A stretch of 64,000 nucleotides of DNA, taken from the NCBI GenBank assembly GCA_035291225.1, contig DATDSO010000004.1, forward strand, positions 331,130 through 395,129. Direction: 5' to 3'. Shown here piece by piece: positions 1 to 64,000 of this stretch. The notes under the pieces were generated by a model. That model searched no databases. It had not been told where the DNA came from and saw nothing but the letters and a program-made list of their open reading frames with translations. Made by a program: the position numbers and the translations under genes. Position 1 is the stretch's first letter. Every line of letters starts with the position of its first letter. Origin of the DNA: an archaeon (GTDB lineage: Archaea > Aenigmatarchaeota > Aenigmatarchaeia > Aenigmatarchaeales > JACQIB01).

Positions 1-7
1 GTTTAAA

Positions 8-520
8 GTGATATTTATGCCAGAAGAAAAAATTGAAACCCAACCAACAGAAGAAAAGCCAAAAAGAAAAGCTCCGAGGAAAATCACAAATGTTGTGAAA
101 CCTGCCCAGCAGAAAAAAGAAAAAGCAAAGCAGGTTTTTGAATCGGGAAAAAGAAAATCTGCGGTTGCGCGCGGCAGAGTTGAGGCAGGCAATGGAAGGA
201 TTTTGATAAATGGAAGAAGCCTGAACGCGTTTCCAGAATTCCAGAAAATGATGATTACAGAGCCTTTGGTTTTGGCAGGCCCTGCTGCAGCAAATTACAA
301 TTTCGATATTTTCGTTTCAGGCGGCGGAGTTTATGGGCAGGCAGAAGCTATCCGCCAAGTGATTGCAAAAGGCCTTGTCCGCTTTGATAAAAATTTGAAA
401 AAAACTTTTTTAGATTATGACCGCGCATTGCTTGTTGCTGATGTAAGGCACAATGAGCCGCACAAGCCTTCGCGCTCGAGTGCTGGGCCGCGCAGGCACA
501 AACAGAGGAGCAAGAGATGA
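8..520 (+). CDS. rps9: 30S ribosomal protein uS9 (S9), with Lys-rich N-terminal extension; true start may be internal
   Basis: GKRKSAVARGRV core and C-terminal RRHKQRSKR tail typical of uS9; followed by rpoN as in the archaeal rpl13-rps9-rpoN cluster. Confidence 0.85.
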   Translation: MIFMPEEKIETQPTEEKPKRKAPRKITNVVKPAQQKKEKAKQVFESGKRKSAVARGRVEAGNGRILINGRSLNAFPEFQKMMITEPLVLAGPAAANYNFDIFVSGGGVYGQAEAIRQVIAKGLVRFDKNLKKTFLDYDRALLVADVRHNEPHKPSRSSAGPRRHKQRSKR

Positions 521-637
521 TAATTATGGGAATATTGAAAGAGATGGTGTTTTGACCCCAGAGCAATCTTCGAGAATGAGAAGAAACATGGGTTTAGTGT
601 ATGCAATGAAAGCGGCATTAAATGAAGGTGATAAAAA

Positions 638-832
638 ATGATAATACCAGTCCGATGCATTTCATGCGGCAGGCCAGTTTCGCAGAATTGGGAAAAGTTT
701 CAGGAGAAAGTGAAAGCCGGCGAGGATGCGAAAAAAGCTTTGGATGATCTTGAAATTAAAAATTACTGCTGCCGCGCGCTTTTCTTAACGCATGTGGATT
801 TGGTAAAAGAAGTGGCGAAGTTTAAGAGATAA
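638..832 (+). CDS. rpoN: DNA-directed RNA polymerase subunit N (Rpo10)
   Basis: 64 aa, MIIPVRCISCG N-terminus with CxxC and downstream CC zinc-binding pattern of Rpo10; position after rps9. Confidence 0.85.
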   Translation: MIIPVRCISCGRPVSQNWEKFQEKVKAGEDAKKALDDLEIKNYCCRALFLTHVDLVKEVAKFKR

Positions 833-901
833 ATCTTTTTAATCTACCGCGCATAAAAATCTCCCATGATGTTTAAATCTTTAGGCTTTAAACAGCCCAG
901 A

Positions 902-1001
902 GAAAATCCTTCAGGATTTTCTATGCAATCGAAATCAGCAAGATTTCGATGCACACAAAAACAAAGAGTTTTTGCTGTGAGCAAAAATCTGAAAGATTTT
1001 T
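902..1001 (+). other. Cluster of four consecutive stem-loops between rpoN and smc (terminator-like or structured leader)
   Basis: Perfect inverted repeats: gaaaatcct/aggattttc (902-921), atcgaaat/atttcgat (928-950), tttttgct/agcaaaaa (969-987), aaaaatct/agattttt (983-1001). Confidence 0.4.
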
Positions 1002-1042
1002 GCGGCGTTGAAAACATCAAAAAAATACCATAGGTTTTCAAC

Positions 1043-3541
1043 ATGCCCCGAATAACAAAACTGGAAATTCAAGGCTTCAAGTCCTTTGCAAAGAAAACGC
1101 AAATTCTCTTTCCAAGCAACTTCTCAATTATAGCTGGTCCGAACGGCTCTGGGAAAAGCAATGTTCTTGACGCAATTGTTTTTGTTTTAGGAAGGACAAG
1201 CGCAAAAAGCATCCGCGCGGACAAAATGCTGGAAGTGATTTTCAACGGCTCGAAAAAATCCAGCCCGGCGGAATTCGCAAGCGTGAAAATGCACTTCGAC
1301 AACAAGGACAAAAAATTTCCTGTAGAGGCGGATGAAATTGAAATCAACAGAAAAGTAAACAGAAAGGGAGTTTCAATTTACAAATTAAACAGCCAAACTG
1401 TAACGCGCGAAAAAATTCTTGAAGTTTTGCGCGCGGCAAACATAAATCCTGATGGGCACAACATAATTTTGCAGGGAGATGTGACAAATGTAATTGAGAT
1501 GTCTGATTTAGAACGCAGGGAAATTATAGACGATATTTCAGGAATTTCAGAATTCGAGGACAAGCGCGAAAAAGCAAACAAGGAATTAATGGTTGTTGAA
1601 GAAAGGCTTGACACGACTTCTGTGATTTTGGGCGAACGGGAAAACCAAATGAAAAAATTGCAGGAAGAGGCAAAATCCGCTATTGAATACAATGATTTAG
1701 CAAAAGAGCTTGATAAGCTACGCGCTTCTCTGGCTGCGCGCAGGCTCGGAGAGGCTGGCGAAGCAATGAAAATTCTTGAGGAGAAAATTTCCGAGAAAGA
1801 AAAAGAAACAAAAATTGCAGAGGCAGAAGTTTCCGCAATAGATTCTGAAATGGATAAAACCCAGAAAGAATTTTCCATGCTTACGGAAAAAACAATTTCG
1901 CGCGCCGGCGATGTTTCAATTATAAAGGAAGCGGAAAAAATCCGCGCGGAAATTTACGCAAAGAAAAATAAAATCGAGAGCGGTGAATTTGACATAAAAA
2001 GAATTGATGATGTGATTGCGCGGCTGAAGGATATTGCTGAAAGGGCTTTGACAGAAAGCGCGAGCGGGGCTGTGCAGGCTGTTTTGAAATTAAACCGCAC
2101 GGGGATTTATGGAACAATCGCCAAGCTCTCGAAAGTTCCGCAAAACTTCCAGACTGCAATTGAAGTTTGCGCAGGCCCGCACCTACACGATTTGGTTGTT
2201 TCTGATTCTTCTGTTGCAGTTGACTGCGTGAATTATTTGAAGCAAAACAGAGTGGGCCGCGCAACTTTTCTTCCGCTGGACAAAATTCACGAGCGCAATC
2301 CAGAGCATGTTAGAAGATTTTTGAAGCAGCCCGGAGTTGTCGGGCTTGCAATTGACTTAATCCAGTTTGACAAAAAATACTGGCACGCGTTCTCGCATAT
2401 TTTCGGGGACACGTTGGTTGTGGACAAAATTGAAACCGCGCGGCGCATTGGAATCGGCGAGGCGCGCATGGTTACTCTTGATGGAGATTTAGTTGAGCGC
2501 GGCGGCGCGATAATCGGCGGGTTTTACAGAAGCGACAAAAAAGTTTTTTCTGTGGCCGAAGATTTTTCAAAATATGAAAAAGAGAAAGAGAGAATTTTGC
2601 GCGAGAGTGAAAGCCTGCAAATTGAAATTGAAAAACTTTCCCGCGAGCTGGAAAAACTTTCCCAACAGGAACAAGCGGGCGGAAAAGAAGTTTCTGAAAT
2701 GCAGACAGCACGCGCTGATGCAGAGAAGGCTCTGCATGGATTGAGGCTGAGAAGGAAAGAGGCTTTTGAGCACAAGCTGAACTTGGGCGAGGAAATTAAC
2801 AAGCTGAAAATTTCCCGCGCGCGGTTTGAGGCAGAGCTGGAGAATATCAAAGCGGAATTTTCAAATTACAAGCAGGAGCTCGCCGAGTACAAAGAAATGA
2901 GCGCCGGAGAATTGAACACGAAAATTTTGAAATCAGTTTCGAAAATTCAGTCTCTCGGACCGATAAACCAGAAAGCAGTTGAGGAGTTCGAGGAAATAAA
3001 AAAAGGGTTTTCCGAGCTGAAGGAAAAATTTGATGTGCTTACAAAGGAAAGGGACAGGGTTGTGAAAATGATTCTGGAAATTGAATCTGGCAGAAAAGAA
3101 ACTTTCATGAAAACTTTCAATGCGATTTCCCAGCAGTTCAAAAATGTTTACAAGGACTTAACAAATGGCGAGGGATTTTTGAGCTTGGACAATGAGCTGA
3201 TTGATGAGGCGGGTTTGATAATTGAGGCAGTGCCTGCCGGAAAGAAAAAAATAAATATAGATTCAATGTCCGGCGGGGAAAAAACAATGGTCGCGCTTGC
3301 TTTTCTTTTTGCTTTGCAAAGATTCAGGCCGTCCCCATTCTATATTTTAGATGAGATTGATGCTGCTTTGGATAAGCCAAATGCCGCCCGCGTTGTTGGC
3401 CTGATAAAAAAATATTCGGACAATGCGCAGTTTATTGTTATCTCGCATAATGAAACAACAATTCAGGCTGCGGACTGCGTTTACGGAGTGAGCATGGACG
3501 AGGGAGAAAGCAAAATGGTTGGGATTAGGATGCCTGGGTGA
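1043..3541 (+). CDS. smc: Chromosome segregation protein SMC, compact form (832 aa)
   Basis: N-terminal Walker A GPNGSGKSN, central hinge (GIYGTIAKL...GRATFLPLDKI), C-terminal ABC signature SGGEKTMVALAFLFAL and Walker B FYILDEIDAALD. Confidence 0.9.
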   Translation: MPRITKLEIQGFKSFAKKTQILFPSNFSIIAGPNGSGKSNVLDAIVFVLGRTSAKSIRADKMLEVIFNGSKKSSPAEFASVKMHFDNKDKKFPVEADEIEINRKVNRKGVSIYKLNSQTVTREKILEVLRAANINPDGHNIILQGDVTNVIEMSDLERREIIDDISGISEFEDKREKANKELMVVEERLDTTSVILGERENQMKKLQEEAKSAIEYNDLAKELDKLRASLAARRLGEAGEAMKILEEKISEKEKETKIAEAEVSAIDSEMDKTQKEFSMLTEKTISRAGDVSIIKEAEKIRAEIYAKKNKIESGEFDIKRIDDVIARLKDIAERALTESASGAVQAVLKLNRTGIYGTIAKLSKVPQNFQTAIEVCAGPHLHDLVVSDSSVAVDCVNYLKQNRVGRATFLPLDKIHERNPEHVRRFLKQPGVVGLAIDLIQFDKKYWHAFSHIFGDTLVVDKIETARRIGIGEARMVTLDGDLVERGGAIIGGFYRSDKKVFSVAEDFSKYEKEKERILRESESLQIEIEKLSRELEKLSQQEQAGGKEVSEMQTARADAEKALHGLRLRRKEAFEHKLNLGEEINKLKISRARFEAELENIKAEFSNYKQELAEYKEMSAGELNTKILKSVSKIQSLGPINQKAVEEFEEIKKGFSELKEKFDVLTKERDRVVKMILEIESGRKETFMKTFNAISQQFKNVYKDLTNGEGFLSLDNELIDEAGLIIEAVPAGKKKINIDSMSGGEKTMVALAFLFALQRFRPSPFYILDEIDAALDKPNAARVVGLIKKYSDNAQFIVISHNETTIQAADCVYGVSMDEGESKMVGIRMPG

Positions 3542-3545
3542 TTCC

Positions 3546-4250
3546 ATGCTCTCCGACTCTGATATGATTTCGCTGATGGTCAACGAGCCCAGCTGGGAGG
3601 ATGTGATTGTCCGAATAGTCGCGGAGGAGGGAATGGACCCGTGGGCTGTGGATATCGTGAAACTTGCTGACGGGTTCGGAAAATATATGGAAAACCTGAG
3701 CGAGATTGATTTGAGAATTCCAGCGCGCTTTATTCTTGTTGCCGCAATTTTGCTGCGGATGAAATCAGATATTCTCGCTGGAAAAAAAGAAAGAAATATT
3801 CTGGAAAGCGAGGGCCCAAGAGAAGACAGATATGCGAAAATTGTTGCAATGCTTTCTCAAATTCCCCCGCTGCAGCCGCCAGTGAAAAGGCAGCCTTTGG
3901 GTTCTGTAACAATGGAAGAGCTGTTGACTGCGCTGAAAAAAGCATTTGAAGTTCAGGAAAGGAGAAAGGAAAGAAAATTAAAACTGCGCAGGATTGTTGA
4001 GCGCCATGTTGTTTTGCAGGCAGATGACATAAACGAGCGGATAGAAAATCTGATGGGGCAGATAAACAATATTCTTGCGGAGATTGAAGGCTCGGCAAAA
4101 TTTTCCTCTCTTGTAAAAAAATGGGACAGAGAAAATATTGTAAAAACTTTGATGCCAATGCTGCATTTGGAGCAGGACGGAAAGATTGAGACTGAGCAGA
4201 TGGTTTTGTTTGAGGAGATTGCTGTGAGGAGGAAAGTTAAGAAGGAATAA
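3546..4250 (+). CDS. scpA: Segregation and condensation protein A (ScpA kleisin)
   Basis: DPWAVDIVKLADGF...LRIPARFILVAAILLRMKSDIL matches the ScpA N-terminal motif; directly follows smc. Start chosen at first Met after smc stop (track ORF begins 3519). Confidence 0.75.
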   Translation: MLSDSDMISLMVNEPSWEDVIVRIVAEEGMDPWAVDIVKLADGFGKYMENLSEIDLRIPARFILVAAILLRMKSDILAGKKERNILESEGPREDRYAKIVAMLSQIPPLQPPVKRQPLGSVTMEELLTALKKAFEVQERRKERKLKLRRIVERHVVLQADDINERIENLMGQINNILAEIEGSAKFSSLVKKWDRENIVKTLMPMLHLEQDGKIETEQMVLFEEIAVRRKVKKE

Positions 4251-4323
4251 TATATCATCTTCTTTATTCTTATAAGAATAATTTTTTCAGGAAGCTTTTT
4301 ATTCTACGAAATCAGCATGTAAA

Positions 4324-4632
4324 GTGGTGATAAAACTAGAAACGCACACAGCTTTGTTTGGAGCAGATGAACTTCTCAGAGAAGTTGAAGATGGTGGCAA
4401 TCGTGTATATGTGGATGGAAAGCCAGTCAGCGAAATAAAATTCAGAATAGCTTATGTGCTGAAGAGCAGCGATTCATCAGCAACTGTTGGGCTGCGCCTG
4501 CCGCACAAAAGAACCAGTATAGAATATGAAACTTCTTTGGACGGTTTGCAGGAAGGTGATTTAGTTAACGCACGGGTTGTTGAGATCGAGCAAGGAAATT
4601 ACAGAATTGTGTCTTTGCTAGGGCCAGCCTGA
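4324..4632 (+). CDS. Hypothetical protein (102 aa) interposed between scpA and scpB
   Basis: Intact ORF with balanced composition in a tight same-strand gene array; no recognisable motif. Confidence 0.4.
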   Translation: MVIKLETHTALFGADELLREVEDGGNRVYVDGKPVSEIKFRIAYVLKSSDSSATVGLRLPHKRTSIEYETSLDGLQEGDLVNARVVEIEQGNYRIVSLLGPA

Positions 4633-4665
4633 AAGTTTTTTTAAACTACCGCGTAAACTATTCTC

Positions 4666-5193
4666 ATGCCAAGAAACAAAAAAGCCCTCCTTGAAGCTGC
4701 GCTGTTCATGGCGAACGAGCCAATGAAGTTTGAGAAATTAATGAGAGTTGTGGCAGTAGATGCTGGCAGACTGCAAGAAATGCTTGCTGAAATGAAAAAG
4801 AATTTTGAAAGCGAGGAGCGCGGAATTTATTTGCTTGAAACAGCAGAAGGCTGGGTTTTGAAAACAAAGCCGGAATATTTGAATTCTGTTAGAGCATTAT
4901 CTCCGTATCAAGATTTAAGCAAAGGGCTTTTGAGAGTTTTGGCTTTAGTAGCTTACAAACAGCCAATAACTCAAAGCGAAATTGTGCGCGTGATTGGAAA
5001 CAGAACTTACGAGTATGTGAAAATTTTGGAAGGAAGAGGTTTGCTGAAAGCAATTAAGTCTGGAAGAAGCAAGGCATTAATAATCACAAAAGGATTTCTG
5101 GATTACTTTGGCTTGGAAAAGCCAGAGGACGCGAAGAAATTATTTGAAGGGATTAAGATTGAGGAAGAGAAAGAAGAGAATAATCAAGTATGA
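4666..5193 (+). CDS. scpB: Segregation and condensation protein B (ScpB)
   Basis: LEAALFMANEP...LSPYQDLSKGLLRVLALVAYKQPITQSEIVRVIG winged-helix pattern of ScpB; smc-scpA context. Confidence 0.8.
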   Translation: MPRNKKALLEAALFMANEPMKFEKLMRVVAVDAGRLQEMLAEMKKNFESEERGIYLLETAEGWVLKTKPEYLNSVRALSPYQDLSKGLLRVLALVAYKQPITQSEIVRVIGNRTYEYVKILEGRGLLKAIKSGRSKALIITKGFLDYFGLEKPEDAKKLFEGIKIEEEKEENNQV

Positions 5194-5240
5194 ACCTTCT
5201 ATCCAACCTATTTTTAAACCTTCCATTCTAAAAACAAAAA

Positions 5241-6257
5241 ATGATAATTAGAGCGCGCGCGCCGCTGAGGATAAGTTTTGGGGGCGGAGGCACTGATGTT
5301 GAACCATTTCCTACAAGGAAAGGCGGGTGTGTTTTAAATTCTACAATAGACAAATATGTTTACACAACTGTTAGCCCAAGGCCAGATGGAAAATTAGTTG
5401 TGAATTCTTTGGATATGGGAGTTTTTGAGGAGGTGAAAGATTTTGTCTATGGAAGCAAAATTGATTTGGTAAAAGCTGTGCTGAAAAATTTTTCTGTTTC
5501 TGGCGGGGCAGAAGTTTCAATAAATTCCGAGGCACCGCCAGGATCAGGTTTGGGGGGCTCATCAACTGTTGTTGTCTCACTTATAGGAGCATTACAAAAA
5601 TGGCTCGCCCGCCCAAGAGATAATTACCAAATCGCAAAACTTGCTTACAAAATAGAAAGGGAAGAGCTGGGAATAAAAGGCGGCTACCAAGACCAAGTGG
5701 CAGCTGCTTTCGGAGGTTTCAATTTTGTGGAATTTAATTCCGGAGGGAAATTTATAGTGACTCCATTGAGATTGGATGAAGATGTTGTCGATGAAATGCA
5801 GGCAAGCCTGCTGCTTTGCAATATAGGCCGCACGCGCAGTTCAAGCGAGGTAATAGAAAAACAAGTTAAATCTTTTGAAGCAGGAATAAATGAGAAATAT
5901 CTGGAAAAGATGAAAAAATTCTGCTACCAGATGAAGGACGCTTTGCTCACAGGAAATTTGGAGGAGTTTGTTTTTCTTATTGATGAATCATGGCAGGAAA
6001 AGAGAAAACTTGCTGAAGGAATCACAAACCCAGAGATTGATGCTCTTTATACAACCGCAAGAATGAGTGGGGCGAAAGCAGGAAAAGTTACAGGCGCCGG
6101 AGGCGGCGGTCACATGCTTTTCTATTGCGAGCATTTCAAAAAACCAGAAGTTATGCGCGCGCTTCTGAAGCGTGCTTTGGAACTAAATATAAATCTGCAG
6201 GTTGTCCCATTTTCATTTGACAACCACGGGCTCAAAACATGGAGAGTAAATATATGA
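5241..6257 (+). CDS. GHMP-family sugar kinase, D-glycero-D-manno-heptose 7-phosphate kinase-like (HddA-like)
   Basis: RAPLRISFGGGGTD N-terminus and PPGSGLGGSS ATP-binding loop typical of GHMP kinases; overlaps downstream gmhA-like gene. Confidence 0.7.
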   Translation: MIIRARAPLRISFGGGGTDVEPFPTRKGGCVLNSTIDKYVYTTVSPRPDGKLVVNSLDMGVFEEVKDFVYGSKIDLVKAVLKNFSVSGGAEVSINSEAPPGSGLGGSSTVVVSLIGALQKWLARPRDNYQIAKLAYKIEREELGIKGGYQDQVAAAFGGFNFVEFNSGGKFIVTPLRLDEDVVDEMQASLLLCNIGRTRSSSEVIEKQVKSFEAGINEKYLEKMKKFCYQMKDALLTGNLEEFVFLIDESWQEKRKLAEGITNPEIDALYTTARMSGAKAGKVTGAGGGGHMLFYCEHFKKPEVMRALLKRALELNINLQVVPFSFDNHGLKTWRVNI

Positions 6258-6859
6258 GGATTTTTATGATGGATTACATAAAGCAAAAATTTGCTGATAA
6301 CCGCGCGGCGATAGATTCAATTGATTTGGAAATAGTGGAAAAAGTTGCGCGGAAAATTTCTGAGGCACTGAAAAATGGAAATAGGGTTTTCTTTTTCGGA
6401 AACGGGGGCTCTGCTGCTGACTCCGCGCATATCGCAGGAGAATTTTTGGGAAAATATGATTTTGTCAGGAAGGCATTGCCTGTGCAGGCTTTGACAACAG
6501 ATATTGCGACTATAACTGCTGTTGCAAATGATTTCGGCTATGAAAAAGTTTTTGAGCGCCAAGTGGAAGCGCTAGCAAAAGGGGGAGACATACTTGTTGG
6601 ATTGAGCACAAGCGGAACTTCAAAAAATGTTTTTCTTGCTTTGCAAAAAGGAAAAGAAATTGGAACTTTCAATATTGGATTTTTTGGTTCAAGCGCCTCT
6701 TCAAGTAAAGAGGGGCATGCGGCGAAAATTTGCGATTTGAATCTGTTTGTTGAAAGCCCCTTTGTTCCCAGAATTCAGGAAGGTCACAAGCTTGTCGGCC
6801 ACACGCTCGCGGGGCTTGTTGAAAAAGAAATGATGGAATTCTGGGGAAGCAAAAAATAA
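6239..6859 (+). CDS. gmhA: Phosphoheptose isomerase-like SIS-domain protein (GmhA-like)
   Basis: GNGGSAADSAHIAGEF SIS motif and overall GmhA-like layout; start may be at an internal Met. Confidence 0.75.
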   Translation: MESKYMRIFMMDYIKQKFADNRAAIDSIDLEIVEKVARKISEALKNGNRVFFFGNGGSAADSAHIAGEFLGKYDFVRKALPVQALTTDIATITAVANDFGYEKVFERQVEALAKGGDILVGLSTSGTSKNVFLALQKGKEIGTFNIGFFGSSASSSKEGHAAKICDLNLFVESPFVPRIQEGHKLVGHTLAGLVEKEMMEFWGSKK

Positions 6860-6860
6860 T

Positions 6861-7481
6861 TTACTCCAGCCTTCTTAAAGTTCTGCCCAAACCGTAGCTT
6901 TCGCAAATAGAAACTATTTCTTTATGTATTTCTCCTGAAGCTCTGTTGGCATCCACAATGTGCACATTCGGAAATTCTTTTGCAAGACCAAAATAGTTCT
7001 GTCGAATTTTTTCCATCTTTTCCTTCTCTTCAAAAAGCTCGCTATGGAATCTGCCTTTGCCGATTCTCTCTAAACAGACATCTGGCGGGCAATCCATTAT
7101 AAAAGTTATATCAGGCACGCGAAATTTGGAGTTTATTCTTTTTAGAAAATCCTTTTCTATCTGCAGTCCACCGAAAGCAATTGTAGAGAAAAAATACCTG
7201 TCAGAAATAATTATTTTTCCTTCTGCAATTCCGGGTTCAATTTCAGTATCCAGGTGATGTGCGCGGTCTGATGTGAATAAAATTTGCAAAGTTAAAAGAG
7301 ATGTTTTCCACTCTTTTTTCAGGCAGGATTTTATCAAGCCCCCGATCAAGCCGTCTGTCTGCTCTTTCGTAAGAACGACCTTGTAGCCTTGATTAATAAG
7401 GAAATTTCTTAATTCGAAAGATTGCGTGCTTAAGCCAGAGCCATCAAGCCCCTCGAAAACGATAAATTTCCCCACAGACAT
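6861..7481 (-). CDS. tmk: Thymidylate kinase
   Basis: FIVFEGLDGSG P-loop, DRYFFSTIAFGG lid region, 206 aa dTMP-kinase layout. Confidence 0.85.
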   Translation of the reverse strand: MSVGKFIVFEGLDGSGLSTQSFELRNFLINQGYKVVLTKEQTDGLIGGLIKSCLKKEWKTSLLTLQILFTSDRAHHLDTEIEPGIAEGKIIISDRYFFSTIAFGGLQIEKDFLKRINSKFRVPDITFIMDCPPDVCLERIGKGRFHSELFEEKEKMEKIRQNYFGLAKEFPNVHIVDANRASGEIHKEIVSICESYGLGRTLRRLE

Positions 7482-7528
7482 AAAAATTCAACGTCGGTAA
7501 AGCTTAAATTGATTTGATTTCTAGGAAA

Positions 7529-7981
7529 CTATCTTGCATAACTAAGCAAATCGCGCGCGCCGAAATATTTCTTCTCCGCAGCTTTTATTGTCCCAGAAAC
7601 CCCAATCACGCGGATTATTAATGGAGCATCACCCACGCGATTGAGAAGCGCCAAAGCTGCGCGAATTTTCTCAACGGCAGTGTGGTTGCACCTAATCATC
7701 CCAGTGTTTTTTTCCTCGTTCCATTCATTTTTCATAATCCATGCACCGGCTTCTGCTGCGCCCATCTCTCCCATATAATTCAGAATCGCATGCCACATCG
7801 CATTGCTCAAATCCTGAAAAGGAATTTTCTGGCTTGCAATAACTTCATAAGCTAAATATCTTTTTTTCTCACGCAAAGTCGGGGAGAGAAAGTTCGGCCT
7901 TCCTCCTAGTTCTTGTTCAAGCTTTTCCTGTGGGGTCAGTTCATGCACTTCGGCAGTTTCTTCTTCTACCATTTTCATCAC
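7529..7981 (-). CDS. rnp2: RNase P protein component 2 (Pop5 homologue)
   Basis: REKKRYLAYEV...GMIRCNHTAVEKIRAALALLNRV...GVSGTIKAA pattern of archaeal Pop5; overlaps rpp30-like gene by 4 nt. Confidence 0.7.
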   Translation of the reverse strand: MMKMVEEETAEVHELTPQEKLEQELGGRPNFLSPTLREKKRYLAYEVIASQKIPFQDLSNAMWHAILNYMGEMGAAEAGAWIMKNEWNEEKNTGMIRCNHTAVEKIRAALALLNRVGDAPLIIRVIGVSGTIKAAEKKYFGARDLLSYAR

Positions 7982-8700
7982 TTAACTAATTCAACGCCTT
8001 CCGCGATTCTCGTTCCTGAGAAAATCGCCCTGTTTTTTTCAATTATTTTTTGCGGAATCTCGCTCGTTGCTGAAAAGCCTTTGCTCAGCTCGAGACCCAA
8101 ATTTTCTGCGAGCGCAACAAGCTGGCGCGGATCTCTGATTTCCCAAATATTGCTGGCGCCACTGCATAAAATTGTTTTCACCTTTAAAGCCTCGCATAAT
8201 CTCAAATTTAGAGCAGTATTCTGCAAAATCTGCGAGCGTTGCCTGCGGAAATTGTTTAATATTTCCCTGAAATTTATTTCTATCGCGACATTATTTTCAA
8301 ATGCTTTTTGCATGCAGGCTTCATCCAGTCCAGAATCTAGCCTCCCGAAATCTGGGTGAGCTAAAATATCCACACGCGCATCCTCGCATGCCGCGCGATT
8401 GATCTTGTAATTCCCACCAAGAACAATCACTATGATTGCAAGCTCGCGGACTTTTTCTAATGCTCTCTTAAGCTCCATAGGATCACCAACCTGAATTTCA
8501 ACTGCTGGAAAAATCTCAACTTTTGTATTTTTTTGCGCGTCTATAACAGAGGATTTAAACTGCTTGAATTTTTCCACAGATTCAAACCTGTCCGCGAGAG
8601 CAAAGCCATCCCATCCGAGCCTTTCAGCCATTTTTGCAAATTCCTCTGCTGTGTTCGCGCCGGCGCCAACGTGCAAGTCATAGAACTTCATATAATTCAC
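7978..8700 (-). CDS. rnp3: RNase P protein component 3 (Rpp30 homologue, PHP/TIM-barrel)
   Basis: FYDLHV N-terminus, 240 aa, adjacent to pop5-like gene as in conserved archaeal cluster. Confidence 0.75.
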   Translation of the reverse strand: MNYMKFYDLHVGAGANTAEEFAKMAERLGWDGFALADRFESVEKFKQFKSSVIDAQKNTKVEIFPAVEIQVGDPMELKRALEKVRELAIIVIVLGGNYKINRAACEDARVDILAHPDFGRLDSGLDEACMQKAFENNVAIEINFREILNNFRRQRSQILQNTALNLRLCEALKVKTILCSGASNIWEIRDPRQLVALAENLGLELSKGFSATSEIPQKIIEKNRAIFSGTRIAEGVELVK

Positions 8701-8748
8701 CTATATACTAAAAAGTATATTTTTGAGAATTAATAAACGTTGTTGTTT

Positions 8749-9306
8749 TCATCGCTTTTCGGGGTTATTCCTTCTTTCAAATCCCCTTCCCTTACCGCGC
8801 AGCATTCTGTGCGAGCGCGCTGCGCTTGTCAAGCCTCTTTCAGCCCTTCCATGCACATCGCAAATCCAATTTATTTTTTCATCTGCTGCGATAGCAGGAT
8901 GTGCGGGGTCCACGAGAATTATTTCAAACCACTGGTCGCGGCCATCCTCACCGACATAGTAAGAATTCAAAACTTCTAAATTCGGAAAATGTTTGCTGGC
9001 ACGTATTTCTGCGATGTGCTGCAAATTTAAATTAGGAGGATTTTTTGTCAAGCCTGCGTGCGTAGGCTTTCTTCCGCCTGCGGGAAATTCTCTTTTTGAA
9101 GTTCCCTTTCCTATTCGTACGCGCGCCAGAATAAAACCTTGTTTTGCTTTGTAGCCGAGCGCGTGCGCCCTATCAAGCCTGGAAGGATATTCAATTTTTG
9201 CAATTGCATTTTCAGCTCTCCAAGAAATCATTCTCGCTTTTAGAATTTCTTTCATCTGCTCGGACTGCCAAGCCTGCTGCAAGTATTTGTACATCCCCAT
9301 TTTCAA
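8749..9306 (-). CDS. rpl15e: 50S ribosomal protein eL15 (L15e)
   Basis: MGMYKY...RLDRAHALGYKAKQGF...LNSYYVGEDG conserved eL15 blocks. Confidence 0.9.
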   Translation of the reverse strand: MKMGMYKYLQQAWQSEQMKEILKARMISWRAENAIAKIEYPSRLDRAHALGYKAKQGFILARVRIGKGTSKREFPAGGRKPTHAGLTKNPPNLNLQHIAEIRASKHFPNLEVLNSYYVGEDGRDQWFEIILVDPAHPAIAADEKINWICDVHGRAERGLTSAARSHRMLRGKGRGFERRNNPEKR

Positions 9307-9404
9307 AACCTCCTCACATCAACCGCATCGCTGCGGTTTTCGAGTTAGGAAAAATCCGTCAGCAAGGTTTATAAAGTTTCACTTCAATCTAAATAAAGAT
9401 TATT

Positions 9405-9644
9405 ATGAATTCAAATGTAAAGTTTGTTATTGGAATTTTGATGGTTTTAGTTGGAGTTTATCTGCTCCTTCCAAGAAGCTGGCTTTTGGATTTTGGCCTG
9501 CCTGCTTTTGGATACGGAAGGTTTCTCCTGCCGGTTTTGCAGGGAGTGATTCCGCTCTTTCTTGCAATAGTGGGTTTCATGCTCGCATGGATAATGTGGG
9601 AGGAAATGGAGCAGGAGCGCAACAGAAAGAAGATGCCAGCATAG
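9405..9644 (+). CDS. Small hypothetical membrane protein (79 aa, two predicted TM segments)
   Basis: Two hydrophobic stretches separated by a short loop; no family assignment. Confidence 0.35.
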   Translation: MNSNVKFVIGILMVLVGVYLLLPRSWLLDFGLPAFGYGRFLLPVLQGVIPLFLAIVGFMLAWIMWEEMEQERNRKKMPA

Positions 9645-9751
9645 AGAAATCTATAAATTTCCACAACGCTGAAAAATTCTTTGTTCCAGAAGAGGCTGGC
9701 GGATTTTGTGAGACCGAAGAGCTTAAATGCTTCTAGTTCGTAAGCAGTTCT

Positions 9752-10249
9752 ATGAAAGGCAGGCGATTAGTTGCTGGTCAGCTTTTGATTTATATTCTAA
9801 ATTTTCCACAGCTTCCAGTTAGAGAAGATGTTGTGCTAGAAAGTCTGAGGTGTACTAGAGCGAGCGGTTTGGAACCTCGGGCTGTTCTCACATACTATGA
9901 TGAAAACAATTTCAGAGCGAGGTACGCAATTCCATCAGAAGATTTTATTGTAAAGAAAATAGGAATAGCTCCAAGAGGATATCCATTTGCCAGAGTTGCA
10001 AATGCCGTAGAAGATTTAGATGAAGAAGCCAAAGCGCTTGTAACACCATCCACATCAGAAATCAGACTGGCAGAAGTTGGAGATAATACTGAGAAATTAC
10101 AAAGAACACTATATCGTTTAAGCGAATTTGCCGACAGATTTAATGTTGGAATACTCGTTCCATATGTTTCGGGTACCTATGATCAGCAATTTGAAAGAAC
10201 GCTCTCGGCAACATTCGACACAGCGGTTCTGCTCGAATCTGTTCCTTAA
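9752..10249 (+). CDS. Hypothetical protein (165 aa)
   Basis: Intact ORF in intergenic-sized gap; no recognisable motif. Confidence 0.4.
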   Translation: MKGRRLVAGQLLIYILNFPQLPVREDVVLESLRCTRASGLEPRAVLTYYDENNFRARYAIPSEDFIVKKIGIAPRGYPFARVANAVEDLDEEAKALVTPSTSEIRLAEVGDNTEKLQRTLYRLSEFADRFNVGILVPYVSGTYDQQFERTLSATFDTAVLLESVP

Positions 10250-10281
10250 AGCATTTTAAATCTGGGTTTGATATTAATTCT

Positions 10282-11712
10282 ATGCAAAGCAAATCTGCAA
10301 AACTTTCAGAAAAACAAACTGCCCGCGGAATGAAATACATAATGGCAGATGGTGCAAGCAATGCTGCGAAAGATTCTGTATTGACAAGCTATCTTACTCC
10401 ACTCGCGCTTGCGCTTGGAGCAAGCAATCAGCAAATCGGTTTTCTCAATAGCTTCCCTTACTTGTTCGGAAATTTAATCCAGCCTGTTGCCGGAAAATAT
10501 ATTGAAACCCGCGGCGGCAAAAAAAGCACAACTTTAGTAATGCAGTTTTTCGCGCCAATTTTAATTTTGCTGATGGCTTTTCTCCCAATTTCAGCAGTCG
10601 CTGATAAAGTTTTTTATCTTATAATCTTTACAACTTTCTATCAAATAATTTACGGCTTTCAGTCAACAGCATGGATATCTTGGATTGCAGATATTGTTCC
10701 TGAAAAAACGCGCGGGGAATTTTTTGGGAAGAGAAACACAATTGCGGGATTTGTTTCCCTCGGAGTCAGCTTTGTGGCCGGATGGCTTCTGAGTGCTACT
10801 AGAGGAAATTTTGGCTTCACAATAATTTTTGGCTTCGCTGCGCTTGCCGGAGTTGTTTCATATTTTCTTCTGAGGCAGGTTCCAAAAAGCCCTCAGGGCC
10901 CGCAAGGCAGTTTCAATTTGAGGGTAAAAGAGTTTTTCAGAGATTTTCGCTCGCATAAAAATTTCTCAAATTTCACTTACTACATTTTCTTTCTGAATTT
11001 TGGAGTTTTCATAGCTTCCCCATTTTTTGTCGTTTATATGCTGAAAGATTTGGGAATTGGATATTTTGGCTACGCAGTTTTAATTGCTGCTGAGGCGGTA
11101 GTCGCAATTTTTTCCCAGAAATATTGGGGAAAGCTGATGGACAGGTTTGGAGACAGGACAATTTTAGGAGTCTGCGGAATTTTGATTTCACTTGTTCCAA
11201 TTGCCTTTATTTTCACCGGGAATTTCTTTACACTGCTTTTCGCGCAGGCGCTCGCAGGTTTTGCGTGGGCTGGGTTTGATTTAGCAAGATTCAATTTTTT
11301 GATTGATGCAACGCCGCCGCAAAAAAGGCCGAGCTTTATTGCGAACCACAAACTTTTGGGAGGGTTTGCAATTTTTGCCGGCGGTCTTGTTGGCGGATTT
11401 TTGGCCGGAGCTTTTTCTGGGGTGGAATTTTTCTTTTTAGAAGGATTGAAAATTCTTTTCGCGCTCGCTTTTGTTTTCAGAATCCTTCCGCTGATAATTT
11501 TCCTCCCTCGCCTCCGTGAGCAGCGCGTGCCGGCTTCTCAGGCGGCTCCCGTAAAAAATATTTTCTGGCGCGCTATTGCGGTCTATCCCACACAGGGCAT
11601 TTTGCATGAGCTCATGTATATCGGGCATCTGGAGCGCGATTTTATCAAAAAGGGAAGAAAAATTTACAGGAATTTCACGGACAGATTTGGCAGGAAAAAT
11701 AAGCTTTATTAA
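10282..11712 (+). CDS. MFS-type membrane transporter
   Basis: 476 aa with about 12 hydrophobic segments in the two-half MFS layout. Confidence 0.75.
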   Translation: MQSKSAKLSEKQTARGMKYIMADGASNAAKDSVLTSYLTPLALALGASNQQIGFLNSFPYLFGNLIQPVAGKYIETRGGKKSTTLVMQFFAPILILLMAFLPISAVADKVFYLIIFTTFYQIIYGFQSTAWISWIADIVPEKTRGEFFGKRNTIAGFVSLGVSFVAGWLLSATRGNFGFTIIFGFAALAGVVSYFLLRQVPKSPQGPQGSFNLRVKEFFRDFRSHKNFSNFTYYIFFLNFGVFIASPFFVVYMLKDLGIGYFGYAVLIAAEAVVAIFSQKYWGKLMDRFGDRTILGVCGILISLVPIAFIFTGNFFTLLFAQALAGFAWAGFDLARFNFLIDATPPQKRPSFIANHKLLGGFAIFAGGLVGGFLAGAFSGVEFFFLEGLKILFALAFVFRILPLIIFLPRLREQRVPASQAAPVKNIFWRAIAVYPTQGILHELMYIGHLERDFIKKGRKIYRNFTDRFGRKNKLY

Positions 11713-11733
11713 TCTCATATCCCAAGAGAAAAC

Positions 11734-12180
11734 ATGCAAAAAATAGCAATAGCTTTGGCGGCGATGGTTTTGATTGCAGGATGCGTCGGTAGCAGCAAAA
11801 CAACAACTACAACCGAACCTCCGGCAACATCTCCGCCCACGACATCTCCACCTACTACTACAACAGGCCCGGTAAAGACATTTGATATGCTGATAACGCA
11901 CACATCTTACGGCACGCCTGTAATCAATGTGAAGAAAGGCGATCATGTTGTTATCCGCGCGAGGGCAATCGATGGAACAGCCACGCACAAACATGGCATA
12001 ACAGTTGATGAGCTTGGTGTAAATCAGGCTGTTACAACTGAGGATAGGGACAATCCGCAGCTGGTAGAATTTGACGCAACAAAGGTTGGCGAATTCAAGA
12101 TGTATTGTGGGACATGCAAAGACGGAATCTATGGAGCAAACCACCCGAAGCTTAACGGACAAGTTGTTGTAACCGAGTAA
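11734..12180 (+). CDS. Lipoprotein with Thr/Pro-rich linker and cupredoxin-like domain
   Basis: Signal peptide plus lipobox-like AGC, TTTTTEPPATSPPTTSPPTTTT linker, then GDHVVIRARAIDGTATHKHG...GEFKMYCGTCKDGIYGANHPKLNGQVVV resembling cupredoxin folds. Confidence 0.55.
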   Translation: MQKIAIALAAMVLIAGCVGSSKTTTTTEPPATSPPTTSPPTTTTGPVKTFDMLITHTSYGTPVINVKKGDHVVIRARAIDGTATHKHGITVDELGVNQAVTTEDRDNPQLVEFDATKVGEFKMYCGTCKDGIYGANHPKLNGQVVVTE

Positions 12181-12205
12181 ATCAGTTTTTTATTTTCTTT
12201 TTATT

Positions 12206-12958
12206 TTGGCGAATCTAGTAGTAACTATGGAAATCTTTCAAAAATTAAAAACAGACATTTACTGGCTGATGATTTTTTCACTTGCAGTTTCCACAGCCGC
12301 AGCTATTTTCATTCTGAACAAGCCAGAAAATCTGGTAAATGTTCTTGCTGCGATTTTTACTGCCGCGGTTTTGGATTTGGGGATTAAAAAATATTGGAAA
12401 AAAGAAAATATGAAATTTCCAAAATCTGCAGTAATATCCGGATTTTTTGTTTCAACTGTTTTGGAGCAGGGCACTCCACTTTTAACAATAATCGTAGCCG
12501 CAGCAATTGCAATTTTATCCAAACACATTTTGCGCCTACAAGGAAAGCATATTTTCAATCCGGCAAATTTTGGAATGCTCGCTGCGATGCTGTTTCTATC
12601 AGCAACGCATGGCTGGTGGGCTTCTATCAGCCCGATTGCAATTTTGCTCGGGTTGATTGTAGTTTGGAGATTTGAAAGGTTTCATCAGGTTATTCCGTTT
12701 TTGATAACTTACTATTTGGCGAATTTCGCTTTCAACCAAACTTTACCAACGCCTGATTTCACTTTGCTTTTCTTTTCATTTTTCATGTTCATTGAGCCGA
12801 AAACTTCTCCCTCCAATAGAAACGCGAGAATTGCTTACGGCGCGCTTGCCGGAATAATCGTTTTCGCAGCAACAGTTTTCTTCCCCACTTATTCAATTTT
12901 CGCCGGGCTTGCGATTGCAAATATTTTTGGGTTTTTAATAAACAGATTTGTGAAGTGA
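12206..12958 (+). CDS. RnfD/NqrB-family-like polytopic membrane protein (truncated, 250 aa)
   Basis: LQGKHIFNPANFGMLAAMLF matches the GRNFLNPALAGRAF block of NqrB/RnfD; downstream SAT could correspond to the FMN-attachment Thr; multiple TM helices. Confidence 0.5.
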   Translation: MANLVVTMEIFQKLKTDIYWLMIFSLAVSTAAAIFILNKPENLVNVLAAIFTAAVLDLGIKKYWKKENMKFPKSAVISGFFVSTVLEQGTPLLTIIVAAAIAILSKHILRLQGKHIFNPANFGMLAAMLFLSATHGWWASISPIAILLGLIVVWRFERFHQVIPFLITYYLANFAFNQTLPTPDFTLLFFSFFMFIEPKTSPSNRNARIAYGALAGIIVFAATVFFPTYSIFAGLAIANIFGFLINRFVK

Positions 12959-12962
12959 GAAT

Positions 12963-13253
12963 ATGGCAAAACTTGTGAGAGATAAAGTTCCGGAAATAAT
13001 GAAGCTGGAAGGAAAAAATCCTGCAACTCACATTGCAGATGATGAAGAATACTGGAAGCGGCTGAAAGAAAAATTAAGGCTGGAGGCCGCAGAATTCACC
13101 GCGAACGAAAAAATCGAAGAACTTGCTAGCGTTCTTGAAGTTATCCGCGCGATTTGCGATTTCAGAAAAATTGATTTGAAAGATATTGAAGCTTTGCTGG
13201 AAAAGAAAGCAAAAGAGCGCGGGGGATTTGTAAAGAGGATCATTATCGAGTAA
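12963..13253 (+). CDS. MazG-like nucleoside triphosphate pyrophosphohydrolase (small all-alpha NTP-PPase)
   Basis: KLVRDKVPEIM...EELASVLEVIRAICDF...KKAKERGGFVKRIIIE typical of short MazG/HisE-like NTP pyrophosphatases. Confidence 0.7.
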   Translation: MAKLVRDKVPEIMKLEGKNPATHIADDEEYWKRLKEKLRLEAAEFTANEKIEELASVLEVIRAICDFRKIDLKDIEALLEKKAKERGGFVKRIIIE

Positions 13254-13327
13254 AGTCAACATAATTAACTATTTATAAGTAACAAAGCTTTAAATATAGG
13301 TTCGTACCATATATTTAGTAGATTTTC

Positions 13328-15118
13328 ATGCCACAAAGACGCCATACCGTAATGAAAACTCCATTTACAACAGAATACCGTGGAACATGGGGATACCGCA
13401 GAATGGTTCTTGATTCTGTTTCCAACCACCTTCCTGCGGACAGTCTTGGGACAGAAACTAAAGTTTTGTTGAGACAGGACGGTCATTACGTTGATTTAAA
13501 GTCAGCAGATCCAGCAAAGCCAACAGAAGAAGTTGTTTTCAGGGACAATGGCCCCGGCTATCCCAGAGAGTTTTTGGTTTGGATGCACTCTACAAAAACA
13601 GATGACCCAAAAACTGTTGGCCAGTTTGGGGAAGGTTTGAAGCTTGCGGCACTTGCTGCTTTGAGATCTGAAGTATCTCTTGAATATAGGTCTAGAGATT
13701 CTGAAGGAAACTGGACAGCTGTCCCATTCAAAGAGCCAGCATCTGCTGGTAGCAGAAAAGTTGAATTGCTTTGTTATGAAATAAAAGATGATGAGGGTTT
13801 TACAGGTTCTCAAACTGTTTTTAAAAATCCCAATCCCGAACTGCTCAAGGAAGTTTTCGGGATTCCAGAAAATGTTTTATTCTTCAATAATATTTATAGA
13901 GAGCTCTACAGCGAAAAGGATAATTTGCCATATAGCAAAGAGAAGGTAGTTATAGAGGGCGGGCCGAGGCCAAAGAGGTATTTATCCAGAATAATTGACA
14001 CCGGAAAGGGTTCCAGCCTCTTTGTGAAAGGAATAAAGCTAAGGGATGTGATTCCTTCAATTTTCAGCTATGATCTCGGCACGCAAGATATTGCGCCGGA
14101 CAGAAATCTGGCTGATATGGAAATCGTTGTGGATGAAATAGAACATATATTGAAGGGCTGCTCCAATCCGGAAATTGTAAAGAAAGTTTTAATGACTGCT
14201 AACGAAAGACCTAATGAAAGCCTTCTCGAATTCTCTGCTTTCAGCAACATAAGGAAAGTGGACGAAGAAATTAGGCGTCGGAAATATGGTTTTACTGAAC
14301 AAGAGCAAGATGCAATCGGAGGAAATAAAAAGGCGAAAAAAATCCCAAAAAATCTGTGGGCCAAAACCTTCAGAGATATTTGGGGAGAGAAAGCTGTTAT
14401 AGCTTCAGGAAATGTAAACAAAAATAAAGAAGCCGAATTAATGGGCTACAATCCTGTTTTGTTAGACGGGTATATAGGAAGATATCTTGCTGATAAAGGT
14501 ATAATGACAGCAGATGGGCTAGTCAAAGGAACTGGTTATAAGTGGATTGATGAAAGCGAGCTAACAGGTGAAGAGAAAGAAATGATTTCCAGAGCTGAAG
14601 AGATAAACAGAACTCTATCACATAATCGAATACTTACTTTTGATTTTCCAATTAGAGTTTATTCTCACGCGCTTTTGCCTGATGGCGAAGAAGCTCAGGA
14701 AACAGAGGGTGTTTTCGATAAGCAAGGTCGATTTATCGGAATACGGCGCGACCAGCTTGTTAACTTTAGAACATTTGCAGAAGTCTATGTACATGAGTTA
14801 GGCCATGGTGTTACAAATAAAGGTGATTACGATAGAGAATTTACAGATTATTTTGTGAAAGCAGCTGCCGCACTTATTTCAAGCTCACTTTCTAGAGAGA
14901 CTCCCGAACCAGAAACAACCGAAGTGATAGAAGTAGTTGAAGAGGTCACTCTGGTTGAGCCGGAAATTGTTGAACATGTTGAAGCCGCAATGCCAGAACC
15001 ACTTATAATGGCTAAGAGAAGAGCTGAAGGGCAAGTTCCAGTTGAAGTTCCTCTAACGCCAGAGCATGAAAACGGAATTGATAAAACAATAAAAGAAATA
15101 TTTGAAAGATACCTATAA
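13328..15118 (+). CDS. GHKL (Bergerat-fold) ATPase fused to a C-terminal HExxH zincin-like domain; function unknown
   Basis: N-box-like DSVSNHLPAD, G1 box DNGPGY, G2 box GQFGEGLK in the N-terminal 120 aa; VYVHELGHGV (HExxH) near residue 495; acidic C-terminal tail. Confidence 0.6.
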   Translation: MPQRRHTVMKTPFTTEYRGTWGYRRMVLDSVSNHLPADSLGTETKVLLRQDGHYVDLKSADPAKPTEEVVFRDNGPGYPREFLVWMHSTKTDDPKTVGQFGEGLKLAALAALRSEVSLEYRSRDSEGNWTAVPFKEPASAGSRKVELLCYEIKDDEGFTGSQTVFKNPNPELLKEVFGIPENVLFFNNIYRELYSEKDNLPYSKEKVVIEGGPRPKRYLSRIIDTGKGSSLFVKGIKLRDVIPSIFSYDLGTQDIAPDRNLADMEIVVDEIEHILKGCSNPEIVKKVLMTANERPNESLLEFSAFSNIRKVDEEIRRRKYGFTEQEQDAIGGNKKAKKIPKNLWAKTFRDIWGEKAVIASGNVNKNKEAELMGYNPVLLDGYIGRYLADKGIMTADGLVKGTGYKWIDESELTGEEKEMISRAEEINRTLSHNRILTFDFPIRVYSHALLPDGEEAQETEGVFDKQGRFIGIRRDQLVNFRTFAEVYVHELGHGVTNKGDYDREFTDYFVKAAAALISSSLSRETPEPETTEVIEVVEEVTLVEPEIVEHVEAAMPEPLIMAKRRAEGQVPVEVPLTPEHENGIDKTIKEIFERYL

Positions 15119-15135
15119 ATAAATTTGTGAAATGA

Positions 15136-15573
15136 TTATTTTATTTTTCTTATCAAAATAACTGCACTCTCCAGAATTTTTTCCATGTTTGCATAGCCAG
15201 AAGTTTTCAAAACATCTTCTACAGGAAACCACTCCACGCCCTTTATCTCCCATTGCGGCACAAGCTTTTCATCTGCGGTTTCCATCAGGAAAAAAATCAC
15301 GCGCTTGTGCACGCGCTCGCCTTTTTTCAATCCATAATCGCGGTTGTGCGTTGCCGCGTAGAAATATTCTGTCTCGCCCAGCCGCGCTAGAATTTTTAAA
15401 TTTTTTAATCCGGTTTCTTCCTGAACTTCCCGCACAGCGGCCTGCTCTTCTGTTTCTCCTTTCTCAATCCAGCCTTTAGGCAAAGCCCATTTATCCGCGA
15501 AATCTTTTATCAGAAGGATTTTTTTTAATGTAGGATTATAGACAACGCCGCCTGCAGAAACTTCATTTCTCAT
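15136..15573 (-). CDS. NUDIX hydrolase
   Basis: Nudix box GWIEKGETEEQAAVREVQEETG. Confidence 0.85.
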   Translation of the reverse strand: MRNEVSAGGVVYNPTLKKILLIKDFADKWALPKGWIEKGETEEQAAVREVQEETGLKNLKILARLGETEYFYAATHNRDYGLKKGERVHKRVIFFLMETADEKLVPQWEIKGVEWFPVEDVLKTSGYANMEKILESAVILIRKIK

Positions 15574-15605
15574 GGGGGAAATTCTTTTTTGAATTTAAAA
15601 AGAAT

Positions 15606-16634
15606 TCACTTTTTTCTTCTTACAAGCCTGCCGCCATCAGTTTTTGGCTGAGGGGCTTGCGCCGGAACAGAAACTTTTGGCCTTTTCATGATAAAGAAAG
15701 CAGTAGCACCCAAAACAACAAGAACAGCCGCGCCACCTATCAGTGTTGTTGGAGAGCTAAGCAAATCTCCGATAGAGGAAGTTGTTGCTGTTGTATCTTT
15801 TATCGCGTCATTCGCCTGAAGAGCAAGATTTTTCGCAGCAGCATAATCTTGGGAGTTGTAGGATTTTACAGCTTCCACATAGAGCTTGAGCGCACTGCTG
15901 ACATCTTTTTTTCCGGAATTTTCATTTATTGTATTGTTAACATTTTCTATTGCTGCGAGCGCCTCCTCGGGCGTTATAGTGGTTGAAGTTGCCGTGGTTT
16001 CTTGGGAAGAAGCAGCTGTGGTTGTGGTACCCTGTTGATTAATAATTATTTCAGAGGCAGAAGTTGATCCAGTTGAGCCAGCGGAAGTTGCCGCAGTTGG
16101 TGAAGTTGTTGTGGTAGCTGCAGCAGATGTGGACGTGGTGTTGGGGGCTGTAGTTGTCGTTGGAGCGGCTGTAGTAGTTGGGGCTGCAGTTGTCGTTGGC
16201 GGTGTAGTTGTAGTAGTTGGCGGAGTTGTGGTGGTAGTGGTAGGCGGAGTAAACGAGCCAGTCGCACTACCGCCAAAGCACATCACAACTTGAGCTACAT
16301 CCTCGACATTACCACTCCACGAAAATGTTTTTCCTTCATTTCCAGCAGTAGGCGTGTAAACATAGCTCAGAACAGTATCTAAATTTTGTGTGTATGCTTT
16401 CGGAAATCTATGAATATCATTCGTTATTGCCGGAGTGCAAGAAGCGCAGTTTATATTGAAATTATAGAAACTAGGAGTTTGGTCAGCTCCATTCCAATTT
16501 GCTGTAAATTCGAGCCTATAGTCGCCATTTTCTAACAAGGTTGTTGTAGGAAGTGTACAGGTTGTCATCGCAAAAGCTCCCTGAGCTAAGAAAATGAAAA
16601 TTAAAACTCCTATAAGTCCGAATTTCTTATTCAT
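15606..16634 (-). CDS. Cell-surface protein: signal peptide, Cys-containing globular domain, Thr/Pro-rich linker, C-terminal TM anchor
   Basis: N-terminal signal peptide, long TPPTTTTT/APTTT repeats (likely O-glycosylation linker), C-terminal hydrophobic helix followed by basic tail RLVRRKK. Confidence 0.7.
   Translation of the reverse strand: MNKKFGLIGVLIFIFLAQGAFAMTTCTLPTTTLLENGDYRLEFTANWNGADQTPSFYNFNINCASCTPAITNDIHRFPKAYTQNLDTVLSYVYTPTAGNEGKTFSWSGNVEDVAQVVMCFGGSATGSFTPPTTTTTTPPTTTTTPPTTTAAPTTTAAPTTTTAPNTTSTSAAATTTTSPTAATSAGSTGSTSASEIIINQQGTTTTAASSQETTATSTTITPEEALAAIENVNNTINENSGKKDVSSALKLYVEAVKSYNSQDYAAAKNLALQANDAIKDTTATTSSIGDLLSSPTTLIGGAAVLVVLGATAFFIMKRPKVSVPAQAPQPKTDGGRLVRRKK
16046..16280 (-). 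repeat. Low-complexity Thr/Pro codon repeat inside the surface-protein gene
   Basis: Reiterated ggtgtagttgt/ggcggagttgt-type units on plus strand encoding poly-Thr/Pro-Thr on minus strand. Confidence 0.6.
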
Positions 16635-16671
16635 TCAATCAAAAAATATCTAATGGCTATATTTAAAAATC

Positions 16672-17874
16672 TTATTTTACAGCACTAATAATCTCAACAA
16701 CATCCCTATTCTTTAATTTCTGCTCGCCAGAAATTTTCATTTTGGTTTTTACATTTACTGCATACAAGAAATTTTTTCCAAAGTCTGTGTGGATTTTGAA
16801 TGCAAAATCCAAAGCAGTAGAGCCTGGAGGCATTAGGAAGCAATCTGGCAGAACTCTCCCTTGGGAATCGGAAAGCTTTCCAACACCGCCGGGAAAAATC
16901 GCAATATATTTCAAGAAATCAAAAACTGCTGCGTCCAGACATTGCTGAACTCCTGTTGAGCTGAACTTTTTTAAAACATTATCGCGGATAAAATTTAACG
17001 CAGAAGTTTGCTGCGAATTTATTTTTTCCTCAACAATAATTTCAAAGTCAGAATTTCCCGGAGTATATTTTATCAATCCAGCTTTCGCAGCTCCCCGCAA
17101 AGCAACTTCAGAATCAGAAGCGCACGCAACAAATTTGTAATCAGGAAATTCCTTTTGCAGGCGCGCAAAATTTTTTTCTGCAGGTTCCAAATCCATTTTG
17201 TTGCAGGCAATAATAATTGGTTTTGTTCTTCTTCTAAGAGCGACAGCAAGAGCTTTCAGCTCTTCCTCTTTCCACGCGGAAGGTTTCTCTTTGTTTACTT
17301 TCAGCTCTGCCAAAACTTCCTCAATCATGGGTAGAGTGACTTTGAAAGCAGTCAATTGCTTTTCAATCTGCTCCTCAACTTTAACTTTTGTCTGCTCAAC
17401 CAAGCGGGAAATTTTTTCCCAATGCCTTTTGATAATGTCTAGATACCACAAGTCTAATTCTTCCTCTAAAAACTTCACATCATTCACAGGATCATAACTT
17501 CCAGCAGGCAGAGCTTCACCTTTCTCATTAGTCGCGCCCGCGCAATCAATTATGTGAATAAAAATATCTGCCTGATTCAAGTCATTCAGAAATTGGTTTC
17601 CCAAACCTTTCCCCTCATGCGCGCCCGGCACCAACCCCGCAACATCAATTAAATCAACAGGAACAAATCTTGTTCCGGAAATACAAAATCCTGAGCGCGG
17701 ATTGCACTGAACTTTGAATTCTTTGTCAACGCAGGCGACGCGCACAAAACCCACGCCGCGATTTGGTTTTATTGTTGTAAATGGGTATGAAGCAATTGCC
17801 ACATCCGCAAGAGTTGCTGCTTTGAAAAAAGTGCTTTTGCCGCACGAGGGCTTGCCCACGATTCCAATTAACAT
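16672..17874 (-). CDS. Obg-family GTPase (YchF/OLA1-like) with C-terminal TGS-like domain
   Basis: G1 GIVGKPSCGKST, G3 DVAGLV, coiled insert, C-terminal beta-grasp region ending RDVVEI. Confidence 0.8.
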   Translation of the reverse strand: MLIGIVGKPSCGKSTFFKAATLADVAIASYPFTTIKPNRGVGFVRVACVDKEFKVQCNPRSGFCISGTRFVPVDLIDVAGLVPGAHEGKGLGNQFLNDLNQADIFIHIIDCAGATNEKGEALPAGSYDPVNDVKFLEEELDLWYLDIIKRHWEKISRLVEQTKVKVEEQIEKQLTAFKVTLPMIEEVLAELKVNKEKPSAWKEEELKALAVALRRRTKPIIIACNKMDLEPAEKNFARLQKEFPDYKFVACASDSEVALRGAAKAGLIKYTPGNSDFEIIVEEKINSQQTSALNFIRDNVLKKFSSTGVQQCLDAAVFDFLKYIAIFPGGVGKLSDSQGRVLPDCFLMPPGSTALDFAFKIHTDFGKNFLYAVNVKTKMKISGEQKLKNRDVVEIISAVK

Positions 17875-17962
17875 GAAAATTTTACGTAAGAGAGAAATAA
17901 AAAGGAATTTTTGGCTTTAACATGCCTTTATAAAAATTAGATTCCAACTCTTTTCGGTAAAT

Positions 17963-18454
17963 ATGCTCGCTCCACTTTGCAACGTCTGCCTGAATTCAGA
18001 TATTTTATGCGGCGGATGCTCCGCAAAATTAACAGAGGGGAAAATTTCCCAGACAGAAGTGGACGCCTCGCGCTTTCTGAAAAGTTTGGAGGAGAAGCAC
18101 ACACAGCTTGCGGACGCGAAACTTTTGAAAGTAATTGACGCAGACCATTTGATTTTTATTGCAGGCCGCGGGGACGCGCCCAAGCTTGTCGGCAGGCAGG
18201 GCTCGGTTGTAAAAGAGCTTGCGAGAAAATTCGGGAAGAACATAAAAATTTTGGAGGAAGGGGACTTGAAAAATTTTGTTTCCAATTTAGTCCAGCCTGC
18301 TGTTGTTTCCGGGATAAACACAATTTATTCTCAGGCAGGCGAAAAAATCCGCGTGCGGGTTTCGCGCAACAGGCCAAATGTTTCCGCTGAAAGTTTTTCG
18401 CAAATTGTTTCTGCTGTTTTCGGAAAGAAGGCTGAGATGGTTGTGGAAGGATAA
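17963..18454 (+). CDS. KH-domain RNA-binding protein with N-terminal Cys4 zinc-ribbon-like motif
   Basis: CNVCLNSDILCGGC followed by KH-type GxxG motif (LVGRQGSVVKELARKFG). Confidence 0.5.
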   Translation: MLAPLCNVCLNSDILCGGCSAKLTEGKISQTEVDASRFLKSLEEKHTQLADAKLLKVIDADHLIFIAGRGDAPKLVGRQGSVVKELARKFGKNIKILEEGDLKNFVSNLVQPAVVSGINTIYSQAGEKIRVRVSRNRPNVSAESFSQIVSAVFGKKAEMVVEG

Positions 18455-18485
18455 AGAATAAAAGCTTTTCTCCTCGATCTTTTGT

Positions 18486-19238
18486 ATGAGCCAAAGAATA
18501 ATCCGCAGCGAGTTTCGTTCAAGATTTCCCGGCTACATTGGAGAGAGAGACTTCTACGCGGAAAACCTTAGTATGTATAGAGAAACTGAACTTTTGTGGT
18601 TGCTACATAATTATGTGAAAATAAATAGAGATGGCTCTGCTGAGCGTGTTCAAACAGAGCAGGAATATGAAAAAATAAAGCAAAGAATGTTGAGAAGATA
18701 TAGAAGACATTCAGATCCTCATCTGTTATTTGATATTGAGAGAGGGGTTCATTTAAGCCCCGATTACAAACTATTGCCCTCGACGTATTCTGTCTCTATC
18801 GGAGGGATCTTCTATAGGAAGCAGTATACAAAAGAAATATTTTGCAAAAGAGTTTCAAGAACAAAAGAATTTAGAGTTAAGCAAAAAGACTATAGGGATG
18901 GAGGATTTAATGTAACATGCGAGGCAGAAGATGGAACATTTTTGACGTTTTTTAGAAATTGCAGCGATTACCCGACCAGTTTTTATGCTGGACACTTTGA
19001 CCCATCTTCGACATTACAGCAAGAAATAGTGGAAGGTATTCCTCGAGTCATCGATGCTTTCGATAGATTCTCTCCGAGGATGCTTGATAGTGAAGTTGTT
19101 AAAGCATCAATAGAACTCGCCTTGGAAAATGATAAATCAGAACCAAATTATGAAATTTCTGGAAAGTTAAAACCTGTGGAGGAATTTGTAGCCGCCATAG
19201 GAAGCACATTAGTCTTTGGTCCTTCTAAAACCTTTTAA
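18486..19238 (+). CDS. Hypothetical protein (250 aa)
   Basis: Intact ORF between the KH-protein gene and abcE1; no recognisable motif. Confidence 0.4.
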   Translation: MSQRIIRSEFRSRFPGYIGERDFYAENLSMYRETELLWLLHNYVKINRDGSAERVQTEQEYEKIKQRMLRRYRRHSDPHLLFDIERGVHLSPDYKLLPSTYSVSIGGIFYRKQYTKEIFCKRVSRTKEFRVKQKDYRDGGFNVTCEAEDGTFLTFFRNCSDYPTSFYAGHFDPSSTLQQEIVEGIPRVIDAFDRFSPRMLDSEVVKASIELALENDKSEPNYEISGKLKPVEEFVAAIGSTLVFGPSKTF

Positions 19239-19262
19239 CCTTCAAAAAATATTTTTCTCTGA

Positions 19263-21038
19263 TTGATTATGAGAATAGCAGTCGTCGACCGAAGCCTCTG
19301 CAGGCCAGACAAGTGCCAGCACGAATGCATGAATGTTTGCCCGATAAATCGCGCGGGAGAAAATTGCATTTGGATTTCTGAAAGAACAGACGGGAAAAAA
19401 GCCGCAATCTCCGAAGAGCTTTGCATAGACTGCGGGCTTTGCATAAAAGCTTGCCCGTTTGGCGCAATTGAAATTGTCCACACCCCAGAGCAATTGAAAG
19501 AAAAACCAGTCCACCGCTTCGGAGAAAATCTTTTTGAATTATTCAGGCTGCCCTTTCCAATCAAAGGAGAAGTTGTTGGAATGCTCGGACCCAACGGAAC
19601 TGGAAAAACAACTGCGCTGAAAATTTTGTCCGGAGAAATAAAATCAAACTTGGGCGATTATGAAAGCGCTGGCGCGTCTGCCAGAGAATTAATAAAAATT
19701 TTCCGCGGAACCGAGCTGCAAATTTATTTGCAGCTCTTGGAAAAAGGTGGCGTGAAAACAGTTGTGAAGCCGCAGAAAATTGAAATGCTTTCGCAAGTTG
19801 AGGAAACAGCAGAAAATGTTTTGCGCAAGCATGACGAAAGAAAAATATTTTCAGATATTGTGAAAAAATTGCAATTGGAAAAAATTCTCAATAGAAAACT
19901 TTCTCAATTAAGCGGAGGAGAATTGCAGCGCATTGCAATTGCAATCGCTGCTTTGAGAAAAGCGGATTTCTATTTCATTGACGAGCCTTCAAATTATTTG
20001 GATGTTTACCAGAGATTGAACGCGGCAAAAGTTATTCGCGAGCTCGCAAAAGATTCTGCGGTTCTTGTAGTAGAGCATGACCTCGCAACTCTGGATTTTC
20101 TTGCTGACAGAATTCATGTTTTGTATGGCGTGCCGGGAGTTTATGGAATTGTTTCAGCAGCCTATGGAACGCGCGTGGGAGTGAATGCTTTTCTTGATGG
20201 ATACTTGAAAACAGAAAATATGCGCGTGCGATCTGAAGCATTGGATTTCACAAGCACAAAGCAAAAGGGCTCTGCGAAAAAAGAAATTTATTTGCAGTGG
20301 GAAAATCTGGAAAAAACTCTGGGCAATTTTGATCTTTCCATTGGAGTGGGCTCTGTATTCAAAGGAGAAGTTATTGGAATTTTCGGCGCGAATGGTTTGG
20401 GCAAAACAACTTTCGCAAAAATTCTCGCAGGCGAAATAAAAACTGACGCTGGAAAAATAACCAAGTCTGTGAAAATTTCCTACAAGCCCCAGTATATCAA
20501 AGCAGAGGGAGATGAAACAGTTTCTGAAATGCTTTCCTCAGAAACAAATATTTTTGCAGAGGACTTTAAGGCAATGATTTTGAAACCCTTGGGGATTGAA
20601 AAACTTTTGGAGAGAAAAGTTTCCGAGCTTTCCGGCGGAGAGCTGCAGGCTGTTGCGATTGCTCTCTGCCTTGGGAGAAAAGCTGATTTGTATTTGCTGG
20701 ACGAGCCTTCTGCTTTTCTTGACGCGGAAAAAAGGCTCGCCGCCGGCCGCGCAATAAGAAAATTCTGCGAGGCGCACGAATGCTCTGCGTTGATAATTGA
20801 CCACGACTTGCTTTTTTTGAGCTATCTGGCAGACCGCGCAATTGTTTTTTCTGGAATTTCTGCGGAAAAAGGAACTGCCGAGCAAATGGACTTGCAGGCG
20901 GGCTTCAACAAATTTTTGCGCGAGGTGGACATAACTTTCAGAAGAGACCCGCAAACAATGCGGCCGCGCGCGAATAAGCCGGGCTCGCAGAAAGATTTGA
21001 AGCAGAAAGCTGAGGGAAAATATTTTGTTGTTGAGTGA
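19263..21038 (+). CDS. abcE1: ABCE1 / RNase L inhibitor homologue (ribosome recycling ATPase)
   Basis: N-terminal double 4Fe-4S cysteine clusters (CRPDKCQHECMNVCP, CIDCGLCIKACP) followed by two ABC domains (GPNGTGKTT, LSGGELQ twice). Confidence 0.9.
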   Translation: MIMRIAVVDRSLCRPDKCQHECMNVCPINRAGENCIWISERTDGKKAAISEELCIDCGLCIKACPFGAIEIVHTPEQLKEKPVHRFGENLFELFRLPFPIKGEVVGMLGPNGTGKTTALKILSGEIKSNLGDYESAGASARELIKIFRGTELQIYLQLLEKGGVKTVVKPQKIEMLSQVEETAENVLRKHDERKIFSDIVKKLQLEKILNRKLSQLSGGELQRIAIAIAALRKADFYFIDEPSNYLDVYQRLNAAKVIRELAKDSAVLVVEHDLATLDFLADRIHVLYGVPGVYGIVSAAYGTRVGVNAFLDGYLKTENMRVRSEALDFTSTKQKGSAKKEIYLQWENLEKTLGNFDLSIGVGSVFKGEVIGIFGANGLGKTTFAKILAGEIKTDAGKITKSVKISYKPQYIKAEGDETVSEMLSSETNIFAEDFKAMILKPLGIEKLLERKVSELSGGELQAVAIALCLGRKADLYLLDEPSAFLDAEKRLAAGRAIRKFCEAHECSALIIDHDLLFLSYLADRAIVFSGISAEKGTAEQMDLQAGFNKFLREVDITFRRDPQTMRPRANKPGSQKDLKQKAEGKYFVVE

Positions 21039-21130
21039 AAGTGGAGAACTTCTCTCAAATTATGTGTCGTAGAAAAATTCCGCCGCTAAAAATTTCTGGC
21101 GTATTTATTTTTTCTTTTCACACACCAGTT

Positions 21131-21163
21131 GCGAGCGCGTTTGAGTTTACTCAACGCGCGAGC
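21131..21163. repeat. GC-rich palindromic intergenic repeat, copy 1
   Basis: gcgagcgcgtttgagtttactcaacgcgcgagc; first 20 nt recur in reverse complement at 38170-38204 with one mismatch. Confidence 0.55.
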
Positions 21164-21166
21164 TTA

Positions 21167-21961
21167 TCAGCTCCCTGTGCTTGAATAATGCTTCAGCCCG
21201 AATTTCCAAAAGCTGTATGCAACTGCGAAAGAAATTATTGCGACAAGCGGCGAAAGATATTGGAGCTGAGGCCAGATTCCTTTTCCTAAAATTGCGGCAG
21301 CTGGGAAATAATTTACGAAAGCGAGTGGCATGATAAAAGTCAGGAATGCCTTAATGTATTTATTGAAAATTTCCAAAGGGTAGTTTGTAAAATTTCCTGT
21401 TATCCAAACAATTTCAGTAATTGGACCGATTCTTGTTGTCCAGAACGCGAGCGTCGCTATTGCAAGAAAAATTGAATAAATTATCAGAGAGCCGCTTAAA
21501 AGAAAAATAGCAAGAGCGAAAAGCTTTTCCACGCTCCACACAACGCTAACAATTGGCATGCTTATTGCCAGCAAAGCAATTCCGCTTAATAAATCCCCAA
21601 ATCCATGTGTGTCAAAAGTAGAAATCATCATATATTTTATCGGCTTCATTGGCTGAACAAGAACTCTGTCAAGGCTGCCGCTGCGCACAGCTTCTTCAAC
21701 GCGCCAAGGAACTGTCCCTTTAAGAAAAGTATTCCACACTCCCCACGCAAAAACTTCAAGCGCGTATAGGAATAATAGCTCTTCCAATGTCCAGCCATTT
21801 ATATTTGGAATATTTTGCATAATAACCCAATAGAATAGGACGCCTATTACATTTGTGAGAACAAGCGCAAAAATTCCCAAAAAGAAATCTTCCGCATATT
21901 GAAAATCTTCGGCAATTCGCGCAACTGCAAATTTTTTCCACAACCTGAAAGTTTTTAACAT
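21167..21961 (-). CDS. ABC-2 type transporter permease subunit
   Basis: Polytopic membrane protein in operon with a second permease and an ABC ATPase; start set at internal Met (track ORF extends to 22006). Confidence 0.6.
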   Translation of the reverse strand: MLKTFRLWKKFAVARIAEDFQYAEDFFLGIFALVLTNVIGVLFYWVIMQNIPNINGWTLEELLFLYALEVFAWGVWNTFLKGTVPWRVEEAVRSGSLDRVLVQPMKPIKYMMISTFDTHGFGDLLSGIALLAISMPIVSVVWSVEKLFALAIFLLSGSLIIYSIFLAIATLAFWTTRIGPITEIVWITGNFTNYPLEIFNKYIKAFLTFIMPLAFVNYFPAAAILGKGIWPQLQYLSPLVAIISFAVAYSFWKFGLKHYSSTGS

Positions 21962-22044
21962 TTCAACCACCCCCCGAGGAGGGCTCCGCCCTCCTTCTGG
22001 GTTCATTCTCCCGAATTTCTGCTTCGCAAAATATAATTTTCATT

Positions 22045-22839
22045 TCAACCACCCTGTGAAAATATTCTTTTTTTCGCGCGGCTCCAAACAAAACCCACAA
22101 ATGCAGACAAAATCAAAATCCACAAAACCTGAAAGCCCAGAGCTGAAAAAATTTCCACGCCGGAGATTTTTCCAATGTAGATTGAAAGAGGGATATGAAA
22201 GGCTGCTGCGAATGGAAGCAGTTGAAGGATTGAAAAAAGCCATGCCGGGAAAAAATAAAGCGGCATGAGGGAGCCGGAAACCATGTCGCTAATCATGTTT
22301 CTGCTGAGCGTCAAGCCCCAGACTTTTCCGCCCGACCAGAAAACCCACATACCTGTTAGAAAAGCCAAAAGGAAATTTATCAGATATGAAAAAATCAGGC
22401 TGACGAAAAATAAAAGCGAGGCAGGCATAGAAACTTTTACAATTAAAACCGCGCCCAACAAAACAGGGAAGCCCCATGTCATAACTTTGTATCCTACAGC
22501 TCCGATATTCCCAAAAAGCCTGTAAAGCGGATAGCTCATTGGGATTGTAAGCTTTCGCGTTATTCCTCCCATGCGCACATCATACTCTATCTCACCTTCT
22601 ACGAAGCTCCAAGCAAGCGGCCGTATCAGCGAAGAAATTACCATGTAGGTTATCATAATTTCAAAAGTCATTCCATTTATTTCTGGAGTTCCTGCGGTTG
22701 TGAAAATCGCTTTCCATAAAAACCAGAATGCAATCAAAGTCAGGACAGACTGCGCGAGCCCGCCAATAAAATTCGTCCTGTAAGCAAGCATTTCCTTGAA
22801 AGAAGTTTCAGCAAGTTTCAAATATCTTCCCAGCATCAA
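22045..22839 (-). CDS. ABC-2 type transporter permease subunit
   Basis: About 6 TM helices; overlaps the upstream ABC ATPase gene by 4 nt. Confidence 0.6.
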   Translation of the reverse strand: MMLGRYLKLAETSFKEMLAYRTNFIGGLAQSVLTLIAFWFLWKAIFTTAGTPEINGMTFEIMITYMVISSLIRPLAWSFVEGEIEYDVRMGGITRKLTIPMSYPLYRLFGNIGAVGYKVMTWGFPVLLGAVLIVKVSMPASLLFFVSLIFSYLINFLLAFLTGMWVFWSGGKVWGLTLSRNMISDMVSGSLMPLYFFPAWLFSILQLLPFAAAFHIPLSIYIGKISGVEIFSALGFQVLWILILSAFVGFVWSRAKKRIFSQGG

Positions 22840-23837
22840 ATCCCCTCCCTGTAAATTCTCCTAATAATTTCCTCAATGTCAGGCTCCTCAATTTCAATAT
22901 CATGCACAGGATAGCGCGAGAGAATTTTTTTCAATGCTTCAGTCAGGGAAATTTTTTCAGTGTTGACGGAAATTTTTGCAGTATTTTCTTTTCTTTCTAA
23001 AATCTTTACTCCATTGATTGAAATTCTTTTCACAGGCTTGTGGAACTCAGCGAGCAAAATTCTTTCCTTTCCAAATTTTTTCTTTATCTCCGCGAACGAG
23101 CCATCGTAAATTATTTTTCCGCTGTCCACAATAATTATCCGCTCGCACAGCTCCTCAATGTCGCCGACATCGTGAGTTGTGAGAATAATCGTTGAGCCTG
23201 CTGAATTCACTTCTTTCAAAAACTTTCTCATGCGGTGCTTGCCTTCAACATCCAATCCAATTGTCGGCTCATCCAAGTAAACAATCGGCGGGCCGTGCAA
23301 AAGGCAGGCGGCAAGCTCGCAGCGCATTCTCTCGCCCAAAGAAAGCTTGCGCGTGGGCTGCTCCAGATATTTTTCTATTCCCAGAACCTGAGAAAATTTT
23401 TTCATGCGGGCGCGAAAATCTTTTTCAGGGATTTCATAAATTGCTTTCAAAAGTTCAAAAGTATTTTTCACAGGAATATCCCACCAGAGCTGGGTGCGCT
23501 GACCGAAAACAACTCCCATCTGGCGCGCATTTTTTTCGCGTTGCTCGTATGGAACCAAGCCATTCACAATTGCTTTTCCGTTCGTTGGCAAAAGAATTCC
23601 AGTGAGAATTTTTATCAGCGTGGACTTGCCCGCGCCGTTCGGCCCGATTATTCCAACAAATTCTCCGGGCGCGATTTTCAGGTTTATGTTTTTCAGCGCA
23701 GTGTGAATTTTATATTTTCTGCTAAACAAGCTCGCCAAATTTTCTTTCAATGTAGAGCCGCGCAAGTAGGTCTTGAATTCCTTGCTCAAGTCGCGGACAT
23801 CTATGATTGGGGCAATGGGCATTGTATCAGTCTCCAT
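22836..23837 (-). CDS. ABC transporter ATP-binding protein
   Basis: Walker A GPNGAGKST, signature LSLGERMR, Walker B VYLDEPT, H-loop TTHD. Confidence 0.85.
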   Translation of the reverse strand: METDTMPIAPIIDVRDLSKEFKTYLRGSTLKENLASLFSRKYKIHTALKNINLKIAPGEFVGIIGPNGAGKSTLIKILTGILLPTNGKAIVNGLVPYEQREKNARQMGVVFGQRTQLWWDIPVKNTFELLKAIYEIPEKDFRARMKKFSQVLGIEKYLEQPTRKLSLGERMRCELAACLLHGPPIVYLDEPTIGLDVEGKHRMRKFLKEVNSAGSTIILTTHDVGDIEELCERIIIVDSGKIIYDGSFAEIKKKFGKERILLAEFHKPVKRISINGVKILERKENTAKISVNTEKISLTEALKKILSRYPVHDIEIEEPDIEEIIRRIYREGI

Positions 23838-23960
23838 TTGTTTTGCTGCTTAAAAAATGCAGCGAAAAGAAAAATATTTTTGGCTCTAAGTTAAAAAAGA
23901 ATTAGTTGTATTTTACCATTGAAATCGCCTGCACTATATTGGGTTCGCAATTTAAAAAGC

Positions 23961-25136
23961 TTATAATTTTCTTTTTCCCACAAAACTGAAAACCAAAAAG
24001 TAAATCCAAATCACAACAGCCATGCCGATGAAGGCATAGTTATGATTTATTCCATAGAGAAATCCTCCCAACATTGGGCCTGTCATCAGTCCGAGTGAGC
24101 GGAATGAGCTTTCCAAGCCAAGAATAGTTCCGCGCTTACCTGAAACTTTTTTTGTCAGCAGCGATGGAACGGAAGGAAAAATAAGAGCATTGCCCAACAC
24201 GAAAACAGTCAGCGGAAGCAAAAGAGATATCCAATCTTTTGCAAAAAGCAGAGTCAAAAATCCCAAACCAGAAACAAGGAGTCCGGCTTGTATGAGTTTT
24301 ATTTCTCCGTATTTGTTAATGAATTTTCCGGTCAGGCCGCGCGAGAGAAAAATCAGCACACCTACATAAGTGAAAACTATTCCGAGCTGGGAGGAAGTGA
24401 AGCCGAGCCTCTCGCCGGTATATAGAGCAATAACAGCTTCATGCCCTCCAACCATGAAGCTCGCCATAAACGAAGATAGGAAAAGAAAAAGCATGTTTGA
24501 TTTCAGGTGCTGGAAAAAAGAAATTTCTTTTTCCACCAAATTTTTGCTTTCTGCCTTTTCTTTCAGTTCAGAAAGCTGGAAATTAACTGAAAATAAATTC
24601 GCGGCGCTCAATGCAAAAGAAAGTAAGAACGCGTCCCTTACAGAAAAATGCGAAGCCAAGCCCCCGAAAGCAGGGCCAAGAATAAAACCCGCGGACATAG
24701 CCATTCCAAAAAGCCCCATTACTTCGCCACGCTGTTTCTCAGTTGTGAAGTCTGAAAGAAGTGAAATGCATGAAGGAAAAACTGCTGCGGCAAAAACTCC
24801 GGCAAGCGCACGCGCAAACAAAATCATTGCAAGCGAATCAGAAAAAGCCAAAAGCAAATAAGAGGATCCGTAGCCTGCAACACCGGCCAGCAGAATTTTT
24901 TTTCTTCCAAATTTATCAGAAAGCTTTCCCATTATCGGGCTGAAAATCAAACTTGCAAACGCGAATGCCGAGACAATCATACCCAGTTCAATAGGCTTTG
25001 CTCCGATAGAGAGCGAATAAAATGGGAGTATTGGCAAAATAATTCCGAATCCAATGCTCGTCATTAAAACTGTAAAGAGGACTGTTTTTACTCCCGGAAC
25101 TTTTAGTATATCTTTGAATGACATTTTACCACCCAC
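23961..25136 (-). CDS. MFS-type membrane transporter
   Basis: 391 aa, 12 predicted TM segments, SDKFGRKK loop motif between TM2 and TM3. Confidence 0.8.
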   Translation of the reverse strand: MGGKMSFKDILKVPGVKTVLFTVLMTSIGFGIILPILPFYSLSIGAKPIELGMIVSAFAFASLIFSPIMGKLSDKFGRKKILLAGVAGYGSSYLLLAFSDSLAMILFARALAGVFAAAVFPSCISLLSDFTTEKQRGEVMGLFGMAMSAGFILGPAFGGLASHFSVRDAFLLSFALSAANLFSVNFQLSELKEKAESKNLVEKEISFFQHLKSNMLFLFLSSFMASFMVGGHEAVIALYTGERLGFTSSQLGIVFTYVGVLIFLSRGLTGKFINKYGEIKLIQAGLLVSGLGFLTLLFAKDWISLLLPLTVFVLGNALIFPSVPSLLTKKVSGKRGTILGLESSFRSLGLMTGPMLGGFLYGINHNYAFIGMAVVIWIYFLVFSFVGKRKL

Positions 25137-25192
25137 ACTAAAGAGTTAATTCCAAAATGAATATTTAAAAACTCCCAAGGCTAAATATTTTA

Positions 25193-25525
25193 GTGCCCCA
25201 AGATATTTCCTGTGTTGCCTGCGGCGGCAAGAATGTGCGCATGCGCGTATACAGTTCTACAAAATTTTTTGACGGCACTTGCTTGTGCTTGGACTGCGGG
25301 GCGGAGTTTTGAAAAAGATTTATAATGCTCCTTGGCATGAAACGTATTGCATTTTCATCACGGGGGCTTACCATACGAAAGAACCGAGCATTGATGCTAT
25401 GGTGCAACACCTTGTACGCGTAGCTAGACGAGTTGTATACGAACCTGGTGCCGGGCTTGTAGAGCGCAAGCCGCGCGACCCCTACGACCACGACTTTTCT
25501 GGTTTTTTCTCGAACGCAGGCTAAA
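25193..25525 (+). ncRNA. Candidate structured RNA locus (identity unresolved); 5' part could alternatively encode a 39 aa CxxC...CxCxxC zinc-ribbon peptide
   Basis: GC-rich island relative to flanks; nested long-range complementarity (gcctgcg 25218-24 with cgcaggc 25515-21; gttctacaa 25253-61 with ttgtagagc 25458-66; cggcac with gtgccg); overlapping long ORFs look non-protein-like. Confidence 0.25.
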
Positions 25526-25531
25526 CTTTTT

Positions 25532-27247
25532 TTACTTCCCCAATATCTCCCTAGCCAACTCCGCTTCGGCCGCATCGAATTCTTCCAAAACTTTCAAATC
25601 ATTTTCAGAAATAATTGTTTCCAAAACATCTCCTTCGGAAATTCCTCGCCCAACAACTGCGCCTTCAATTGAAATCGCAACGCGCTCGCCGGCTTTTGCT
25701 TTTTCAATTGTCTGGCTCTCCTGCTGGATTTGCCTTAGCGTGCCAATCTCATTTTTATTTTTCTGCAGGCGGCAGCCGGATTTTAATTCTCCTGACAGAA
25801 TTTCCACGCCAACAACAGCAGGCTCGCTCTGGCGGAAAACAAAGCCTGGTAAAATTCTCATACGGCAGGGCATTGTAATGCTCGCAAGCTTTTCCTGCTT
25901 CAATTTTTCCTTCTCGCTTTTCAGCCAAGAATCATACTCTTCAAACAATCTGTAAATAATATTGCTCGCCAGAATTTTCACTCCAGAATTTTTCACCTCG
26001 CTTAAAATTTCATCTCCAACAGGAACATTGAAAACAAAAATCAACTTTTTAAAATTATCTTTCAAAAGTTTTTGGTCCTGTATATCTCTTCTGGAAGCAG
26101 GCCCGACTTCTGCTTTTCTGATTGGGATTTCCTTTTGCTTGAGAATGTGAATCAAAGCTTCCAGTGATCCGAGAGTGTCTGCGCGTACAATTGCGCCTTC
26201 AATTTCCGACTCAAATTCAACTTCCTCAACTTCTGCTTTCAATTCCGCTTTTGCGGCATCAACTTCCTTTTCTGTTTTTACAGCGCGCACAGGCGAGCCT
26301 GCGACAGCGTTTTCAATTCCTGTTGCGGAAACTTTTATTCCAGCCGCAGCTGAAACAGAATCAACATTTTCAAAATCTTTTTCAACTCTCAATTCAGACA
26401 TTGGCTTTGGTTTTAGCAAAGCTTTCACTTTTCCCACAGCAGGCTCGCGGCCTCCTACAACCAGAAAATCCCCGCGGGAAATTTTTCCATCAAACAAAAT
26501 TACATCAATTGTTGTGCCAAGACCTTTGAAATCTTTTACCTCTAGAATAATTCCCTTTCCGCTCTCGCCGGAAAGTTCCAATTCTTTTTTCAAAAATGCT
26601 TGAGCCAAACCAGAAAGCATCATTATCAACTCGGGAATTCCCTCGCCTGTAATTCCGGAAACTGGGACAATAGCAACAGTTTTTTTGAAGTCAGAAACTC
26701 TGTCAAATCTTTCAGACTCAAACCCGCGCTGGGAAAGCTGGCCAAGAATTTTGTAAATAGCCTCGTCAGCTTTTTCTTTCACATGTTCGGGTTGCTTGTC
26801 CAAGCTTTTCAAAAAACTTTCTCCCTCATTTGCATGCCAACCTTCAACGCGGTCGATTTTTGTCGCAGCGACAATGAACGGAGTTTTAAACTGCTTTAGA
26901 AAATTCAGTGATTCATCAGTCTGCGGCTCAAATCCTTTTGTCACATCAACAACTAAAATCGCCAAGTCCGAGCATGAGCCCCCGCGTTTTCTCAAAGTTG
27001 TAAAGGCTTCGTGTCCTGGAGTGTCAATAAAAAGCAAACCTGGAATTTCCAAACTTATTTTTAATTTATCCAGAAGCTCGCCGGAAATTTTTCTTATAGA
27101 ATCAGAAGGAATTTCAGTTGCGCCTATTGCCTGCGTTATTCCGCCGGCTTCTTTTGCTGCGACAGCGCTCGACCTGATGCGGTCTAGCAAAGTTGTCTTT
27201 CCGTGGTCCACATGACCGAGAACGCAAACAATTGGCTGGCGCAACAT
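25532..27247 (-). CDS. infB: Translation initiation factor aIF5B (IF-2 homologue)
   Basis: G domain GHVDHGKTTLLD, DTPGHEAF, ATKIDR; domain order typical of aIF5B. Confidence 0.9.
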   Translation of the reverse strand: MLRQPIVCVLGHVDHGKTTLLDRIRSSAVAAKEAGGITQAIGATEIPSDSIRKISGELLDKLKISLEIPGLLFIDTPGHEAFTTLRKRGGSCSDLAILVVDVTKGFEPQTDESLNFLKQFKTPFIVAATKIDRVEGWHANEGESFLKSLDKQPEHVKEKADEAIYKILGQLSQRGFESERFDRVSDFKKTVAIVPVSGITGEGIPELIMMLSGLAQAFLKKELELSGESGKGIILEVKDFKGLGTTIDVILFDGKISRGDFLVVGGREPAVGKVKALLKPKPMSELRVEKDFENVDSVSAAAGIKVSATGIENAVAGSPVRAVKTEKEVDAAKAELKAEVEEVEFESEIEGAIVRADTLGSLEALIHILKQKEIPIRKAEVGPASRRDIQDQKLLKDNFKKLIFVFNVPVGDEILSEVKNSGVKILASNIIYRLFEEYDSWLKSEKEKLKQEKLASITMPCRMRILPGFVFRQSEPAVVGVEILSGELKSGCRLQKNKNEIGTLRQIQQESQTIEKAKAGERVAISIEGAVVGRGISEGDVLETIISENDLKVLEEFDAAEAELAREILGK

Positions 27248-27297
27248 ATCGGATCACAAAGAAATTTCGTGCGCGAGACTTATAAATTAGAATTTTA

Positions 27298-28377
27298 TTA
27301 TGCAGGTTTAGCCATTCCAATATCTGCTAGTGCGCGCTCCACTTCCCCTTCATATCCATCTTGCTGGCCAAACACCGACATACCAGCATCTCTGCTTCTT
27401 CCATAAGCTGTCTTTTGTGCAGCTTTCTTAGCAATTCCCGGCTCAATCAAACCAGTTTTCGTGTGATAACCTATCTGCAGGCATTGAGAAAGAAAATCTA
27501 AAAATCTGTCCGGCTTGTAGAGCTTAGCACCTTCACCATCTTCTTTCATTGTATACGCCACACCCAATCCAATTGCCAATGCCTTATTATTGAATGGAAA
27601 TAGAGGGGCATCTTCTACTAGTCTCCTTTCTTTTCTTTTTATCTGAGAAACATATCTTTCGACAATTTCCATTAAAACTTTTACTGGATATCCGTTTATT
27701 GTATACTCCTGCGTTCTCCTCAGAAATGCCTGAGATTTTTCTCTCAAAACTTTTTCTTCGATAGGATCTCTCCCTTTTATCTCACTGCCAACAGACGGCT
27801 TCATTGCAAATACAGTAGCGTAGCAATTATCTATGAATTCTCCAAGAGTATTAAGATCCTCAACAGATGCGAGACTGTCGGCATCATCGAAAAAAATTGC
27901 GATCTCCCTTTCTATTGGAGGTTCCCTTATTTTTTCTAATATCTGGTGGATGTGATCGCTCTTCTCTTGTGCTGATACGTCCCTGCCAGATCGCCTGAGG
28001 GCAGCAACATCATCAGATATTTTACCTGGAATGCCGCCTGTACTTTTTTTCAATTCCCTCACGATATAACGTCCAATTACTGTTATCCCACCTCTTCCGA
28101 TGTAAGTGTGTGTAGATGTATCTGGAAGAGCATCGAATGGAATAATAGGAACAAGCAACCTTCCATCAAACTCTTCAACAAGCTTTTTCTTAACTTCTCT
28201 CAAAATTGTTGTTTTGCCTGTGCCTGCCTCTGCCACAAGCCTAACAGACTTCTCAGCCTTTATCAAATCAAAAACATCTTCAGCATGCTCTGTTGATATT
28301 ACAACCCTTGCCTTAGTAGGATCTGTCTTTAATCCGTAGAAATCCAGATATCTCACAGGAGTTTTTAGCATGAGCAT
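27298..28377 (-). CDS. P-loop NTPase of unknown function (AAA-like)
   Basis: Walker A-like LVAEAGTGKTT near residue 50 and Walker B-like IAIFFDDAD; no further family assignment possible. Confidence 0.55.
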   Translation of the reverse strand: MLMLKTPVRYLDFYGLKTDPTKARVVISTEHAEDVFDLIKAEKSVRLVAEAGTGKTTILREVKKKLVEEFDGRLLVPIIPFDALPDTSTHTYIGRGGITVIGRYIVRELKKSTGGIPGKISDDVAALRRSGRDVSAQEKSDHIHQILEKIREPPIEREIAIFFDDADSLASVEDLNTLGEFIDNCYATVFAMKPSVGSEIKGRDPIEEKVLREKSQAFLRRTQEYTINGYPVKVLMEIVERYVSQIKRKERRLVEDAPLFPFNNKALAIGLGVAYTMKEDGEGAKLYKPDRFLDFLSQCLQIGYHTKTGLIEPGIAKKAAQKTAYGRSRDAGMSVFGQQDGYEGEVERALADIGMAKPA

Positions 28378-28444
28378 TCAAAATTAATGTGGGAACTTCT
28401 ATAAATATTTGCTTTTATTCCAGAATCTCAACTTCTTACCTGCA

Positions 28445-29179
28445 TCAACACCATTTTTTGTAAACTCTAGACAAATCAACTGTTTTTTTCAAATCTCTCA
28501 TCAAAACTTTCCCGGCTTTACCACTTATATTTTCTGCTCCGAAAATTTCTGCAGAGCGGAATTTTGTTTTGAAAATCAAAGATAAGTAAATGTTGAAGCT
28601 TTCTGCTATTTTGTCATAATGCCTTCTCCGAACCTGAGATTTATGTTTTCTAATGGCAGAAATTTTCTCCTCAAATTCTTTGCTTATATCAACCAGAAAA
28701 ACTTCATCTGAGTTATCATGAACTTTCTGAAAAATATCAGGATATACCCAAAGTATGAATTTCAAAATTGGAATTTGGAAATTCTTAAGAGACTCCAGAA
28801 CAATTCTATTAGTCTCTCTATGCTCCGGATGGCCTTCCGAAAGCGACGGGAGCAAAGCAACATCAGGTTTGAATTCTTTTACAATTTCAGTTATTTTAGT
28901 TTTAAATTTTTCCCTCACGAAATTTTTAATCAAACAAAGTTTTCCGTTTGGCACTCCAAGTTCCCAGAAATTTTTTACTTCCAGAAAATTTCTTTCAGAT
29001 GCAGCTTCTTTTGCGCGCAGAATTTTATTTTTTTCAAAATCTGAAAAATCAGTCCCTCTTCTGCTATCTGTGATATAAACATATCCGACCTCCCATCCTT
29101 TGTTCAGAAGTTTTATTATAGACCCACCGGCGCCGATTACAATATCATCATTGTGGGCCTGAAAACAGAGCAGTTTCAT
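28445..29179 (-). CDS. PIG-L/LmbE-family N-acetylglucosaminyl deacetylase-like protein
   Basis: N-terminal AHNDDIVIGAGG (HxDD...GxGG) motif of the LmbE family. Confidence 0.75.
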   Translation of the reverse strand: MKLLCFQAHNDDIVIGAGGSIIKLLNKGWEVGYVYITDSRRGTDFSDFEKNKILRAKEAASERNFLEVKNFWELGVPNGKLCLIKNFVREKFKTKITEIVKEFKPDVALLPSLSEGHPEHRETNRIVLESLKNFQIPILKFILWVYPDIFQKVHDNSDEVFLVDISKEFEEKISAIRKHKSQVRRRHYDKIAESFNIYLSLIFKTKFRSAEIFGAENISGKAGKVLMRDLKKTVDLSRVYKKWC

Positions 29180-29213
29180 AAATTAATTCGTTTTTTCAGA
29201 TTTATGAACATTT

Positions 29214-30161
29214 CTATTCAAGAATTTCAACAGCATCAACAACCCCATCATTATCCCTATCAACACCCTCAACAACTTTTGCAAACACGCCTCTTTCTCT
29301 TTTGTTTCCTGCGCAAACCTCATCAAACTTTTGCAGAAGCGCGAGCAGGGCAGCGCGCGTCCCTTGGTTTCCTTTTCCCGCAATAACTAAAATTTCCTTC
29401 TCTTTAGAGAAAGGATTTTTTGCTTTCACAATCATTCCCTCCTCTTCTGTGTAATGCTTATCAGAAAATTCCGAGTAAATGCTCGAGAAAAAATTTGCCT
29501 GTTGTTTCATTTCAATGAATTTTATCGGCAGACGGGGGTTTAACTTCGCTGTAATTGCATTCACGCGCGGACCCCCGATTAAAATCAAGTTTTCTTTCAT
29601 CTCCTCGGGCCGTAATTCTGTATCTATTTTCACGCAGGCCGGCGGTGAGTGATGGAGAAAAGTTCCGAGGAAAAGCGCGAACTGCGCAGCAGCCGGCCCG
29701 TCTTTTGCTCTTGTTTTAGCAGGACCGTGCGGCTCCGGGCTTCCCATGATTATTTTTGCATTTATTTTTCCGTCCAGCACAAATGGCTCAAGAAATTTTT
29801 TCTGTTCCCTGCTTAAGGAGAAAATTTTCTGCGCAGGCTCCATGGGCTTGAGAAGAATTGCAAAAGCAGTATGCGTGGGCGCGTAGAATTTTGCAGTTGC
29901 GCCGAGCTTGCTTTCCTCGCCAACTTTTTCAATCAAGCCTGCGGTTTGCAGATTTCTGATGTGATAGTAAACTTTCTGCTCGTGGACTTTGAGTTTTTTC
30001 CCGATTTGCTTCGGGTAAGAAGGGCTCTGAGAAAGCGTTTGCAGAATTTTCCATGCTAGAGGGCTTAAAGCTGACTTAAGCTTATGTGGCTCAAGGATTT
30101 TCGCGACTGCCGAAAAGTTTTTCCCCTCTTTTTGCTCAATTATATGCGCCATATCAACCAT
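29214..30161 (-). CDS. Winged-helix transcriptional regulator with C-terminal putative ligand-binding domain
   Basis: N-terminal wHTH (LAWKILQTL...PKQIGKKLKVHEQKVYYHIRNLQTAGLIEK); divergent from the glmS array. Confidence 0.55.
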   Translation of the reverse strand: MVDMAHIIEQKEGKNFSAVAKILEPHKLKSALSPLAWKILQTLSQSPSYPKQIGKKLKVHEQKVYYHIRNLQTAGLIEKVGEESKLGATAKFYAPTHTAFAILLKPMEPAQKIFSLSREQKKFLEPFVLDGKINAKIIMGSPEPHGPAKTRAKDGPAAAQFALFLGTFLHHSPPACVKIDTELRPEEMKENLILIGGPRVNAITAKLNPRLPIKFIEMKQQANFFSSIYSEFSDKHYTEEEGMIVKAKNPFSKEKEILVIAGKGNQGTRAALLALLQKFDEVCAGNKRERGVFAKVVEGVDRDNDGVVDAVEILE

Positions 30162-30289
30162 TACAAATATTCTTTTAATACTACTAAAAATATGTTGATA
30201 AGGTTTATAAAGCCCACGGGAGCATGATGTTCTATACTTTCAGTTCATAAGCGATTTTAATAGGAGAACTTTTTTAATTTTGTGATAAC

Positions 30290-32062
30290 ATGTGTGGAAT
30301 ACTCGGCTACTACGGACCAAAAAATGCGGCGCAAGTTGTAATCGATGGCCTTAAGAAATTAGAATACCGCGGCTACGATTCTGCTGGCATTGCTATTCCG
30401 AATGGGTTGGGATTTTTTGTCCACAAAAACGCCGGCCGCGTTGCTGATGTTTTTTCAAATTTTTCTTTGAACGGATTTTCCGGTGGAATAGCAATTGGCC
30501 ACACGCGTTGGGCAACGCACGGAGGAGTTACAGCAGCAAACGCGCACCCACACTTGAGCAACAACGGAAAAATTGCAGTTGCCCACAATGGGATCATAGA
30601 AAATTACCAAGAGCTGCGCGACCAGTTAATCGGAGAGGGGTTTGTTTTCAAAAGCCAGACCGATACAGAAGTTATTCCGATTTTGATTGAAAAATTCATG
30701 CGGCAGGGAAAAAATTTTGTGGATGCAACAAAGGAAACTTTGAAAACTGTAGAGGGCAGCTGGGCAATTGCTGCCTACCACATAGATGAAAAGAAATTAA
30801 TCGGCGCGCGCCACGAATCCCCGCTCGTGTTTGGCGTGGGTGACGGAGAATTTTTTCTGGGTTCAGACATTCCTGCTTTCCTTGATTATACAAAAAAAGT
30901 TATTGATTTAGACGATAAAGAGATGGTTGTTGTTGGAGAAGGTGGGTATCAATTATTTAGCTTAGCGAAAAATATTCCAGTCGGCCGCGCGCCATACTTG
31001 ATTGACTGGGACGCGGAGCAGGCAAAGAAAGGAAATTTCGACCACTTTATGATTAAGGAAATTATGGAGCAGGCTGAAGTTATCAAGCGCGCGATTGCGC
31101 AGGATAAAAATATTGTGATGAAAATTGCCGATGAAATAAAAAACGCAAAAGATGTTTATTTGATTGCGTGCGGCACGGCTTTCCATGGCTGCATTTCCGC
31201 GAGCTATGTTTTTGCGAAAATTGCGAAGAAAAGCGTGCGGCCGATTTATGCGCACGAGTTTCCGCAGTTCGCGGAATTTTTAGGTCCAGAAAGTTTGGTG
31301 ATTGCTGTTTCACAATCTGGAGAAACCGCAGACACTTTGAACGCGATTAGAATTGCAAAAGAGCGCGGGGCAAAAGTTTTCTCAATCACAAATGGAATGG
31401 GCTCTTCTCTTGCGCGCGAAAGCACTGGTGCGCTGATTCAAAAAGCCGGTCCGGAAATTTGCGTTGTCTCAACAAAGGCTTACACTTCCCAGCAGGCAAT
31501 ACAGGCAATGCTTGCATACTCAATGATTGGAAAATATGATGAGTGCATTTCAGCATTAAAAAATCTCGTGATGATGATTTTTTATTTGACTTCTGAAAAT
31601 GCGCGCGTCTACACAAAAAATCTTGCGGAGAAATTAAGATACGCGCAGCACATTTATCTTTTGGGGCGAGGCATGCTTTATCCTGCTGCGCTTGAGGCTG
31701 CGCTGAAAATAAAAGAAGTTTCTTACATTCACGCAGAAGCTTACGCGGGTGGGGAGCTGAAGCATGGAAATATTGCTTTGATTGAGCACGGAACCCCATG
31801 CATAATTTTCACGAACGAGGAAACCGAGCGCGAGATTTTGAGCAATGCTGCTGAGCTGAAAGCGCGCGGCGCTTACATTATTGGAGTCGGCCCGAAAAAC
31901 AATGAGCTGTTTGATTACTGGATAAAAGTCTGGGACGCGGGAATTTTCAATTCGGTTGTGCAGACAATTCCAATGCAGATTCTAGCTTACCAGCTCGCGA
32001 TTTTACGCGGCTGCGATCCAGACAAACCAAGAAATTTGGCGAAGAGTGTTACGGTGAAATAA
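30290..32062 (+). CDS. glmS: Glutamine--fructose-6-phosphate aminotransferase (GlmS)
   Basis: N-terminal MCGILGY Ntn-amidotransferase start, two SIS domains, 590 aa. Confidence 0.9.
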   Translation: MCGILGYYGPKNAAQVVIDGLKKLEYRGYDSAGIAIPNGLGFFVHKNAGRVADVFSNFSLNGFSGGIAIGHTRWATHGGVTAANAHPHLSNNGKIAVAHNGIIENYQELRDQLIGEGFVFKSQTDTEVIPILIEKFMRQGKNFVDATKETLKTVEGSWAIAAYHIDEKKLIGARHESPLVFGVGDGEFFLGSDIPAFLDYTKKVIDLDDKEMVVVGEGGYQLFSLAKNIPVGRAPYLIDWDAEQAKKGNFDHFMIKEIMEQAEVIKRAIAQDKNIVMKIADEIKNAKDVYLIACGTAFHGCISASYVFAKIAKKSVRPIYAHEFPQFAEFLGPESLVIAVSQSGETADTLNAIRIAKERGAKVFSITNGMGSSLARESTGALIQKAGPEICVVSTKAYTSQQAIQAMLAYSMIGKYDECISALKNLVMMIFYLTSENARVYTKNLAEKLRYAQHIYLLGRGMLYPAALEAALKIKEVSYIHAEAYAGGELKHGNIALIEHGTPCIIFTNEETEREILSNAAELKARGAYIIGVGPKNNELFDYWIKVWDAGIFNSVVQTIPMQILAYQLAILRGCDPDKPRNLAKSVTVK

Positions 32063-32063
32063 A

Positions 32064-32708
32064 ATGATAAAAGGTTTTGTTTCAGATATGGACGGCACTG
32101 TTGTGAATAGCGAGACGCTTTGCTTTGAGTCAACAAAAATGTTTTTGGAAAAATTTGGGATAGAATTTAGTAAAAAAGATTTTTCAGATATTATAGGATA
32201 TACAGAAATTGAAGCAGCAAAATTATTGAAAGAGAAGTTCAAAATATCATTAAGCATAGATTACATATTTTCTGAGAGAAGAAAATTCTTGGAAGCATTG
32301 AATGAAAATGCGTATTTGATAGAAGATTACTTGCGGCTGATATCTTTGCTAAAAAATAATAATGTAAAAATTTCTCTAGCTTCTTCCTCACCTAAGAAGC
32401 TAATAGAGAAAACTTTGAAGAGGAATGCGATAGAACAACATTTTATCGCTTCTGTTTCTGCTGAAGAAGTTGGTAGCAAAGTTAATGCCTATAAAACTGC
32501 TGTCGAGAAAATGGGACTTAGAACTTCGGAGTGTTTTGCACTTGAAGATTCTGTTTTCGGAGCAAGAGCTGCGAAAGATGCAGGACTCTATTGCGTTTTA
32601 ATTCCCAACGAGTTCATGAACGGCCATGATACTTCTTTCGTAGATGAGGTCCATAAAAGCATTCGAGACTTTCTGCACAAAGGAAAAGTCTTAAAGGAGC
32701 TGAGCTAA
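32064..32708 (+). CDS. HAD-superfamily phosphatase/phosphomutase-like hydrolase
   Basis: DMDGTV motif I at N-terminus, beta-phosphoglucomutase-like layout. Confidence 0.75.
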   Translation: MIKGFVSDMDGTVVNSETLCFESTKMFLEKFGIEFSKKDFSDIIGYTEIEAAKLLKEKFKISLSIDYIFSERRKFLEALNENAYLIEDYLRLISLLKNNNVKISLASSSPKKLIEKTLKRNAIEQHFIASVSAEEVGSKVNAYKTAVEKMGLRTSECFALEDSVFGARAAKDAGLYCVLIPNEFMNGHDTSFVDEVHKSIRDFLHKGKVLKELS

Positions 32709-33395
32709 ATGAAATCCTTAATACTTGCAGCAGGCCGCGGAGCAGGGGCAATGCCGCTTACTGAAAATGTTCCGAAAAGTTTGATAGCAGTAGGCAGGAA
32801 ACCATTTTTGTGGAATATAATCACAAACCTCCAGCTTGCGGGCTCAAATGAAATCGGAATCGTTGTTGGCTGGAAAAAAGAAAAAATAAAAGATTTTATC
32901 TTCAAGGAAGGTTTCAAGAACATAACTTTTATTGAGCAGTCCGAGCCAAAAGGAACTGCTCATGCGGTTTCGCTTGCGAAAGATTTTGTCGGCGGAGAAA
33001 ACTTTTTGGTTGTCATGGGTGACAATCTTTACTCGCCTGCTGACTTGAAAGAAATTTTAAATTCTGGCGGGAACTGCATTGCAGCTACAGAGCACGAATC
33101 TCCTGAAGAATACGGAGTTGTGCTCCACGAAAACGGAATCCTAAAAGAAATTATTGAAAAGCCTGCGGCTGCGGAAAGCAATCTGATAAACGCTGGCGCG
33201 TATTTTTTCACGCCGGAAATTTTCTCTGCGATTGAAAAGATTTCCGGAAATGGAAACATGAAACTGCCGGATGCTGTAAACGCTCTTGCGCAAAGTGAAA
33301 AAGTAAAAGTCCACAAGCTCAACGGCTACTGGTTTGATTTTGGAACTATAGAGGACATAATGAAGATCGAGGAAAAAATGGAGGAGCTGAAATAG
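32709..33395 (+). CDS. Sugar-phosphate nucleotidyltransferase
   Basis: LAAGRGAGAMPLTENVPKSL N-terminal G-rich loop of NDP-sugar pyrophosphorylases. Confidence 0.8.
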   Translation: MKSLILAAGRGAGAMPLTENVPKSLIAVGRKPFLWNIITNLQLAGSNEIGIVVGWKKEKIKDFIFKEGFKNITFIEQSEPKGTAHAVSLAKDFVGGENFLVVMGDNLYSPADLKEILNSGGNCIAATEHESPEEYGVVLHENGILKEIIEKPAAAESNLINAGAYFFTPEIFSAIEKISGNGNMKLPDAVNALAQSEKVKVHKLNGYWFDFGTIEDIMKIEEKMEELK

Positions 33396-33397
33396 TT

Positions 33398-34738
33398 ATG
33401 AATGATATTTCGCATATATTCCGCGCTTATGATATCCGCGGGATTTATGGAAAGGATTTGACAGACGAAGTTGCATATAAGATTGGTTTTGTTGTCGGCT
33501 CAAAAGAAAAATTTGTAGTCGGAAATGACATACGAGCTTCAAGCCCTGCGCTTGCGAAAGCTTTGATGGCGGGCCTGAAAGCAAAGGCAGCTGAAATAAT
33601 TTATGTTGGAGAGGCATCTTATGGCCAGACCTTGTTCGCAGGAAAACTTTTCTCAGCAGAAAAAACAATTTTTATAACAGCCTCGCATCTGCCTCCTGAA
33701 TGGAATGGAGTAAAGCCTTACCATGGAGATGGAATCGCTTTCAGCGAAAGCGAGCTAAAAAGTCTTAGAGACAAAGTTTTGGAAATGGAAGAAGCAAAAT
33801 TTTCTCCCGCTGAAGAAAAAATTCAAGATGTAAAAAAAGAATATTCTGATTTTCTTTTCAGGACTTTCAAAATTCCAAGAAAGCTGAAAATTGTTTTGGA
33901 CTGCGGGAACGGCGCGACATGCTTGTCTGCCCCGGAAATTTTCAAAAGATTTGGGCATGAAGTTATTGAAATGTTCTGCGCGCCTGACGCAAGATTTCCT
34001 AATAGGCCAAGCGAGCCAAGCCCAGAAAATATTTCTGCTTTGAGAAAAAAAGTTTTAGAAACAGGCGCAGACATGGGAATTGCTTTTGATGGCGATGGAG
34101 ACCGCTCTGCTGTTGTTGATGGAACCGGCCGCGTGCTTACAGGAAACGAAACCGGAGTCATGATTGGCTGCGACATTCTAAAAAATAATGGTGGCGCGAA
34201 AGTCATAAAAACTGTTTCATGCTCAATGGCTATTGACACCGAATTTGCTCCGCACAGCGCAAAAATAATTACAACTCCTGTTGGGCACACTTTTGTCGGC
34301 GAGGCTGTAAAAAGAGAAGGGGCGGTGATTGGAATTGAAGAGAGCGGGCATGTCTTCATTCCTGAATATGCTTACTATGATGATGCGCTTTTTGTGCCGC
34401 TGAAAATTATGGAAATCCTTTCTTCCAGCAAAAGAAAACTTTCTGAAATCGCAGATGAGCATCCTATTTATCCATTTGAGGAAATTGTTTTCAAATGCGT
34501 AGACTCAGAAAAATTTAAAATTATTGATAGATTTAAAGAAAAACTTTCTAAAAAATATTTAGATACAAACACCCTGGATGGCGTGAAAGTGAATTTTGAT
34601 GACGGCTGGACTCTTGTGCGCGCAGCAAACACAAGCCCAAAAATTCGGCTTTATGTTGAAGCTTTAAGCCAAAAAAGATTTGAGGATTTGAAAAAAGAAT
34701 TTCTTGGCTATTTGGAAGAGGAGGGATTGCATTTATGA
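33398..34738 (+). CDS. Phosphohexomutase (phosphoglucosamine mutase / phosphomannomutase family)
   Basis: Active-site region TASHLPPEWNG (cf. TASHNP), 446 aa four-domain layout. Confidence 0.85.
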   Translation: MNDISHIFRAYDIRGIYGKDLTDEVAYKIGFVVGSKEKFVVGNDIRASSPALAKALMAGLKAKAAEIIYVGEASYGQTLFAGKLFSAEKTIFITASHLPPEWNGVKPYHGDGIAFSESELKSLRDKVLEMEEAKFSPAEEKIQDVKKEYSDFLFRTFKIPRKLKIVLDCGNGATCLSAPEIFKRFGHEVIEMFCAPDARFPNRPSEPSPENISALRKKVLETGADMGIAFDGDGDRSAVVDGTGRVLTGNETGVMIGCDILKNNGGAKVIKTVSCSMAIDTEFAPHSAKIITTPVGHTFVGEAVKREGAVIGIEESGHVFIPEYAYYDDALFVPLKIMEILSSSKRKLSEIADEHPIYPFEEIVFKCVDSEKFKIIDRFKEKLSKKYLDTNTLDGVKVNFDDGWTLVRAANTSPKIRLYVEALSQKRFEDLKKEFLGYLEEEGLHL

Positions 34739-36063
34739 AAACAGTTTTCCTTTGCGGTGGAATTGGCAAGCGCATGCATCCGATTGCAGAAGAAAAATTT
34801 CTGCTGAAGTTCGCTGGAAAAACTTTGCTGGAGCGCCATATTGATGCTGCGCGCTCAGCAGGCTTGAAAGATTTTGTGATTATTGGAAACCCGCATAATA
34901 TTGAAAAAATAAAGGATTTGTGTTCAAGACAAAATGGAGCAAATTTTGAATTTGCTGTGCAGAAAGAGCCAAAAGGAATGGCGGACGCAATGCTTTCCGC
35001 CAGCCACATTTTTGACGGAGAAGATTTCATTGTTGTTAACACAAATGATATTTTTGAGCCAAGCGCTTACAAAAATATTTTGGACGCTGCGAAAAATTCC
35101 GAGCACGATTCTCTGCTTACTGGATATGAAGTGCAAAAATATTTTCCCGGCGGTTATTTCCGCACAAACGAAAATGGAGAAATGATAGAGCTTGTTGAAA
35201 AGCCGGGCGCGGAAAATATGCCGAGCAATCTTCTGAATATTGTTTTGCACTTGCACAGAAACACAAAAAAGCACTTCAAGCATTGGGCGGAAACAAAATC
35301 TGAAAAGGATGATATTTATGAGCGGGCTCTGACTGAAATGGTGAAGAGCGGCGGAAAAATAAAAGTTGTTCCCTATTCAGGATTCTGGACTGCAATAAAA
35401 TATCCATGGCACATTCATGACGCGGCAGAATTTTTCATGAAAAATCAAGAGAGAAAAATTTCTCCTAATGCGAAAATTTCCGAGCGCGCGGTTGTTGATG
35501 GAAATGTTGTGATTGAAGATGGTGTTAGAATTTTTGAGAACGCTGTTGTGCGCGGACCGGCTTACATCGGAAAAAATACAATCATTGGAAACAACGCGCT
35601 CGTTTGGTCAGGCTCGCATATTGGAGACAACTCCGTTGTGGGATTCTCAACTGAGATAAAGCATTCATACATAGGAGACAACTGCTGGTTTCATTCAAAT
35701 TATGTTGGAGATTCAATTATACTGGACAACACAACTTTCGGAGCAGGAACAATAACAGCAAACCTGCGTTTTGACAATGGAAATGTAAAAGTCAATGTAA
35801 GAGGAGAAAGAGTTGACACAGGCACAGAAAAATTCGGCGCGATTTTCGGAGAGAACTGCAAAACAGGAATCAATTGCGTTATACTTCCGGGAATAAAAAT
35901 CGGGCCGAATAGTTTTGTCGGGCCGCATGTGCATTTGGACGAAGACCTAGAGCCAGACAAAATGATTTTCCTGAAGCAAAGCCATGTAGTAAAAGAAAAC
36001 ACAATAAAGCCCGGGAAAAGCTATGAGGAGTTCAGAAAAAAACTTCCGGATGTTGGGAAGTGA
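34735..36063 (+). CDS. Bifunctional sugar-1-phosphate nucleotidyltransferase / hexapeptide-repeat acetyltransferase (archaeal GlmU-like)
   Basis: N-terminal nucleotidyltransferase fold (LCGGIGKRM) and C-terminal left-handed beta-helix hexapeptide repeats. Confidence 0.8.
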   Translation: MKTVFLCGGIGKRMHPIAEEKFLLKFAGKTLLERHIDAARSAGLKDFVIIGNPHNIEKIKDLCSRQNGANFEFAVQKEPKGMADAMLSASHIFDGEDFIVVNTNDIFEPSAYKNILDAAKNSEHDSLLTGYEVQKYFPGGYFRTNENGEMIELVEKPGAENMPSNLLNIVLHLHRNTKKHFKHWAETKSEKDDIYERALTEMVKSGGKIKVVPYSGFWTAIKYPWHIHDAAEFFMKNQERKISPNAKISERAVVDGNVVIEDGVRIFENAVVRGPAYIGKNTIIGNNALVWSGSHIGDNSVVGFSTEIKHSYIGDNCWFHSNYVGDSIILDNTTFGAGTITANLRFDNGNVKVNVRGERVDTGTEKFGAIFGENCKTGINCVILPGIKIGPNSFVGPHVHLDEDLEPDKMIFLKQSHVVKENTIKPGKSYEEFRKKLPDVGK

Positions 36064-36067
36064 TTCT

Positions 36068-37252
36068 ATGCGCCTCTACGAATTTGAAAGCAAGCAAATG
36101 CTGAAAAAAAATGGAATAAAAATTCCGCAGTCAGTTCTTTCCACTTCTGCGATTTCTGAAATCCCGTTCAACAGCGAAATTGCTGTGAAAGCCCAAGTGC
36201 TTTCTAATGGAAGGGGAAAAGCTGGCGGAGTGAAAGTTTTTTCCAGCCCAGAGGAAGCGAAAAATTTTGCGAACTCTTTGCTCGGCTCGGTTTTGCTGAA
36301 AGAAAAAGTGAAGTCTGTTTTGATTGAAAAGAAAATTAAAACAAAAAACGAATTCTACATAAGCTTTGCTTATGACACTGACACGCAGCTGCCGGTTTTG
36401 GTTTTGAGCAAATCCGGCGGAGTGGATGTCGCCGAGCTAACAAAAAACAGCTGGCTTGCGAAAATTCCCATTGACCCTTTGCTTGGGCTGAAAGAGTGGC
36501 AGGCGAGAGATGCTGCTGTTGACGCAGGATTCGCAAGCGAGCTGATTCCAAAAATTTCTGATTTTGCCTTGAGGCTTTACAATGTTTTCTCATCAGAGGA
36601 CTGCAGGCTTTTGGAAATAAATCCGCTGAGCCTGACAGAAGAAGGAGAGCTTGTTGCAGTCGGCGCGCTTATAGATTTGGACAACGATGCGGGCTATAAG
36701 CACAAGGAAAGAAATTATCCGCCGCGCATGCCCGGAGTTGGACGCGAACTTACAGACGGAGAAATGCTTGTGAAAAAATCTGACGAGGCAGATTACCGCG
36801 GCTCAATAAAATTTATTGAGCTCGGCGGAGAAATTGGATTTCTCGCAGCAGGTGGGGGCGGGAGCATGGCTGCGATGGACGCTTTAATTATTGCCGGAGG
36901 AAATCCCGCGAACTATGCGGAATTTTCCGGAGACCCGCCGAAAGAAAAAGTCTACGCGCTCGCGAAAGCAATTCTCTCGCAGAAAAATTTGGCCGGCTTG
37001 TGGATTGTCGGGGCAATTGCAAATTTCACGCGCATGGACCAGACAATGCAGGGAGTTGTTGAAGCCCTGAGAGAAGCAAAGCCAAAATATCCGATTGTTG
37101 TTCGGCGCTCGGGCCCGTATGAAAAAGAAGGATTGCAAATGCTGAAAGATGTTGGGGTCGAGCTCGGGCTTGACATTGAAGTGCACGGCTCTGAAGTTTC
37201 AATGACAGCGACTGCGAAGACAATTGCGGAGAAAGTTAAAAAACAAAAATGA
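36068..37252 (+). CDS. Succinyl-CoA synthetase beta-like ATP-grasp subunit (possible citryl-CoA synthetase / ACL beta)
   Basis: ATP-grasp N-terminus (QVLSNGRGKAGGVKV) and CoA-ligase C-terminus (GFLAAGGGGSMAAMD...GGNPANYAEF); start set at first Met after upstream stop. Confidence 0.75.
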   Translation: MRLYEFESKQMLKKNGIKIPQSVLSTSAISEIPFNSEIAVKAQVLSNGRGKAGGVKVFSSPEEAKNFANSLLGSVLLKEKVKSVLIEKKIKTKNEFYISFAYDTDTQLPVLVLSKSGGVDVAELTKNSWLAKIPIDPLLGLKEWQARDAAVDAGFASELIPKISDFALRLYNVFSSEDCRLLEINPLSLTEEGELVAVGALIDLDNDAGYKHKERNYPPRMPGVGRELTDGEMLVKKSDEADYRGSIKFIELGGEIGFLAAGGGGSMAAMDALIIAGGNPANYAEFSGDPPKEKVYALAKAILSQKNLAGLWIVGAIANFTRMDQTMQGVVEALREAKPKYPIVVRRSGPYEKEGLQMLKDVGVELGLDIEVHGSEVSMTATAKTIAEKVKKQK

Positions 37253-38163
37253 TTTTTATGAGCATTCTAATAAACAAAGAAACAAAAGTTTTAATTCAGG
37301 GAATTACTGGACGCAGCGGGCAGGTTGCGCTCCACACAATGAAAGAATACGGGACAAAAGTTTTGGCAGGTGTGACTCCGGGGAAGGGTGGGCAGGAAGT
37401 TGAAGGGGTTCCGGTTTTCAATTCAGTTCACGAGGCTTTGAAAAAATTTCCGGAAATAAATTGCTCAGCAATTTATGTTCCGCCCGCAGCTTGCCGCGAG
37501 GCAGTGATTGAGGCGGTTTCAAATGGAATTAAATTGGTGAATGTAATTACAGAAGGAGTTGCGATTCAGGACACGGTTCAAATGCTGCGCTACGCAAAAC
37601 TTTATGGAGCGCGAATTGTCGGGCCATCTTCAATTGGAATTTTAACTCCGAAGCAATGCAAGATTGGAGTTCTCGGCGGCTCTGCTGTGGACACTGACAA
37701 AATTTATTTTCCCGGAAGCATTGGAGTGATTTCGAAAAGCGGAGGCATGACAAATGAAACTGCATGGGTTGTGCGTTCAGCTGGATTGGGCCAGTCAACT
37801 GTTGTTGGAATTGGCGGGGATGTGATTTTGGGAACTGATTTTGTGGATTTGCTGAAAATGTTTGAGGCAGACAAGGAAACAAAAGGGGTTGTAATTTTCG
37901 GAGAGCCTGGCGGGACTTATGAGGACAAGATTGCCGAGGCTGTCAGGAAAAAAGAATTCACAAAACCGATTGCTGCTTTTATTGCAGGAGTTTTCGCCGA
38001 GAGGCTTCCGCACGGAACGCAGTTCGGCCACGCGGGCGCGCTGATTGAAAATGGAAGGGGCTCGCCTGTGCAGAAAATTAAAATTTTGAAAGAGGCTGGG
38101 GTTTTAATTGCGGAAACGCATGATATGTTGGGGGAGGTTATAAAAAGAGCTATTGAAAATTAA
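37249..38163 (+). CDS. Succinyl-CoA synthetase alpha-like CoA-binding subunit
   Basis: KVLIQGITGRSGQ CoA-binding start and phosphohistidine loop GTQFGHAGA. Confidence 0.8.
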   Translation: MIFMSILINKETKVLIQGITGRSGQVALHTMKEYGTKVLAGVTPGKGGQEVEGVPVFNSVHEALKKFPEINCSAIYVPPAACREAVIEAVSNGIKLVNVITEGVAIQDTVQMLRYAKLYGARIVGPSSIGILTPKQCKIGVLGGSAVDTDKIYFPGSIGVISKSGGMTNETAWVVRSAGLGQSTVVGIGGDVILGTDFVDLLKMFEADKETKGVVIFGEPGGTYEDKIAEAVRKKEFTKPIAAFIAGVFAERLPHGTQFGHAGALIENGRGSPVQKIKILKEAGVLIAETHDMLGEVIKRAIEN

Positions 38164-38169
38164 TTAAAG

Positions 38170-38268
38170 GGCTCGCAGGTTTTCGTAAACTCAAACCCGC
38201 TCGCGACTAATGTGGAATAAAAATATTTTCACACATTAGTTAGCGAGGCTCATGGGTTTACCCTGAGC
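38170..38268. other. Structured intergenic region: GC-rich repeat copy 2 plus two stem-loops
   Basis: ggctcgcaggttttcgtaaactcaaacccgctcgc (38170-38204); inverted repeats actaatgtg/cacattagt (38207-38240) and gctcatggg/accctgagc (38248-38268). Confidence 0.5.
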
Positions 38269-38296
38269 CGAGCAAATCAAAATAAGTTGTGATAAC

Positions 38297-39025
38297 ATGA
38301 AATGGAAAACAAAAATTTCAGATGCGAACGATGAAGGCACAAAGATTAGAGGAAAAGCTCTTGAAGAGCTTGTGGGAAAAATTTCCTATGCTGAAATGGT
38401 TTTTCTTTTGCTGCGCGGAAAAATGCCAACGCCTGAAGAAAGCAAAATGATGGAAGCGCTTTTGGTTTGCGTGGCAGAGCACAGCATTGCTGTTCCTTCT
38501 ATAACTGCTGCGCGCATAGCAGCGAGCGGCTCGGGAAGTTTTGTGCAGGGAGTTGCCGCAGGAATTTTGGGAATAGGCGAGCACCACGGAGGCGCAGGCG
38601 AGGGCTGCGCAAAAGTTCTGCAGGAAAATTTGGGAAAGCCTGCTGCTGAAGTTGTCGCAAAATTTTCCGCGAGAAAAGAAAGGCTGCCGGGCTTTGGGCA
38701 CAAAATTTATACAACAGACCCGCGCACGAAAAAACTTTTTTCAATTGCAAAAGAGCTTGGGATTTTTGGGAGCTACTGCAATTTTGCGCTTGAGCTCGAA
38801 AAAGAATTGGAGCGCGCGGGTGGAAAAAAACTCTGCCTTAATGTTGACGGCGCGATTGCCGCAATAATTTCTGAAATGGGATTCCACTGGAAAAGCGGCC
38901 GCGCGTTTTTTGTGATTCCGCGCACAGCAGGAATTTCCGCGCATGTTATTGAGGAACTGATGGAGGAGAAGCCGTTTTCAAAAAGATTGGAAGAGGGGGA
39001 ATATGAATATTTGGGGGAGAAATAA
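38297..39025 (+). CDS. Citrate synthase-fold small protein (citryl-CoA lyase-like)
   Basis: GEHHGGAGEG (cf. GPLHGGANE) and PGFGHKIYTTDPR (citrate synthase signature); 242 aa, like short stand-alone citryl-CoA lyases. Confidence 0.65.
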   Translation: MKWKTKISDANDEGTKIRGKALEELVGKISYAEMVFLLLRGKMPTPEESKMMEALLVCVAEHSIAVPSITAARIAASGSGSFVQGVAAGILGIGEHHGGAGEGCAKVLQENLGKPAAEVVAKFSARKERLPGFGHKIYTTDPRTKKLFSIAKELGIFGSYCNFALELEKELERAGGKKLCLNVDGAIAAIISEMGFHWKSGRAFFVIPRTAGISAHVIEELMEEKPFSKRLEEGEYEYLGEK

Positions 39026-39028
39026 TTT

Positions 39029-39664
39029 CTATTCAATATTTTCTTCAATTATTCTTCTGATAGCTTTCTTAACAAGCTCTTGATTTTGCGGTGGAACACG
39101 CAGCGCATTTTCTAAAGCATCTCTAAGATAAGACGGGGGCTCTGTTATAATAGGCTGTGTTCCAGATAAACTATAAGGTTCCTGAGAGGCAACTCCGCCA
39201 ACAATCACACCTTCAGGCACTCCAGAATATGCTGCATCTCTTAGAACTCTCGGCAGGTGATCCGGATTGCTCACAAAAAATACTGCCTGTTTATCTTTGC
39301 CTCCGCGAAGGGCTGCAGCAGTGCTTTCTTCTGTAGTAGTTCCGCGGGTTTCAAAATTTATAGTGTAATTTTCCAACCCAGGAAACGCTTCTCTCGCATA
39401 TTCGTAGAAAGCTGCAGTTTCCAAAACCCCCTCATGCTTTAAGCCCCCTGCAATAGTTATGTCAACTTCAAAACCGCGGCCGCTTAAAAATTCTGCCAAC
39501 TCCAAAGCAGTTCTGGTTCTATCGTAGACAACATCTTCCCAAGGCCTGAAGCCTTCTGGAACCGGCTTGGCATAGCCGCACAAAACTATTCTAACACCAC
39601 GTTTCATATTTACTATATTGGGGTAACTAATATATAAATGCCTCTCCAACCAAATGCCCTCCAT
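39029..39664 (-). CDS. Hypothetical protein, possibly DUF218 (YdcF/ElyC)-like
   Basis: Weak resemblance (VRIVLCGYA, TINFETRGTTTEES) to DUF218; start probably at internal Met. Confidence 0.4.
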   Translation of the reverse strand: MEGIWLERHLYISYPNIVNMKRGVRIVLCGYAKPVPEGFRPWEDVVYDRTRTALELAEFLSGRGFEVDITIAGGLKHEGVLETAAFYEYAREAFPGLENYTINFETRGTTTEESTAAALRGGKDKQAVFFVSNPDHLPRVLRDAAYSGVPEGVIVGGVASQEPYSLSGTQPIITEPPSYLRDALENALRVPPQNQELVKKAIRRIIEENIE

Positions 39665-39889
39665 CTATTTTAGAAATCTTCATCTCTACAAATTTTCTCA
39701 ACAAACAAAGTCTAATTACTTTTTCTCCTCTTTTTCTAAAAGTCTTGAGGCTAGAGAATATAAATGTGTTGGGGAGAAATAATATTTATAAAGATTGAAT
39801 TTCATTTCTTGCAGTGATTAAATGTTTAAATCTGCTTTTTAAAGCTCTGCAAAAGTTAGATTTATAAATATGAAATTCCAAGTAAAATT

Positions 39890-40522
39890 ATGACAGGATA
39901 TATGGGAAAAGGCGCGCAAAAAGTTAAAGATGCTCTAATGCGTGGAGCGTCTGGTGTAAAAATATATGGCGCGTCCGCTGTAAAATCTGTTTTTTCTTAC
40001 AGGCCTGAGATTGGCGCAATTCGTGGAATTGCTTCGCAAGTGTCTGGGACAGTTGAAGTTCTCAAAGCTGCTTATGATAGGACCCGCAAAGATGCAGATG
40101 GATATAGCAAAGATTCTAACTGGGTTTTTGATCATTCTATGAAAAGCAGAGAAGCTGGTGACACGCTTCATGCTCGGGAACAGGAGGCTGTTGCCAGAAA
40201 TCTACACAAGAGAGCTGCTGAGTTTTATAGAGAAGCTGACGCTTTTGGAGGTGCGAAAAGCAGCGTCGGTATTGTGAAATCTAGCTTAGAAGGGCTACAA
40301 AAACAAATTCCAAAAGTTAGTGATATAAAAAGTGCGGCAGCGGTTATTGGTGCTATACAATCTGCGAGAGAAAATGCCGGAGTCTTAGCTCAACTTCCAG
40401 ACCCGCGCCTTGCCGGGCAATATAGCAGAGTTTCTGTAGAATTGGCTGGAGTTGAAAGAGATTTAATGGGAAAATTTGGGAAGAGATTTGGCTTAACAGA
40501 ACATTATTTAAAAACTCATTGA
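39890..40522 (+). CDS. Hypothetical Ala/Gly-rich protein (210 aa)
   Basis: Intact ORF preceded by a 225 nt AT-rich gap; composition differs from neighbours; no motif. Confidence 0.4.
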   Translation: MTGYMGKGAQKVKDALMRGASGVKIYGASAVKSVFSYRPEIGAIRGIASQVSGTVEVLKAAYDRTRKDADGYSKDSNWVFDHSMKSREAGDTLHAREQEAVARNLHKRAAEFYREADAFGGAKSSVGIVKSSLEGLQKQIPKVSDIKSAAAVIGAIQSARENAGVLAQLPDPRLAGQYSRVSVELAGVERDLMGKFGKRFGLTEHYLKTH

Positions 40523-40527
40523 GAATC

Positions 40528-41277
40528 TTATTCATAATCTTTATGCAGAACATCTCGAATCTTCTGAGCAATTTTTTCTCCAACTCCGTCAACTTCTCTG
40601 AGCTCTTCTTTCGAAGCCATGAAAATTCTCTCCGGTGTCCCGAATTTTTTCAAAAGCGCGCGGGCGCGTGTGTTGGAAATCTCTGGTAGGCCAGCAATTA
40701 AAAATTCCTGCATCTGCTTGAGCCCACGCTCTTTTTTTTCTCCGCGAATAGCGAGCTCGCGGCCGCTGTCAAACTGCTCGCGCCGCGCAAGCCAGAAAAT
40801 CATTCCTGCCGTTTCCTTCGGGTCGCGCGTCCATAAAATTGGAATGGAAAAATCCAGCGCAACAGAAGCGAGCGCGCCCCTCAGAGCGTTTGGCTGTATG
40901 CGCTCGTAAAAATTATTTCCTTCAATCAGCAGCACCGGCTTTTCAAAGTTTTGCTTCAGCTCGCTCAGCTGCTTGAAAAGCCTTTGGTCCATTATGCTTG
41001 AAACCAAATCAGGAGAAGTTTTGCGCTCAACTGCAACGCGGTCTGAGCAGAGATAATCCGCAACATTCAGCATTTTTTCTTTCACAACACATTCGAACTC
41101 TGCTAGCGCCTGCACCACTCCGGAGTTCTGCTCGCGCGTGTCCACAAAAATCAGCGGCTTGGCTTTCTCAGGCTTTTTTTTCATACTCTCGCGCAGGAAA
41201 TCGAAATAGTCAATTTTTTCTTCTTTGGGCATGGAAGAAAATATCTCAGCGGGTTTAAATCTCTTTGAAATTTCCAA
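40528..41277 (-). CDS. XPF/ERCC4-type nuclease domain protein with C-terminal HhH2 (Hef nuclease part)
   Basis: ERCC4 block IFVDTRE...VADYLCSDRVAVERKTSPDLVSS and HhH2 GLPEIS...KFGTPERIFMASKEELREVDGVGEKIA. Confidence 0.8.
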   Translation of the reverse strand: MEISKRFKPAEIFSSMPKEEKIDYFDFLRESMKKKPEKAKPLIFVDTREQNSGVVQALAEFECVVKEKMLNVADYLCSDRVAVERKTSPDLVSSIMDQRLFKQLSELKQNFEKPVLLIEGNNFYERIQPNALRGALASVALDFSIPILWTRDPKETAGMIFWLARREQFDSGRELAIRGEKKERGLKQMQEFLIAGLPEISNTRARALLKKFGTPERIFMASKEELREVDGVGEKIAQKIRDVLHKDYE

Positions 41278-42781
41278 TTGTTTTCTGCGCCTGCATACCC
41301 TTCAAAATTTCTTTCATTTTTTTCTCCTTTCTGCTGGCAGAATAAAAATTCGCCTCGTCGCGCGTGTCTTTTGTAATCAGGAAAATTATTTTCCCCAATT
41401 TTGTTCTTCCAACTCGCCCGCGCCTTTGTATTGTTCTAATCTCGCTTGCAACAGGCTCGTAGAAAATTGCGATGTCCGCGCTCGCTATATGCAGGCCCTC
41501 CTCACCTATCGGGCTCGTGATTAAACAATTGTAAACTCCTGCCTCAAAATCTTTCAGCACATCAATCTGCTCTTTCTGGCTCAGGCCTTTTTCACCAGAC
41601 TGGCCGATTAAAGAAATAGGCGAGCAAATATTTTTTAAAATTTCAAGCAGGCGGGAAATATTTTCGCGGTAGTGAGAAAATATAATTATTTTTACATTCT
41701 TATTCTCTGAAAATTCTTTGGAAACAATTTCTTTCAGAGCGGCGATTTTCGGGTGCTCCTCATCCGCGAGCGCGAGCTCTTCAACATTCCTAACAGCGTT
41801 CTGGAAAGGCGCTGACTGCGAAAGCCTAATGCTAGCCTTGTCGGATTTTTTCCTCAGCTCGTCAAAATATTTTTTTGTCGCACCCACGCTTTGGGTTTCT
41901 ATAAGCTCGGCCGCATGCCAGACTTTAAGCGCTTCTGCTACAATAGAGATTATTTGGAAGTTCATCGGGTTGCTATGCAAATTTCTCTGTGCGCGGCTTT
42001 GGGCTAAAAGCAAATCCTTTTTGCTGAACGCATAAACTTTGTATTTTTTCAGCTTTTCCAAAAGCTCTCGCAGACACAGTCTGAGTGAGCTTTGGGTGTA
42101 TTTCATCTTTTGTGGAAGCTCTACGCGCACTTGAACTAAATTTTTCTCTTCAACATATTTTTCAACATCTGGATCGTTTTCGCTTCTTATTTCAACGGCA
42201 GTTGCAAAAAGATTTTCGCAGATTTCTTTTATGCGCGCCTCATCTGAACCTGGGCTTGCGGTGAGTCCGAGAATTCTTCCGCGCTTAGCCTGCTGATTGT
42301 AAACTTTGCATACAAATGGGTAGGCATAGCCTTTCACAGCTTTATGCACCTCATCAACAACCAGAAGAGAAAAGTTTTCCAAATTTAATTTTCCCGTTTT
42401 CAAATCATTTTGTATTGTCTGAGGAGTTGCAGAAATAATTTTTGCTTTCAGGTAAATTTCCTTTCTAATCTCAGGGGAGATTTTTCCTGTAAGCAAAACT
42501 ATTTCCTCTTCAGGAATTTCCATGCTTTCAGAAAAGCTTCTCATGTGCTGTTCGCATAATGGGCGCGTGGGCGCAACAATTAAAATCTTTGAATCTGGAA
42601 ACTTCTCCAAGCGCTGCGCGGCAAGCATAATAGCAACAGCAGTTTTTCCCAAGCCTGTTGGCAGAACCACGAGAGTATTATTTGCGCAAGCAGTCCGCAA
42701 AATATTTACCTGATATTCTCGCGCTTCTATTGCATTTGGTTTTACCATGGGAGAAATAAAAAATGGCATAAAATGAATCAA
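41255..42781 (-). CDS. Hef-type DEAH/FANCM-like helicase (helicase part of Hef)
   Basis: Motif I LPTGLGKT, motif II VVDEVH, motif VI QRRGRVGR; 3' end overlaps the nuclease gene by 23 nt in another frame. Confidence 0.8.
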   Translation of the reverse strand: MIHFMPFFISPMVKPNAIEAREYQVNILRTACANNTLVVLPTGLGKTAVAIMLAAQRLEKFPDSKILIVAPTRPLCEQHMRSFSESMEIPEEEIVLLTGKISPEIRKEIYLKAKIISATPQTIQNDLKTGKLNLENFSLLVVDEVHKAVKGYAYPFVCKVYNQQAKRGRILGLTASPGSDEARIKEICENLFATAVEIRSENDPDVEKYVEEKNLVQVRVELPQKMKYTQSSLRLCLRELLEKLKKYKVYAFSKKDLLLAQSRAQRNLHSNPMNFQIISIVAEALKVWHAAELIETQSVGATKKYFDELRKKSDKASIRLSQSAPFQNAVRNVEELALADEEHPKIAALKEIVSKEFSENKNVKIIIFSHYRENISRLLEILKNICSPISLIGQSGEKGLSQKEQIDVLKDFEAGVYNCLITSPIGEEGLHIASADIAIFYEPVASEIRTIQRRGRVGRTKLGKIIFLITKDTRDEANFYSASRKEKKMKEILKGMQAQKTIGNFKEI

Positions 42782-42811
42782 GATCTGTTTTATTAATAGC
42801 TTATTTTCGAC

Positions 42812-43720
42812 CTATCTGTACTTATGATATTTTTTCCACCAACCCGGATCTATAAAAAACAGAGAGCCAGCCACAAAAACAAAGAGAATCACCAGCCATA
42901 TTGGGATTATTTTTTCAGGATTTAGTCCCAAAATAAACCTGAAAAAAATCGGGGCAGCCAGCAAAATAATGAAAAACAGCTCTTCGCCTCCAGACCAGAA
43001 GTATTTTTTATTTTCCGTAGGCAGACCAGAAATTTTTCTTGCGCGCTCCCCAATTTCAAAAATATCTAATCTAAAAATTTCCAACAAGACAACAGCTGCT
43101 TTGAATATAAAATATAGCCCCATCCAAAGCTTTATCATTGATATATTCCCAGATCCATAATATGTCACAGGCATTACAAAGTACAAGGAGAAAATCAGCC
43201 AGTCATAGGATTTGATTTTTCTCCCGGAAGAGCCCAAAATATATTGAATCAAGAAAAGAAAAATGAGCGGAACAGACTTAGTATACTGGTAGATGACTAC
43301 AGAAAAAAGAAAAATTATCAGAGGTATATTGCCTGAAAAATATTTCTGTTCGGCCTCCACGGCATACATATTTACAATCAGAAAAAGCATTGCTAGTATA
43401 AAGAAGACGAATATTTTGTCTATCATGCTGAAAATTAAAATTAGCGACAGCAAAAATGCAAGAACAATCTTAAGAGAAAACGAATTTAATATTTTGTACA
43501 GGAGCTTTCCGGTTAAGCCCATACTGATTGCAACAACAGCAGCTGAAATGAATTCTGTCAAAACTATTATTTTCAGCGTGAAAGGTCCAAAAGCCTGCTC
43601 CAGAGACTGCTGCGCAGGCGTATATAAAAACAAAGCCGCAAAAAGAACAGAAATCAAGAGATTAAAAACAGGATTTAGGAAGACTTTTTCTAATCTCGAG
43701 TTTTGCTTTGAAATTAGCAT
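42812..43720 (-). CDS. Polytopic hypothetical membrane protein (302 aa)
   Basis: At least 8 hydrophobic helices; no family motif. Confidence 0.5.
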   Translation of the reverse strand: MLISKQNSRLEKVFLNPVFNLLISVLFAALFLYTPAQQSLEQAFGPFTLKIIVLTEFISAAVVAISMGLTGKLLYKILNSFSLKIVLAFLLSLILIFSMIDKIFVFFILAMLFLIVNMYAVEAEQKYFSGNIPLIIFLFSVVIYQYTKSVPLIFLFLIQYILGSSGRKIKSYDWLIFSLYFVMPVTYYGSGNISMIKLWMGLYFIFKAAVVLLEIFRLDIFEIGERARKISGLPTENKKYFWSGGEELFFIILLAAPIFFRFILGLNPEKIIPIWLVILFVFVAGSLFFIDPGWWKKYHKYR

Positions 43721-43730
43721 ACTTTTCTAC

Positions 43731-44864
43731 CTAGCTAAACAAAATTCTGAAAAATTCTCTTATTGCTTCAGATAGCTTTTCAATAAAACCCTTTTCTTTT
43801 TTATCCTCAATTTTTTCGTTCGCGCAGAGCACAGCTTCTCTGCTTGGCTCTGCTTTTAGAACATCACCGCTGCCCGGCATTACAGTGATATATGTTTCGT
43901 AATCCCTGTACCCCGGCGCTTTGCACACAATTTTGTAATCACCATATTTCAGCTCTTGTAATTTTACCGAACGATTGCCCTTGAAAGTTCCATTGAGATA
44001 AATCAGAGAGTTCAGCTGGGAGTTTACCTGAACTTCTGCGCTTTCCTCTATCATAACAAGGCCGCTTGAAAAAACATTTGGCGAGAGTGTGCTGTAGATT
44101 TCGATAAAATATCTTCCGGTTTCCGAAAATGTTGCAGAATTCTCAAAGTTGCCTTGGGAATCGGTGACAACATTTCTTTTGTAAAACTGCACGCCCGCTT
44201 TCTTGGAAAGCTCAACAAATTCTAACTTTGTATTTACAGATGTGTTGCCGGAAAATTTCACACTTGTACCCACCATCGCCCTGCGCGGGGTTATATTCAA
44301 ATTCAAATTGTAAGAGCTTATATCAAAGCCAACCGGAGAAAGTTGTATTGTCTGCCTTTTTGTCATGATATCGTACAGGTCGTCTGTGTGGTCCAAACCA
44401 AGCGCATGCCCAAGCTCGTGCATGGAAGTAATTTTCATTTCCCTATGGGAAAACTCTTTCGCAACATCTCCTGATCTCATGTAAAATTTTCCCAAGCACG
44501 CAAGCCTTATTTTTGCTGATACAAACCTTTTGTTGGGAACAAGAACAATATTTGTTATTCCACCCACTTCCTCGCTGACATTTTCCAAATCCCTTACCCA
44601 TTGGACTGTTACATCGCCTCCATTTTCAACCTCCCTGAAATTTGGCTGAAAGGAAAGCCGGCCATTTCCTCCGTTTTTCCAGTATTCTATTGATTTGTAG
44701 AAATCATCTACATAAGCAGGATCGCATTCCGGAGGAAATGACCTGTTTATGAAAAAAGATAAAGTGGGATGGTCCCACGGCTGCTCGAGCTCCTTTGGGT
44801 AAGTGTATGCAAATGCGGCCGAAGAAATGATTATAAAACAAAGCGCCGCAAACAGATATTTCAT
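43731..44864 (-). CDS. Secreted metzincin-type zinc metalloprotease
   Basis: Signal peptide MKYLFAALCFIIISSAAFA; HELGHALGLDH (HExxHxxGxxH) followed by DIM Met-turn candidate. Confidence 0.7.
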   Translation of the reverse strand: MKYLFAALCFIIISSAAFAYTYPKELEQPWDHPTLSFFINRSFPPECDPAYVDDFYKSIEYWKNGGNGRLSFQPNFREVENGGDVTVQWVRDLENVSEEVGGITNIVLVPNKRFVSAKIRLACLGKFYMRSGDVAKEFSHREMKITSMHELGHALGLDHTDDLYDIMTKRQTIQLSPVGFDISSYNLNLNITPRRAMVGTSVKFSGNTSVNTKLEFVELSKKAGVQFYKRNVVTDSQGNFENSATFSETGRYFIEIYSTLSPNVFSSGLVMIEESAEVQVNSQLNSLIYLNGTFKGNRSVKLQELKYGDYKIVCKAPGYRDYETYITVMPGSGDVLKAEPSREAVLCANEKIEDKKEKGFIEKLSEAIREFFRILFS

Positions 44865-44914
44865 AAAGAGAATAAACAGGTTCTATTTAAATTTGCGGCA
44901 AACAAAAAAGAAAT

Positions 44915-45670
44915 ATGAAAATCAGAAAAAACGAACTTATTTTGCTTTCGGGAGGCGGCCGCAAATATTTAACATCCTGCGCGGGGAAATTTTCCTGTAA
45001 ATTCGGTTCAGTCAATTTAGACCTTTTTGTAGGGAAAAAATTTGGCATAAAAATAAAAATTGGAAAGGAAAAGTTTTCTGCTATTAAGCCAAATGTTCTT
45101 GATATTCTGAGATTTGCAAAACGCGGCCCGCAGGTTATTCTATCAAAAGATTCGTCTGCAATAGCTTCAGTAACAGGCTGTGGAAAGGGGTGGAAAGTTT
45201 TAGACGCCGGCTCAGGTTCGGGCTTCAATGCTATTTTTTTAGCAAATTTAGGATGTGAAGTTTTAACTGCAGAAAAGGACAAGAGGTTCTTTCGCTTGGC
45301 AGAAAGAAATATTTTGACTTCGAATAGTATTTCGCCTCTAAAAATACAAATAAAGAACTCCCCGGTTGAAAAACTCTTCAGAAAAGAACATTTTGATTTA
45401 ATAACTTTGGATCTGCAAAATTCTCAGAAACTTGTTAGGAAATCCTTTTCTGCTCTAAAGCCGGGGGGCTGGCTTGCTGTCTATGCATTACAATCGGAAG
45501 ATTTGCCAAGGATTTCTTCAGAGATAAAAAAAGTTTTTGGGAATTCAAAAATTTCTGAATTTCTTCAAAGGGATTGGCAGTTTGAAAAATTTGGAGATAA
45601 AACTTTTACTCGCCCGAAAACTTGGATGATGGGACATACGGGGTTTCTGATTTTCAGCAGAAAACAGTAG
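44915..45670 (+). CDS. trmI: tRNA (adenine-N1)-methyltransferase TrmI-like (GCD14 family)
   Basis: SAM-binding VLDAGSGSG and C-terminal RP...MGHTGFLIFSRK tail typical of TrmI. Confidence 0.7.
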   Translation: MKIRKNELILLSGGGRKYLTSCAGKFSCKFGSVNLDLFVGKKFGIKIKIGKEKFSAIKPNVLDILRFAKRGPQVILSKDSSAIASVTGCGKGWKVLDAGSGSGFNAIFLANLGCEVLTAEKDKRFFRLAERNILTSNSISPLKIQIKNSPVEKLFRKEHFDLITLDLQNSQKLVRKSFSALKPGGWLAVYALQSEDLPRISSEIKKVFGNSKISEFLQRDWQFEKFGDKTFTRPKTWMMGHTGFLIFSRKQ

Positions 45671-45727
45671 CTTTTTCTAACTAGACAAAAAATTGGTTTA
45701 TAAATTTATTGCGCAAAGCTTTCTTGC

Positions 45728-45916
45728 GGGCTCGTGGTATAGCTTGGTATTATTCGAGGTTATGTTGGAATTTTACCAGCACCTCAACGGGACCTCGCGA
45801 CCTGTGTTCAAACGGCCTTTTCTTTCATGGAAAGAAAAGAACCGCGGAAAAGAAAGATATTAAATCCAAAAAGGCAGATAGCCTTCGGATATATGAAAAT
45901 CACAGCGAGCCCACCA
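45728..45916 (+). tRNA. tRNA-Pro (anticodon CGG inferred) with two introns (33/34 and 59/60) and encoded CCA
   Basis: Acceptor GGGCUCG pairs CGAGCCC then A-CCA; U8, A14, G18G19; anticodon stem CGAGG/CCUCG; T-stem CUGUG/CACAG; introns 45762-45787 and 45813-45899 each flanked by a 4 bp helix with 3 nt bulges (BHB). Confidence 0.65.
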
Positions 45917-45947
45917 AGTATAAATAATCCAAATACAAAGCAAATTT

Positions 45948-46424
45948 ATGAAAGCTGAAGGAAAGTTATCCCGAATAAAAACTGGTTTAAAGGATGCCAG
46001 AAAAAGGGTCGGAGATTTTTCAGGGCGGCATACTTTCCTAGTATATGCGCTCCCGACCATTACCGGTATAGCGTTGGGATTTGCATATTCTGTCGCAGAT
46101 GGTTTTGAACGGATGAGCGAAGAAATCAGCAGAATGAATTTGCCTCAAACAAATATAGATGGTTTCACAAATCCGGATTACCCAAGCGTTTTTGAATACC
46201 TCAGATCATTGCTCATCGGAGAAAATGTCTCTGTTGGCTATGAGAATGGAATAACTTGCCCTTCAGATGGAGGGTGTTATGGGTGGGCTAAGTCTGTTTT
46301 TATGAACTCTCGAAATTACCATAGCAATATACCACCTCTCATTGGGGGATCGTCCGGAGCTGCAATATCGCTGGTTGGCGGATACAGCTGGGCAAGGAAT
46401 GATGAAGAATTGAAAAGAAGTTGA
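45948..46424 (+). CDS. Hypothetical protein with one TM segment (158 aa)
   Basis: Intact ORF; hydrophobic segment LVYALPTITGIALGFAY. Confidence 0.4.
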   Translation: MKAEGKLSRIKTGLKDARKRVGDFSGRHTFLVYALPTITGIALGFAYSVADGFERMSEEISRMNLPQTNIDGFTNPDYPSVFEYLRSLLIGENVSVGYENGITCPSDGGCYGWAKSVFMNSRNYHSNIPPLIGGSSGAAISLVGGYSWARNDEELKRS

Positions 46425-46435
46425 AAATATTTTCT

Positions 46436-48574
46436 CTAAATATTGTCCTTTGATATCTGTTCCTTAACTTCTTTCGCAACAGCCTCACCCAAAATTAAAC
46501 TCAAAGTTTCCACTGGAGTTTTTTTCAAGCTCAAAATTGTTTTCATTCCAGCATTCCACAATCTGCGCGCTCTCACTCTTCCAATTCCTTTCAGCCGCAC
46601 AAGCGGGAGCAGCTCTTCCTTTATTCCATATTTCAATCGCGTGCGCAGTTTTCTTATCTCAGCCATGGATTCTCTTTTTCCCAAAAGCAAAGCAAGCTCT
46701 CCGCAAGAGTAAAGCAGCCAGTCTGCGATATCAACTTTTCCATGCAGCTCTCCGGGGGAGATTTTGAATTTTTCATTCATTTCATTTTCTCCCAATTCAG
46801 AAAGCCAGCCCTCGAACATTGCTGCGGTTTTTATTTCGGCGAGAAAAAATTCATATTCAGAATCCCATTCATCAATTGGCAAAGCCATCAGCTCATTTTC
46901 TTTTCGCGCAAGCAAATCCACATAGTCAGCAGTTTCTGCCTGCCGAACATTTAATTTCTGCCCGAGCTCGCGTGCGCTGGAAATTAAATGCAAAAGCCCG
47001 AAAGCATTTGCATTGTACTGCGCTAGGCTGCCCGCAAATTTATGCGCGGTTTCCGGATCCAAATAAAGTTCAGCAACGCGCTTTCCAATTCTTGTTGGCC
47101 GCAACTCTGTTCCAATTCTAATAATAAATTTCCACTCAGCGAGCTCGTTCAAGATTTTTTCAATTCTCTCCCCTAGCGCTGCTTCATTTGGAAATTGAAA
47201 TCCATAAAAAGTTTGCGCGAAAAATTCTTCAAGCTCTTTTTCTGTTTTTACAAGCTCGCTTCCTATAAGCGCGAGCGCGTGAGTTCTCAGAACGGGCTCG
47301 GCAGAAAGCTTGCTATAAATTTCCTCCGTTTCTCCGAGAATAAATTTTTCATACATTTCTTTTGCTTCGCGTGGGTCCTTGGCAATTAGAATCGATTCTC
47401 CCTCTTTATCAAACTGTGGCCTGCCAGCGCGGCCGCGCATCTGCTCATATTCTAAAACCGGAATGTAAACATAGCCATAGTCTGCGTAGTATCTTTTGGA
47501 ATCTCTAATTACAACTCTGAAAGCCGGTAGGTTTACTCCGGCAGCAAGCGTGGGCGTGGAGGAAATAATTTTTATTAATTTTTCCTTGAAAGCATTTTCA
47601 ATTTCCTTTCTCTGTTTTGCAACCAAGCCTGCGTGGTGGAAGGCTGTCCCATCTTTCACGCAGCCTGCCAGGCGTTTGCACTGCTTTGTCGGGCTGTCCA
47701 AGGTTCTTTCAATTTTTTCTGAAATTTCAAAAAGTTTCTCTCTCTCTTCAGCAGACAAGTGAGGCTTAACAACTTTTCCGCACTTCTCTGCAATCGCTTC
47801 TGCGCTGCGGCGCGTGGAGGAAAAAATCAGCGCCTGCTTTTTTATTTCAGCAGTTTGCCCGGCAATTCCAAGCTCACCTCCGTCCGCAAGAAACCCGTCC
47901 TTCTCTAAAAATTTTACAGCAGTCCCATCGTAAATTCCTTCATGCAGTTTCACTGGCCGCCACTCGCTCTGCACAAGCTTTCCGTTTATCCAGCTCGCCA
48001 AGTCTTTTGCGTTTTTTATTGTTGCGCTCAGAAAAAGAAAATTTATTTTCGGATTCAGCTGGCGCAGTTTTGTAATTGTAATTTCCAAAGTCGGCCCGCG
48101 GTCTGCGTCATTCAGCAAATGAACTTCATCAATAACAACAACTCCGACAGAAAAAACCCAGCTGGCTTTATGCCTCAAAAGGGAATCCATTTTCTCGCTT
48201 GTGAGAACAATCAAATCATAGTCTGCGAGCCAGCTATCAGAGGAGTCCAAATCGCCTGTGCTGATTGCAACTCTCAGGCCGAACTTGGAATATTTCTCCT
48301 TGAAGCTTTCGTATTTTTCCGAAGCTAATGCTCTGAGAGGAACAATGTAAATCGCTTTCGTTTTGTTCTCCAAAACATTTTTTACCATCATTAATTCGGC
48401 AATCAAGGTTTTTCCGCTTGCTGTTGGTGCGGAAATTATAAAAGAATTCTTCAAATCAAGCAAGCCAGCTTCAATTGCTTTCTCCTGAACAGGATTCAGC
48501 TTTTCTATTCCGGATTCTTTGAGTGAAGAAAAAAGTTTTTCTGGGAGTTTTCCTTCAAGTCTAGAAATTTGCAT
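46436..48574 (-). CDS. hel308: Hel308/Hjm-type Ski2-like DNA helicase
   Basis: Motif I APTASGKT, motif II DEVH, later helicase motifs, C-terminal HhH region; start set at internal Met. Confidence 0.85.
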   Translation of the reverse strand: MQISRLEGKLPEKLFSSLKESGIEKLNPVQEKAIEAGLLDLKNSFIISAPTASGKTLIAELMMVKNVLENKTKAIYIVPLRALASEKYESFKEKYSKFGLRVAISTGDLDSSDSWLADYDLIVLTSEKMDSLLRHKASWVFSVGVVVIDEVHLLNDADRGPTLEITITKLRQLNPKINFLFLSATIKNAKDLASWINGKLVQSEWRPVKLHEGIYDGTAVKFLEKDGFLADGGELGIAGQTAEIKKQALIFSSTRRSAEAIAEKCGKVVKPHLSAEEREKLFEISEKIERTLDSPTKQCKRLAGCVKDGTAFHHAGLVAKQRKEIENAFKEKLIKIISSTPTLAAGVNLPAFRVVIRDSKRYYADYGYVYIPVLEYEQMRGRAGRPQFDKEGESILIAKDPREAKEMYEKFILGETEEIYSKLSAEPVLRTHALALIGSELVKTEKELEEFFAQTFYGFQFPNEAALGERIEKILNELAEWKFIIRIGTELRPTRIGKRVAELYLDPETAHKFAGSLAQYNANAFGLLHLISSARELGQKLNVRQAETADYVDLLARKENELMALPIDEWDSEYEFFLAEIKTAAMFEGWLSELGENEMNEKFKISPGELHGKVDIADWLLYSCGELALLLGKRESMAEIRKLRTRLKYGIKEELLPLVRLKGIGRVRARRLWNAGMKTILSLKKTPVETLSLILGEAVAKEVKEQISKDNI

Positions 48575-48641
48575 GCAAATTACTCGTGCCGCAGGTATTA
48601 AAATCAATGCCTTTATAAATTTTCTTTCCTATAAGTTTTTA

Positions 48642-49223
48642 ATGCCTTCAGGCAAACTTCTGGTGGTCTATGGTGTGAACCACGTGCACAAGACAAACAA
48701 TGCGCGCAAGCTTGCTGAGTTAATAAAGCAGCGCGGAAAGAAAGCGGATTTTATAGAATATCCAAATTATTCTCTTGCGCCCTCTGGATTCTATATTGAC
48801 CAAGCCCTGCGCGCGAAATTAAAACTGCGCGAGGAGGAATTGCAGATTTGGTTTACCCTCAATAGATTCCAATACCAGCCTGTGCTTGAGAAAAAACTTT
48901 CAGAAGGCACGCACATTATTGCGAAAGATTATATCGGAACCGCAATTGCGTGGGCGATGGCAAAAGGAGTTGAGAAAGATTGGGTTGAAAAATTAAACTC
49001 TGTTGTCCTGAAAGAGGATGCGGCGATTTTGCTTGACAGCAGGCTTTTTGTAGGCTCAAGCAATGAACGTACTTATGGAGATTACGCGCTCGTTGAAAGA
49101 GTGAGGAGAAATCTTTTGGAGCTTGCGCGCGAACGCGGTTGGATTGTTATTGATTCGAACCGCGGGGAGCAGGAAGTTTTTGCCGATGTTGTGCGCGCGG
49201 CTGAAAAAATCGGAATTTTGTAA
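48642..49223 (+). CDS. Thymidylate/nucleoside-monophosphate kinase-like protein with degenerate P-loop
   Basis: Tmk-like layout but P-loop reads GVNHVHKT instead of GxxGxGKT; start set at internal Met to avoid overlap with hel308. Confidence 0.45.
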   Translation: MPSGKLLVVYGVNHVHKTNNARKLAELIKQRGKKADFIEYPNYSLAPSGFYIDQALRAKLKLREEELQIWFTLNRFQYQPVLEKKLSEGTHIIAKDYIGTAIAWAMAKGVEKDWVEKLNSVVLKEDAAILLDSRLFVGSSNERTYGDYALVERVRRNLLELARERGWIVIDSNRGEQEVFADVVRAAEKIGIL

Positions 49224-49322
49224 AAAATTTTTAATTCAAAATCTTTATAAATCCTCCCAGACAAGGAAATATATTAAAATCTTTCAAAAAATATTTTAAC
49301 AAAAAAACTTTTGTGATAAAAA

Positions 49323-50036
49323 ATGGAAGCAATGCCAGAGTTCATGGGATACGACCGCGCGATTGTGACTTTCTCGCCAGACGGCAGATTGTTTCAGGTT
49401 GAATATGCGCGCGAGGCCGTTAAGCGCGGGACAACCTCTCTCGGATTAATTTTTGATAAAGGAGTTGTGCTTGCAGCTGCTCGGCCAATTCAAGAGCTTA
49501 TGGTTCCGAATGTTGGCAGCGACAAAGTCCACGAAGTAGATTCAAATTTGGGATTGGCGCTTGCAGGATTTTTAGCTGATGGCCGCGTGCTTATGGATAT
49601 TGCACGAGTTAAGGCGCAGATTTTCAAACTTACTTATGATGAGCCTTTGAATGTACAGGGAGTTGTCAGGGAAATTTCTGACCGCATGCAGGTTTATACG
49701 CAGTTTGGAGGAGTGCGGCCTTTTGGAGTTGCGATTTTAGTTGGCGGGGTCGATGAGAAAGGCGCACAGCTTTTCGAAGTTGATCCTTCTTCTGCTTTCT
49801 ACGGATGGCAGGCGCAGGTAATTGGAAGGGGTTCTACTGAGGCGCTGAAAGTTTTGAAGAAAGGCTGGAATGAAAAACTTTCCGAGGAAGACGGAGTGAA
49901 GCTTGCCCTGAGCGCGCTTAAATCTGGGGAGAAAGGAATCCGCGCAGAGGAAGTTGAGGTTGCAGTTATCAACGGATCTGGGTTCAGAAAATATTCTGGC
50001 GGCGATGGGCTGAAGTTTATTAAGAAATATTTCTGA
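49323..50036 (+). CDS. psmA: Proteasome alpha subunit
   Basis: YDRAIVTFSPDGRLFQVEYAREAVKRG alpha-subunit signature. Confidence 0.9.
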   Translation: MEAMPEFMGYDRAIVTFSPDGRLFQVEYAREAVKRGTTSLGLIFDKGVVLAAARPIQELMVPNVGSDKVHEVDSNLGLALAGFLADGRVLMDIARVKAQIFKLTYDEPLNVQGVVREISDRMQVYTQFGGVRPFGVAILVGGVDEKGAQLFEVDPSSAFYGWQAQVIGRGSTEALKVLKKGWNEKLSEEDGVKLALSALKSGEKGIRAEEVEVAVINGSGFRKYSGGDGLKFIKKYF

Positions 50037-50047
50037 AGATTTTTCAA

Positions 50048-50737
50048 CTAAGGTTTAGGCAATTTCTTTGTATCAATATGCGTAAATCCTGCTCGTATAG
50101 GGTAAGCGACATCAAACACGGGAATTTCTCCAACAAAAGCCAGCGGCATTCCATAGTGCGCGTGCCCGTGCAGAGCAAAAGTAACTTTTGTTTTCAGCAA
50201 AATTTTTTCCATGCGCGAATCTCCGAGCCCGCCCCAAATTTGCTGAGGCTCTCCATCCAAAGTTTTGTAGGTTGGAGAATAGTGGGTTAGCAAAATTTTC
50301 TGCCCGCTGCACTGCCCCAAAAGTTTTTCAATTGTTTTCATTCTTTTTTCCAAATCAGAGTGCCGCGCCGCGTCAATATAGTAGCTAAGCGAGCCGCTTT
50401 CCAGGCTCCCGCGCGAGCCAACAATCCAAAATTTTTCCCCCTTTATTTTAACCTGCACTCGCTCGTTGTCGAGAATTTTTATTAGCGGGCTAAGCGAAGA
50501 AAATCTTTCAGCTGCATTTTCCGGCTCATGATTTCCCAGACAGGCAATAATGGGGCACGACCAGTCCTTTTTTTCAATCGAATCCACAAGCTTGATGTAT
50601 TCTTCAATTGTTCCCCACTGCGTCAGGTCTCCTGCAATTAAAAATAAGTCAGGCTCTTTTTCCTTCTGCAAAATCCTTTCAAAAATTTTGTAGTCCCCGA
50701 ACAAAGCATCCAAGTCGCCGATTGCTAGAATTTGCAT
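50048..50737 (-). CDS. Calcineurin-like metallophosphoesterase
   Basis: Motifs GDLD, GDL, GNHE and C-terminal HGHAH. Confidence 0.75.
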   Translation of the reverse strand: MQILAIGDLDALFGDYKIFERILQKEKEPDLFLIAGDLTQWGTIEEYIKLVDSIEKKDWSCPIIACLGNHEPENAAERFSSLSPLIKILDNERVQVKIKGEKFWIVGSRGSLESGSLSYYIDAARHSDLEKRMKTIEKLLGQCSGQKILLTHYSPTYKTLDGEPQQIWGGLGDSRMEKILLKTKVTFALHGHAHYGMPLAFVGEIPVFDVAYPIRAGFTHIDTKKLPKP

Positions 50738-50742
50738 AATAA

Positions 50743-51216
50743 TCACTTTTGTTTTAATAACTCCACTCTTATTGATTTTATATCATCCTCTTTTAGTTTT
50801 GAAAAAGCGGCCATTGTATTCGCATAAAAATCCGACGCATATTTTTTAACCTGATTTATCGTTGAATCTAAAACGCCCTTATCTGGATAGTATTGCAAAT
50901 CACTTCTTGCTTCGGAAGCTTCATAAATCATCTCAATATCTTTCTCGGAATAAAATTTTCTTAAAAAAGTTTTCATGAAAAGCAAAGAGCATGCATGTAT
51001 TTCACACTTAACTCCTATTCTCATGAGAAGCGCATATAGGCAATAGTACATTGTGTAATAAGAGGCGGAAGCAATCCAGATTTTACTCTCAAGCTTTTTC
51101 AACTGCTCCAAGGACTCTTCTGCCATTTTTAGATAAGAGCGCGAAACGTTTTCATTTGGCTCTACAAGCTCCAGCCCATTTTTTGCGCGGAGGCACCACC
51201 TAATATTTAATGCCAT
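50743..51216 (-). CDS. HEPN-domain protein (putative toxin of HEPN/MNT pair 1)
   Basis: All-alpha 157 aa protein with R-x7-H (RIGVKCEIH); overlaps upstream MNT gene by 17 nt. Confidence 0.55.
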   Translation of the reverse strand: MALNIRWCLRAKNGLELVEPNENVSRSYLKMAEESLEQLKKLESKIWIASASYYTMYYCLYALLMRIGVKCEIHACSLLFMKTFLRKFYSEKDIEMIYEASEARSDLQYYPDKGVLDSTINQVKKYASDFYANTMAAFSKLKEDDIKSIRVELLKQK

Positions 51217-51781
51217 AAAAATCTGACCAAATTTTATTTATGAAATCTTCCAAACCTTTAATTATTATGTGGTTCGACACTATCTCGCTTATCATAGGGC
51301 TTTTTTCTTTTAGCGCGGAAATAAACTGCTTCTCAGAATAAATTTTCCCGCTTATATTTAAATCGTACTTTAGCGCGACTTTTTTTATCTGAGCCCTGCT
51401 TCCATCAACAACAAACAAGTCGGTGTCGGAGGTTTTTTTCTCCGCGCCTCTTGCGTAGCTCCCGAATATGCAAATTATTTTTCCATCAATTTCTTTCATT
51501 GCCAAGTTTATTTTAGGATTTTTTTGCTGGAAAACTTTAGAATTTTCATTTTCAGCCTCCAGCAGAAATGATTTCATAACAGGGCTGCGCAGATTAAGCG
51601 AATAGTATTTTTGTTTCCCCTCTATCTTTGAAAGCAAAATATCATTTGCTTCCATTTTCTTCAGAGTTGATGCTATCCATTTCTGGCTTATTGAAACCTT
51701 CCCAACAATCTGCCTTCCGTAAATTCTTCTGTTATAATCTCCCAAAAAAAGCTTCAATATCTCAGCTTCTTTATTGTGCAT
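51200..51781 (-). CDS. Minimal nucleotidyltransferase (MNT) with N-terminal wHTH (putative antitoxin of pair 1)
   Basis: GSYARGAEKKTSDTDLFVV nucleotidyltransferase motif; N-terminal wHTH-like region. Confidence 0.65.
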   Translation of the reverse strand: MHNKEAEILKLFLGDYNRRIYGRQIVGKVSISQKWIASTLKKMEANDILLSKIEGKQKYYSLNLRSPVMKSFLLEAENENSKVFQQKNPKINLAMKEIDGKIICIFGSYARGAEKKTSDTDLFVVDGSRAQIKKVALKYDLNISGKIYSEKQFISALKEKSPMISEIVSNHIIIKGLEDFINKIWSDFYGIKY

Positions 51782-51825
51782 AATAATACACATATGTGTA
51801 GTTTTCTACTCTTTATAAACTTTTA

Positions 51826-52254
51826 TCATAAGCTTGAAATTTCTATTTCGCCGCCGGCTTTAATTTTATTTTTTTCAACAAAACCCGCCTTAACTTCAAG
51901 CGCAAATTTTATCGGGCCCGGCGGAGAATAAATTTTGCACTCTTTCTCAAAGCAGGTTTCCATTCTATCTGTTCCAATAATTCTTTTCTCAGAGTCAATC
52001 CAAATTATGTCCAGAGGAAAATTTACATTTTTCATCCAGAAGCCCTCGCTTGTGGGAGAGGGAAAAATAAAAATCATTGGGCTTGGCGCGGCGCGATACA
52101 TTAAGCCGCGCGAGCGCGTCAGCATATTGTCAGCGACTTCAGCTGAAAAAGTTTTGCCGCCAATTTTTATTTCAGCGGTTTTCGGCTTGAGATAAAAAAT
52201 TAGCAAAAGCAAAATTATTATGAAGCCGGCGAAATAAATTTTGTCCGTGGGCAT
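51826..52254 (-). CDS. DUF192-family protein with N-terminal membrane anchor
   Basis: FWMKNVNFPLDIIWID block typical of DUF192 (COG1430-like). Confidence 0.65.
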   Translation of the reverse strand: MPTDKIYFAGFIIILLLLIFYLKPKTAEIKIGGKTFSAEVADNMLTRSRGLMYRAAPSPMIFIFPSPTSEGFWMKNVNFPLDIIWIDSEKRIIGTDRMETCFEKECKIYSPPGPIKFALEVKAGFVEKNKIKAGGEIEISSL

Positions 52255-52286
52255 TATTTAAATTTGACTTCCCATTTTAAAAGCAC

Positions 52287-52568
52287 GGGCTCGTGGTCTA
52301 GTCCATCCCTTCTTTCTTTTTCCGAAAGAAGAGCTTCAAAAAAGAAAGAAGCGATAGGTTTTCGGAAGAAAGAAAAAGACGGATGGAGAAATTGGAATGA
52401 AGCGCCCGCGCTTCAGCACGGGAAGAGCTTCAACACAATGACGCGACGTTCGCAACGTCGAAGCCGTGGGTTCAAACCCAAGCCTTTTTCGTGAAAAAGG
52501 CTAGGGCTTATCCAAAAAAGCAGATAGCCGCTTCGCGGGTATATCAGAAATTCCCACCGAGTCCACCA
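52287..52568 (+). tRNA. tRNA-Ala (anticodon CGC) with T-loop intron and a long unresolved D-region insertion; encoded CCA
   Basis: Acceptor GGGCUCG/CGAGUCC with G3:U70, A73-CCA; anticodon arm CGACG-UUCGCAA-CGUCG (52444-52460); T-stem GUGGG/CCCAC split by 52477-52551; D-stem GUCU/UGAC split by about 135 nt. Confidence 0.6.
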
Positions 52569-52570
52569 AT

Positions 52571-52810
52571 TCAACTATAGAAGCGCATTGTTCCAAACCC
52601 TATATCATCCTCAGAGACTCTTACTTCGCCTCTCTGAACAGCCTCGTCAAGAAATCTTTCTACCCGGTCTCTCACCCGTGGATATTCGGGATGTCCGACT
52701 GGACATATTTGTACAGTAACTGCCTCGGCGGGGAATTCTCCAGAATTATCATATCTTGCGCGTAGTTCTCTCAGCCTTGCTTTGGCGGTTTCTCTTGAAA
52801 CAAACAACAT
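52571..52810 (-). CDS. Hypothetical small protein (79 aa)
   Basis: Intact ORF between two tRNA genes; GC-richer than surroundings; no motif. Confidence 0.3.
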   Translation of the reverse strand: MLFVSRETAKARLRELRARYDNSGEFPAEAVTVQICPVGHPEYPRVRDRVERFLDEAVQRGEVRVSEDDIGFGTMRFYS

Positions 52811-52934
52811 GGAAATAAATGATTTCTGACAAATTTAAACTTATTTACTTCACTTGCTTTCAAACGAAAATTTTATTTTATTCGACAAAAGCATGGGCGC
52901 GTTCGGCCCGCGGATAGGTCTGTTTAAAAATTAG

Positions 52935-53123
52935 TGGTGGGCGGGCAGAGATTTCCGAACCGCGGAAACCTAAGGTTTCCTCAGTTCAAGGTTTTTCCTG
53001 ATCCTTCCTCAGGTTCTTGCTTCGCAATTATTTTATTTGAACTCTGGACCCCCACATTATCAGTGTGGTGCTCGTTGGCATTTTTCTTTTTAGAAAAATT
53101 TAACCAGGCTGAGCCACCCGCCC
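52935..53123 (-). tRNA. tRNA-Ile (anticodon GAU) with D-loop and T-loop introns; encoded CCA
   Basis: Minus strand: GGGCGGG-U-G-GCUC-AGCCUGGUUA, 27 nt insert, GAGC; anticodon arm CCACA-CUGAUAA-UGUGG; T-stem CAGAG/CUCUG split by about 84 nt; acceptor 3' CCCGCCC-A-CCA. Confidence 0.65.
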
Positions 53124-53172
53124 ATTGATGTTAATTTCATAGAAGTCTTTAAAAAGTTTCAGTTGTTCAAAA

Positions 53173-55056
53173 TTATTTCAACCTAACCGTCTCCAACAAC
53201 CTCGGCGCCAGCGTCTCGCACTTGAAAATCCTGTGTGCATTCCGCGCGAACTCAATGCACTTCATAGCCTCTCCGTGGTTTGCAATAATTCTCTCAGGAT
53301 TGTTTCGCAATTTTCCAATATAGTTCATCAGCTGTTTGTAATCAGAATGCCCAGACAACCCGTCCATTGTTAGAACTTCCATATTCAGCGGAACAGATTT
53401 TGTGCGGCCGTCAATTTCCATAGGCACTTCCTTGTAGCCTTTTTGTATTTTCCTCCCAAGGGAATTTTCAGCCTGCCAGCCCACAAAAATTATCATATTT
53501 TTTTTGTCCTCAGCAAAAGCCTTGAAATAATTTACAGCCGGTCCTCCAGTCAGCATTCCGCTTGTTGAAATCACAACAGCTGGGTCGCTTGAGTCAATGA
53601 TTTTTTTCCTCTCAGTTTCCGAGCCAACTCTTTTGAAAAAATTTTGCGTGAAAGGATTCCATCCCTCAACCAGAATTTTTCTCTGCATCTCGCGGCTCAT
53701 GAACTCTGGATATGTAGTATGCAAAGCAGAAACATCCCAAATCATTCCGTCTAAATAAATTGGAATATCCAAATTCGCCATTGCAAGAATAACTTGAATA
53801 TCCTGCGCGCGCTGGACTGCGAAAGAAGGAATCAAAACTTTTCCATTTCGCGCAATTGCTTTTTTCACAGCATTTACTAATCCAGCTTCAGCTTCATCGC
53901 GCCGCGGCTGAATATCTTCAGGCAAACCATAAGTGCTTTCTGTAATTACAGTTTCAGCTCGCGCGAAATCATGGCTCGCGGGATCATACAAAAGCGTGCG
54001 GTCAAATTTTAAATCTCCTGTGTACAAAACATTATGCAATCCATTTCCAATATGCACATGCACAAGCGAGCCTCCTAGAATATGCCCATCGTTCAAAAGT
54101 GTAAGCCGCATGTCTGGAGTTATGTCAGAAACTTCTCCCCAGTCTAATGGAACGCAATGCTTCACTGCTTCTGTAATTCCTTTTGTTGTGTATGGAAGCG
54201 GTCTGCCTTCTCTCTGTGCAATTTCAATCATGTCCATGCACATCATCACCATTAAATCCCGCGAAGGCTCTGTGAGGTAAAGCGGCGCCTCGCAGCCATA
54301 TTCATAAAGCCACGGAATAAATCCTGCGTGGTCCATGTGCGCGTGGCTCAAAACAACTGAATCCAGTTTTTGCAAATCAAATTCCGGAACTCCGAGATAA
54401 GGATAGTCAGTTGAGCCGCCGGGTTTTACCCCGCAGTCCATTAGAATTCTGGATTCAGGAGTTGAAAGCAAAACCGCAGAGCGACCAACTTCCCTGAACG
54501 CGCCAAGCGCAGTCATGCGAATCCAGTCAGTCGGCTTCCACCCGCCGTGAATTCTTTTTCCAACTTTGTTCAGAAAATCTTTTCTCCACTCGCTTTCCAT
54601 GTGAATTATTTTTCTCAAAGTTTTCACAACCTCGCTCGGAATCGCAGGCGCCCTTCTTACAACAGGAGTCCAGAAAATTTGCCTTTTGATTTCGCGCAGA
54701 ATTTCCCCGCCCGCGCCGATCGCAATTCCCGGCTTGTCAACTTCAATAATTGCAGTCCCAAATCCGGGCTCAAAAGAAATTTCCCGCAAGCCCGCTTCCT
54801 CGGGAATAATTTCCTGAATTGCTTTTTTCGCTTTTTCCACATCAGCCATTATGCTCGCGTCCGGCCGCAGGAGAATTCTTTTTTTGAGCTCCATGACTTT
54901 ATTTTTCAAAACATCTCCGGGCTCTGCAAAAAATTCCTTGCTCTTTGTGTAGAGAACAATTTCACATCCCTCATATTTTATGTCAGAAATATTTGCTCCG
55001 CTGGGCAGGCCTTCTTTTACTTTTTCAAATAATTCTTGTGTTGAGATTTCTACCAT
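53173..55056 (-). CDS. aCPSF1-type beta-CASP ribonuclease with N-terminal KH domains
   Basis: N-terminal KH region, metallo-beta-lactamase motif HAHMDHAG, beta-CASP and C-terminal His motifs; 627 aa. Confidence 0.9.
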   Translation of the reverse strand: MVEISTQELFEKVKEGLPSGANISDIKYEGCEIVLYTKSKEFFAEPGDVLKNKVMELKKRILLRPDASIMADVEKAKKAIQEIIPEEAGLREISFEPGFGTAIIEVDKPGIAIGAGGEILREIKRQIFWTPVVRRAPAIPSEVVKTLRKIIHMESEWRKDFLNKVGKRIHGGWKPTDWIRMTALGAFREVGRSAVLLSTPESRILMDCGVKPGGSTDYPYLGVPEFDLQKLDSVVLSHAHMDHAGFIPWLYEYGCEAPLYLTEPSRDLMVMMCMDMIEIAQREGRPLPYTTKGITEAVKHCVPLDWGEVSDITPDMRLTLLNDGHILGGSLVHVHIGNGLHNVLYTGDLKFDRTLLYDPASHDFARAETVITESTYGLPEDIQPRRDEAEAGLVNAVKKAIARNGKVLIPSFAVQRAQDIQVILAMANLDIPIYLDGMIWDVSALHTTYPEFMSREMQRKILVEGWNPFTQNFFKRVGSETERKKIIDSSDPAVVISTSGMLTGGPAVNYFKAFAEDKKNMIIFVGWQAENSLGRKIQKGYKEVPMEIDGRTKSVPLNMEVLTMDGLSGHSDYKQLMNYIGKLRNNPERIIANHGEAMKCIEFARNAHRIFKCETLAPRLLETVRLK

Positions 55057-55085
55057 TTTTTATTTCACCTGAAATAATTTCCAAT

Positions 55086-55129
55086 GGCTCGCGCGCAGAG
55101 CAAGCTCATGCGCGCTCGCTATTGATATG
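55086..55129. repeat. GC-rich intergenic repeat, copy 3 (30-73 nt upstream of aCPSF1 start)
   Basis: ggctcgcgcgcagagcaagctcatgcgcgctcgctattgatatg; shares ggctcgc...cagagc...gcgcgct(t)cgctattgat[ag]tg with 63226-63280. Confidence 0.55.
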
Positions 55130-55325
55130 TAAAAAATATCCCCAAAAATTCTGTATGCAAAAATGTTTTTATTTTTTTCTCAGTAAATTTCAAAAAATCG
55201 TACTAAAAATTTACGTGTATGAGATTTAGATTTGCTGTAGTCTGCTTCAAGTAATCAGAATTTTCTAAAAGAATAATTGCAGAGGGGATTTATAAAGATT
55301 AGCCACGGTTGAGACCGACGGGACG

Positions 55326-55362
55326 TTCCTTCTATATTTTCCTTCTATATTTCCTTCTATAT
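55326..55362. repeat. Three tandem direct repeats of ttccttctatat
   Basis: Units at 55326-55337, 55339-55350, 55351-55362. Confidence 0.7.
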
Positions 55363-55646
55363 ATTATCTCAAGAACAGGTCCCCTACCGGCACGACGCGC
55401 CTCACTACTAAATTTATAATACTCCAAGCCTCTATAAATTACCTTATCAGCTCCGGACAAGAAAAGCGCATTATCGTCCCTCCGAAGATTAGGTTGAACA
55501 ATGTATTTTAAAAAGAGGATATTAGCATTCCCACTGCCGAACAAATATTTTAGGACTCTGACCTCCTCTGGAGTTTTTCTCATTTAAATCATTACTAATA
55601 GAAACTAAAAGCATTTAAAGCTATCTGCCGGCGCAGAAATCCGTGT

Positions 55647-55681
55647 TTCTAAAATTAGAAAATGAAATTCTAATTTTAGAA
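55647..55681. terminator. Perfect 14 bp inverted repeat downstream of psmB (terminator or binding site)
   Basis: ttctaaaattagaa (55647-55660) and its reverse complement ttctaattttagaa (55668-55681), 7 nt spacer. Confidence 0.4.
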
Positions 55682-55703
55682 AAAGGAAAAGGTTGGATAA
55701 AAT

Positions 55704-56333
55704 TTATTTCAAATACTGCTTAATCTCATTCTCTGAAAGTTCCCTGTATCCATTCTTGTCAATAACAGCAATTGTAAACCCGCGGCCGCCCGAGCCAATA
55801 TCCCTTTCAATCGCAGATTTCAGCGCGCGCAGCGCAAGGGCGATTGCTTCATCAACTGGCATGTTCTCGCGAAAGCCTGCTTCCAAAACTCCGTAAGCAT
55901 AGGGAGAGCCTGAGCCTGTTGAGAAAAATTTATCCTCATTTGAGCTTCCGCCCGCCAAGTCAATTGAGTAAACCTGCGGGCCGACTGAATCATACCCGCC
56001 CAAAATAAATTGGTTGAAGAACGGCATCCATTTTGAGCCCTGCAAAATATTCATCATCAGAGTTGCAGCTGCTTTAACAGTTATTGCCCCGCGGTCCAAT
56101 CTGTAAAGCTTGAACTGCGCTCTCAATAATCGCACCATTGCCTGCGCGTCCCCGACCGAGCCTGCGATTGTTAATCCAAGATGGTCATCAAGCGGGTGCA
56201 CTTTTCTCGCGAGCTTGCTCTCAATCAAATAGCCCATTGTCGCTTTTTTCTCTGCAGCAAGCACAACCGCGTCCCTCGCGGAAATTCCCATTGTAGTTGT
56301 TCCTGTTTTCAGAGTTTGCATTTCTGTTTGCAT
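55704..56333 (-). CDS. psmB: Proteasome beta subunit (with propeptide)
   Basis: Propeptide ending LKTG followed by TTTMGI (catalytic Thr1 after processing). Confidence 0.9.
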   Translation of the reverse strand: MQTEMQTLKTGTTTMGISARDAVVLAAEKKATMGYLIESKLARKVHPLDDHLGLTIAGSVGDAQAMVRLLRAQFKLYRLDRGAITVKAAATLMMNILQGSKWMPFFNQFILGGYDSVGPQVYSIDLAGGSSNEDKFFSTGSGSPYAYGVLEAGFRENMPVDEAIALALRALKSAIERDIGSGGRGFTIAVIDKNGYRELSENEIKQYLK

Positions 56334-56420
56334 AAAATTTTCACCAAGAACTCAAAATTATTTTCTGAAATTAAATTGTCGGTGGGATTTATAAAGGTTT
56401 TGAATTTGTAGAAAGTTATT

Positions 56421-57128
56421 TTAGCCTATTTCACAATCACCAAAAACCCAAACGCGTCCCTTTAAGATATCTGATGCGTAATCTAGCATTTGTAGACTTT
56501 TTTGATTTTCAAGAAGTCCTTCTGGCATCTCCACAGTATCTCTGACGCTCAGTGGGATGCTTACTGAACCAGGAACAATTTCAGGCGGAGTGGGAAACAC
56601 ATCTATTTTTGCTGAATATCCATTGCATATGCTTCCGTCTGCGGGTTTAATATGAAGATACCAACCCGAGGGTTCATCTCCCAGCTCATCCAGTATATCA
56701 GGAGCAGTATCAATTTGAGATGGCGGGGCAACATCTATTGGATTCTGTTGAGGTTCTGGTACAGGAACTTCTACGTGTGTTATAGGTGGTTCACGTGATA
56801 CATCTTCTGTATCAACACCACATACTTGTGAGGCATTATTTACAGGAACAACATTTTCTCCGCTGCCTAAAAATTGACCCAAAAAAGGAATATCGCCAAT
56901 ATCGTAATGTAGAGTTCCCAAAACATAACCTGCTACTCTTGGTACAACATAAAAAGATCCTAAGAATGCGCCTATCATTAAGGCAGTTGCTCCGCGCGGA
57001 TGTCTGGATGCCCAACCATAAAATCCTGTTGTTTCATAGTGGTGGTCGGGTGCTTCTCTTTCATCATAAGCATCGCCGCCTCTTCCTTTTATTATTCTTA
57101 ACTTTCTAACTTTTTCAGCCATATTCAA
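56421..57128 (-). CDS. Hypothetical membrane-anchored protein (235 aa)
   Basis: One hydrophobic helix near residue 50-70, Pro/Asp-rich extracellular region; no motif. Confidence 0.4.
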   Translation of the reverse strand: MNMAEKVRKLRIIKGRGGDAYDEREAPDHHYETTGFYGWASRHPRGATALMIGAFLGSFYVVPRVAGYVLGTLHYDIGDIPFLGQFLGSGENVVPVNNASQVCGVDTEDVSREPPITHVEVPVPEPQQNPIDVAPPSQIDTAPDILDELGDEPSGWYLHIKPADGSICNGYSAKIDVFPTPPEIVPGSVSIPLSVRDTVEMPEGLLENQKSLQMLDYASDILKGRVWVFGDCEIG

Positions 57129-57236
57129 CCTATAAAATGATAGACTTATAGATATTTAAAGGTTTGTTTTTTAGCCATTTAGAAATAGTTCTAATATCTT
57201 CTCCCAAACCACAAAAACATTTTCGCGCCCGTCACT

Positions 57237-57641
57237 TCAAAAGTTTTTCATAACCTCGCTTTTTGCAAAATCAAAAATCCTCTCGCCATGCTTCACAGCG
57301 CTTTCAGCATCTCCGCGGCTCAGCAGACGGTTCCCATACTCTGCGTCGGATTTTATTTGCAGAAGCGCGGACAAATGTTTCACTGCGTTCTTTATGTCAT
57401 TGCTGTTAGGGTCAATGCTGTTCAGCAGCGCGAGCGCGTCTGTGTGATTTTCGCTTGCGTTCCTTAAACCTTTTTTCCATATACAAAGCGCATCCGCAGA
57501 GGAAATCGCGCAGTGTATAGCGCTTATCACGCAGCCGTTCCACTCCTCCGCCTCGAGCGAGCGGCTCATTGAGTTCTTGCACTCTTCCGCGCGCTTTAGA
57601 TAATCTTTTGCGTAATGCCTGTCGAGGTTTCGGGTTTTCAT
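57237..57641 (-). CDS. HEPN-domain protein (putative toxin of HEPN/MNT pair 2)
   Basis: 134 aa all-alpha protein with archaeal HEPN-like blocks (WNGCVISAIHCAISSADAL, NAVKHLSALL...AEYG); overlaps MNT gene by 4 nt. Confidence 0.6.
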   Translation of the reverse strand: MKTRNLDRHYAKDYLKRAEECKNSMSRSLEAEEWNGCVISAIHCAISSADALCIWKKGLRNASENHTDALALLNSIDPNSNDIKNAVKHLSALLQIKSDAEYGNRLLSRGDAESAVKHGERIFDFAKSEVMKNF

Positions 57642-58228
57642 CTTTCTATCACTGCAATGCCTTTTTTAATTTCCTCTAAAAGTTTTTTATTTTTGAATTT
57701 CGAATATTCTTTTTCTGTCATTACAATAGGAGAAAGTTTATTGCCATATTTTTGCAGGCAAAAGTCGCTGAACTTTTCTAAAGAGGCGCCGACCTTTCTC
57801 TTTTCTTTATCTCTATTGATCAGAATAAATAAGTCTATGTCGCTTGTTGGCCTTTCTTTCCCATCGGGAATAGAGCCGAAAATAATAGTTTTTTTCACGC
57901 CCGCAACACGGCCAAGAAATAACGCTATATCTTTTTTCAACTCATTTAGAGGTGAAGATTTTATTTTCATAGAAAAGTTTTGCAAAAAGCTGTAGGCATA
58001 ACTTCTTTTATTCAGCTTCCATATTGTAGAATTTCCAACTCTGGACGGGTTTATTAAATTAAGTTCGTGGAGTGATTTTAGAACTTTATTTACAGAGTCT
58101 GGAGAAACCCCTGTAATTGAGGCTATTTCCCTTTCGCTTGTTGTAGACTCTTCCGCAAGCAAGTATTTTACAAGTTTTAGCTTAGCCCACGATCCTATAA
58201 GATTCTCCGCAAATTCTTTGAATATCAT
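57638..58228 (-). CDS. Minimal nucleotidyltransferase with N-terminal wHTH (putative antitoxin of pair 2)
   Basis: GSIPDGKERPTSDIDLFIL nucleotidyltransferase motif; N-terminal wHTH (SEREIASITGVSPDSVNKVLKSLHELNLI). Confidence 0.65.
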   Translation of the reverse strand: MIFKEFAENLIGSWAKLKLVKYLLAEESTTSEREIASITGVSPDSVNKVLKSLHELNLINPSRVGNSTIWKLNKRSYAYSFLQNFSMKIKSSPLNELKKDIALFLGRVAGVKKTIIFGSIPDGKERPTSDIDLFILINRDKEKRKVGASLEKFSDFCLQKYGNKLSPIVMTEKEYSKFKNKKLLEEIKKGIAVIER

Positions 58229-58243
58229 GAAATATAGTAGCAT

Positions 58244-58282
58244 TCGTCATTTAAATATGACATTTGTCATATTTTTATGACA
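58244..58282. promoter_or_regulatory. Putative operator/promoter of HEPN/MNT pair 2
   Basis: Immediately upstream of MNT start: cgtcatttaaatatgacatttgtcatatttttatgacatc with repeated GTCAT / ATGAC half-sites in inverted orientation. Confidence 0.4.
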
Positions 58283-59710
58283 TCAATAGCTCTTCGCAAA
58301 CATCACAACTTGCTTTGCGTCCTTCCCGCATTTCACGCATTTGGAAAATACTTTCTCGTTCTCCAAAGGTATGCAGGAAATTTTCGCGCCAGTTTCCTCT
58401 TTCACCTTATCTTCACATTCTCTTGAGCCGCACCAGCAGGCTTTCACGCGGTTGCCTTCAATATTTTTTTTCAGCTCATCATAAGTCTTTGCTGTTTTCG
58501 TTTTTTCAGCGGAAAATTTCTCAGCCTTTTCATAAAGATTTTTGTGGATATCCTTCAATAATTTTGAAATCTCTTTTTTCAATTCTGTTATTTTCACATT
58601 TTCTTTTTTTAGTTCATCTCTTCTGACAACAACAGCCTGTTTTTTCTCAATATCTTTCGGGCCAATCTCAACTCTAACAGGAACCCCTTTTAACTCCCAT
58701 TCATTGAACTTGAATCCGGGAGTGTAATTATCCCTATCATCCAAATGAACTCTGAAACTCTCCAAATCTTTTTTAATAGCTTCTGCGGCTTTCAAAACAT
58801 CTTTTTTGTTTTTCTCCTGGTAAATTGGAATAATAACAATTTGTATGGGAGCAATATTCGGCGGCAGAACCAAGCCTTTGTCATCTCCATGGTTCGCTAT
58901 CATCACTCCAATCATTCTTGTTGTTATTGCCCAGGTATTTTGGAAAGCGAATTTTATTTTTTCATCCTTATCCAAAAATTTTATGTCAAAAGCTTTTGCG
59001 AAATTCTGGCCGTCAAAATGCGCATCTGGCCCCTGAATTACTTTTCCATCAGGCATCATGAATTCAATTGTTTTTGTGTAAACAGCTCCGGCGAATTTTT
59101 CCTTGTCTGTTTTTTTTCCTTTTGTCCCTGGCAGTGCCAAAAATTCTCTGCAGAACCAGTCATACATTTCTAAAATATCCACGCATTCTTTTTCAGCTTC
59201 ATCTTGTGTTGCAAAAACCGTGTGCCCCTCATTCCACAAAAATTCCCTTGTTCTCAAAAAAGGTTTTGCGTGCTTGAACTCCCATCTCAAAACATTGTTC
59301 CACTGGTTTAATCTCATAGGCAAATCTCTCCAGCTTCTTATCCATTTGGAATAAGAATCATACATTATTGTTTCAGAAGTTGGCCTGATAGCAAGGCGCT
59401 CGCCAAGTTTTGTTTCTCCAGAATGTGTAACCCACGCAACTTCTGGAGTGAATCCTTCAAAGTGCGTTGCCTCTTTCATTAGCAAGCGTTCAGGAATCAA
59501 AAGAGGGAAGTAGGCATTTTTTATTCCCATTTCCTTGAATTTTCCATCAACAACTTTTTGAATCATTTCCCAAATTGCGTAAGCATACGGCTTGATTATT
59601 GTAAAGCCATCTACGCAAGCGTAATCGGCCAAGTCAGCTTTCTGCACCAACTCCAAGTACCATTCATTAAAATTTTCTTTTTTTGCTGTCATTCCAAGTT
59701 GTTCGCTCAT
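58283..59710 (-). CDS. proS: Prolyl-tRNA synthetase (archaeal/eukaryotic type)
   Basis: Class II aaRS motifs and C-terminal Cys-containing zinc-binding domain; 475 aa. Confidence 0.9.
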   Translation of the reverse strand: MSEQLGMTAKKENFNEWYLELVQKADLADYACVDGFTIIKPYAYAIWEMIQKVVDGKFKEMGIKNAYFPLLIPERLLMKEATHFEGFTPEVAWVTHSGETKLGERLAIRPTSETIMYDSYSKWIRSWRDLPMRLNQWNNVLRWEFKHAKPFLRTREFLWNEGHTVFATQDEAEKECVDILEMYDWFCREFLALPGTKGKKTDKEKFAGAVYTKTIEFMMPDGKVIQGPDAHFDGQNFAKAFDIKFLDKDEKIKFAFQNTWAITTRMIGVMIANHGDDKGLVLPPNIAPIQIVIIPIYQEKNKKDVLKAAEAIKKDLESFRVHLDDRDNYTPGFKFNEWELKGVPVRVEIGPKDIEKKQAVVVRRDELKKENVKITELKKEISKLLKDIHKNLYEKAEKFSAEKTKTAKTYDELKKNIEGNRVKACWCGSRECEDKVKEETGAKISCIPLENEKVFSKCVKCGKDAKQVVMFAKSY

Positions 59711-59754
59711 TTCATTACACCTCTATTTTTCAATTGTTTTCTTTGTTTAAATGT

Positions 59755-60093
59755 TTAATACAATCTTTTTCCAACTTCAACTTCCTTCTCAGGAATTGCA
59801 ATGACAATCCCGTCCTTCCCATCAAACCCAACTGTAAGCACTTCTGACTTGAACGGCCCAATCTGCTTTGCAGGAAAATTTACAACTCCTACAACAAGCT
59901 TCCCAAACAAATCTTCCTTCTTATAATATTTGCAAATCTGCGCGCTGGATTTTTTTATTCCAATTTCTTTTCCGAAATCTATTATAAGTTTGTACGCGGG
60001 CTTTTTCGCTTCAGGAAAATCTTCCACTGCTATAACCCTGCCTACGCGGATGTCGACTTTCCTGAAATCTTCGTATGAGATTTGTGTTGTCAT
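59755..60093 (-). CDS. tRNA-binding protein (Trbp111/CsaA-like OB-fold)
   Basis: DFRKVDIRVGRV...KLIIDFGKEIG...VVGVVNFPAKQIGPFKSE pattern. Confidence 0.8.
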   Translation of the reverse strand: MTTQISYEDFRKVDIRVGRVIAVEDFPEAKKPAYKLIIDFGKEIGIKKSSAQICKYYKKEDLFGKLVVGVVNFPAKQIGPFKSEVLTVGFDGKDGIVIAIPEKEVEVGKRLY

Positions 60094-60926
60094 GCTTTCA
60101 CTTTTTCTTTTGCTTTTTCTCTTAGCTGCTTGCCATGGTCAATCGCGTGCTTGTAGCAACGCGCCACAGCCTCTTCCGCTGCTTTTTCAAATTCATTCCA
60201 GCCAGCTTCTGTCATGCCACCCCTGCTTGCAACTCTTTTGTAAAATTCCCCCCTCTGCATGCCCTCCGCAGATAGCGCATATCCATCAAGCACTTTTCTG
60301 GAAATTAATTTCGCCTCTGATTTATTAAAGCCGGACGATTCCGTTGCATTTTCCAGAGCTCTTAGCAAATTATCTTCTGTTGCAAAAACCTCTTTCAAAT
60401 TATCTACCCAGCCTATTGCGCACGCATATGCTGCCGTAAACGCATCAAATTTATTTTCATCAAGCTCTATCACATCTCCACCCAAGGAAAGATATTCTTC
60501 CATCAAACTTCTTTCTTCACCATTCAAATTTTTATTATAAGATATTGCTGTTATAGCTTTGCCTTCCGAAAATGCGAGGCTTGTCATCGCCCTTGATATT
60601 TTATTTCTGCTTCCAAATATTTTTTCCAAATCTTCCAGCCAAACTCCTGCAATAAAAGAGACGCCAAGTTTTCCGTTTGACACCCCAGCAGTTTCTGATG
60701 CTACATCTCTGAGATTCGCCTGCTTTACACAAATGTTGAATATGTCAGCCGCTCCGACAACTTCCGCATTTGTTCTTATTCTTATTCCTTCAGCATTTCC
60801 ATACTGCAAAGTCTTTCTGCTTGCATACCTGTTTTGAAATCCGCAGTATCTAAGTCTTGAATCTATTGCGCGTCCAAGAGAGCCGTACCCTAAAATTCCT
60901 ATTGTTAAATCCTTTCGGAAGGCCAC
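60090..60926 (-). CDS. proC: Pyrroline-5-carboxylate reductase-like protein (GTG start)
   Basis: N-terminal Rossmann IGILGYGSLGRAI and C-terminal SRGGMTEAG (cf. SPGGTT); overlaps Trbp gene by 4 nt. Confidence 0.65.
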   Translation of the reverse strand: MAFRKDLTIGILGYGSLGRAIDSRLRYCGFQNRYASRKTLQYGNAEGIRIRTNAEVVGAADIFNICVKQANLRDVASETAGVSNGKLGVSFIAGVWLEDLEKIFGSRNKISRAMTSLAFSEGKAITAISYNKNLNGEERSLMEEYLSLGGDVIELDENKFDAFTAAYACAIGWVDNLKEVFATEDNLLRALENATESSGFNKSEAKLISRKVLDGYALSAEGMQRGEFYKRVASRGGMTEAGWNEFEKAAEEAVARCYKHAIDHGKQLREKAKEKVKA

Positions 60927-60944
60927 CTCCGCGTTTTATTTTTT

Positions 60945-61297
60945 CATACATACAATTTACCTCCTTTTGTTTTTTGGCTTGAGTCCAATGTTTTGAAAAT
61001 AAATTTTCCAAATTCTGTCAGCTGCGCGGCAGAAGAATTCCCAAAAGAAATCATTTTGAGCTCGCGCAAAATCTTTGCGTTCAGCTTCAAAGTTGAAATA
61101 GAAATTTTTTCTTTTTTATAAATTTCATTGACAAGCTTAGAAATTGTATGGCTTCTGTTCTTTGATACTTCATTCAGAATTAAAATTTGATTTTTATTGA
61201 GAGCTCTAACTAAAAGAAGTTTCAGTTCCTCTGTATGAGCAAGTCCTTGCGCCTTGCTTTGATTGGTTGGTAGGTCATCACTCTCACCAATAAATAA
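60945..61297 (-). pseudogene. Winged-helix-like ORF lacking an in-frame start (possible frameshifted gene or non-canonical start)
   Basis: Minus-strand frame encodes ...LVRALNKNQILILNEVSKNRSHTISKLVNEIYKKEK...; an upstream ATG/GTG lies in a different frame with a stop after 20 codons. Confidence 0.25.
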
Positions 61298-61804
61298 TTA
61301 TACAGAGGTGGTATATAAAGCAGGTGGTTAGATGCACATGACCAAAAAACTTTTCCTATGAAAAATCGCTTGTTGCCGAAAAGGCGAAATCTTTTTAAAG
61401 CTTTCGGTTGGCTAAAATCTTTTTATAGCTCAAGTTCCTATTTCTAAAAAGATTTTTATGCCAGCAGGAACGGAGCAAGAGAGAAAGCCCACACAAAAAA
61501 GAAAAGGCCCAGAGTACGATAAAGCCGGAGGTCCACCAGCTCCGGGTGTAACATTTGATGCAGGAAAAGTTTTCGGTCCAGAAGCGGCGAAAAGTGAGGA
61601 TTTTGATTTGTATGCTGACAGAGACTCCGCAACCTACCGCGCGCGCCATGGGCAGGGCGGAGACAGAAGCAGAATTTACGGAACAGCTTAATTTTATATA
61701 ATTTATTTCCTCAGAAATTTTGCGATACAATCTTTTACATCTTATGCGTAATTAGAAAAATGCAAGCTTAAATAGTTTTGTTTCCTATTACAGAATAGAT
61801 TTTT

Positions 61805-62842
61805 ATGGTCTTTGAAGCGGAAAGGGCTCCCAGGCTAAGAGGTATGTTAAGCTTAGATGGCGCGGCGTACACACAATTTGGAGATGGAATGAAAATAGTA
61901 ACTGAAGGAGAAGCAAACATAGTTGCAATCTATTTGCTCATATGCAAAGAGAGAGGTGACACCCCAGATAAGAAAAAGTTGGAAGGCATGGGAAGAGAGG
62001 TTGGAATGAAAAAAGTTGTTTTGCAGAATGGCCTTGTATATCTCCAGCCTCTTGGAGACGGCGGAAAACCATATATTCCAGGGTCATGCACGGCATGCAG
62101 CAAATCTCACACAGAAGAAGCTAGATTGGTGTTTGGTAATAACATTGTTGGGGATGGCTTGGATCTTGGAGATGGCTTAGGATTCCAACATTTCGGCATT
62201 TCTGGAAAAGGCAGAAGGCGGATTGGAAGCCTTATCGAAAAGAATTTCAAATCAGATGATACAGAAGTTGATGTTGATTATCTCTTGGTTCCTCCGGAAG
62301 ATGGATACGGAGGGTTCTTGGATTTCACTTACAGTTATAAAATAATGAAAAATTCGAGACCAGGAATTTTAGGAAAAGCAGAAATTTTGCCTGGGGTTTC
62401 GATGGTTCTTGTAAATCCTGGAGGCAGGGCTCCCAGATATGTTGTTGATGTTAATGTAAAAACTGCAGACAGTGAAAAAGGTTCAGATTGCGAAACAGAA
62501 GTATTTGTGGCGCATATAGATGGCCCGCAAAATGCAGAAGTTATGAAATTCTTTTTTGATCCTAATGGAAAAATGAGAAAAGTGGAATCTCTAAGCAAAG
62601 GAGAAATTGGAGGTGGATTTTCCGGCAGGAGGGTTGCAGAAGTAGTAAAAAGAGGGGAAGGCTCTCCTCTTGAATACAGCGCAGCAACGGAGGAAGCGGG
62701 CGTTCTTTCAGAAGCTGTCTTCGGTAAAGATGTTACCGGTATGGTTCACTATACTGCTGAAACCTTGAAAGTATTAGTAAGGTCTGCCCGCACAGAAGAT
62801 AAAACAGACCCTTTAAGGCAAATGGTTTTTTCTGAAGCGTAA
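61805..62842 (+). CDS. Hypothetical Gly-rich protein (345 aa)
   Basis: Intact long ORF; composition atypical for neighbours; no motif. Confidence 0.45.
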   Translation: MVFEAERAPRLRGMLSLDGAAYTQFGDGMKIVTEGEANIVAIYLLICKERGDTPDKKKLEGMGREVGMKKVVLQNGLVYLQPLGDGGKPYIPGSCTACSKSHTEEARLVFGNNIVGDGLDLGDGLGFQHFGISGKGRRRIGSLIEKNFKSDDTEVDVDYLLVPPEDGYGGFLDFTYSYKIMKNSRPGILGKAEILPGVSMVLVNPGGRAPRYVVDVNVKTADSEKGSDCETEVFVAHIDGPQNAEVMKFFFDPNGKMRKVESLSKGEIGGGFSGRRVAEVVKRGEGSPLEYSAATEEAGVLSEAVFGKDVTGMVHYTAETLKVLVRSARTEDKTDPLRQMVFSEA

Positions 62843-62845
62843 TTT

Positions 62846-63184
62846 TTATTTCCTCAGAAATTCTTTTGCTTTTCTGTAAAGCCCCAAATCAAACCCGTCT
62901 AAATTCTGCACAACTTCCCCGCGCGCCTCAAATCCATTTGTGAGCGGAAGCACGCGCGTGATTACGCGCACAAGCTGGCCCTCGCGCAAATTCACCAACT
63001 GCTGCTGGTCATCAAAGAAAATTTCCAATTTTCCCGAGCCGTCATCAATTATCATCTCTCCCTCGCTGAGCGCGAGTATTGTTCCAAGAATCCGCACGCG
63101 AATGTCCTCGGGCTTTATTTCTTTTATTGTTTTTTCAGCGGCAGCAATTCTTCTTTGGGGCCGCTCGCCGTTGGGAGTTGGCAT
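62846..63184 (-). CDS. Hypothetical small protein, possibly OB-fold (112 aa)
   Basis: Intact ORF preceded by GC-rich repeat copy 4; beta-rich sequence pattern. Confidence 0.35.
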   Translation of the reverse strand: MPTPNGERPQRRIAAAEKTIKEIKPEDIRVRILGTILALSEGEMIIDDGSGKLEIFFDDQQQLVNLREGQLVRVITRVLPLTNGFEARGEVVQNLDGFDLGLYRKAKEFLRK

Positions 63185-63225
63185 GAGAATTAATTGTTGT
63201 GAAAGAATAAAAAGGTTTTTGTACA

Positions 63226-63280
63226 GGCTCGCATCCAGAGCTCAGCGCGAGGTAAACCTGCGCGCTTCGCTATTGATGTG
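63226..63280. repeat. GC-rich intergenic repeat, copy 4 (42-96 nt upstream of the 62846-63184 gene)
   Basis: ggctcgcatccagagctcagcgcgaggtaaacctgcgcgcttcgctattgatgtg; shares both end motifs with copy 3. Confidence 0.55.
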
Positions 63281-63355
63281 TGGAAAGAAAAAAACAAAGA
63301 CTGAGATATTTTGGCGCAAAATTATTTTTGCAATACATATTGATATTCAAGTTCT

Positions 63356-64000
63356 TCATTTCAAAACTTCCCCAACCTCATCCGCGCCAATCAGCGGTTT
63401 AGAAAAATTCGCTCGGTCCTCCACTGCTATGCGAGGGCAGGCCGTGTTAATCCAGCAGTCAACTTCTAATCCCATTAATTTTGCCTCTGAGATTTCATCC
63501 AGTACAATTATGAACGCCTCCTTCCCAGCAGCTGTTAATTTTTTCTTTATTGCTTCCGCAAATTGGAGCGCGAGCTGGCCCTTTTTTGGAGAAATCAGAA
63601 TCCCAAATTTTTTTGCGTGTCGCGCGAGACCGATTGCCGCAAATTTTTGCTTCAAAAACTTTTGCTTTATCGGCTCCAAATCAAAAAATTTTCCCTGTGT
63701 TAAATCAATCGCAAACACGGGCTTGTTTTGCTTCATGTCCGCGCCCAGCGGGTGAAATTTTCCCGAGCCCACAAAAAGAAAGCAGTCAACAGAATTGTAA
63801 ATATTGCTTGCAGCCCCAACATCGCAGCCCAAAGTTTGCCCGCCGTGCATAATTTTCTGTGGGTCTGTGCTGGCAGAAATAAAAACTTTTTTCCCGCGGG
63901 CTTCTAAAAGTTTTTTTAGCGGCTCCAAATAGTCCAAATACTGCGCGCTTGTGAGCAGTCCGAAATTTTGGAATTTTTCAATTTTCTCCCAGCCTAATTC
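63356..64000 (-). CDS. dph2: Diphthamide synthesis protein Dph2-like radical-SAM enzyme; N-terminus lies beyond the window end
   Basis: C-terminal VDCWINTACPRIA block typical of Dph2; ORF open to the window edge. Confidence 0.7.
   Translation of the reverse strand, partial: ELGWEKIEKFQNFGLLTSAQYLDYLEPLKKLLEARGKKVFISASTDPQKIMHGGQTLGCDVGAASNIYNSVDCFLFVGSGKFHPLGADMKQNKPVFAIDLTQGKFFDLEPIKQKFLKQKFAAIGLARHAKKFGILISPKKGQLALQFAEAIKKKLTAAGKEAFIIVLDEISEAKLMGLEVDCWINTACPRIAVEDRANFSKPLIGADEVGEVLK

Follow-up and report, generated by a model that had tools for sequence, protein, structure and literature searches.

In a 64,000-nucleotide stretch of DNA from a DPANN archaeon, termed here the window, the gene of an exported cupredoxin-like lipoprotein is followed by that of a small membrane protein of the NqrB/RnfD superfamily, mini-RnfD. 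The pair is probably a minimal transmembrane electron conduit, and probably one without the usual bound flavin. Both open reading frames appear in the reading frame listing on the + strand; their coordinates, motifs and immediate surroundings are given in Table 1.

Table 1. Features of the cupredoxin/mini-RnfD pair and adjacent DNA (window coordinates)
Feature	Nucleotides	Strand	Residues	Remarks
MFS transporter gene	10282–11712	+		same orientation; ends 21 nt before the cupredoxin gene
Exported cupredoxin-like lipoprotein	11734–12180	+	148 aa	signal peptide, lipobox, linker, cupredoxin domain
Lipobox LIAGC	11782–11784 (Cys17)	+	13–17	
Thr/Pro linker		+	about 20–45	
Cupredoxin domain	11869–12177	+	46–148	
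Candidate metal/redox residues	11899–12147	+	H56, Y59, H85, H87, D92, C125-x2-C128, H137-P138	
T-rich spacer TTTTTTATTTTCTTTTTATT	12181–12226	+		from cupredoxin stop codon to probable ATG of mini-RnfD
Mini-RnfD	12206–12958	+	250 aa (probably 243)	NqrB/RnfD superfamily membrane protein, 10 helices
HIFNPA motif	12548–12565	+	115–120	N118, P119 and A120 invariant; common to RnfD/NqrB
SAT	12596–12604	+	131–133	inside 12-residue linker remnant; not conserved
W137-W138	12614–12619	+	137–138	W137 invariant, W138 ≥90% conserved; predicted extracellular end of helix V
EPKTSP motif	12794–12811	+	197–202	E197 invariant; P198, T200 and P202 ≥90% conserved

Mini-RnfD is a real RnfD/NqrB homologue, and the relationship proposed in a preliminary description of this DNA is borne out by both profile and fold. 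The Pfam family NQR2_RnfD_RnfE (PF03116) matches at 55.8 bits (cutoff 27.7, E = 6e-15), and with a profile built from 57 relatives the E-values are 1e-15 for RnfD chains and 8e-8 for NqrB. The top NCBIfam match is likewise RnfD, at a score far under the equivalog cutoffs. An AF2 model (pLDDT 95.8) has about 10 long helices, and a Foldseek search with this model ranks RnfD first (9eri_D at TMq 0.81, 7zc6_D at 0.80) and NqrB next; the 0.81 match is to the RnfD of A. woodii. Model and structural matches thus agree on the ten-helix fold made of two inverted five-helix repeats. The family is a large one, with 517 clusters at 50% identity (E ≤ 1e-30). A protein of identical sequence (P0001) is on record, and the organism turns up on dozens of public contigs, samples 3300002502 and 3300002105 being among the sources. 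Close homologues begin at the ATG at 12227 (Met8, giving 243 residues), and therefore this codon, and not the TTG at 12206, is probably the true start. Urea and Amt transporters are also among the Foldseek matches, i.e. the RnfD fold is common to channels and transporters too.

With canonical RnfD/NqrB chains (7zc6_D, 9eri_D, 7xk3_B) mini-RnfD shares the two inverted repeats, at TM-scores of 0.7–0.8, an NPA-type motif before helix V and a (D/E)PxTxP motif after helix VIII. Its GKHIFNPANFG sequence, which the preliminary description had likened to the GRNFLNPALAG region of NqrB/RnfD, lines up with NiVNPALAA in RnfD chains of known structure, and EPKTSP is the counterpart of the TDxxTSP of RnfD after helix VIII. 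However, mini-RnfD is ~60–170 residues shorter than the canonical subunits, in keeping with the small size remarked on before; it is encoded outside any six-subunit operon, its five-helix linker is cut to ~12 residues and it has no covalent flavin motif. The protein ends 4 residues past helix X, and there is no PF00175 match.

The loss of the flavin site is clear. Covalent FMN in RnfD/NqrB is recognized by [S/T]GA[S/T] in the linker with D at −4/−5, and the FMN-Thr of Clostridium tetanomorphum RnfD is Thr153 (7zc6_D), within the five-helix linker. This linker (7zc6_D residues 145–182) has no counterpart in mini-RnfD apart from the short remnant. The SAT within the remnant had been suggested as the flavin-attachment threonine, and this suggestion does not hold: the position reads AG, TS, AA, VS or GQ in relatives, the segment that carries the FMN-Thr is deleted, and the D..[ST].A[ST] flavinylation motif is found in the membrane core of none of the 113 family members checked. 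A further motif survey picked it up in two fusion proteins alone, within their FMN_bind domains. Judging from the description of the RnfD structure, W137-W138 would adjoin the former FMN pocket, which helices III, V, VIII and X enclose. No flavinylation, haem or Fe-S motif was seen in mini-RnfD, and hence no cofactor can be assigned from sequence, which weighs against an electron conduit. The window protein has no cysteine, and no family member has more than 2 (median 0).

The upstream 148-residue protein is a lipobox protein with a confidently predicted cupredoxin fold, which agrees with the earlier reading of it as a cupredoxin-like lipoprotein with a Thr/Pro linker. The lipobox predicts lipidation at Cys17, which is ≥90% conserved in 52 relatives. 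In the AF2 model, residues 51–148 form 8 strands (block-mean pLDDT 88–98), and Foldseek matches it to CuA domains, nitrosocyanin, the NosZ CuA domain and the Cupredoxin_1 structure 4hci, all with probability 1.0; the CupA Cu(I) chaperone is also among the matches. At the sequence level, Pfam Cupredoxin_1 (PF13473) scores 20.7 against a gathering threshold of 27 (E = 4e-4), a 46%-identical relative scores 27.9, and a PF13473 match is precomputed for most subfamily members. Profile searches likewise point to the NosZ CuA domain and nitrosocyanin, the latter being the closest solved sequence relative (E = 1.9e-7). About 88 relatives were collected by profile, divergent locus neighbours included, vs 10 by a word-indexed domain search.

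The candidate metal/redox residues, which include a set of two Cys and four His, are invariant columns among 52 subfamily sequences. H87, C125 and H137 occupy ligand positions of CuA (cytochrome oxidase subunit II and the C-terminal domain of NosZ) and nitrosocyanin, which are the best structural matches; H87 aligns with the nitrosocyanin ligand Glu60 and C125 with Cys95 (1iby_A). As in CuA, there are two Cys in the C-terminal ligand loop. The loop itself differs, being C-x2-C-x8-H in place of the C-x3-C-x3-H-x2-M of CuA, with Leu/Ile for the axial Met (L140 in the window protein), and two invariant histidines, H56 and H85, are additional to the CuA and nitrosocyanin ligands. The type-1 pattern, His...Cys-x(2-4)-His-x(2-4)-Met, is absent as well, there being no Met. 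The CxxC opens a short predicted helix, and the four invariant His are close by. Perhaps this invariant H-x-H...C-x2-C-x8-H-P site is a new kind of metal centre. It should be pointed out that an electron-carrier role is assumed for this cupredoxin, because neither the type-1 nor the CuA ligand set is present.

The MFS transporter gene upstream accompanies the pair in the close clade of the window (L001–L004 and L060) and nowhere else. A TATA-like element can be read in the spacer ~25 nt upstream of ATG 12227, and mini-RnfD may thus have an archaeal promoter of its own within the unit, with leaderless initiation. As noted before, mini-RnfD has no Rnf/Nqr subunit next to it: the Pfam-annotated part of the window (~2.2–64 kb) encodes no other Rnf/Nqr subunit and no ApbE or FMN_bind protein, and a hunt for ApbE is therefore probably moot. 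Searches by tblastn with representative sequences found no ferredoxin, Rieske, Zn-ribbon, TrxR, Grx, FNR-like, GGR-like or c26 gene in the 64 kb. The lack of a cytoplasmic donor gene there (ferredoxin, Rieske, Grx, TrxR or FNR) speaks against the electron-conduit reading. Among open reading frames of at least 50 codons in the whole window there is no paralogue of mini-RnfD or of the cupredoxin; an unannotated 250-residue reading frame at 18486–19235 was considered as a mini-RnfD paralogue and rejected, having neither a Pfam nor an HMM match.

The pairing of mini-RnfD with a cupredoxin is not accidental. Mini-RnfD directly adjoins the cupredoxin gene in about 15 of 27 cupredoxin-centred loci; the ~12 loci that lack an adjacent mini-RnfD count against coupling. 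All but one of 21 adjacent pairs are co-oriented, most gaps range from −14 to +53 nt, and a 4-nt overlap is seen in five pairs. The pairing occurs on at least four deep DPANN branches, down to 32–40% identity, and in an Aenigmatarchaeote among others. The preliminary description had regarded a lack of joint conservation in relatives as fatal to its proposal; since the pair is conserved in distant relatives, and is even fused in one protein, that objection falls away. Type-1 copper ligand patterns are typical of dedicated electron carriers, and in Micrarchaeota the cupredoxin beside mini-RnfD has the canonical type-1 pattern H...C-x4-H-x4-M.

Viewed from the membrane protein, a cupredoxin gene lies within four genes in 10 of 55 mini-RnfD loci (seven of the window's type and three of the canonical type-1 kind), and 45 have no cupredoxin gene nearby. 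Other redox neighbours are a Fer4_15 ferredoxin (28 loci), Rieske proteins (five loci), and TrxR-like and FNR-like proteins; a ferredoxin, Rieske or cupredoxin gene is found within four genes in 39 of the 55 loci, and glutaredoxin in six of 23 paired loci. Partner type largely tracks clade. The synteny with ferredoxin and Zn-ribbon genes is limited to one large mini-RnfD clade, and may represent inherited gene order instead of functional linkage. None of the 55 related loci has an RnfA/E/G/B/C or NqrA/C/D/E/F subunit. CuA-type ‘nosZ-like’ cupredoxins of DPANN were also considered as mini-RnfD partners and rejected in the two contexts checked. They are found with VIT1, a 283-residue exported protein that is not a mini-RnfD, and a second CuA cupredoxin; the cupredoxins of L097 and L099 carry the canonical CuA motif.

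Natural fusions also occur. In one protein (P0313; CSVQCGHGHATM) mini-RnfD is followed by a transmembrane helix and a CuA cupredoxin with the canonical CuA motif; this fusion is a single sequence cluster, present on two contigs. Two others (P0260 and P0379) join mini-RnfD to FAD_binding_6/NAD_binding_1, an FNR-type NAD(P)H module, in a fusion limited to a few bacterial family members, and two (P0309 and P0315) join FMN_bind (DxxTxAT) to mini-RnfD. The mini-RnfD profile matches P0260 at 236 bits and P0379 at 176, and over the core the window protein is 36% identical to P0260 and 34% to P0313. Because of the FNR-type and FMN_bind fusions, the family is grouped with bacterial two-subunit NQR/RNF-like systems.

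The published NQR/RNF-like set is mainly from Actinobacteria and CPR (Meheust et al., 2021, PMC8238504; Huang et al., 2024, PMC11334425). The membrane domains lack the flavinylated Thr, and one-way electron passage to an extracytosolic partner has been proposed (PMC8238504; PMC11334425). Some of the clusters include the VIT1 iron transporter. Cupredoxin partners are unmentioned in either paper. The window pair resembles these systems in its membrane core of one family, a PF03116 domain without flavinylated Thr, in its one exported redox partner, and in the lack of RnfA/E/B/C or NqrA/D/E/F subunits. It differs in that mini-RnfD is stand-alone, without the fused PF00175/FAD domain that defines those systems, that a cupredoxin stands in for the NqrC/RnfG-like flavoprotein as exported partner, and that the host is a DPANN archaeon. 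In addition, the operational definition of the published systems (Meheust et al., 2021, PMC8238504) asks for a gene of flavinylation no more than five genes away, either FMN_bind (PF04205) or ApbE (PF02424), whereas neither is found in the window cluster or the annotated window. The pair thus departs from the published systems, being stand-alone, archaeal and flavinylation-independent, with a cupredoxin partner that has an unusual invariant 2-Cys/4-His set. A literature search found nothing on RnfD in DPANN and no report of the pair; searches for cupredoxins in DPANN and for Rnf in Woesearchaeota gave only complete bacterial-type Rnf operons and a nosZ-like report.

What has been observed, and what an explanation can be built on, is that mini-RnfD is homologous to RnfD/NqrB and shares their fold but has lost the flavin site, that the paired genes are conserved and tightly spaced, and that natural fusions exist. 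In Rnf and Nqr, RnfD/NqrB carry electrons between the outer membrane face and the cytoplasmic side. We judge the chance to be a little better than even that this gene pair specifies a minimal module for electron transfer across the membrane, one that needs no flavinylation. Mini-RnfD would be the bare 10-helix core of RnfD/NqrB, and its exported partner a membrane-tethered cupredoxin on a CuA/nitrosocyanin-like scaffold in place of an FMN-binding protein. Electrons would pass from a cytoplasmic carrier to mini-RnfD and on to the cupredoxin outside, the direction being presumed. In relatives, the carrier might be the ferredoxin, Rieske protein, glutaredoxin with thioredoxin reductase, or FNR-type domain encoded nearby or fused. 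The membrane cofactor would presumably be a non-covalent flavin, or else the putative metal site of the partner docked in the vacated FMN pocket. The likely end-point is reduction of extracellular metal (Cu or Fe), or the keeping of an exported Cys/Cu site in the reduced state, although the acceptor is conjectural. The minimal extracytoplasmic electron-transfer unit envisaged in the preliminary description is backed by the FNR-type and FMN_bind fusions and by the published bacterial NQR/RNF-like systems.

Transmembrane metalloreductases of the NOX/FRE/STEAP type provide a further comparison. These have an FNR-type NAD(P)H/FAD module on a membrane domain that delivers electrons outward, and the fused mini-RnfD family members similarly join an FNR-type module to a membrane domain. 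The membrane domains are unrelated, however; mini-RnfD has no haem-binding His pairs, and the window protein has no fused reductase.

The pair might instead handle copper or another metal, with mini-RnfD as a channel or transporter and the tethered cupredoxin as a Cu chaperone that gives or takes metal, as with CopC/CopD, CupA/CopA and Ctr1 with its Met motifs. A channel role is suggested because the fold is common to urea and ammonium channels, and the structural likeness of the cupredoxin to CupA, a CxxC at a helix start near four invariant His, a geometry that metal chaperones also use, and the MFS transporter in the window operon all fit. Some cupredoxin genes lie near those of a ZIP transporter, a CopA-type ATPase or a CopY/BlaI-type regulator. 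In addition, a Met/Cys/His-rich insertion (e.g. CGMMNMRCPM or MMGRMPMMxNMPMMM) is present in the predicted extracellular VII–VIII loop of 34 of 214 mini-RnfD family members, and only in those without a cupredoxin neighbour (0/19 vs 9/37). Such Met-rich loops are as consistent with copper binding or transport as with redox. We nevertheless consider this explanation unlikely: electron transfer is the only role that accounts for fusions to FNR-type NAD(P)H/FAD modules and to flavinylated FMN_bind, the Micrarchaeal type-1 partners are electron carriers and not chaperones, and the ferredoxin and Rieske neighbours are left unexplained. Neither protein has a Pfam match to CopD or Ctr families. A metalloreductase would reconcile the two readings, and is counted here with the electron-transfer module.

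Two other explanations are less probable still. Mini-RnfD might merely keep the two Cys of the cupredoxin reduced for metal insertion or repair, the real redox partner of the cupredoxin being elsewhere, as CcdA/DsbD and thioredoxin-like proteins act in CuA assembly. DsbD_TM is a known transmembrane reductant conduit, and in one locus (L059) it follows a window-type cupredoxin in place of mini-RnfD, an arrangement that also favours the electron-transfer module; DsbD_TM or a thioredoxin-fold protein is also found in the CuA-type ‘nosZ-like’ DPANN clusters, and an exported multi-thioredoxin-domain protein is encoded upstream of the cupredoxin in L081. Several loci have glutaredoxin and TrxR genes upstream of and co-oriented with the pair, and as in the DsbD/CcdA systems (CuA maturation, Scs), a polytopic membrane protein is encoded beside an exported Cys-containing cupredoxin. 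Mini-RnfD has a different fold, however, and no conserved transmembrane Cys pair; as it has no cysteines at all, it cannot run a thiol-disulfide relay of the DsbD type. In Micrarchaeota the partners need no disulfide reduction, since type-1 sites have one Cys, and the FNR and FMN_bind fusions indicate general electron delivery. Maturation as the sole role is thus very unlikely. The same low probability is given to the absence of any coupling, with mini-RnfD a channel for ions or solutes, or a structural membrane protein without relation to the cupredoxin, and adjacency a matter of inherited order in small, compact genomes. The lack of a cofactor motif, the many mini-RnfD loci devoid of a cupredoxin, the dependence of partner type on clade and the possible separate promoter in the spacer would be expected on that basis, but the deep phylogenetic spread of the pairing, the 4-nt overlaps, the P0313 fusion and the frequency of ferredoxin, Rieske or cupredoxin genes near mini-RnfD would not.

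To our knowledge, DPANN have tiny genomes and, a few exceptions aside, no recognized respiratory chain, and are generally regarded as lacking membrane electron transport. The mini-RnfD family, whose partners are almost always small redox proteins, offers a concrete target for the question of how they manage redox balance and metals at the surface. The cupredoxin is small and soluble, and hence easy to express and characterize. The family has ties to the bacterial NQR/RNF-like systems, but with copper proteins in place of flavinylated ones. The findings also correct routine labels such as ‘RnfABCDGE complex subunit D’, ‘nitrous oxide reductase’, ‘plastocyanin’ and ‘cytochrome c oxidase subunit 2’, which could mislead MAG surveys toward Rnf complexes, denitrification and aerobic respiration. 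A broader and on balance doubtful proposal is that DPANN widely carry a two-protein, flavinylation-free redox module in which a copper centre, either a tethered 2-Cys/4-His cupredoxin or a built-in Met/Cys-rich loop, replaces covalent FMN at the outer mouth of the core. This would represent a new class of cupredoxin metal site and the first defined route of extracytoplasmic electron transfer in these organisms, and if it is true, DPANN might use it, for example, to reduce cupric or ferric ions or to exchange redox equivalents with a host.

The 250-aa membrane protein (mini-RnfD, a name used also for its family) is homologous to RnfD/NqrB, as the preliminary description had proposed. It matches Pfam NQR2_RnfD_RnfE with 55.8 bits (cutoff 27.7), its family profile aligns to solved RnfD chains, and its very confident AlphaFold2 model (pLDDT 95.8) superposes best on RnfD (TMq 0.81) and next on NqrB, with urea and ammonium channels matched weakly (Foldseek). 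The best NCBIfam matches are RnfD models, with scores far under the equivalog cutoffs. A word-indexed search found 237 relatives, nearly all of 230-300 aa, and an exhaustive HMMER search 517 representatives of 50%-identity clusters (E ≤ 1e-30; median length ~258 aa). The 52 loci found in one representative genome per species are nearly all in DPANN bins (Woesearchaeota, Aenigmarchaeota, Micrarchaeota, Nanoarchaeia); the other labels are one Acidiferrales bin and several mislabelled 'Methanosarcinales'. D57, FPxSAxISG, AILSKH, HIFNPA, W137-W138 and MxIEPKTxP are invariant or nearly so.

The family profile aligns to RnfD in two pieces, e.g. to residues 22-144 and 183-302 of 7zc6_D, leaving out the 'five-helix linker' (residues 140-190), which lies over the FMN pocket in the structure from C. 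tetanomorphum and provides Thr153, the site of FMN esterification (PMC9588780). The SAT sequence once suggested as a flavin-attachment site is not conserved, as relatives show AG, TS, AA, VS or GQ at that position, and the flavinylation motif D..[ST].A[ST] is found in none of 113 members checked. Because the linker with the FMN threonine is skipped and the motif is absent from these members, the window protein amounts to a mini-RnfD reduced to the core and incapable of flavinylation. A pure thiol relay through mini-RnfD is excluded by its lack of cysteines (median zero per member in the same 113).

Genes for ribosomal protein L15e, RNase P Rpp14/Rpp30, RLI and SMC/ScpAB surround the locus; gene content is of the DPANN type, and JGI metagenome contigs carry genes identical to those of the window. 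The pair, i.e. mini-RnfD and the cupredoxin gene directly upstream, lies in a tight, same-strand run of four open reading frames (10282-13253). The TTG start at 12206 contributes seven non-conserved residues. Since Met8 corresponds to the start of close homologues, and a T-rich spacer with a TATA-like element ~25 nt upstream precedes ATG 12227, the real product is probably 243 aa long, from ATG 12227. A similar element, TTTATTAA, precedes the cupredoxin ATG (11734) by ~25 nt, and both transcripts may be leaderless.

Positions of the genes and clusters discussed (L handles denote loci with family genes in other genomes or metagenomes)
Feature	Position	Orientation	Remarks
MFS transporter	10282-11712	co-oriented with pair	ORF call
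148-aa cupredoxin-like protein	11734-12180	+	ORF call
250-aa mini-RnfD membrane protein	12206-12958	+	ORF call
96-aa protein, unrelated to pair	12963-13253	co-oriented with pair	ORF call
596-aa protein	13328-15118	+	weak N-terminal HATPase_c-like matches; HELGH zinc-protease-like motif near residue 480
342-aa secreted protein	15606-16634	-	long Thr/Pro/Ala-rich low-complexity region; C-terminal membrane anchor and basic tail
Three adjacent genes	36023-39100	+	ATP-grasp_2/Citrate_bind, CoA_binding/Ligase_CoA, Citrate_synt domains
VIT1/CuA cupredoxin cluster	L097:4175-8008		Woesearchaeota/Nanoarchaeia MAG
VIT1/CuA cupredoxin cluster	L099:4069-7792		Woesearchaeota/Nanoarchaeia MAG
Cupredoxin/DsbD_TM locus with 305-aa protein	L059:5087-7541		
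Pair with Suf operon	L058:6001-12462		Aenigmatarchaeota

Elsewhere in the window, the domains of the three adjacent genes point to an ATP-citrate-lyase-like or citryl-CoA synthetase/lyase set, uncommon for a reduced DPANN genome. The 596-aa protein is confined to the closest relatives and is without family assignment; the 342-aa protein is likely a glycosylated surface protein.

The upstream product is the lipoprotein with a cupredoxin-like domain that had been described: a signal peptide ending in the lipobox LIAGC is followed by a Thr/Pro linker and, in the AF2 model, an eight-stranded sandwich (block-mean pLDDT 88-98, residues 51-148). The best Foldseek matches are the CuA domains of ba3 oxidase and NosZ, nitrosocyanin, a B. 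anthracis Cupredoxin_1 protein and the CupA chaperone. Nitrosocyanin is also the closest solved sequence relative (E 1.9e-7), and its ligands Cys95 and Glu60 align with C125 and H87, respectively. Profile searches place the window-type cupredoxins in a separate DPANN subfamily of ~88 proteins (94-182 bits), below which scores fall to ~65 bits with the onset of ordinary CuA/type-1 cupredoxins. H56, Y59, H85, H87, G88, D92, G119, C125, C128, G131, H137 and P138 are invariant in 52 members. The ligand loop is C-x2-C-x8-H-P with Leu/Ile at the Met position of CuA, and the candidate metal site, as judged from sequence, is neither type-1 nor CuA.

The pair is kept together in relatives. ORF clustering places a cupredoxin gene within four genes of mini-RnfD in 10/55 loci, directly adjacent in eight; seven of the ten have the window type and three a Micrarchaeal type with canonical type-1 H...C-x4-H-x4-M. 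From the cupredoxin side (35 metagenome loci and two genome contexts, of which ~27 had enough flank to be counted), mini-RnfD directly adjoins in 15. Adjacent pairs are co-oriented in 20 of 21 cases, with gaps of -14 to +53 nt in 19 and a 4-nt overlap in five. In a rough distance tree, the cupredoxin-linked mini-RnfDs occupy at least four deep branches.

The most telling evidence comes from rare fusions among the top family members. P0260 and P0379 (Elusimicrobiota, Patescibacteria) join mini-RnfD to FAD_binding_6 and NAD_binding_1; P0309 and P0315 combine an FMN_bind domain, which is exported and bears the flavinylation motif DxxTxAT, with mini-RnfD. In the metagenomic P0313, a single cluster on two contigs, mini-RnfD is followed by an extra TM helix, a Thr/Ser linker and a cupredoxin carrying a canonical CuA motif (CSVQCGHGHATM). 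Natural fusions of the core exist with cytoplasmic NAD(P)H/FAD modules as well as with flavin or copper domains that are exported. In identity the window protein reaches 36% with the P0260 core and 34% with P0313, as near as to most DPANN members. Among further fusions, P0306 and P0363, one has a Cys-rich DUF2769 domain and the other (Omnitrophota) an extra TM helix and an unassigned, exported beta-rich domain of roughly 100 aa.

Electrons would pass from a cytoplasmic carrier through the mini-RnfD core to the cupredoxin, whose ligand loop may dock at the site once capped by the deleted linker over the FMN pocket. Such docking would parallel the published model in which a partner's flavin samples the FMN pocket of the membrane domain. 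Deep distribution, gene overlaps and the fusion make a coincidence of gene order without coupling unlikely. In 34/214 mini-RnfDs (e.g. at L029, L057, L020, L026, L031 and L033, and in proteins P0035, P0065, P0115 and P0063) the VII-VIII loop holds an insertion rich in Met, Cys and His (CGMMNMRCPMQP or MMGRMPMMxNMPMMM). In the surveyed loci it occurs in 9/37 members without a cupredoxin neighbour versus 0/19 with one. Homology puts this loop at the outer face beside helix VIII, which contacts flavin in RnfD (PMC9588780), and the insertion resembles a Met motif for Cu(I) binding by the former FMN pocket. It points to copper and fits a copper redox relay, and equally well the main rival reading, that the pair handles or transports copper. 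The FNR and FMN_bind fusions, like the type-1 partners, tell against this rival, which is regarded as rather improbable.

A donor gene for the electron path was not found in the 64-kb window. In 39/55 loci a ferredoxin, Rieske or cupredoxin gene is within four genes of mini-RnfD. The commonest order (EamA transporter, Fer4_15 ferredoxin, small zinc-ribbon protein, mini-RnfD, then convergent DHFR and ThyA) belongs to one large Woesearchaeal clade, and because of this confinement may be inherited synteny. The 66-aa zinc-ribbon protein (ORF cluster c3) has a basic tail and lies between the ferredoxin and mini-RnfD genes in 22 loci (Woesearchaeota, L007-L034 etc.). Other neighbours are Rieske ferredoxins (five loci), an FNR-like gene and, in Aenigmarchaeota, divergent GGR-like flavoprotein genes. 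Among 23 paired loci, six have a glutaredoxin gene nearby, five of these co-oriented and upstream of the cupredoxin, and three a TrxR-like gene. At L058 a gene for a small HTH regulator, found at L087 beside a cupredoxin and a ZIP transporter gene as well, and the full SufCBDS/U operon for Fe-S assembly follow the pair; the C-terminal end of the upstream DUF5667 gene product resembles, by eye, a ligand-less cupredoxin-type domain.

A conserved DPANN cluster encodes the VIT1 iron transporter, a CuA-type cupredoxin (CSVFCGSGHSGM), a 283-aa exported protein, a second CuA cupredoxin and then a DsbD_TM or thioredoxin-fold protein. At L059 a DsbD_TM protein follows the window-type cupredoxin in place of mini-RnfD, and the 305-aa protein upstream resembles the 283-aa protein in its N-terminal motif, by eye. 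The cupredoxins of L097 and L099 are probably the DPANN CuA-type 'nosZ-like' proteins of reported unknown function (PMC10936187), and their cluster points to copper redox proteins that are exported and supplied by a DsbD conduit rather than to N2O reduction.

A few Woesearchaeota are reported to have complete bacterial-type rnfCDGEAB operons; the literature on DPANN RnfD or cupredoxins yielded no report of the pair. Closest are the NQR/RNF-like systems, 127 clusters chiefly of Actinobacteria and CPR, in which an NqrB/RnfD-like membrane domain without the flavinylated Thr carries a fused PF00175 and has a flavinylated NqrC/RnfG-like partner encoded with it, in some clusters with VIT1; electrons are proposed to flow one way, from NAD(P)H to an acceptor outside the cytosol (Meheust et al., 2021, PMC8238504; Huang et al., 2024, PMC11334425). 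Neither paper mentions cupredoxin partners. The FNR fusion of P0260/P0379 is exactly their defining architecture. The window system has the membrane family and the two-component logic in common with them, yet has neither a fused NAD-binding domain nor a nearby flavinylation gene, two of the three operational criteria, and is therefore classed as an archaeal, stand-alone, flavinylation-independent, copper-partnered version of this kind. It consists of an RnfD-core protein that has lost the covalent-flavin site and an exported Cys/His cupredoxin, in a conserved, tightly linked pair, and its end use may be extracellular metal reduction or the upkeep of the exported site.

Follow-up and report, generated by a model that had tools for sequence, protein, structure and literature searches.

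Palindromic repeats at gene boundaries of a DPANN-like archaeal genome are probably copies of a lineage-restricted, non-autonomous mobile family

The Correia/NEMIS elements of Neisseria, the pneumococcal BOX elements, and the enterobacterial ERIC sequences are small modular MITE-like repeats, which are palindromic and 100–160 nt in length. Target-site duplications are not expected among insertions of the IS200/IS605 family. REP palindromes are distinguished by a conserved GTAG (or CGTC) tetranucleotide at one end (PMC3733652). In archaea, generic "REPs" and MITEs have already been reported (PMC12306157), and a census of MITEs found very high densities in some DPANN genomes (PMC11602168).

Five copies of one hairpin-forming repeat family, designated A, B1, B2, C, and D, were identified in the window, i.e., the whole 64,000-nt stretch of archaeal DNA analyzed here, which corresponds to a modest density of 5 modules per 64 kb. 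A covariance model built from nine copies (R1) returned exactly five matches of 56–76 bits in the window with filters off, and the best non-family match scored 14 bits (E ~0.65). The pattern GCTCGN{20,37}CGCTCGCNAYTRRTRTG was matched three times in the window and never in 100 shuffles. With copy A read on the minus strand, all copies share the register (G)GCTCG(C), variable hairpin, (G)CTCGC, [TA]A[CT]T[GA][GA]T[GA]TGTG, and an A-rich tract. Four of the sites had been described in the initial annotation (21131–21163, 38170–38204, 55086–55129, and 63226–63280) and are present in the sequence at those coordinates. The identity it gave of 19 of 20 nucleotides between 21131–21150 and the reverse complement of 38185–38204 is correct, as is the string ggctcgc...cagagc...gcgcgct(t)cgctattgat[ag]tg common to the latter two sites. 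Its description of related elements holds for a single family and not for two pairs, since all sites have one architecture; the count of four rises to five with B2 (38243–38273, minus strand), the overlooked tail-to-tail partner of B1. The sites are GC-rich as described, but the window has a GC content of 41.7% and many GC-rich coding patches, so that GC-richness by itself is not distinctive for the repeat sites and the sequence pattern is diagnostic. The features of the copies are as follows.

21131..21163, minus strand: GC module of copy A (R1 score 76.1 bits), with GCTCGC, the hairpin GCGCG-TT-GAG-TAAA-CTC-A-AA-CGCGC (21135–21159), and GCTCGC; it starts 3 nt past the in-frame TGA-TAA of the ABC-2 permease gene at 21167–22006 (minus strand; Pfam ABC2_membrane_6).
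21119..21130, minus strand: tail of copy A, AACTGGTGTGTG, aligned with the conserved tail.
21040..21118, no strand: rest of composite unit A, from the ten-locus alignment, the terminator-like scan, and the flank listing.
21084..21101: small AT-rich hairpin with a GC clamp, which with an A-run belongs to unit A; its T-run is on the plus strand and it is terminator-like.
21057..21070: degenerate inverted tail of unit A, CAAATTATGTGTCG.
21043..21054: outer motif of unit A, GGAGAACTTCTC, abutting the stop of ABCE1 (19263–21038, plus strand).
38171..38204, plus strand: GC module of copy B1 (56 bits), which has a weaker stem and belongs to the "GTTTTCG-TAAA-CTCAAAC" sub-family; 7 nt separate it from the preceding stop of the citryl-CoA synthetase alpha-like gene at 37249–38163 (plus strand).
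38205..38215, plus strand: tail of B1, GACTAATGTGG.
38216..38229: A/T-rich centre of pair B (14 nt), AATAAAAATATTTT, between the two tails.
38230..38273, minus strand: copy B2 (60.3 bits), with the tail at 38230–38242, the GC module at 38243–38273, and the hairpin GGCTCA-GGG-TAAA-CCC-A-TGAGCC; its head is 23 nt from the ATG of citryl-CoA lyase (ccl, 38297–39025, plus strand).
38274..38296, plus strand: A-rich leader AAATCAAAATAAGTTGTGATAAC, which separates the head of B2 from the ATG of ccl and includes GTGAT, similar to a Shine-Dalgarno sequence.
55087..55130, plus strand: copy C (70.5 bits), with the GC module at 55087–55119, the hairpin GCGCGCA-GAG-CAAG-CTC-A-TGCGCGC, and the tail TATTGATATGT at 55120–55130; its head is 29 nt from the ATG of aCPSF1/FttA (53173–55056, minus strand; Pfam), with a GGTGA Shine-Dalgarno sequence in between.
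63226..63283, plus strand: copy D (60.8 bits), with the head GGCTCGC at 63226–63232, a 12-nt insert after the head that is missing from the orthologue L091, the hairpin GCGCG-AGG-TAAA-CCT-G-CGCGC at 63245–63265, TTCGC at 63266–63270, and the tail TATTGATGTGTGG at 63271–63283; its head is 41 nt from the ATG of a 112-aa gene (62846–63184, minus strand), just upstream of a conserved TATA-like block.
63284..63363: rest of composite unit D, with an A-run, an AT-rich middle segment, and a T-run (minus-strand reading).
63332..63345: inverted tail of unit D, AATACATATTGATA.
63346..63363: outer motif of unit D, TTCAAGTTCTTCATTTCA, which includes the stop codon of dph2 (63356–63937, minus strand).

Each copy is composed of a GC module of 33–45 nt (GCTCGC, an irregular hairpin, and GCTCGC), followed by the conserved tail TRTYRRTRTGTG and an A/T-rich tract. 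The canonical copies all share one hairpin layout: a tetraloop closed by G-C, 3 bp, a 1-nt bulge, 6–7 bp, a tandem C·T/T·C mismatch, and 2 bp (GC). It follows from this layout that the apparent direct repeat GCTCGC...GCTCGC represents the helix foot plus the tandem mismatch. The tetraloop is of the form YAAR (mostly TAAA, sometimes CAAG), the bulged base is A in 15 copies and G in seven, and variants of the tail include TGATGT, TGGTGT, TAATGT, and CAATAT. In a sub-family formed by B1, L005:5159, L005:1094, L095:857, and L154:467, the same TC/TC mismatch is placed directly below the loop; the B1 type recurs at L005:5159–5211. Read on the complementary strand, the mismatch is a tandem G·A/A·G, and in all 29 of the copies this strand gives the more stable fold, a bias that is systematic and not independent evidence, as the mismatch is common to all copies. 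Counts of G·U versus A·C pairs for the folded strand included too few informative cases, with one forward-strand wobble each in L124 and L153 and one A·C in B1.

Among the nine copies, 94% of the cells in the stem were paired and 7 of the 10 pairs showed compensatory changes on both sides. The covariation score was reached in none of 500 shuffles, with no slid register near it, and the pairing and the covariation also hold on 22 distinct copies. The folding and covariation analysis proposed in the initial annotation thus bears out the hairpin. Gene conversion or repair from a template can, however, keep quasi-palindromes perfect, and paired changes in the stem therefore need not mean selection on RNA.

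An alignment of ten loci revealed that the copies are usually part of a palindromic composite unit of 110–150 nt. Within it, the GC module and its tail come first, followed by an A-run, a small AT-rich hairpin clamped by GC, a T-run, the tail in inverted form, and the outer motif GTTCTTCATTT. In some units a second GC module is present in the opposite arm (a "pair"), and in others, such as units A and D, that arm is hairpin-less. In pairs, the terminal inverted repeats are bounded by the GCTCG...CGAGC heads, with the inverted tails inside. Pair B folds into a 4-way junction with z = -5.45 versus shuffled controls, and A/T-rich centres like that of pair B are found in the pairs of L005, L095, L147, L151, and L154. 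The distance from the GC hairpin to the nearest T-run is ~18–40 nt, and the central AT-rich hairpin was terminator-like in unit A but not in unit D. The tail motif was not found in the other intergenic regions of the window and occurs at the element loci only, which excludes a generic terminator or promoter signal of the lineage within the window.

Beyond the window, 24 further copies were found in relatives and other archaeal MAGs, for a total of 29 aligned copies, all of which are intergenic. A search with a strict pattern in one genome per species (185,579 species) identified 74 loci. Three of these are in a single archaeal MAG, CAZROS01, and show no flanking similarity to the window; the other 71, judged by their record titles, look like the chance palindromes expected in GC-rich bacteria, with only L059 confirmed as noise by the model. 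A 6.6-kb contig of CAZROS01 with a ribosomal-protein operon contains five copies. A hairpin-only pattern identified 69 metagenome loci, where 10 were true copies, all from the JGI samples Ga0209541/2, and 59 were GC-rich bacterial palindromes by chance. No match was found among the IMG/VR viral contigs, and a viral origin was accordingly set aside. Tail-to-tail pairs were identified in the window (B) and in L095, L147, L151/152, and L154, with two pairs in L005, and unrelated loci as well as different genomes share the same discrete types of stem. Among the matches listed, the nearest named homologues of the citryl-CoA lyase of the window belong to the Micrarchaeota, Nanoarchaeota, Woesearchaeota, and Diapherotrites, and those of the CAZROS S3 protein to the Aenigmarchaeota, indicating that the hosts are DPANN-like.

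Comparisons of orthologous sites revealed both filled and empty junctions. The ccsA|ccl junction carries a pair in the window, L151/L152, L153, L147, and L146. In L148 (Ccl 80% identical), the ccsA stop is adjacent to the ccl ATG with 0 nt in between (...GCGATTTAAATGGTA...) and no element, and in L149/L150 (Ccl 66%) the two genes are spaced by 14 nt, also without an element. Similarly, elements are found at rpl2|rps19, rpl22|rps3, and rpl24|rps4e in L005 and at rpl2|rps19 in L154, and the same three junctions in L155 (S3 82%) and L156 (S3 67%) are 0–8 nt long or overlapping. Since these junctions are tight in relatives and filled in this clade, the element was inserted at the stop/start boundaries of previously tight and presumably co-transcribed operons. 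A splitting of an ATP-citrate-lyase alpha gene by pair B was considered and rejected: all 120 of the listed homologues of 38297–39025 are stand-alone citryl-CoA lyases, nearly all of 240–290 aa, and with stand-alone enzymes as the rule, pair B split an operon junction and not a gene. No direct duplication of at least 3 nt was seen by eye at seven pair boundaries, whose exact positions are uncertain, or in the filled/empty comparisons. No fixed target sequence was seen either, as the 5' flanks of the heads vary (TAA, AAG, AAT, ACA, GGA, and others).

Where the element is retained, its stems diverge rapidly and yet stay paired. Copy C is identical at 52 of 52 positions in L097, a ~92% relative. 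Copy D has an orthologue at the same place in L091 (81% relative), where the upper and middle stem and the tail differ with the differences paired, compared with 22 of 22 identical positions in the flanking promoter-like block. At the B junction of five relatives, the stems of both arms differ in each, with almost all differences paired; in L151 (Ccl 94% identical), for example, the stem is GCATGCA-GAG-TAAA-CTC-T-TGCATGC. Overall, the orthologous D and B stems changed by paired substitutions against flanks that are 80–100% conserved. At rpl2|rps19, the two arms are swapped between L005 and L154 (S3 94% identical).

Other insertions were noted at the same junctions. In L146, a different 58-nt palindrome (TGACTTTATGCGATGTGA...TCACATCGAATAAAGTCA; 3877–3935) is nested in the E2 hairpin; it contains tail-like CGATGTGA motifs and may represent a second small repeat family or a hairpin-less form of the same one. 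Extra genes occur in L147 (2490–3539, 349 aa) and L154 (1379–1927, 182 aa), neither with a Pfam match on record, at ccsA|ccl and rpl22|rps3, junctions that carry the repeat in sister genomes. Both junctions seem to be hot spots for DNA acquisition. The 349-aa gene beside the L147 pair was considered as a mobilizing enzyme and dismissed, as it has no Pfam match and no similarity to a 345-aa unknown protein near D.

The head of the module is always beside a gene, either 0–16 nt past a same-strand stop (8–9 copies) or 21–41 nt from a divergent start codon (10 copies), as would be expected if the unit itself creates the intergenic region. Units A and D, pair B, and copy C fill four of the ~ten largest intergenic gaps in a very compact window, and an element is present at only four of its ~35–40 gene boundaries. 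As the initial annotation had noted, C and D are upstream of minus-strand genes; the distances measured to the respective ATGs are 29 nt and 41 nt. The aCPSF1 identity of the gene beside C is backed by Pfam matches, while the 112-aa gene beside D matched no Pfam family, so that the earlier label of OB-fold-like is unsupported. The neighboring genes are unrelated in function and include an ABC permease, ccsA/ccl, aCPSF1, dph2, ribosomal proteins, and a putative thermosome gene (N-terminal sequence by eye). Both orientations relative to transcription are about equally frequent, and no promoter (BRE/TATA) was found at a fixed distance from the copies. An A-rich GTGAT leader is frequent between the head and the downstream ATG. 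Leaders at the non-orthologous L146 ccl and L005 rps19 are similar to each other, and the leader is missing from empty sites, which suggests that it travels with the unit; judging from these sequences, the leader at 38274..38296 probably belongs to the inserted unit.

The promoter-like flank AACCTTTAAATACCTTGTATACTTACATATACAGGAAAT precedes the module in two JGI contigs (L131, 4640–4700; L110, 166–235). In L131, a whole composite unit lies between this flank and the GGAGGT-ATG of a probable thermosome gene, recognized by eye from its N-terminal sequence, and in the much shorter L110 no downstream gene is identifiable.

Bacterial REP/BIME/REPIN sequences (E. coli, Pseudomonas) are similarly short, GC-rich, imperfect intergenic palindromes that often directly follow stop codons; at 33–35 nt, the archaeal module falls within the 20–40 nt typical of REP. 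The likeness extends to the occurrence in both orientations, the frequent inverted tail-to-tail pairs of two sub-types with a short linker, the conserved helix irregularities, and singlets that resemble decayed doublets; by analogy, it may also include co-transcription with the neighbors. The archaeal repeat differs from REP in its host, in an extra conserved 12-nt tail, and in a larger modular unit of 110–150 nt. Neither GTAG nor CGTC is present at the foot of its hairpin, where both ends are GCTCGC, and no RAYT (Y1 transposase) was found in the ORFs adjoining the copies across ~200 kb of the clade. In addition, the hairpins of a pair lack complementarity to one another, so that the archaeal doublet, unlike that of REP, cannot form one long hairpin.

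The inverted arms and the mosaic make-up with optional modules are shared with Correia/NEMIS, BOX, ERIC, and prokaryotic MITEs. Further resemblances to small MITEs are the location at gene boundaries and within operons, the promoter-, terminator-, and RBS-like tracts, and a presence that differs between close relatives. In contrast to MITEs, no target-site duplication was seen, and the termini are structured hairpins and not simple TIRs. No parent IS with matching ends was found in the part of the clade covered. The bulges and mismatches of the irregular hairpins are of the kind recognized as single-stranded DNA in the IS200/IS605-derived PATEs, and the lack of a visible target-site duplication is also as expected for that family. 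However, the hairpins at IS200/IS605 ends are in direct orientation on one strand, whereas the archaeal arms are inverted, and neither a TnpA/TnpB gene nearby nor a conserved 4–5-nt target 5' of the insertion was found. Integron attC sites also share some features, being imperfect palindromes of 60–140 nt directly after ORFs with extra-helical bases, and extra genes are found at two junctions here (L147 and L154). Unlike attC, the repeats are flanked by core housekeeping operons and not cassettes, lack an R/L box organization, and include isolated single arms, and neither an integrase nor an array was found. More generally, no transposase, Y1/HUH enzyme, or integrase was identified by Pfam among the ORFs adjoining the copies in the ~200 kb examined.

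The dispersal of the copies, the inverted doublets of two sub-types, the filled and empty sites, the nesting, the swapping of arms, and the common sub-families together point to a non-autonomous mobile palindromic repeat. The sites are probably copies of such a repeat, restricted to this lineage and similar to REP/BIME/REPIN or to small modular MITEs, which lands at gene boundaries and is probably co-transcribed with its neighbors. Its presence at unrelated loci in several genomes and its capacity to carry nested insertions were directly observed. Weighing against this reading are the modest density of modules in the window, the lack of a transposase-like Pfam match among the ORFs adjoining copies in the ~200 kb examined, and the lack of a visible target-site duplication or fixed target. 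The initial annotation had offered miniature repeat elements as one of three possibilities, and this one was borne out: the copies are dispersed and occur in either orientation and as inverted pairs, orthologous sites are filled in some genomes and empty in others, one copy carries a nested insertion, and sub-families are common to loci and genomes. Two arms facing tail to tail, or one arm facing a hairpin-less arm, usually form the palindrome of 110–150 nt that fills the whole intergenic space. The copies may spread via a single-stranded or cruciform intermediate recognized by a putative enzyme. Selection for recognition by that enzyme could keep the stems complementary, as could gene conversion or repair templated by the palindrome. 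After insertion, the unit would be co-transcribed with its neighbors and may be tolerated within operons by supplying hairpins, U-runs, and the A-rich GTGAT leader. Any effect on the ends or stability of mRNAs would be secondary. The strictly conserved bulge, mismatch, and loop suggest recognition by a protein.

A possible but clearly less favored explanation is a host-selected cis-acting RNA element, such as a stabilizer in 3'-UTRs or between cistrons, a processing site, or, with the U-runs, a bidirectional terminator or "punctuation", for which the repeat nature would be secondary; as an exaptation, it is compatible with a mobile origin. A host function would fit the identity of copy C in the ~92% relative and the strict conservation of bulge, tandem mismatch, and tetraloop, which extends over 29 copies. 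The more stable fold of the strand with the tandem G·A in every copy, the z score of pair B, the positions directly after stops or 21–41 nt before starts, the middle of the unit that resembles a hairpin plus T-run in both directions, and the tolerance of copies in a ribosomal-protein operon are also in its favor. Against these, the same junctions in close relatives are 0–14 nt long without an element, and only four of the ~35–40 gene boundaries of the window carry one, with the tail motif absent from the other intergenic regions. The roughly equal use of both orientations, the faster turnover of the stems than of the flanks, and the persistence of degenerate and interrupted copies also argue against a host-selected element. 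A more speculative combination, which is doubtful, is a portable "operon-punctuation" element with precise stop/start insertion, its own U-run terminator and GTGAT leader, and an irregular hairpin recognized by a protein. In that case, the tandem G·A, the one-base bulge, and a UUUA loop on the best-folding strand would be the features recognized, and the candidate recognizer might be an archaeal transposase of a new kind that acts on single-stranded DNA, or else a factor that binds or processes RNA and now controls mRNA ends in these reduced genomes.

The two other possibilities raised initially, small structured RNAs and a lineage-specific regulatory motif, are unlikely as independent genes and as a DNA operator, respectively. 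Small non-coding RNA genes with their own promoters, C/D-box-like or other, are highly improbable: stable covarying hairpins are indeed present, C and D are antisense to flanking genes, and the tail UGAUGU resembles a C box, with a CUGA 25 nt downstream in D, but the C- and D-box-like letters are not conserved among copies, Rfam gave no family at its gathering threshold and nothing but noise at the permissive one (E up to 10), and the heads abut stops of coding genes and have no conserved BRE/TATA at constant spacing. Such genes would also not typically show insertion polymorphism or nested insertions. What stands of that proposal is the hairpin itself, which is real and could act within mRNAs. 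Least probable of all is a double-stranded operator to which a dimeric transcription factor would bind, upstream of minus-strand genes. The sequence is palindromic, and C, D, and B2 are 21–41 nt upstream of starts beside TATA-like sequences. However, the arms covary and keep complementarity instead of sequence, about half of the copies follow stop codons, the same promoters occur in near relatives without the element, and the functionally unrelated neighbors and the origin of the sites by insertion into tight operons do not fit a regulon.

Several known elements were also considered and rejected. Split tRNA halves or tRNA-like genes were discarded as ARAGORN called none at the sites and the architecture is unfit, and known RNA families by the Rfam result given above. 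C/D-box sRNAs do not agree with a variable tail, no conserved CUGA, and no Rfam match. K-turns, archaeal SECIS elements, and ORB (origin) boxes were dropped because the letters diagnostic of them vary between copies, a 3-nt bulge is missing beside the G·A pairs, and the copies are scattered among housekeeping genes.

Additional features were observed in the region. A tRNA-Ile(GAU) gene at 52935–53123 (minus strand) contains two non-canonical inserts, of ~25 nt in the D-loop and 92 nt in the T-loop, and encodes its CCA; it was missed by ARAGORN and Rfam in the raw sequence, and ARAGORN calls tRNA-Ile (gat) with the inserts removed in silico. A second probable intron-rich tRNA gene, which is putative, is found at 52287–52568 (plus strand), with the 5' sequence GGGCTCGTGGTCTAGT..., the 3' sequence ...CCCACCGAGTCCACCA, ~200 nt inserted, a TTTAAAT box ~25 nt upstream, and no Rfam match at a permissive threshold. 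The aCPSF1/FttA orthologue of L097 (5–2671) has 889 aa compared to 627 aa in the window (53173–55056), and carries an intein with a LAGLIDADG homing-endonuclease domain (Pfam Intein_splicing, LAGLIDADG_3) at the position of 54021/54022, where the allele of the window is intein-free. Adjoining copy C, a stretch of 488 bp (55213–55700) includes an 83-aa ORF without a Pfam match (55332–55583) and is missing from L097, which has only 13 nt between the flanking homologous blocks. A 58-nt direct repeat unrelated to the GC module (38975–39032 and 39732–39789; 74% identical; TTTTC.AAAAG...GGGGAGAAATAAT.T.TAT) has one copy overlapping the 3' end of ccl and the other in a 226-nt gap before 39890–40522.

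The filled and empty sites document a probably active REP/MITE-like family in the very small and gene-dense genomes of uncultured DPANN-like archaea, where the repeats split tight housekeeping operons, including a ribosomal-protein operon, without destroying them. Such repeats probably fragment the MAG assemblies of this clade and can be mistaken for regulatory motifs or sRNA genes, while they also offer a strain-level marker. The strictly conserved helix irregularities point to a specific binding protein as a candidate, and if that protein is a transposase acting on hairpins, REP/RAYT-like biology would be extended to archaea.

Follow-up and report, generated by a model that had tools for sequence, protein, structure and literature searches.

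A predicted zinc-ribbon microprotein gene and a strain-specific tail convergent with aIF5B in an Aenigmatarchaeota genome

A stretch of about 330 nt that is richer in GC than the DNA around it, carries nested complementary words and lies between two protein-coding genes of an archaeal genome raises the question of whether it specifies a medium-sized structured RNA or, instead, one or more small proteins. The original prediction put the structured RNA first and a 39-residue zinc-ribbon peptide second, as a fallback. In the following, the two proposals are weighed together with the alternatives that emerged in comparing the locus with its relatives; positions refer to the window, i.e. the whole 64,000-nt stretch of DNA that was analysed. 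The fallback is right and the main idea is wrong: the best explanation as a whole, to which we give a probability of about 0.72, is that of a plus-strand small-gene locus convergent with the aIF5B gene and not that of a structured RNA gene.

The locus and the case for a structured RNA

The locus fills most of a 395-nt gap between two minus-strand genes, those of an MFS transporter (391-aa ORF, 23961-25136; PF07690, E 3e-60) and of aIF5B/IF-2 (571-aa ORF, 25532-27247; matches to GTP_EFTU, IF-2 and GTP_EFTU_D4), and the Pfam matches of both neighbours bear out the position originally described. Among 185,579 species representatives, the nearest aIF5B proteins (58-61% identity) belong to Aenigmatarchaeota and to unclassified archaeal MAGs, which points to a DPANN-type host with no close relative among the sequenced species. 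ARAGORN did not find a tRNA in the whole window. The GC content of 25193-25525 is 0.498, compared with 0.417 for the window, so that the locus is GC-rich as claimed, but it is not exceptional: it lies at the 98th percentile of 333-nt segments, and at least 12 other separate 330-nt segments of the window, several of them inside long ORFs, are richer (0.503-0.539). High GC in one segment of a moderately AT-rich genome, as here, does not by itself mark an RNA gene.

The view of the 330-nt stretch, taken whole, as a single structured RNA, e.g. an archaeal SRP RNA or RNase P RNA, draws on the GC content above the window average and on three nested complementary stretches. These all exist, although three of the four coordinate ranges checked had been off by one: gcctgcg is found at 25217-23, gttctacaa at 25254-62 and ttgtagagc at 25457-65, whereas cggcac starts at 25273 and gtgccg at 25448. 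Their abundance, however, is what dinucleotide shuffling yields by chance. The locus holds 44 helices of at least 7 bp (Watson-Crick and GU pairs), as compared with 45.7 +/- 6.8 in 60 dinucleotide shuffles, and seven helices of at least 9 bp, as compared with 7.2, and its longest helix measures 12 against a shuffle mean of 11.1. Folding energies tell the same, with MFE z-scores over 343 nt of only -0.82 on the plus strand and +1.65 on the minus strand; for the 3' 219 nt alone, the corresponding values are -1.49 and +0.93.

The Rfam scan that had been suggested as a check gave no archaeal SRP RNA or RNase P RNA match. With cmscan at the gathering score the whole 64-kb window was free of Rfam matches and, when 25050-25650 was scanned at E<=10 with lax filters, only a spurious plastid intron match appeared, outside the locus. 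Reading by eye for the conserved regions CR-I to CR-V of RNase P RNA gave two short partial likenesses (GGGGCUUACC and CGAAAGAACC), in the wrong order. Furthermore, each of the three proposed long-range helices has its 5' arm in conserved coding sequence, the 5' 120 nt of the locus evolving as a protein-coding sequence, and the relatives are devoid of the 3' arms: these partners are missing from L082, L083, L089 and L090, which leaves no conserved pairing and, since the 3' 219 nt as a whole are missing in relatives, the proposed helices cannot be conserved. What the locus shares with archaeal SRP RNA and RNase P RNA is limited to their size range (~300 nt) and to being richer in GC than the average of the genome, whereas it differs from them in having neither a covariance-model match nor excess structure, and in that its conservation across relatives ends at the coding block. 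With no Rfam match, folding and helices equal to those of shuffles and only the first 120 nt conserved, the proposal of a medium-sized structured RNA has to be abandoned, and the chance that it is right is, in our estimate, negligible.

The 39-codon reading frame and the ORF opposite to it

Contigs of relatives were fetched through the exact aIF5B protein, which is found on many contigs, and through the variants in its 90% cluster, and their loci were compared with the window by blastn. The sole part common to the relatives corresponds to 25181/25183-25314 of the window, namely to a 39-codon plus-strand ORF (25193-25312, GTG start, TGA stop) together with about 10 nt on its upstream side and 2 nt on its downstream side. 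Four lineages keep this block, with rearranged flanks in all of them. At the nucleotide level, the block is 94% identical to that of the window in L082, L086, L087 and L091, 87% in L089 and 74% in L083, the aIF5B identities being 86%, 87% and 84%, respectively.

Four alleles of the encoded protein are thus available: VPQDISCVACGGKNVRMRVYSSTKFFDGTCLCLDCGAEF in the window, a Q3/E4 variant in L082, VPSDLSCLLCGG... in L089 and VPSDLSCVLCRSKNVKMRVYSSTKFFDGTCICLECGAEF in L083. All four keep the GTG start and the TGA stop, and 30 of the 39 residues, including all five cysteines, are invariant. Nucleotide differences at codon positions 1, 2 and 3 number 0, 0 and 7 between the window and L082, and 9, 5 and 21 between the window and L083; the pN/pS ratio is 0.04 for the window and L082, 0.17 for the window and L089 and 0.27-0.30 for the window and L083, with an overall range of 0.04-0.33. 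Two adjacent serine codons have even changed from AGT TCT to TCA AGC with no effect on the protein. The replacements that do occur are conservative (mean BLOSUM62 from +0.5 to +2.0 across the comparisons); those between the window and L083 are eight (Q/S, I/L, A/L, G/R, G/S, R/K, L/I and D/E), with a mean of +0.6. The codon usage of the ORF scores poorly (0.05 and -0.02). The peptide originally proposed to start at GTG 25193 is therefore encoded by an ORF exactly as described and is well supported by the four-lineage comparison; judged by its pattern of substitution, 25193-25312 is a real gene under purifying selection. Because its homologues are confined to a narrow lineage, this evidence rests on four alleles.

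The longest ORF of the locus lies on the opposite strand. It encodes 136 residues (P0001; 25165-25575, minus strand) and is the one called in the source contig and in most source assemblies; were it the real gene, the zinc-ribbon frame would be its antisense shadow. Its pN/pS over the conserved block is indeed low (0.29-0.36), but the two frames score alike because their wobble positions coincide. The nature of the replacements separates them. Between the window and L083, the antisense frame accumulates 13 replacements, mostly radical (R/F, P/L twice, W/E), with a mean BLOSUM62 of -1.7, and comparisons with multiple replacements give means from -1.2 to -1.9, in contrast to the few and conservative changes of the sense frame. 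Moreover, conservation ends at the zinc-ribbon start and stop, so that the N-terminal half and the C-terminal end of the antisense product are not conserved, the N-terminal half being encoded by the non-conserved 3' part of the locus and non-homologous in every lineage. The antisense ORF also shares 44 nt with the 3' end of aIF5B, has no Pfam match and obtains codon and Markov scores (-0.12 and -0.17) like those of spurious ORFs. We judge it to be a gene-calling artefact on these sequence features, and its being the true gene to be very improbable. For annotation, this implies that public assemblies mostly display a gene that appears spurious, with the apparently real 39-codon gene left uncalled in most source assemblies; in one related lineage it is called, though only in a form lengthened at the N-terminus by a non-conserved extension (P0013).

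The 39-residue protein contains two CxxCG knuckles, C7-V-A-C10-G (residues 7-11) and C32-L-D-C35-G (residues 32-36), whose cysteines and glycines are invariant in all alleles except for Gly11, which is replaced by Arg in L083. A single-sequence AF2 model places, at low confidence (mean pLDDT 56), a beta-hairpin at 15-30 between the knuckles, with strands 15-21 and 24-30, which would be the layout of a zinc ribbon. The protein is thus predicted to be a one-domain zinc-ribbon microprotein, which would bind zinc through the two knuckles.

Upstream of the ORF, a TATA-like box (ATATTTAAAAA) is found on the plus strand at 25161-25171, i.e. at -32 to -22 from the GTG. Homology with the window ends about 10 nt before the GTG, yet the position of the box is kept in the four lineages, a T/A-rich box being present at -30 to -22 in L082 and L089 (TTTTTTAAG) and in L083 (TTTTATAAG). 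As a putative promoter, it would serve the zinc-ribbon gene and possibly the divergent MFS gene too. The box is centred about 26-27 nt before the GTG and there is no Shine-Dalgarno sequence; the usual archaeal TATA-to-start distance would place the transcription start at about the GTG, so that transcripts would begin at or next to the start codon, which suggests a leaderless mRNA. GTG-initiated leaderless mRNAs are a minority. In the short contig L084, of the same strain, the box of the window is missing as the result of a 40-nt deletion (25143-25182) between CTAAA repeats.

A strain-variable spot and the tail behind the zinc-ribbon gene

What surrounds the conserved block changes from lineage to lineage. 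In the L082-type contigs, the ABCE1/RLI gene directly precedes the 39-codon ORF and a gene for a 215-aa orphan protein follows it; with respect to L082, the 4.1 kb of the window at 21052-25182, with ABC-2 transporter genes and the MFS gene, are an insertion. In L089, an ABC ATPase gene is found before the ORF and the MFS gene is absent. In L083, a hairpin element comes next after the ORF, then a relic of the aIF5B 3' end and, beyond it, an inserted DUF2683/ParE toxin-antitoxin pair. In some relatives, the zinc-ribbon gene sits among translation genes (S10, a KH-domain protein, ABCE1/RLI and aIF5B). The slot behind it is occupied by the 215-aa gene in L082, L085, L086, L087, L089 and L091, and a homologue search with this protein was empty as well. 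L085 carries it although its DNA is 99.74% identical to the window upstream, the breakpoint falling in the last ~55 nt of aIF5B, and L090 is 99.64% identical to the window up to the aIF5B stop codon and continues with unrelated DNA. The region past the aIF5B stop is thus, as read from these alignments, a recombination hot spot, and the zinc-ribbon gene would be a conserved anchor in a heavily recombining neighbourhood, whose flanks differ even between strains 99.6-99.7% identical. That three downstream cassettes are found next to an essential gene, that of aIF5B, among strains so similar upstream may interest students of DPANN genome flux. In 80 loci downstream of aIF5B from GTDB species representatives, no DNA or protein similarity to the locus was found.

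While tracing the L083 arrangement, a family of hairpin motifs of about 57 nt was met, which consist of a T-rich segment, CACACAYYAGTTRGCGAG, a GC-rich stem with a GTTTAC-type loop and CGAGC. Five copies are present in the window and further ones in L082 and L083; the stem shows compensatory changes in five of its eight pairs, an inverted pair of hairpins (38163-38281) has a folding z-score of -6.6 on both strands, and an Rfam match was not found for any copy. By covariance model, the motif is absent from the zinc-ribbon gene and the DNA behind it.

In the window, the slot between the stops of the zinc-ribbon and aIF5B genes is taken by a tail of 219 nt (25313-25531), which is identical in L081, L084 and L088 and confined to this strain. 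Its place is taken by the 215-aa gene in the six contigs named above; L083 has the hairpin element and the DUF2683/ParE pair there, and L090 unrelated DNA. The tail is unique within the window, a second copy being found neither there nor in the relatives, and no similarity to it was detected in phage and plasmid collections. Near its end, two T runs can be read on the plus strand (25503-25533), T6 at 25503-25508 and T7 at 25527-25533, the latter overlapping the aIF5B stop codon by 2 nt. Oligo-T has a known role in archaeal transcription termination, and by analogy the T6 and T7 runs could serve as plus-strand terminators.

Several possible origins or functions of the tail were tried and rejected. 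It does not resemble a decayed copy of the 215-aa gene (no tblastn similarity), and a relic of the aIF5B 3' end like that of L083 is absent from the window; it is not a copy of the hairpin family described above (none in 25137-25531 by covariance model). A programmed -1 frameshift that would join the zinc ribbon to the frame behind it was dismissed, as the -1 frame of L082 stops after three codons (TTG AAA GCT TAA), and so was a C/D-box sRNA: a perfect C box (GUGAUGA) is present on the minus strand at ~25355-25361, but there is no D or D' box (CUGA) within 70 nt.

The tail also contains a candidate orphan ORF on the plus strand, orf71 (25309-25524), which extends from TTG 25309 to a TAA at 25522-25524. 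The start overlaps the zinc-ribbon TGA as TTGA, alternative starts are GTG 25285 and TTG 25279, so that the frame comprises 71-81 codons, and 3 nt separate the stop from the T7 run and 7 nt from the aIF5B stop. When codon usage is scored with 47 long ORFs of the window as the training set, orf71 reaches 0.21 bits/codon, at the 20th percentile of real-gene segments and about equal to the MFS gene, a value exceeded by two of 144 spurious nested ORFs; with a second, cross-validated, 3-periodic and second-order Markov score, it reaches 0.13-0.16, at the 17-24th percentile of real segments, and about 1% of spurious ORFs score higher. The original prediction had called the long overlapping ORFs of the locus not protein-like, which holds for the 136-aa antisense ORF but not for this plus-strand frame (81 aa at its longest), whose codons are gene-like. 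The frame is annotated in one NCBI MAG, as a protein of 79 aa (P0012). A homologue search returned only this entry, i.e. orf71 itself, by a word-based method that can miss distant relatives, and no homologue was found in viral contigs, Pfam, NCBIfam, PDB, PADLOC or PHROGs. As all copies of the tail are identical, orf71 offers no comparative signal.

Whether orf71 is a gene or a chance frame in a non-coding tail (a shared 3' untranslated or terminator spacer, or a recombination leftover) depends, therefore, on how these features are weighed. The tail is confined to one strain and swapped wholesale in sister strains, with a breakpoint in the last ~55 nt of aIF5B, and neither protein nor DNA searches return homologues. 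A Shine-Dalgarno-like GGTGA, which other genes of the window have, was not found before orf71, its start codons are only TTG or GTG, and its single-sequence AF2 model is of low confidence (pLDDT 57). A 71-codon frame open by chance is not rare at 50% GC, and the first minus-strand T run past the aIF5B stop is met only at ~25314-25318, so that transcription of aIF5B may run on across the tail from end to end. All this would fit non-coding DNA. On the other hand, orf71 is beaten in the codon and Markov scores by only ~1% of similarly sized spurious ORFs, its start and stop are placed tightly against the upstream stop and the T7 run, and gaps so long in this compact window usually contain small genes. 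We consider a non-coding tail unlikely, though a good way from negligible, and lean slightly, at little better than even odds, towards an orphan gene in the tail that shares its transcript with the zinc-ribbon gene. If so, the common transcript would most likely extend to the T6 and T7 runs, and the probable product of the tail would be another orphan protein, 71-81 residues long, whose translation would possibly take place by termination-reinitiation at the TTGA overlap.

The tail could also be an independent, lineage-specific small non-coding RNA of ~160-185 nt, which would be transcribed from a BRE/TATA-like sequence (GAAAAAGATTTATAAT, 25311-25326), start near 25349 and end at the T6 and T7 runs. 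This sequence makes a good archaeal promoter-like arrangement (GAAAAAGA-TTTATAAT) followed by the two T runs, the segment 25350-25499 is the GC-richest part of the locus (0.54, 99th percentile of 150-nt segments) and the plus strand folds slightly better than shuffles. However, the z-score of -1.49 given above is not significant, with 18 of 200 shuffles folding at least as well, Rfam has no match at E<=10, manual reading of either strand found no C/D or H/ACA box arrangement, the want of a second copy in the window or in the relatives leaves no covariation to support an RNA, and the TATA-like box that L082 has at the equivalent place belongs to a protein gene. Such an RNA appears improbable to us.

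Returning to the tail as the site of an orphan protein gene, a more ambitious reading would join the zinc-ribbon microprotein and whatever gene has been swapped in behind it (orf71 here, the 215-aa gene in the sister strains) into a two-gene module. If true, a constant zinc-finger adaptor or regulator would be combined with an exchangeable effector, e.g. in conflict or defence, which would explain how the 39-codon gene has stayed intact amid turnover on all sides. We regard such a module as a long shot. The locus bears on no long-standing open question and is, in our view, an ordinary small-protein locus, poorly annotated and situated where strains differ.

The predicted zinc-ribbon protein among known small zinc-finger proteins

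Searches for homologues of the zinc-ribbon protein outside the lineage were empty. None was found among 5.8 billion clusters; a HMMER scan of 1.84 billion representatives returned the same gene with its upstream extension (P0013) and one irrelevant match, a 991-aa repeat protein; a scan of JGI metagenomes with the zinc-ribbon alignment recovered a single locus, of the L082 lineage; and viral contigs yielded no homologue. In Pfam, the best matches were DUF7564 (E 0.085) and Zn_ribbon_8 (E 0.45), both far below the cut-off, NCBIfam gave no match and a PDB profile search nothing relevant. The best that PHROGs offered, phrog_5516 (E 0.0028), is of unknown function and of no use, and PADLOC provided nothing usable for the proteins of the locus. 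The protein is, by these searches, a new sequence family of a known kind.

By description only, it is reminiscent of small zinc-ribbon parts of the archaeal information machinery, namely the RNA polymerase subunit Rpo12/RpoP and the ribosomal proteins eS31/eL40, which, with ~40-50 residues, are also four-cysteine zinc ribbons; the position of its gene among translation genes in some relatives is a further likeness. Those proteins have basic C-terminal tails, which the zinc-ribbon protein lacks, and are, to our knowledge, universal in archaea, whereas the present one is confined to one narrow lineage and matches neither family in Pfam or NCBIfam.

The closest parallel is found in the haloarchaea, in which small proteins of this kind have been studied. 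The predicted zinc-finger microproteins of Haloferax volcanii are outlined as proteins of at most 70 aa with two C(P)XCG motifs (PMC11241148, PMC6562870), and the present protein, with 39 residues and the motifs CVACG and CLDCG, answers to that description. Like HVO_2753 and HVO_0758, as presented in the accounts of the H. volcanii proteins (PMC6562870, PMC10716476, PMC11241148), it is well below 70 residues and consists of little beyond one pair of zinc knuckles, and is often overlooked by gene callers. It differs from the H. volcanii microproteins in that no sequence homology to any of them is detectable, in its DPANN rather than haloarchaeal host and in an additional invariant cysteine, Cys30. 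With regard to zinc, the title of a 2024 paper among those just cited points to several non-binding members of the C(P)XCG class.

A second parallel is Brz of Halobacterium salinarum, described as a small zinc-finger protein that regulates bop (PMC2253796). Like Brz in that account, the protein is a small, here predicted, zinc-finger protein from a supposed intergenic region, but similarity between the two sequences was not detected and, because the neighbours differ between strains, a regulatory link of the zinc-ribbon gene to them cannot be argued. By analogy with the haloarchaeal proteins, our best guess is that of a zinc-finger microprotein that would bind nucleic acids or proteins as they may do, and with which the growing class of archaeal zinc-finger microproteins would gain a member from the DPANN.

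The 3′ end of the aIF5B gene

The final approximately 55 nt of the aIF5B gene (window 25532-27247, - strand), at about 25536-25590, together with everything beyond the stop at 25532, are a recombination hot spot. Two related contigs carrying aIF5B depart from the window at the 3′ end of this gene, namely L085, which matches it at 99.74% identity across 4.2 kb, and L090, at 99.64% across 2.8 kb; all 11 mismatches between L085 and the window fall within those final approximately 55 nt. Past the stop the downstream cassettes of the two contigs differ, L085 carrying a 215-aa orphan gene and L090 unrelated DNA that includes a partial 168-aa ORF. Contig breaks also occur at the aIF5B 3′ end in several assemblies (L084 and L088).

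A further arrangement is found in L083, in which a DUF2683/ParE toxin-antitoxin pair (5759-6300) is inserted at the aIF5B 3′ end, at the position corresponding to window 25531-25565. The insertion supplies a new C-terminus to aIF5B (...NLAREILKK), and on its far side 35 nt of the former 3′ end survive as a relic, with 88% identity to window 25531-25565. Such an arrangement is the hallmark of elements that insert into the 3′ end of a gene and replace that end.

Gene content around the zinc-ribbon gene

The slot of the 219-nt tail that separates, in the window, the stop of the 39-codon zinc-ribbon gene from that of aIF5B (25313-25531) holds a gene for a 214-215-aa protein in L082 (5722-6369, - strand), with homologues in L086, L087, L089 and L091. 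The protein is itself an orphan, with just two close clusters among 5.8 billion and no match in Pfam, NCBIfam, PADLOC or PHROG. The stop of its gene overlaps that of aIF5B, which is three residues longer (GKMKN) in the strains with this gene.

On the other side of the zinc-ribbon gene, window 21052-25182 is a 4.1-kb insertion relative to L082, L086, L087 and L091, comprising three ABC-2-type transporter genes and the MFS gene; in these four contigs the zinc-ribbon gene directly follows ABCE1/RLI. In L089 the ABC ATPase is present and the MFS gene is absent.

RNA genes and a repeated intergenic hairpin

ARAGORN found no tRNA gene in window 1-64000, and no Rfam family reached its gathering score across the 64 kb, an absence that is conceivable in a small archaeal genome.

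An intergenic motif of approximately 57 nt is repeated five times in the window, at 21114-21171 (+), 38163-38221 (-), 38225-38281 (+), 55079-55136 (-) and 63232-63287 (-), and also occurs in L082 (9360-9418) and L083 (6299-6355). In the layout of the motif, a T/A-rich run is followed by CACACAYYAGTTRGCGAG, then by a GC-rich hairpin whose GTTTAC-type loop is conserved, and finally by CGAGC. Among six copies compared, compensatory double changes are seen at five of the eight stem pairs, and the stem could be lengthened by the flanking GCGAG/CGAGC via tandem G.A pairs. For the two inverted copies at 38163-38281, the folding z is -6.6 on either strand. The settings vary, two copies lying immediately upstream of genes and others between convergent gene ends or beside synteny breaks. 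Rfam returned no match for the motif, which may be a REP/REPIN-like element or a small RNA or protein-binding hairpin of unknown type.
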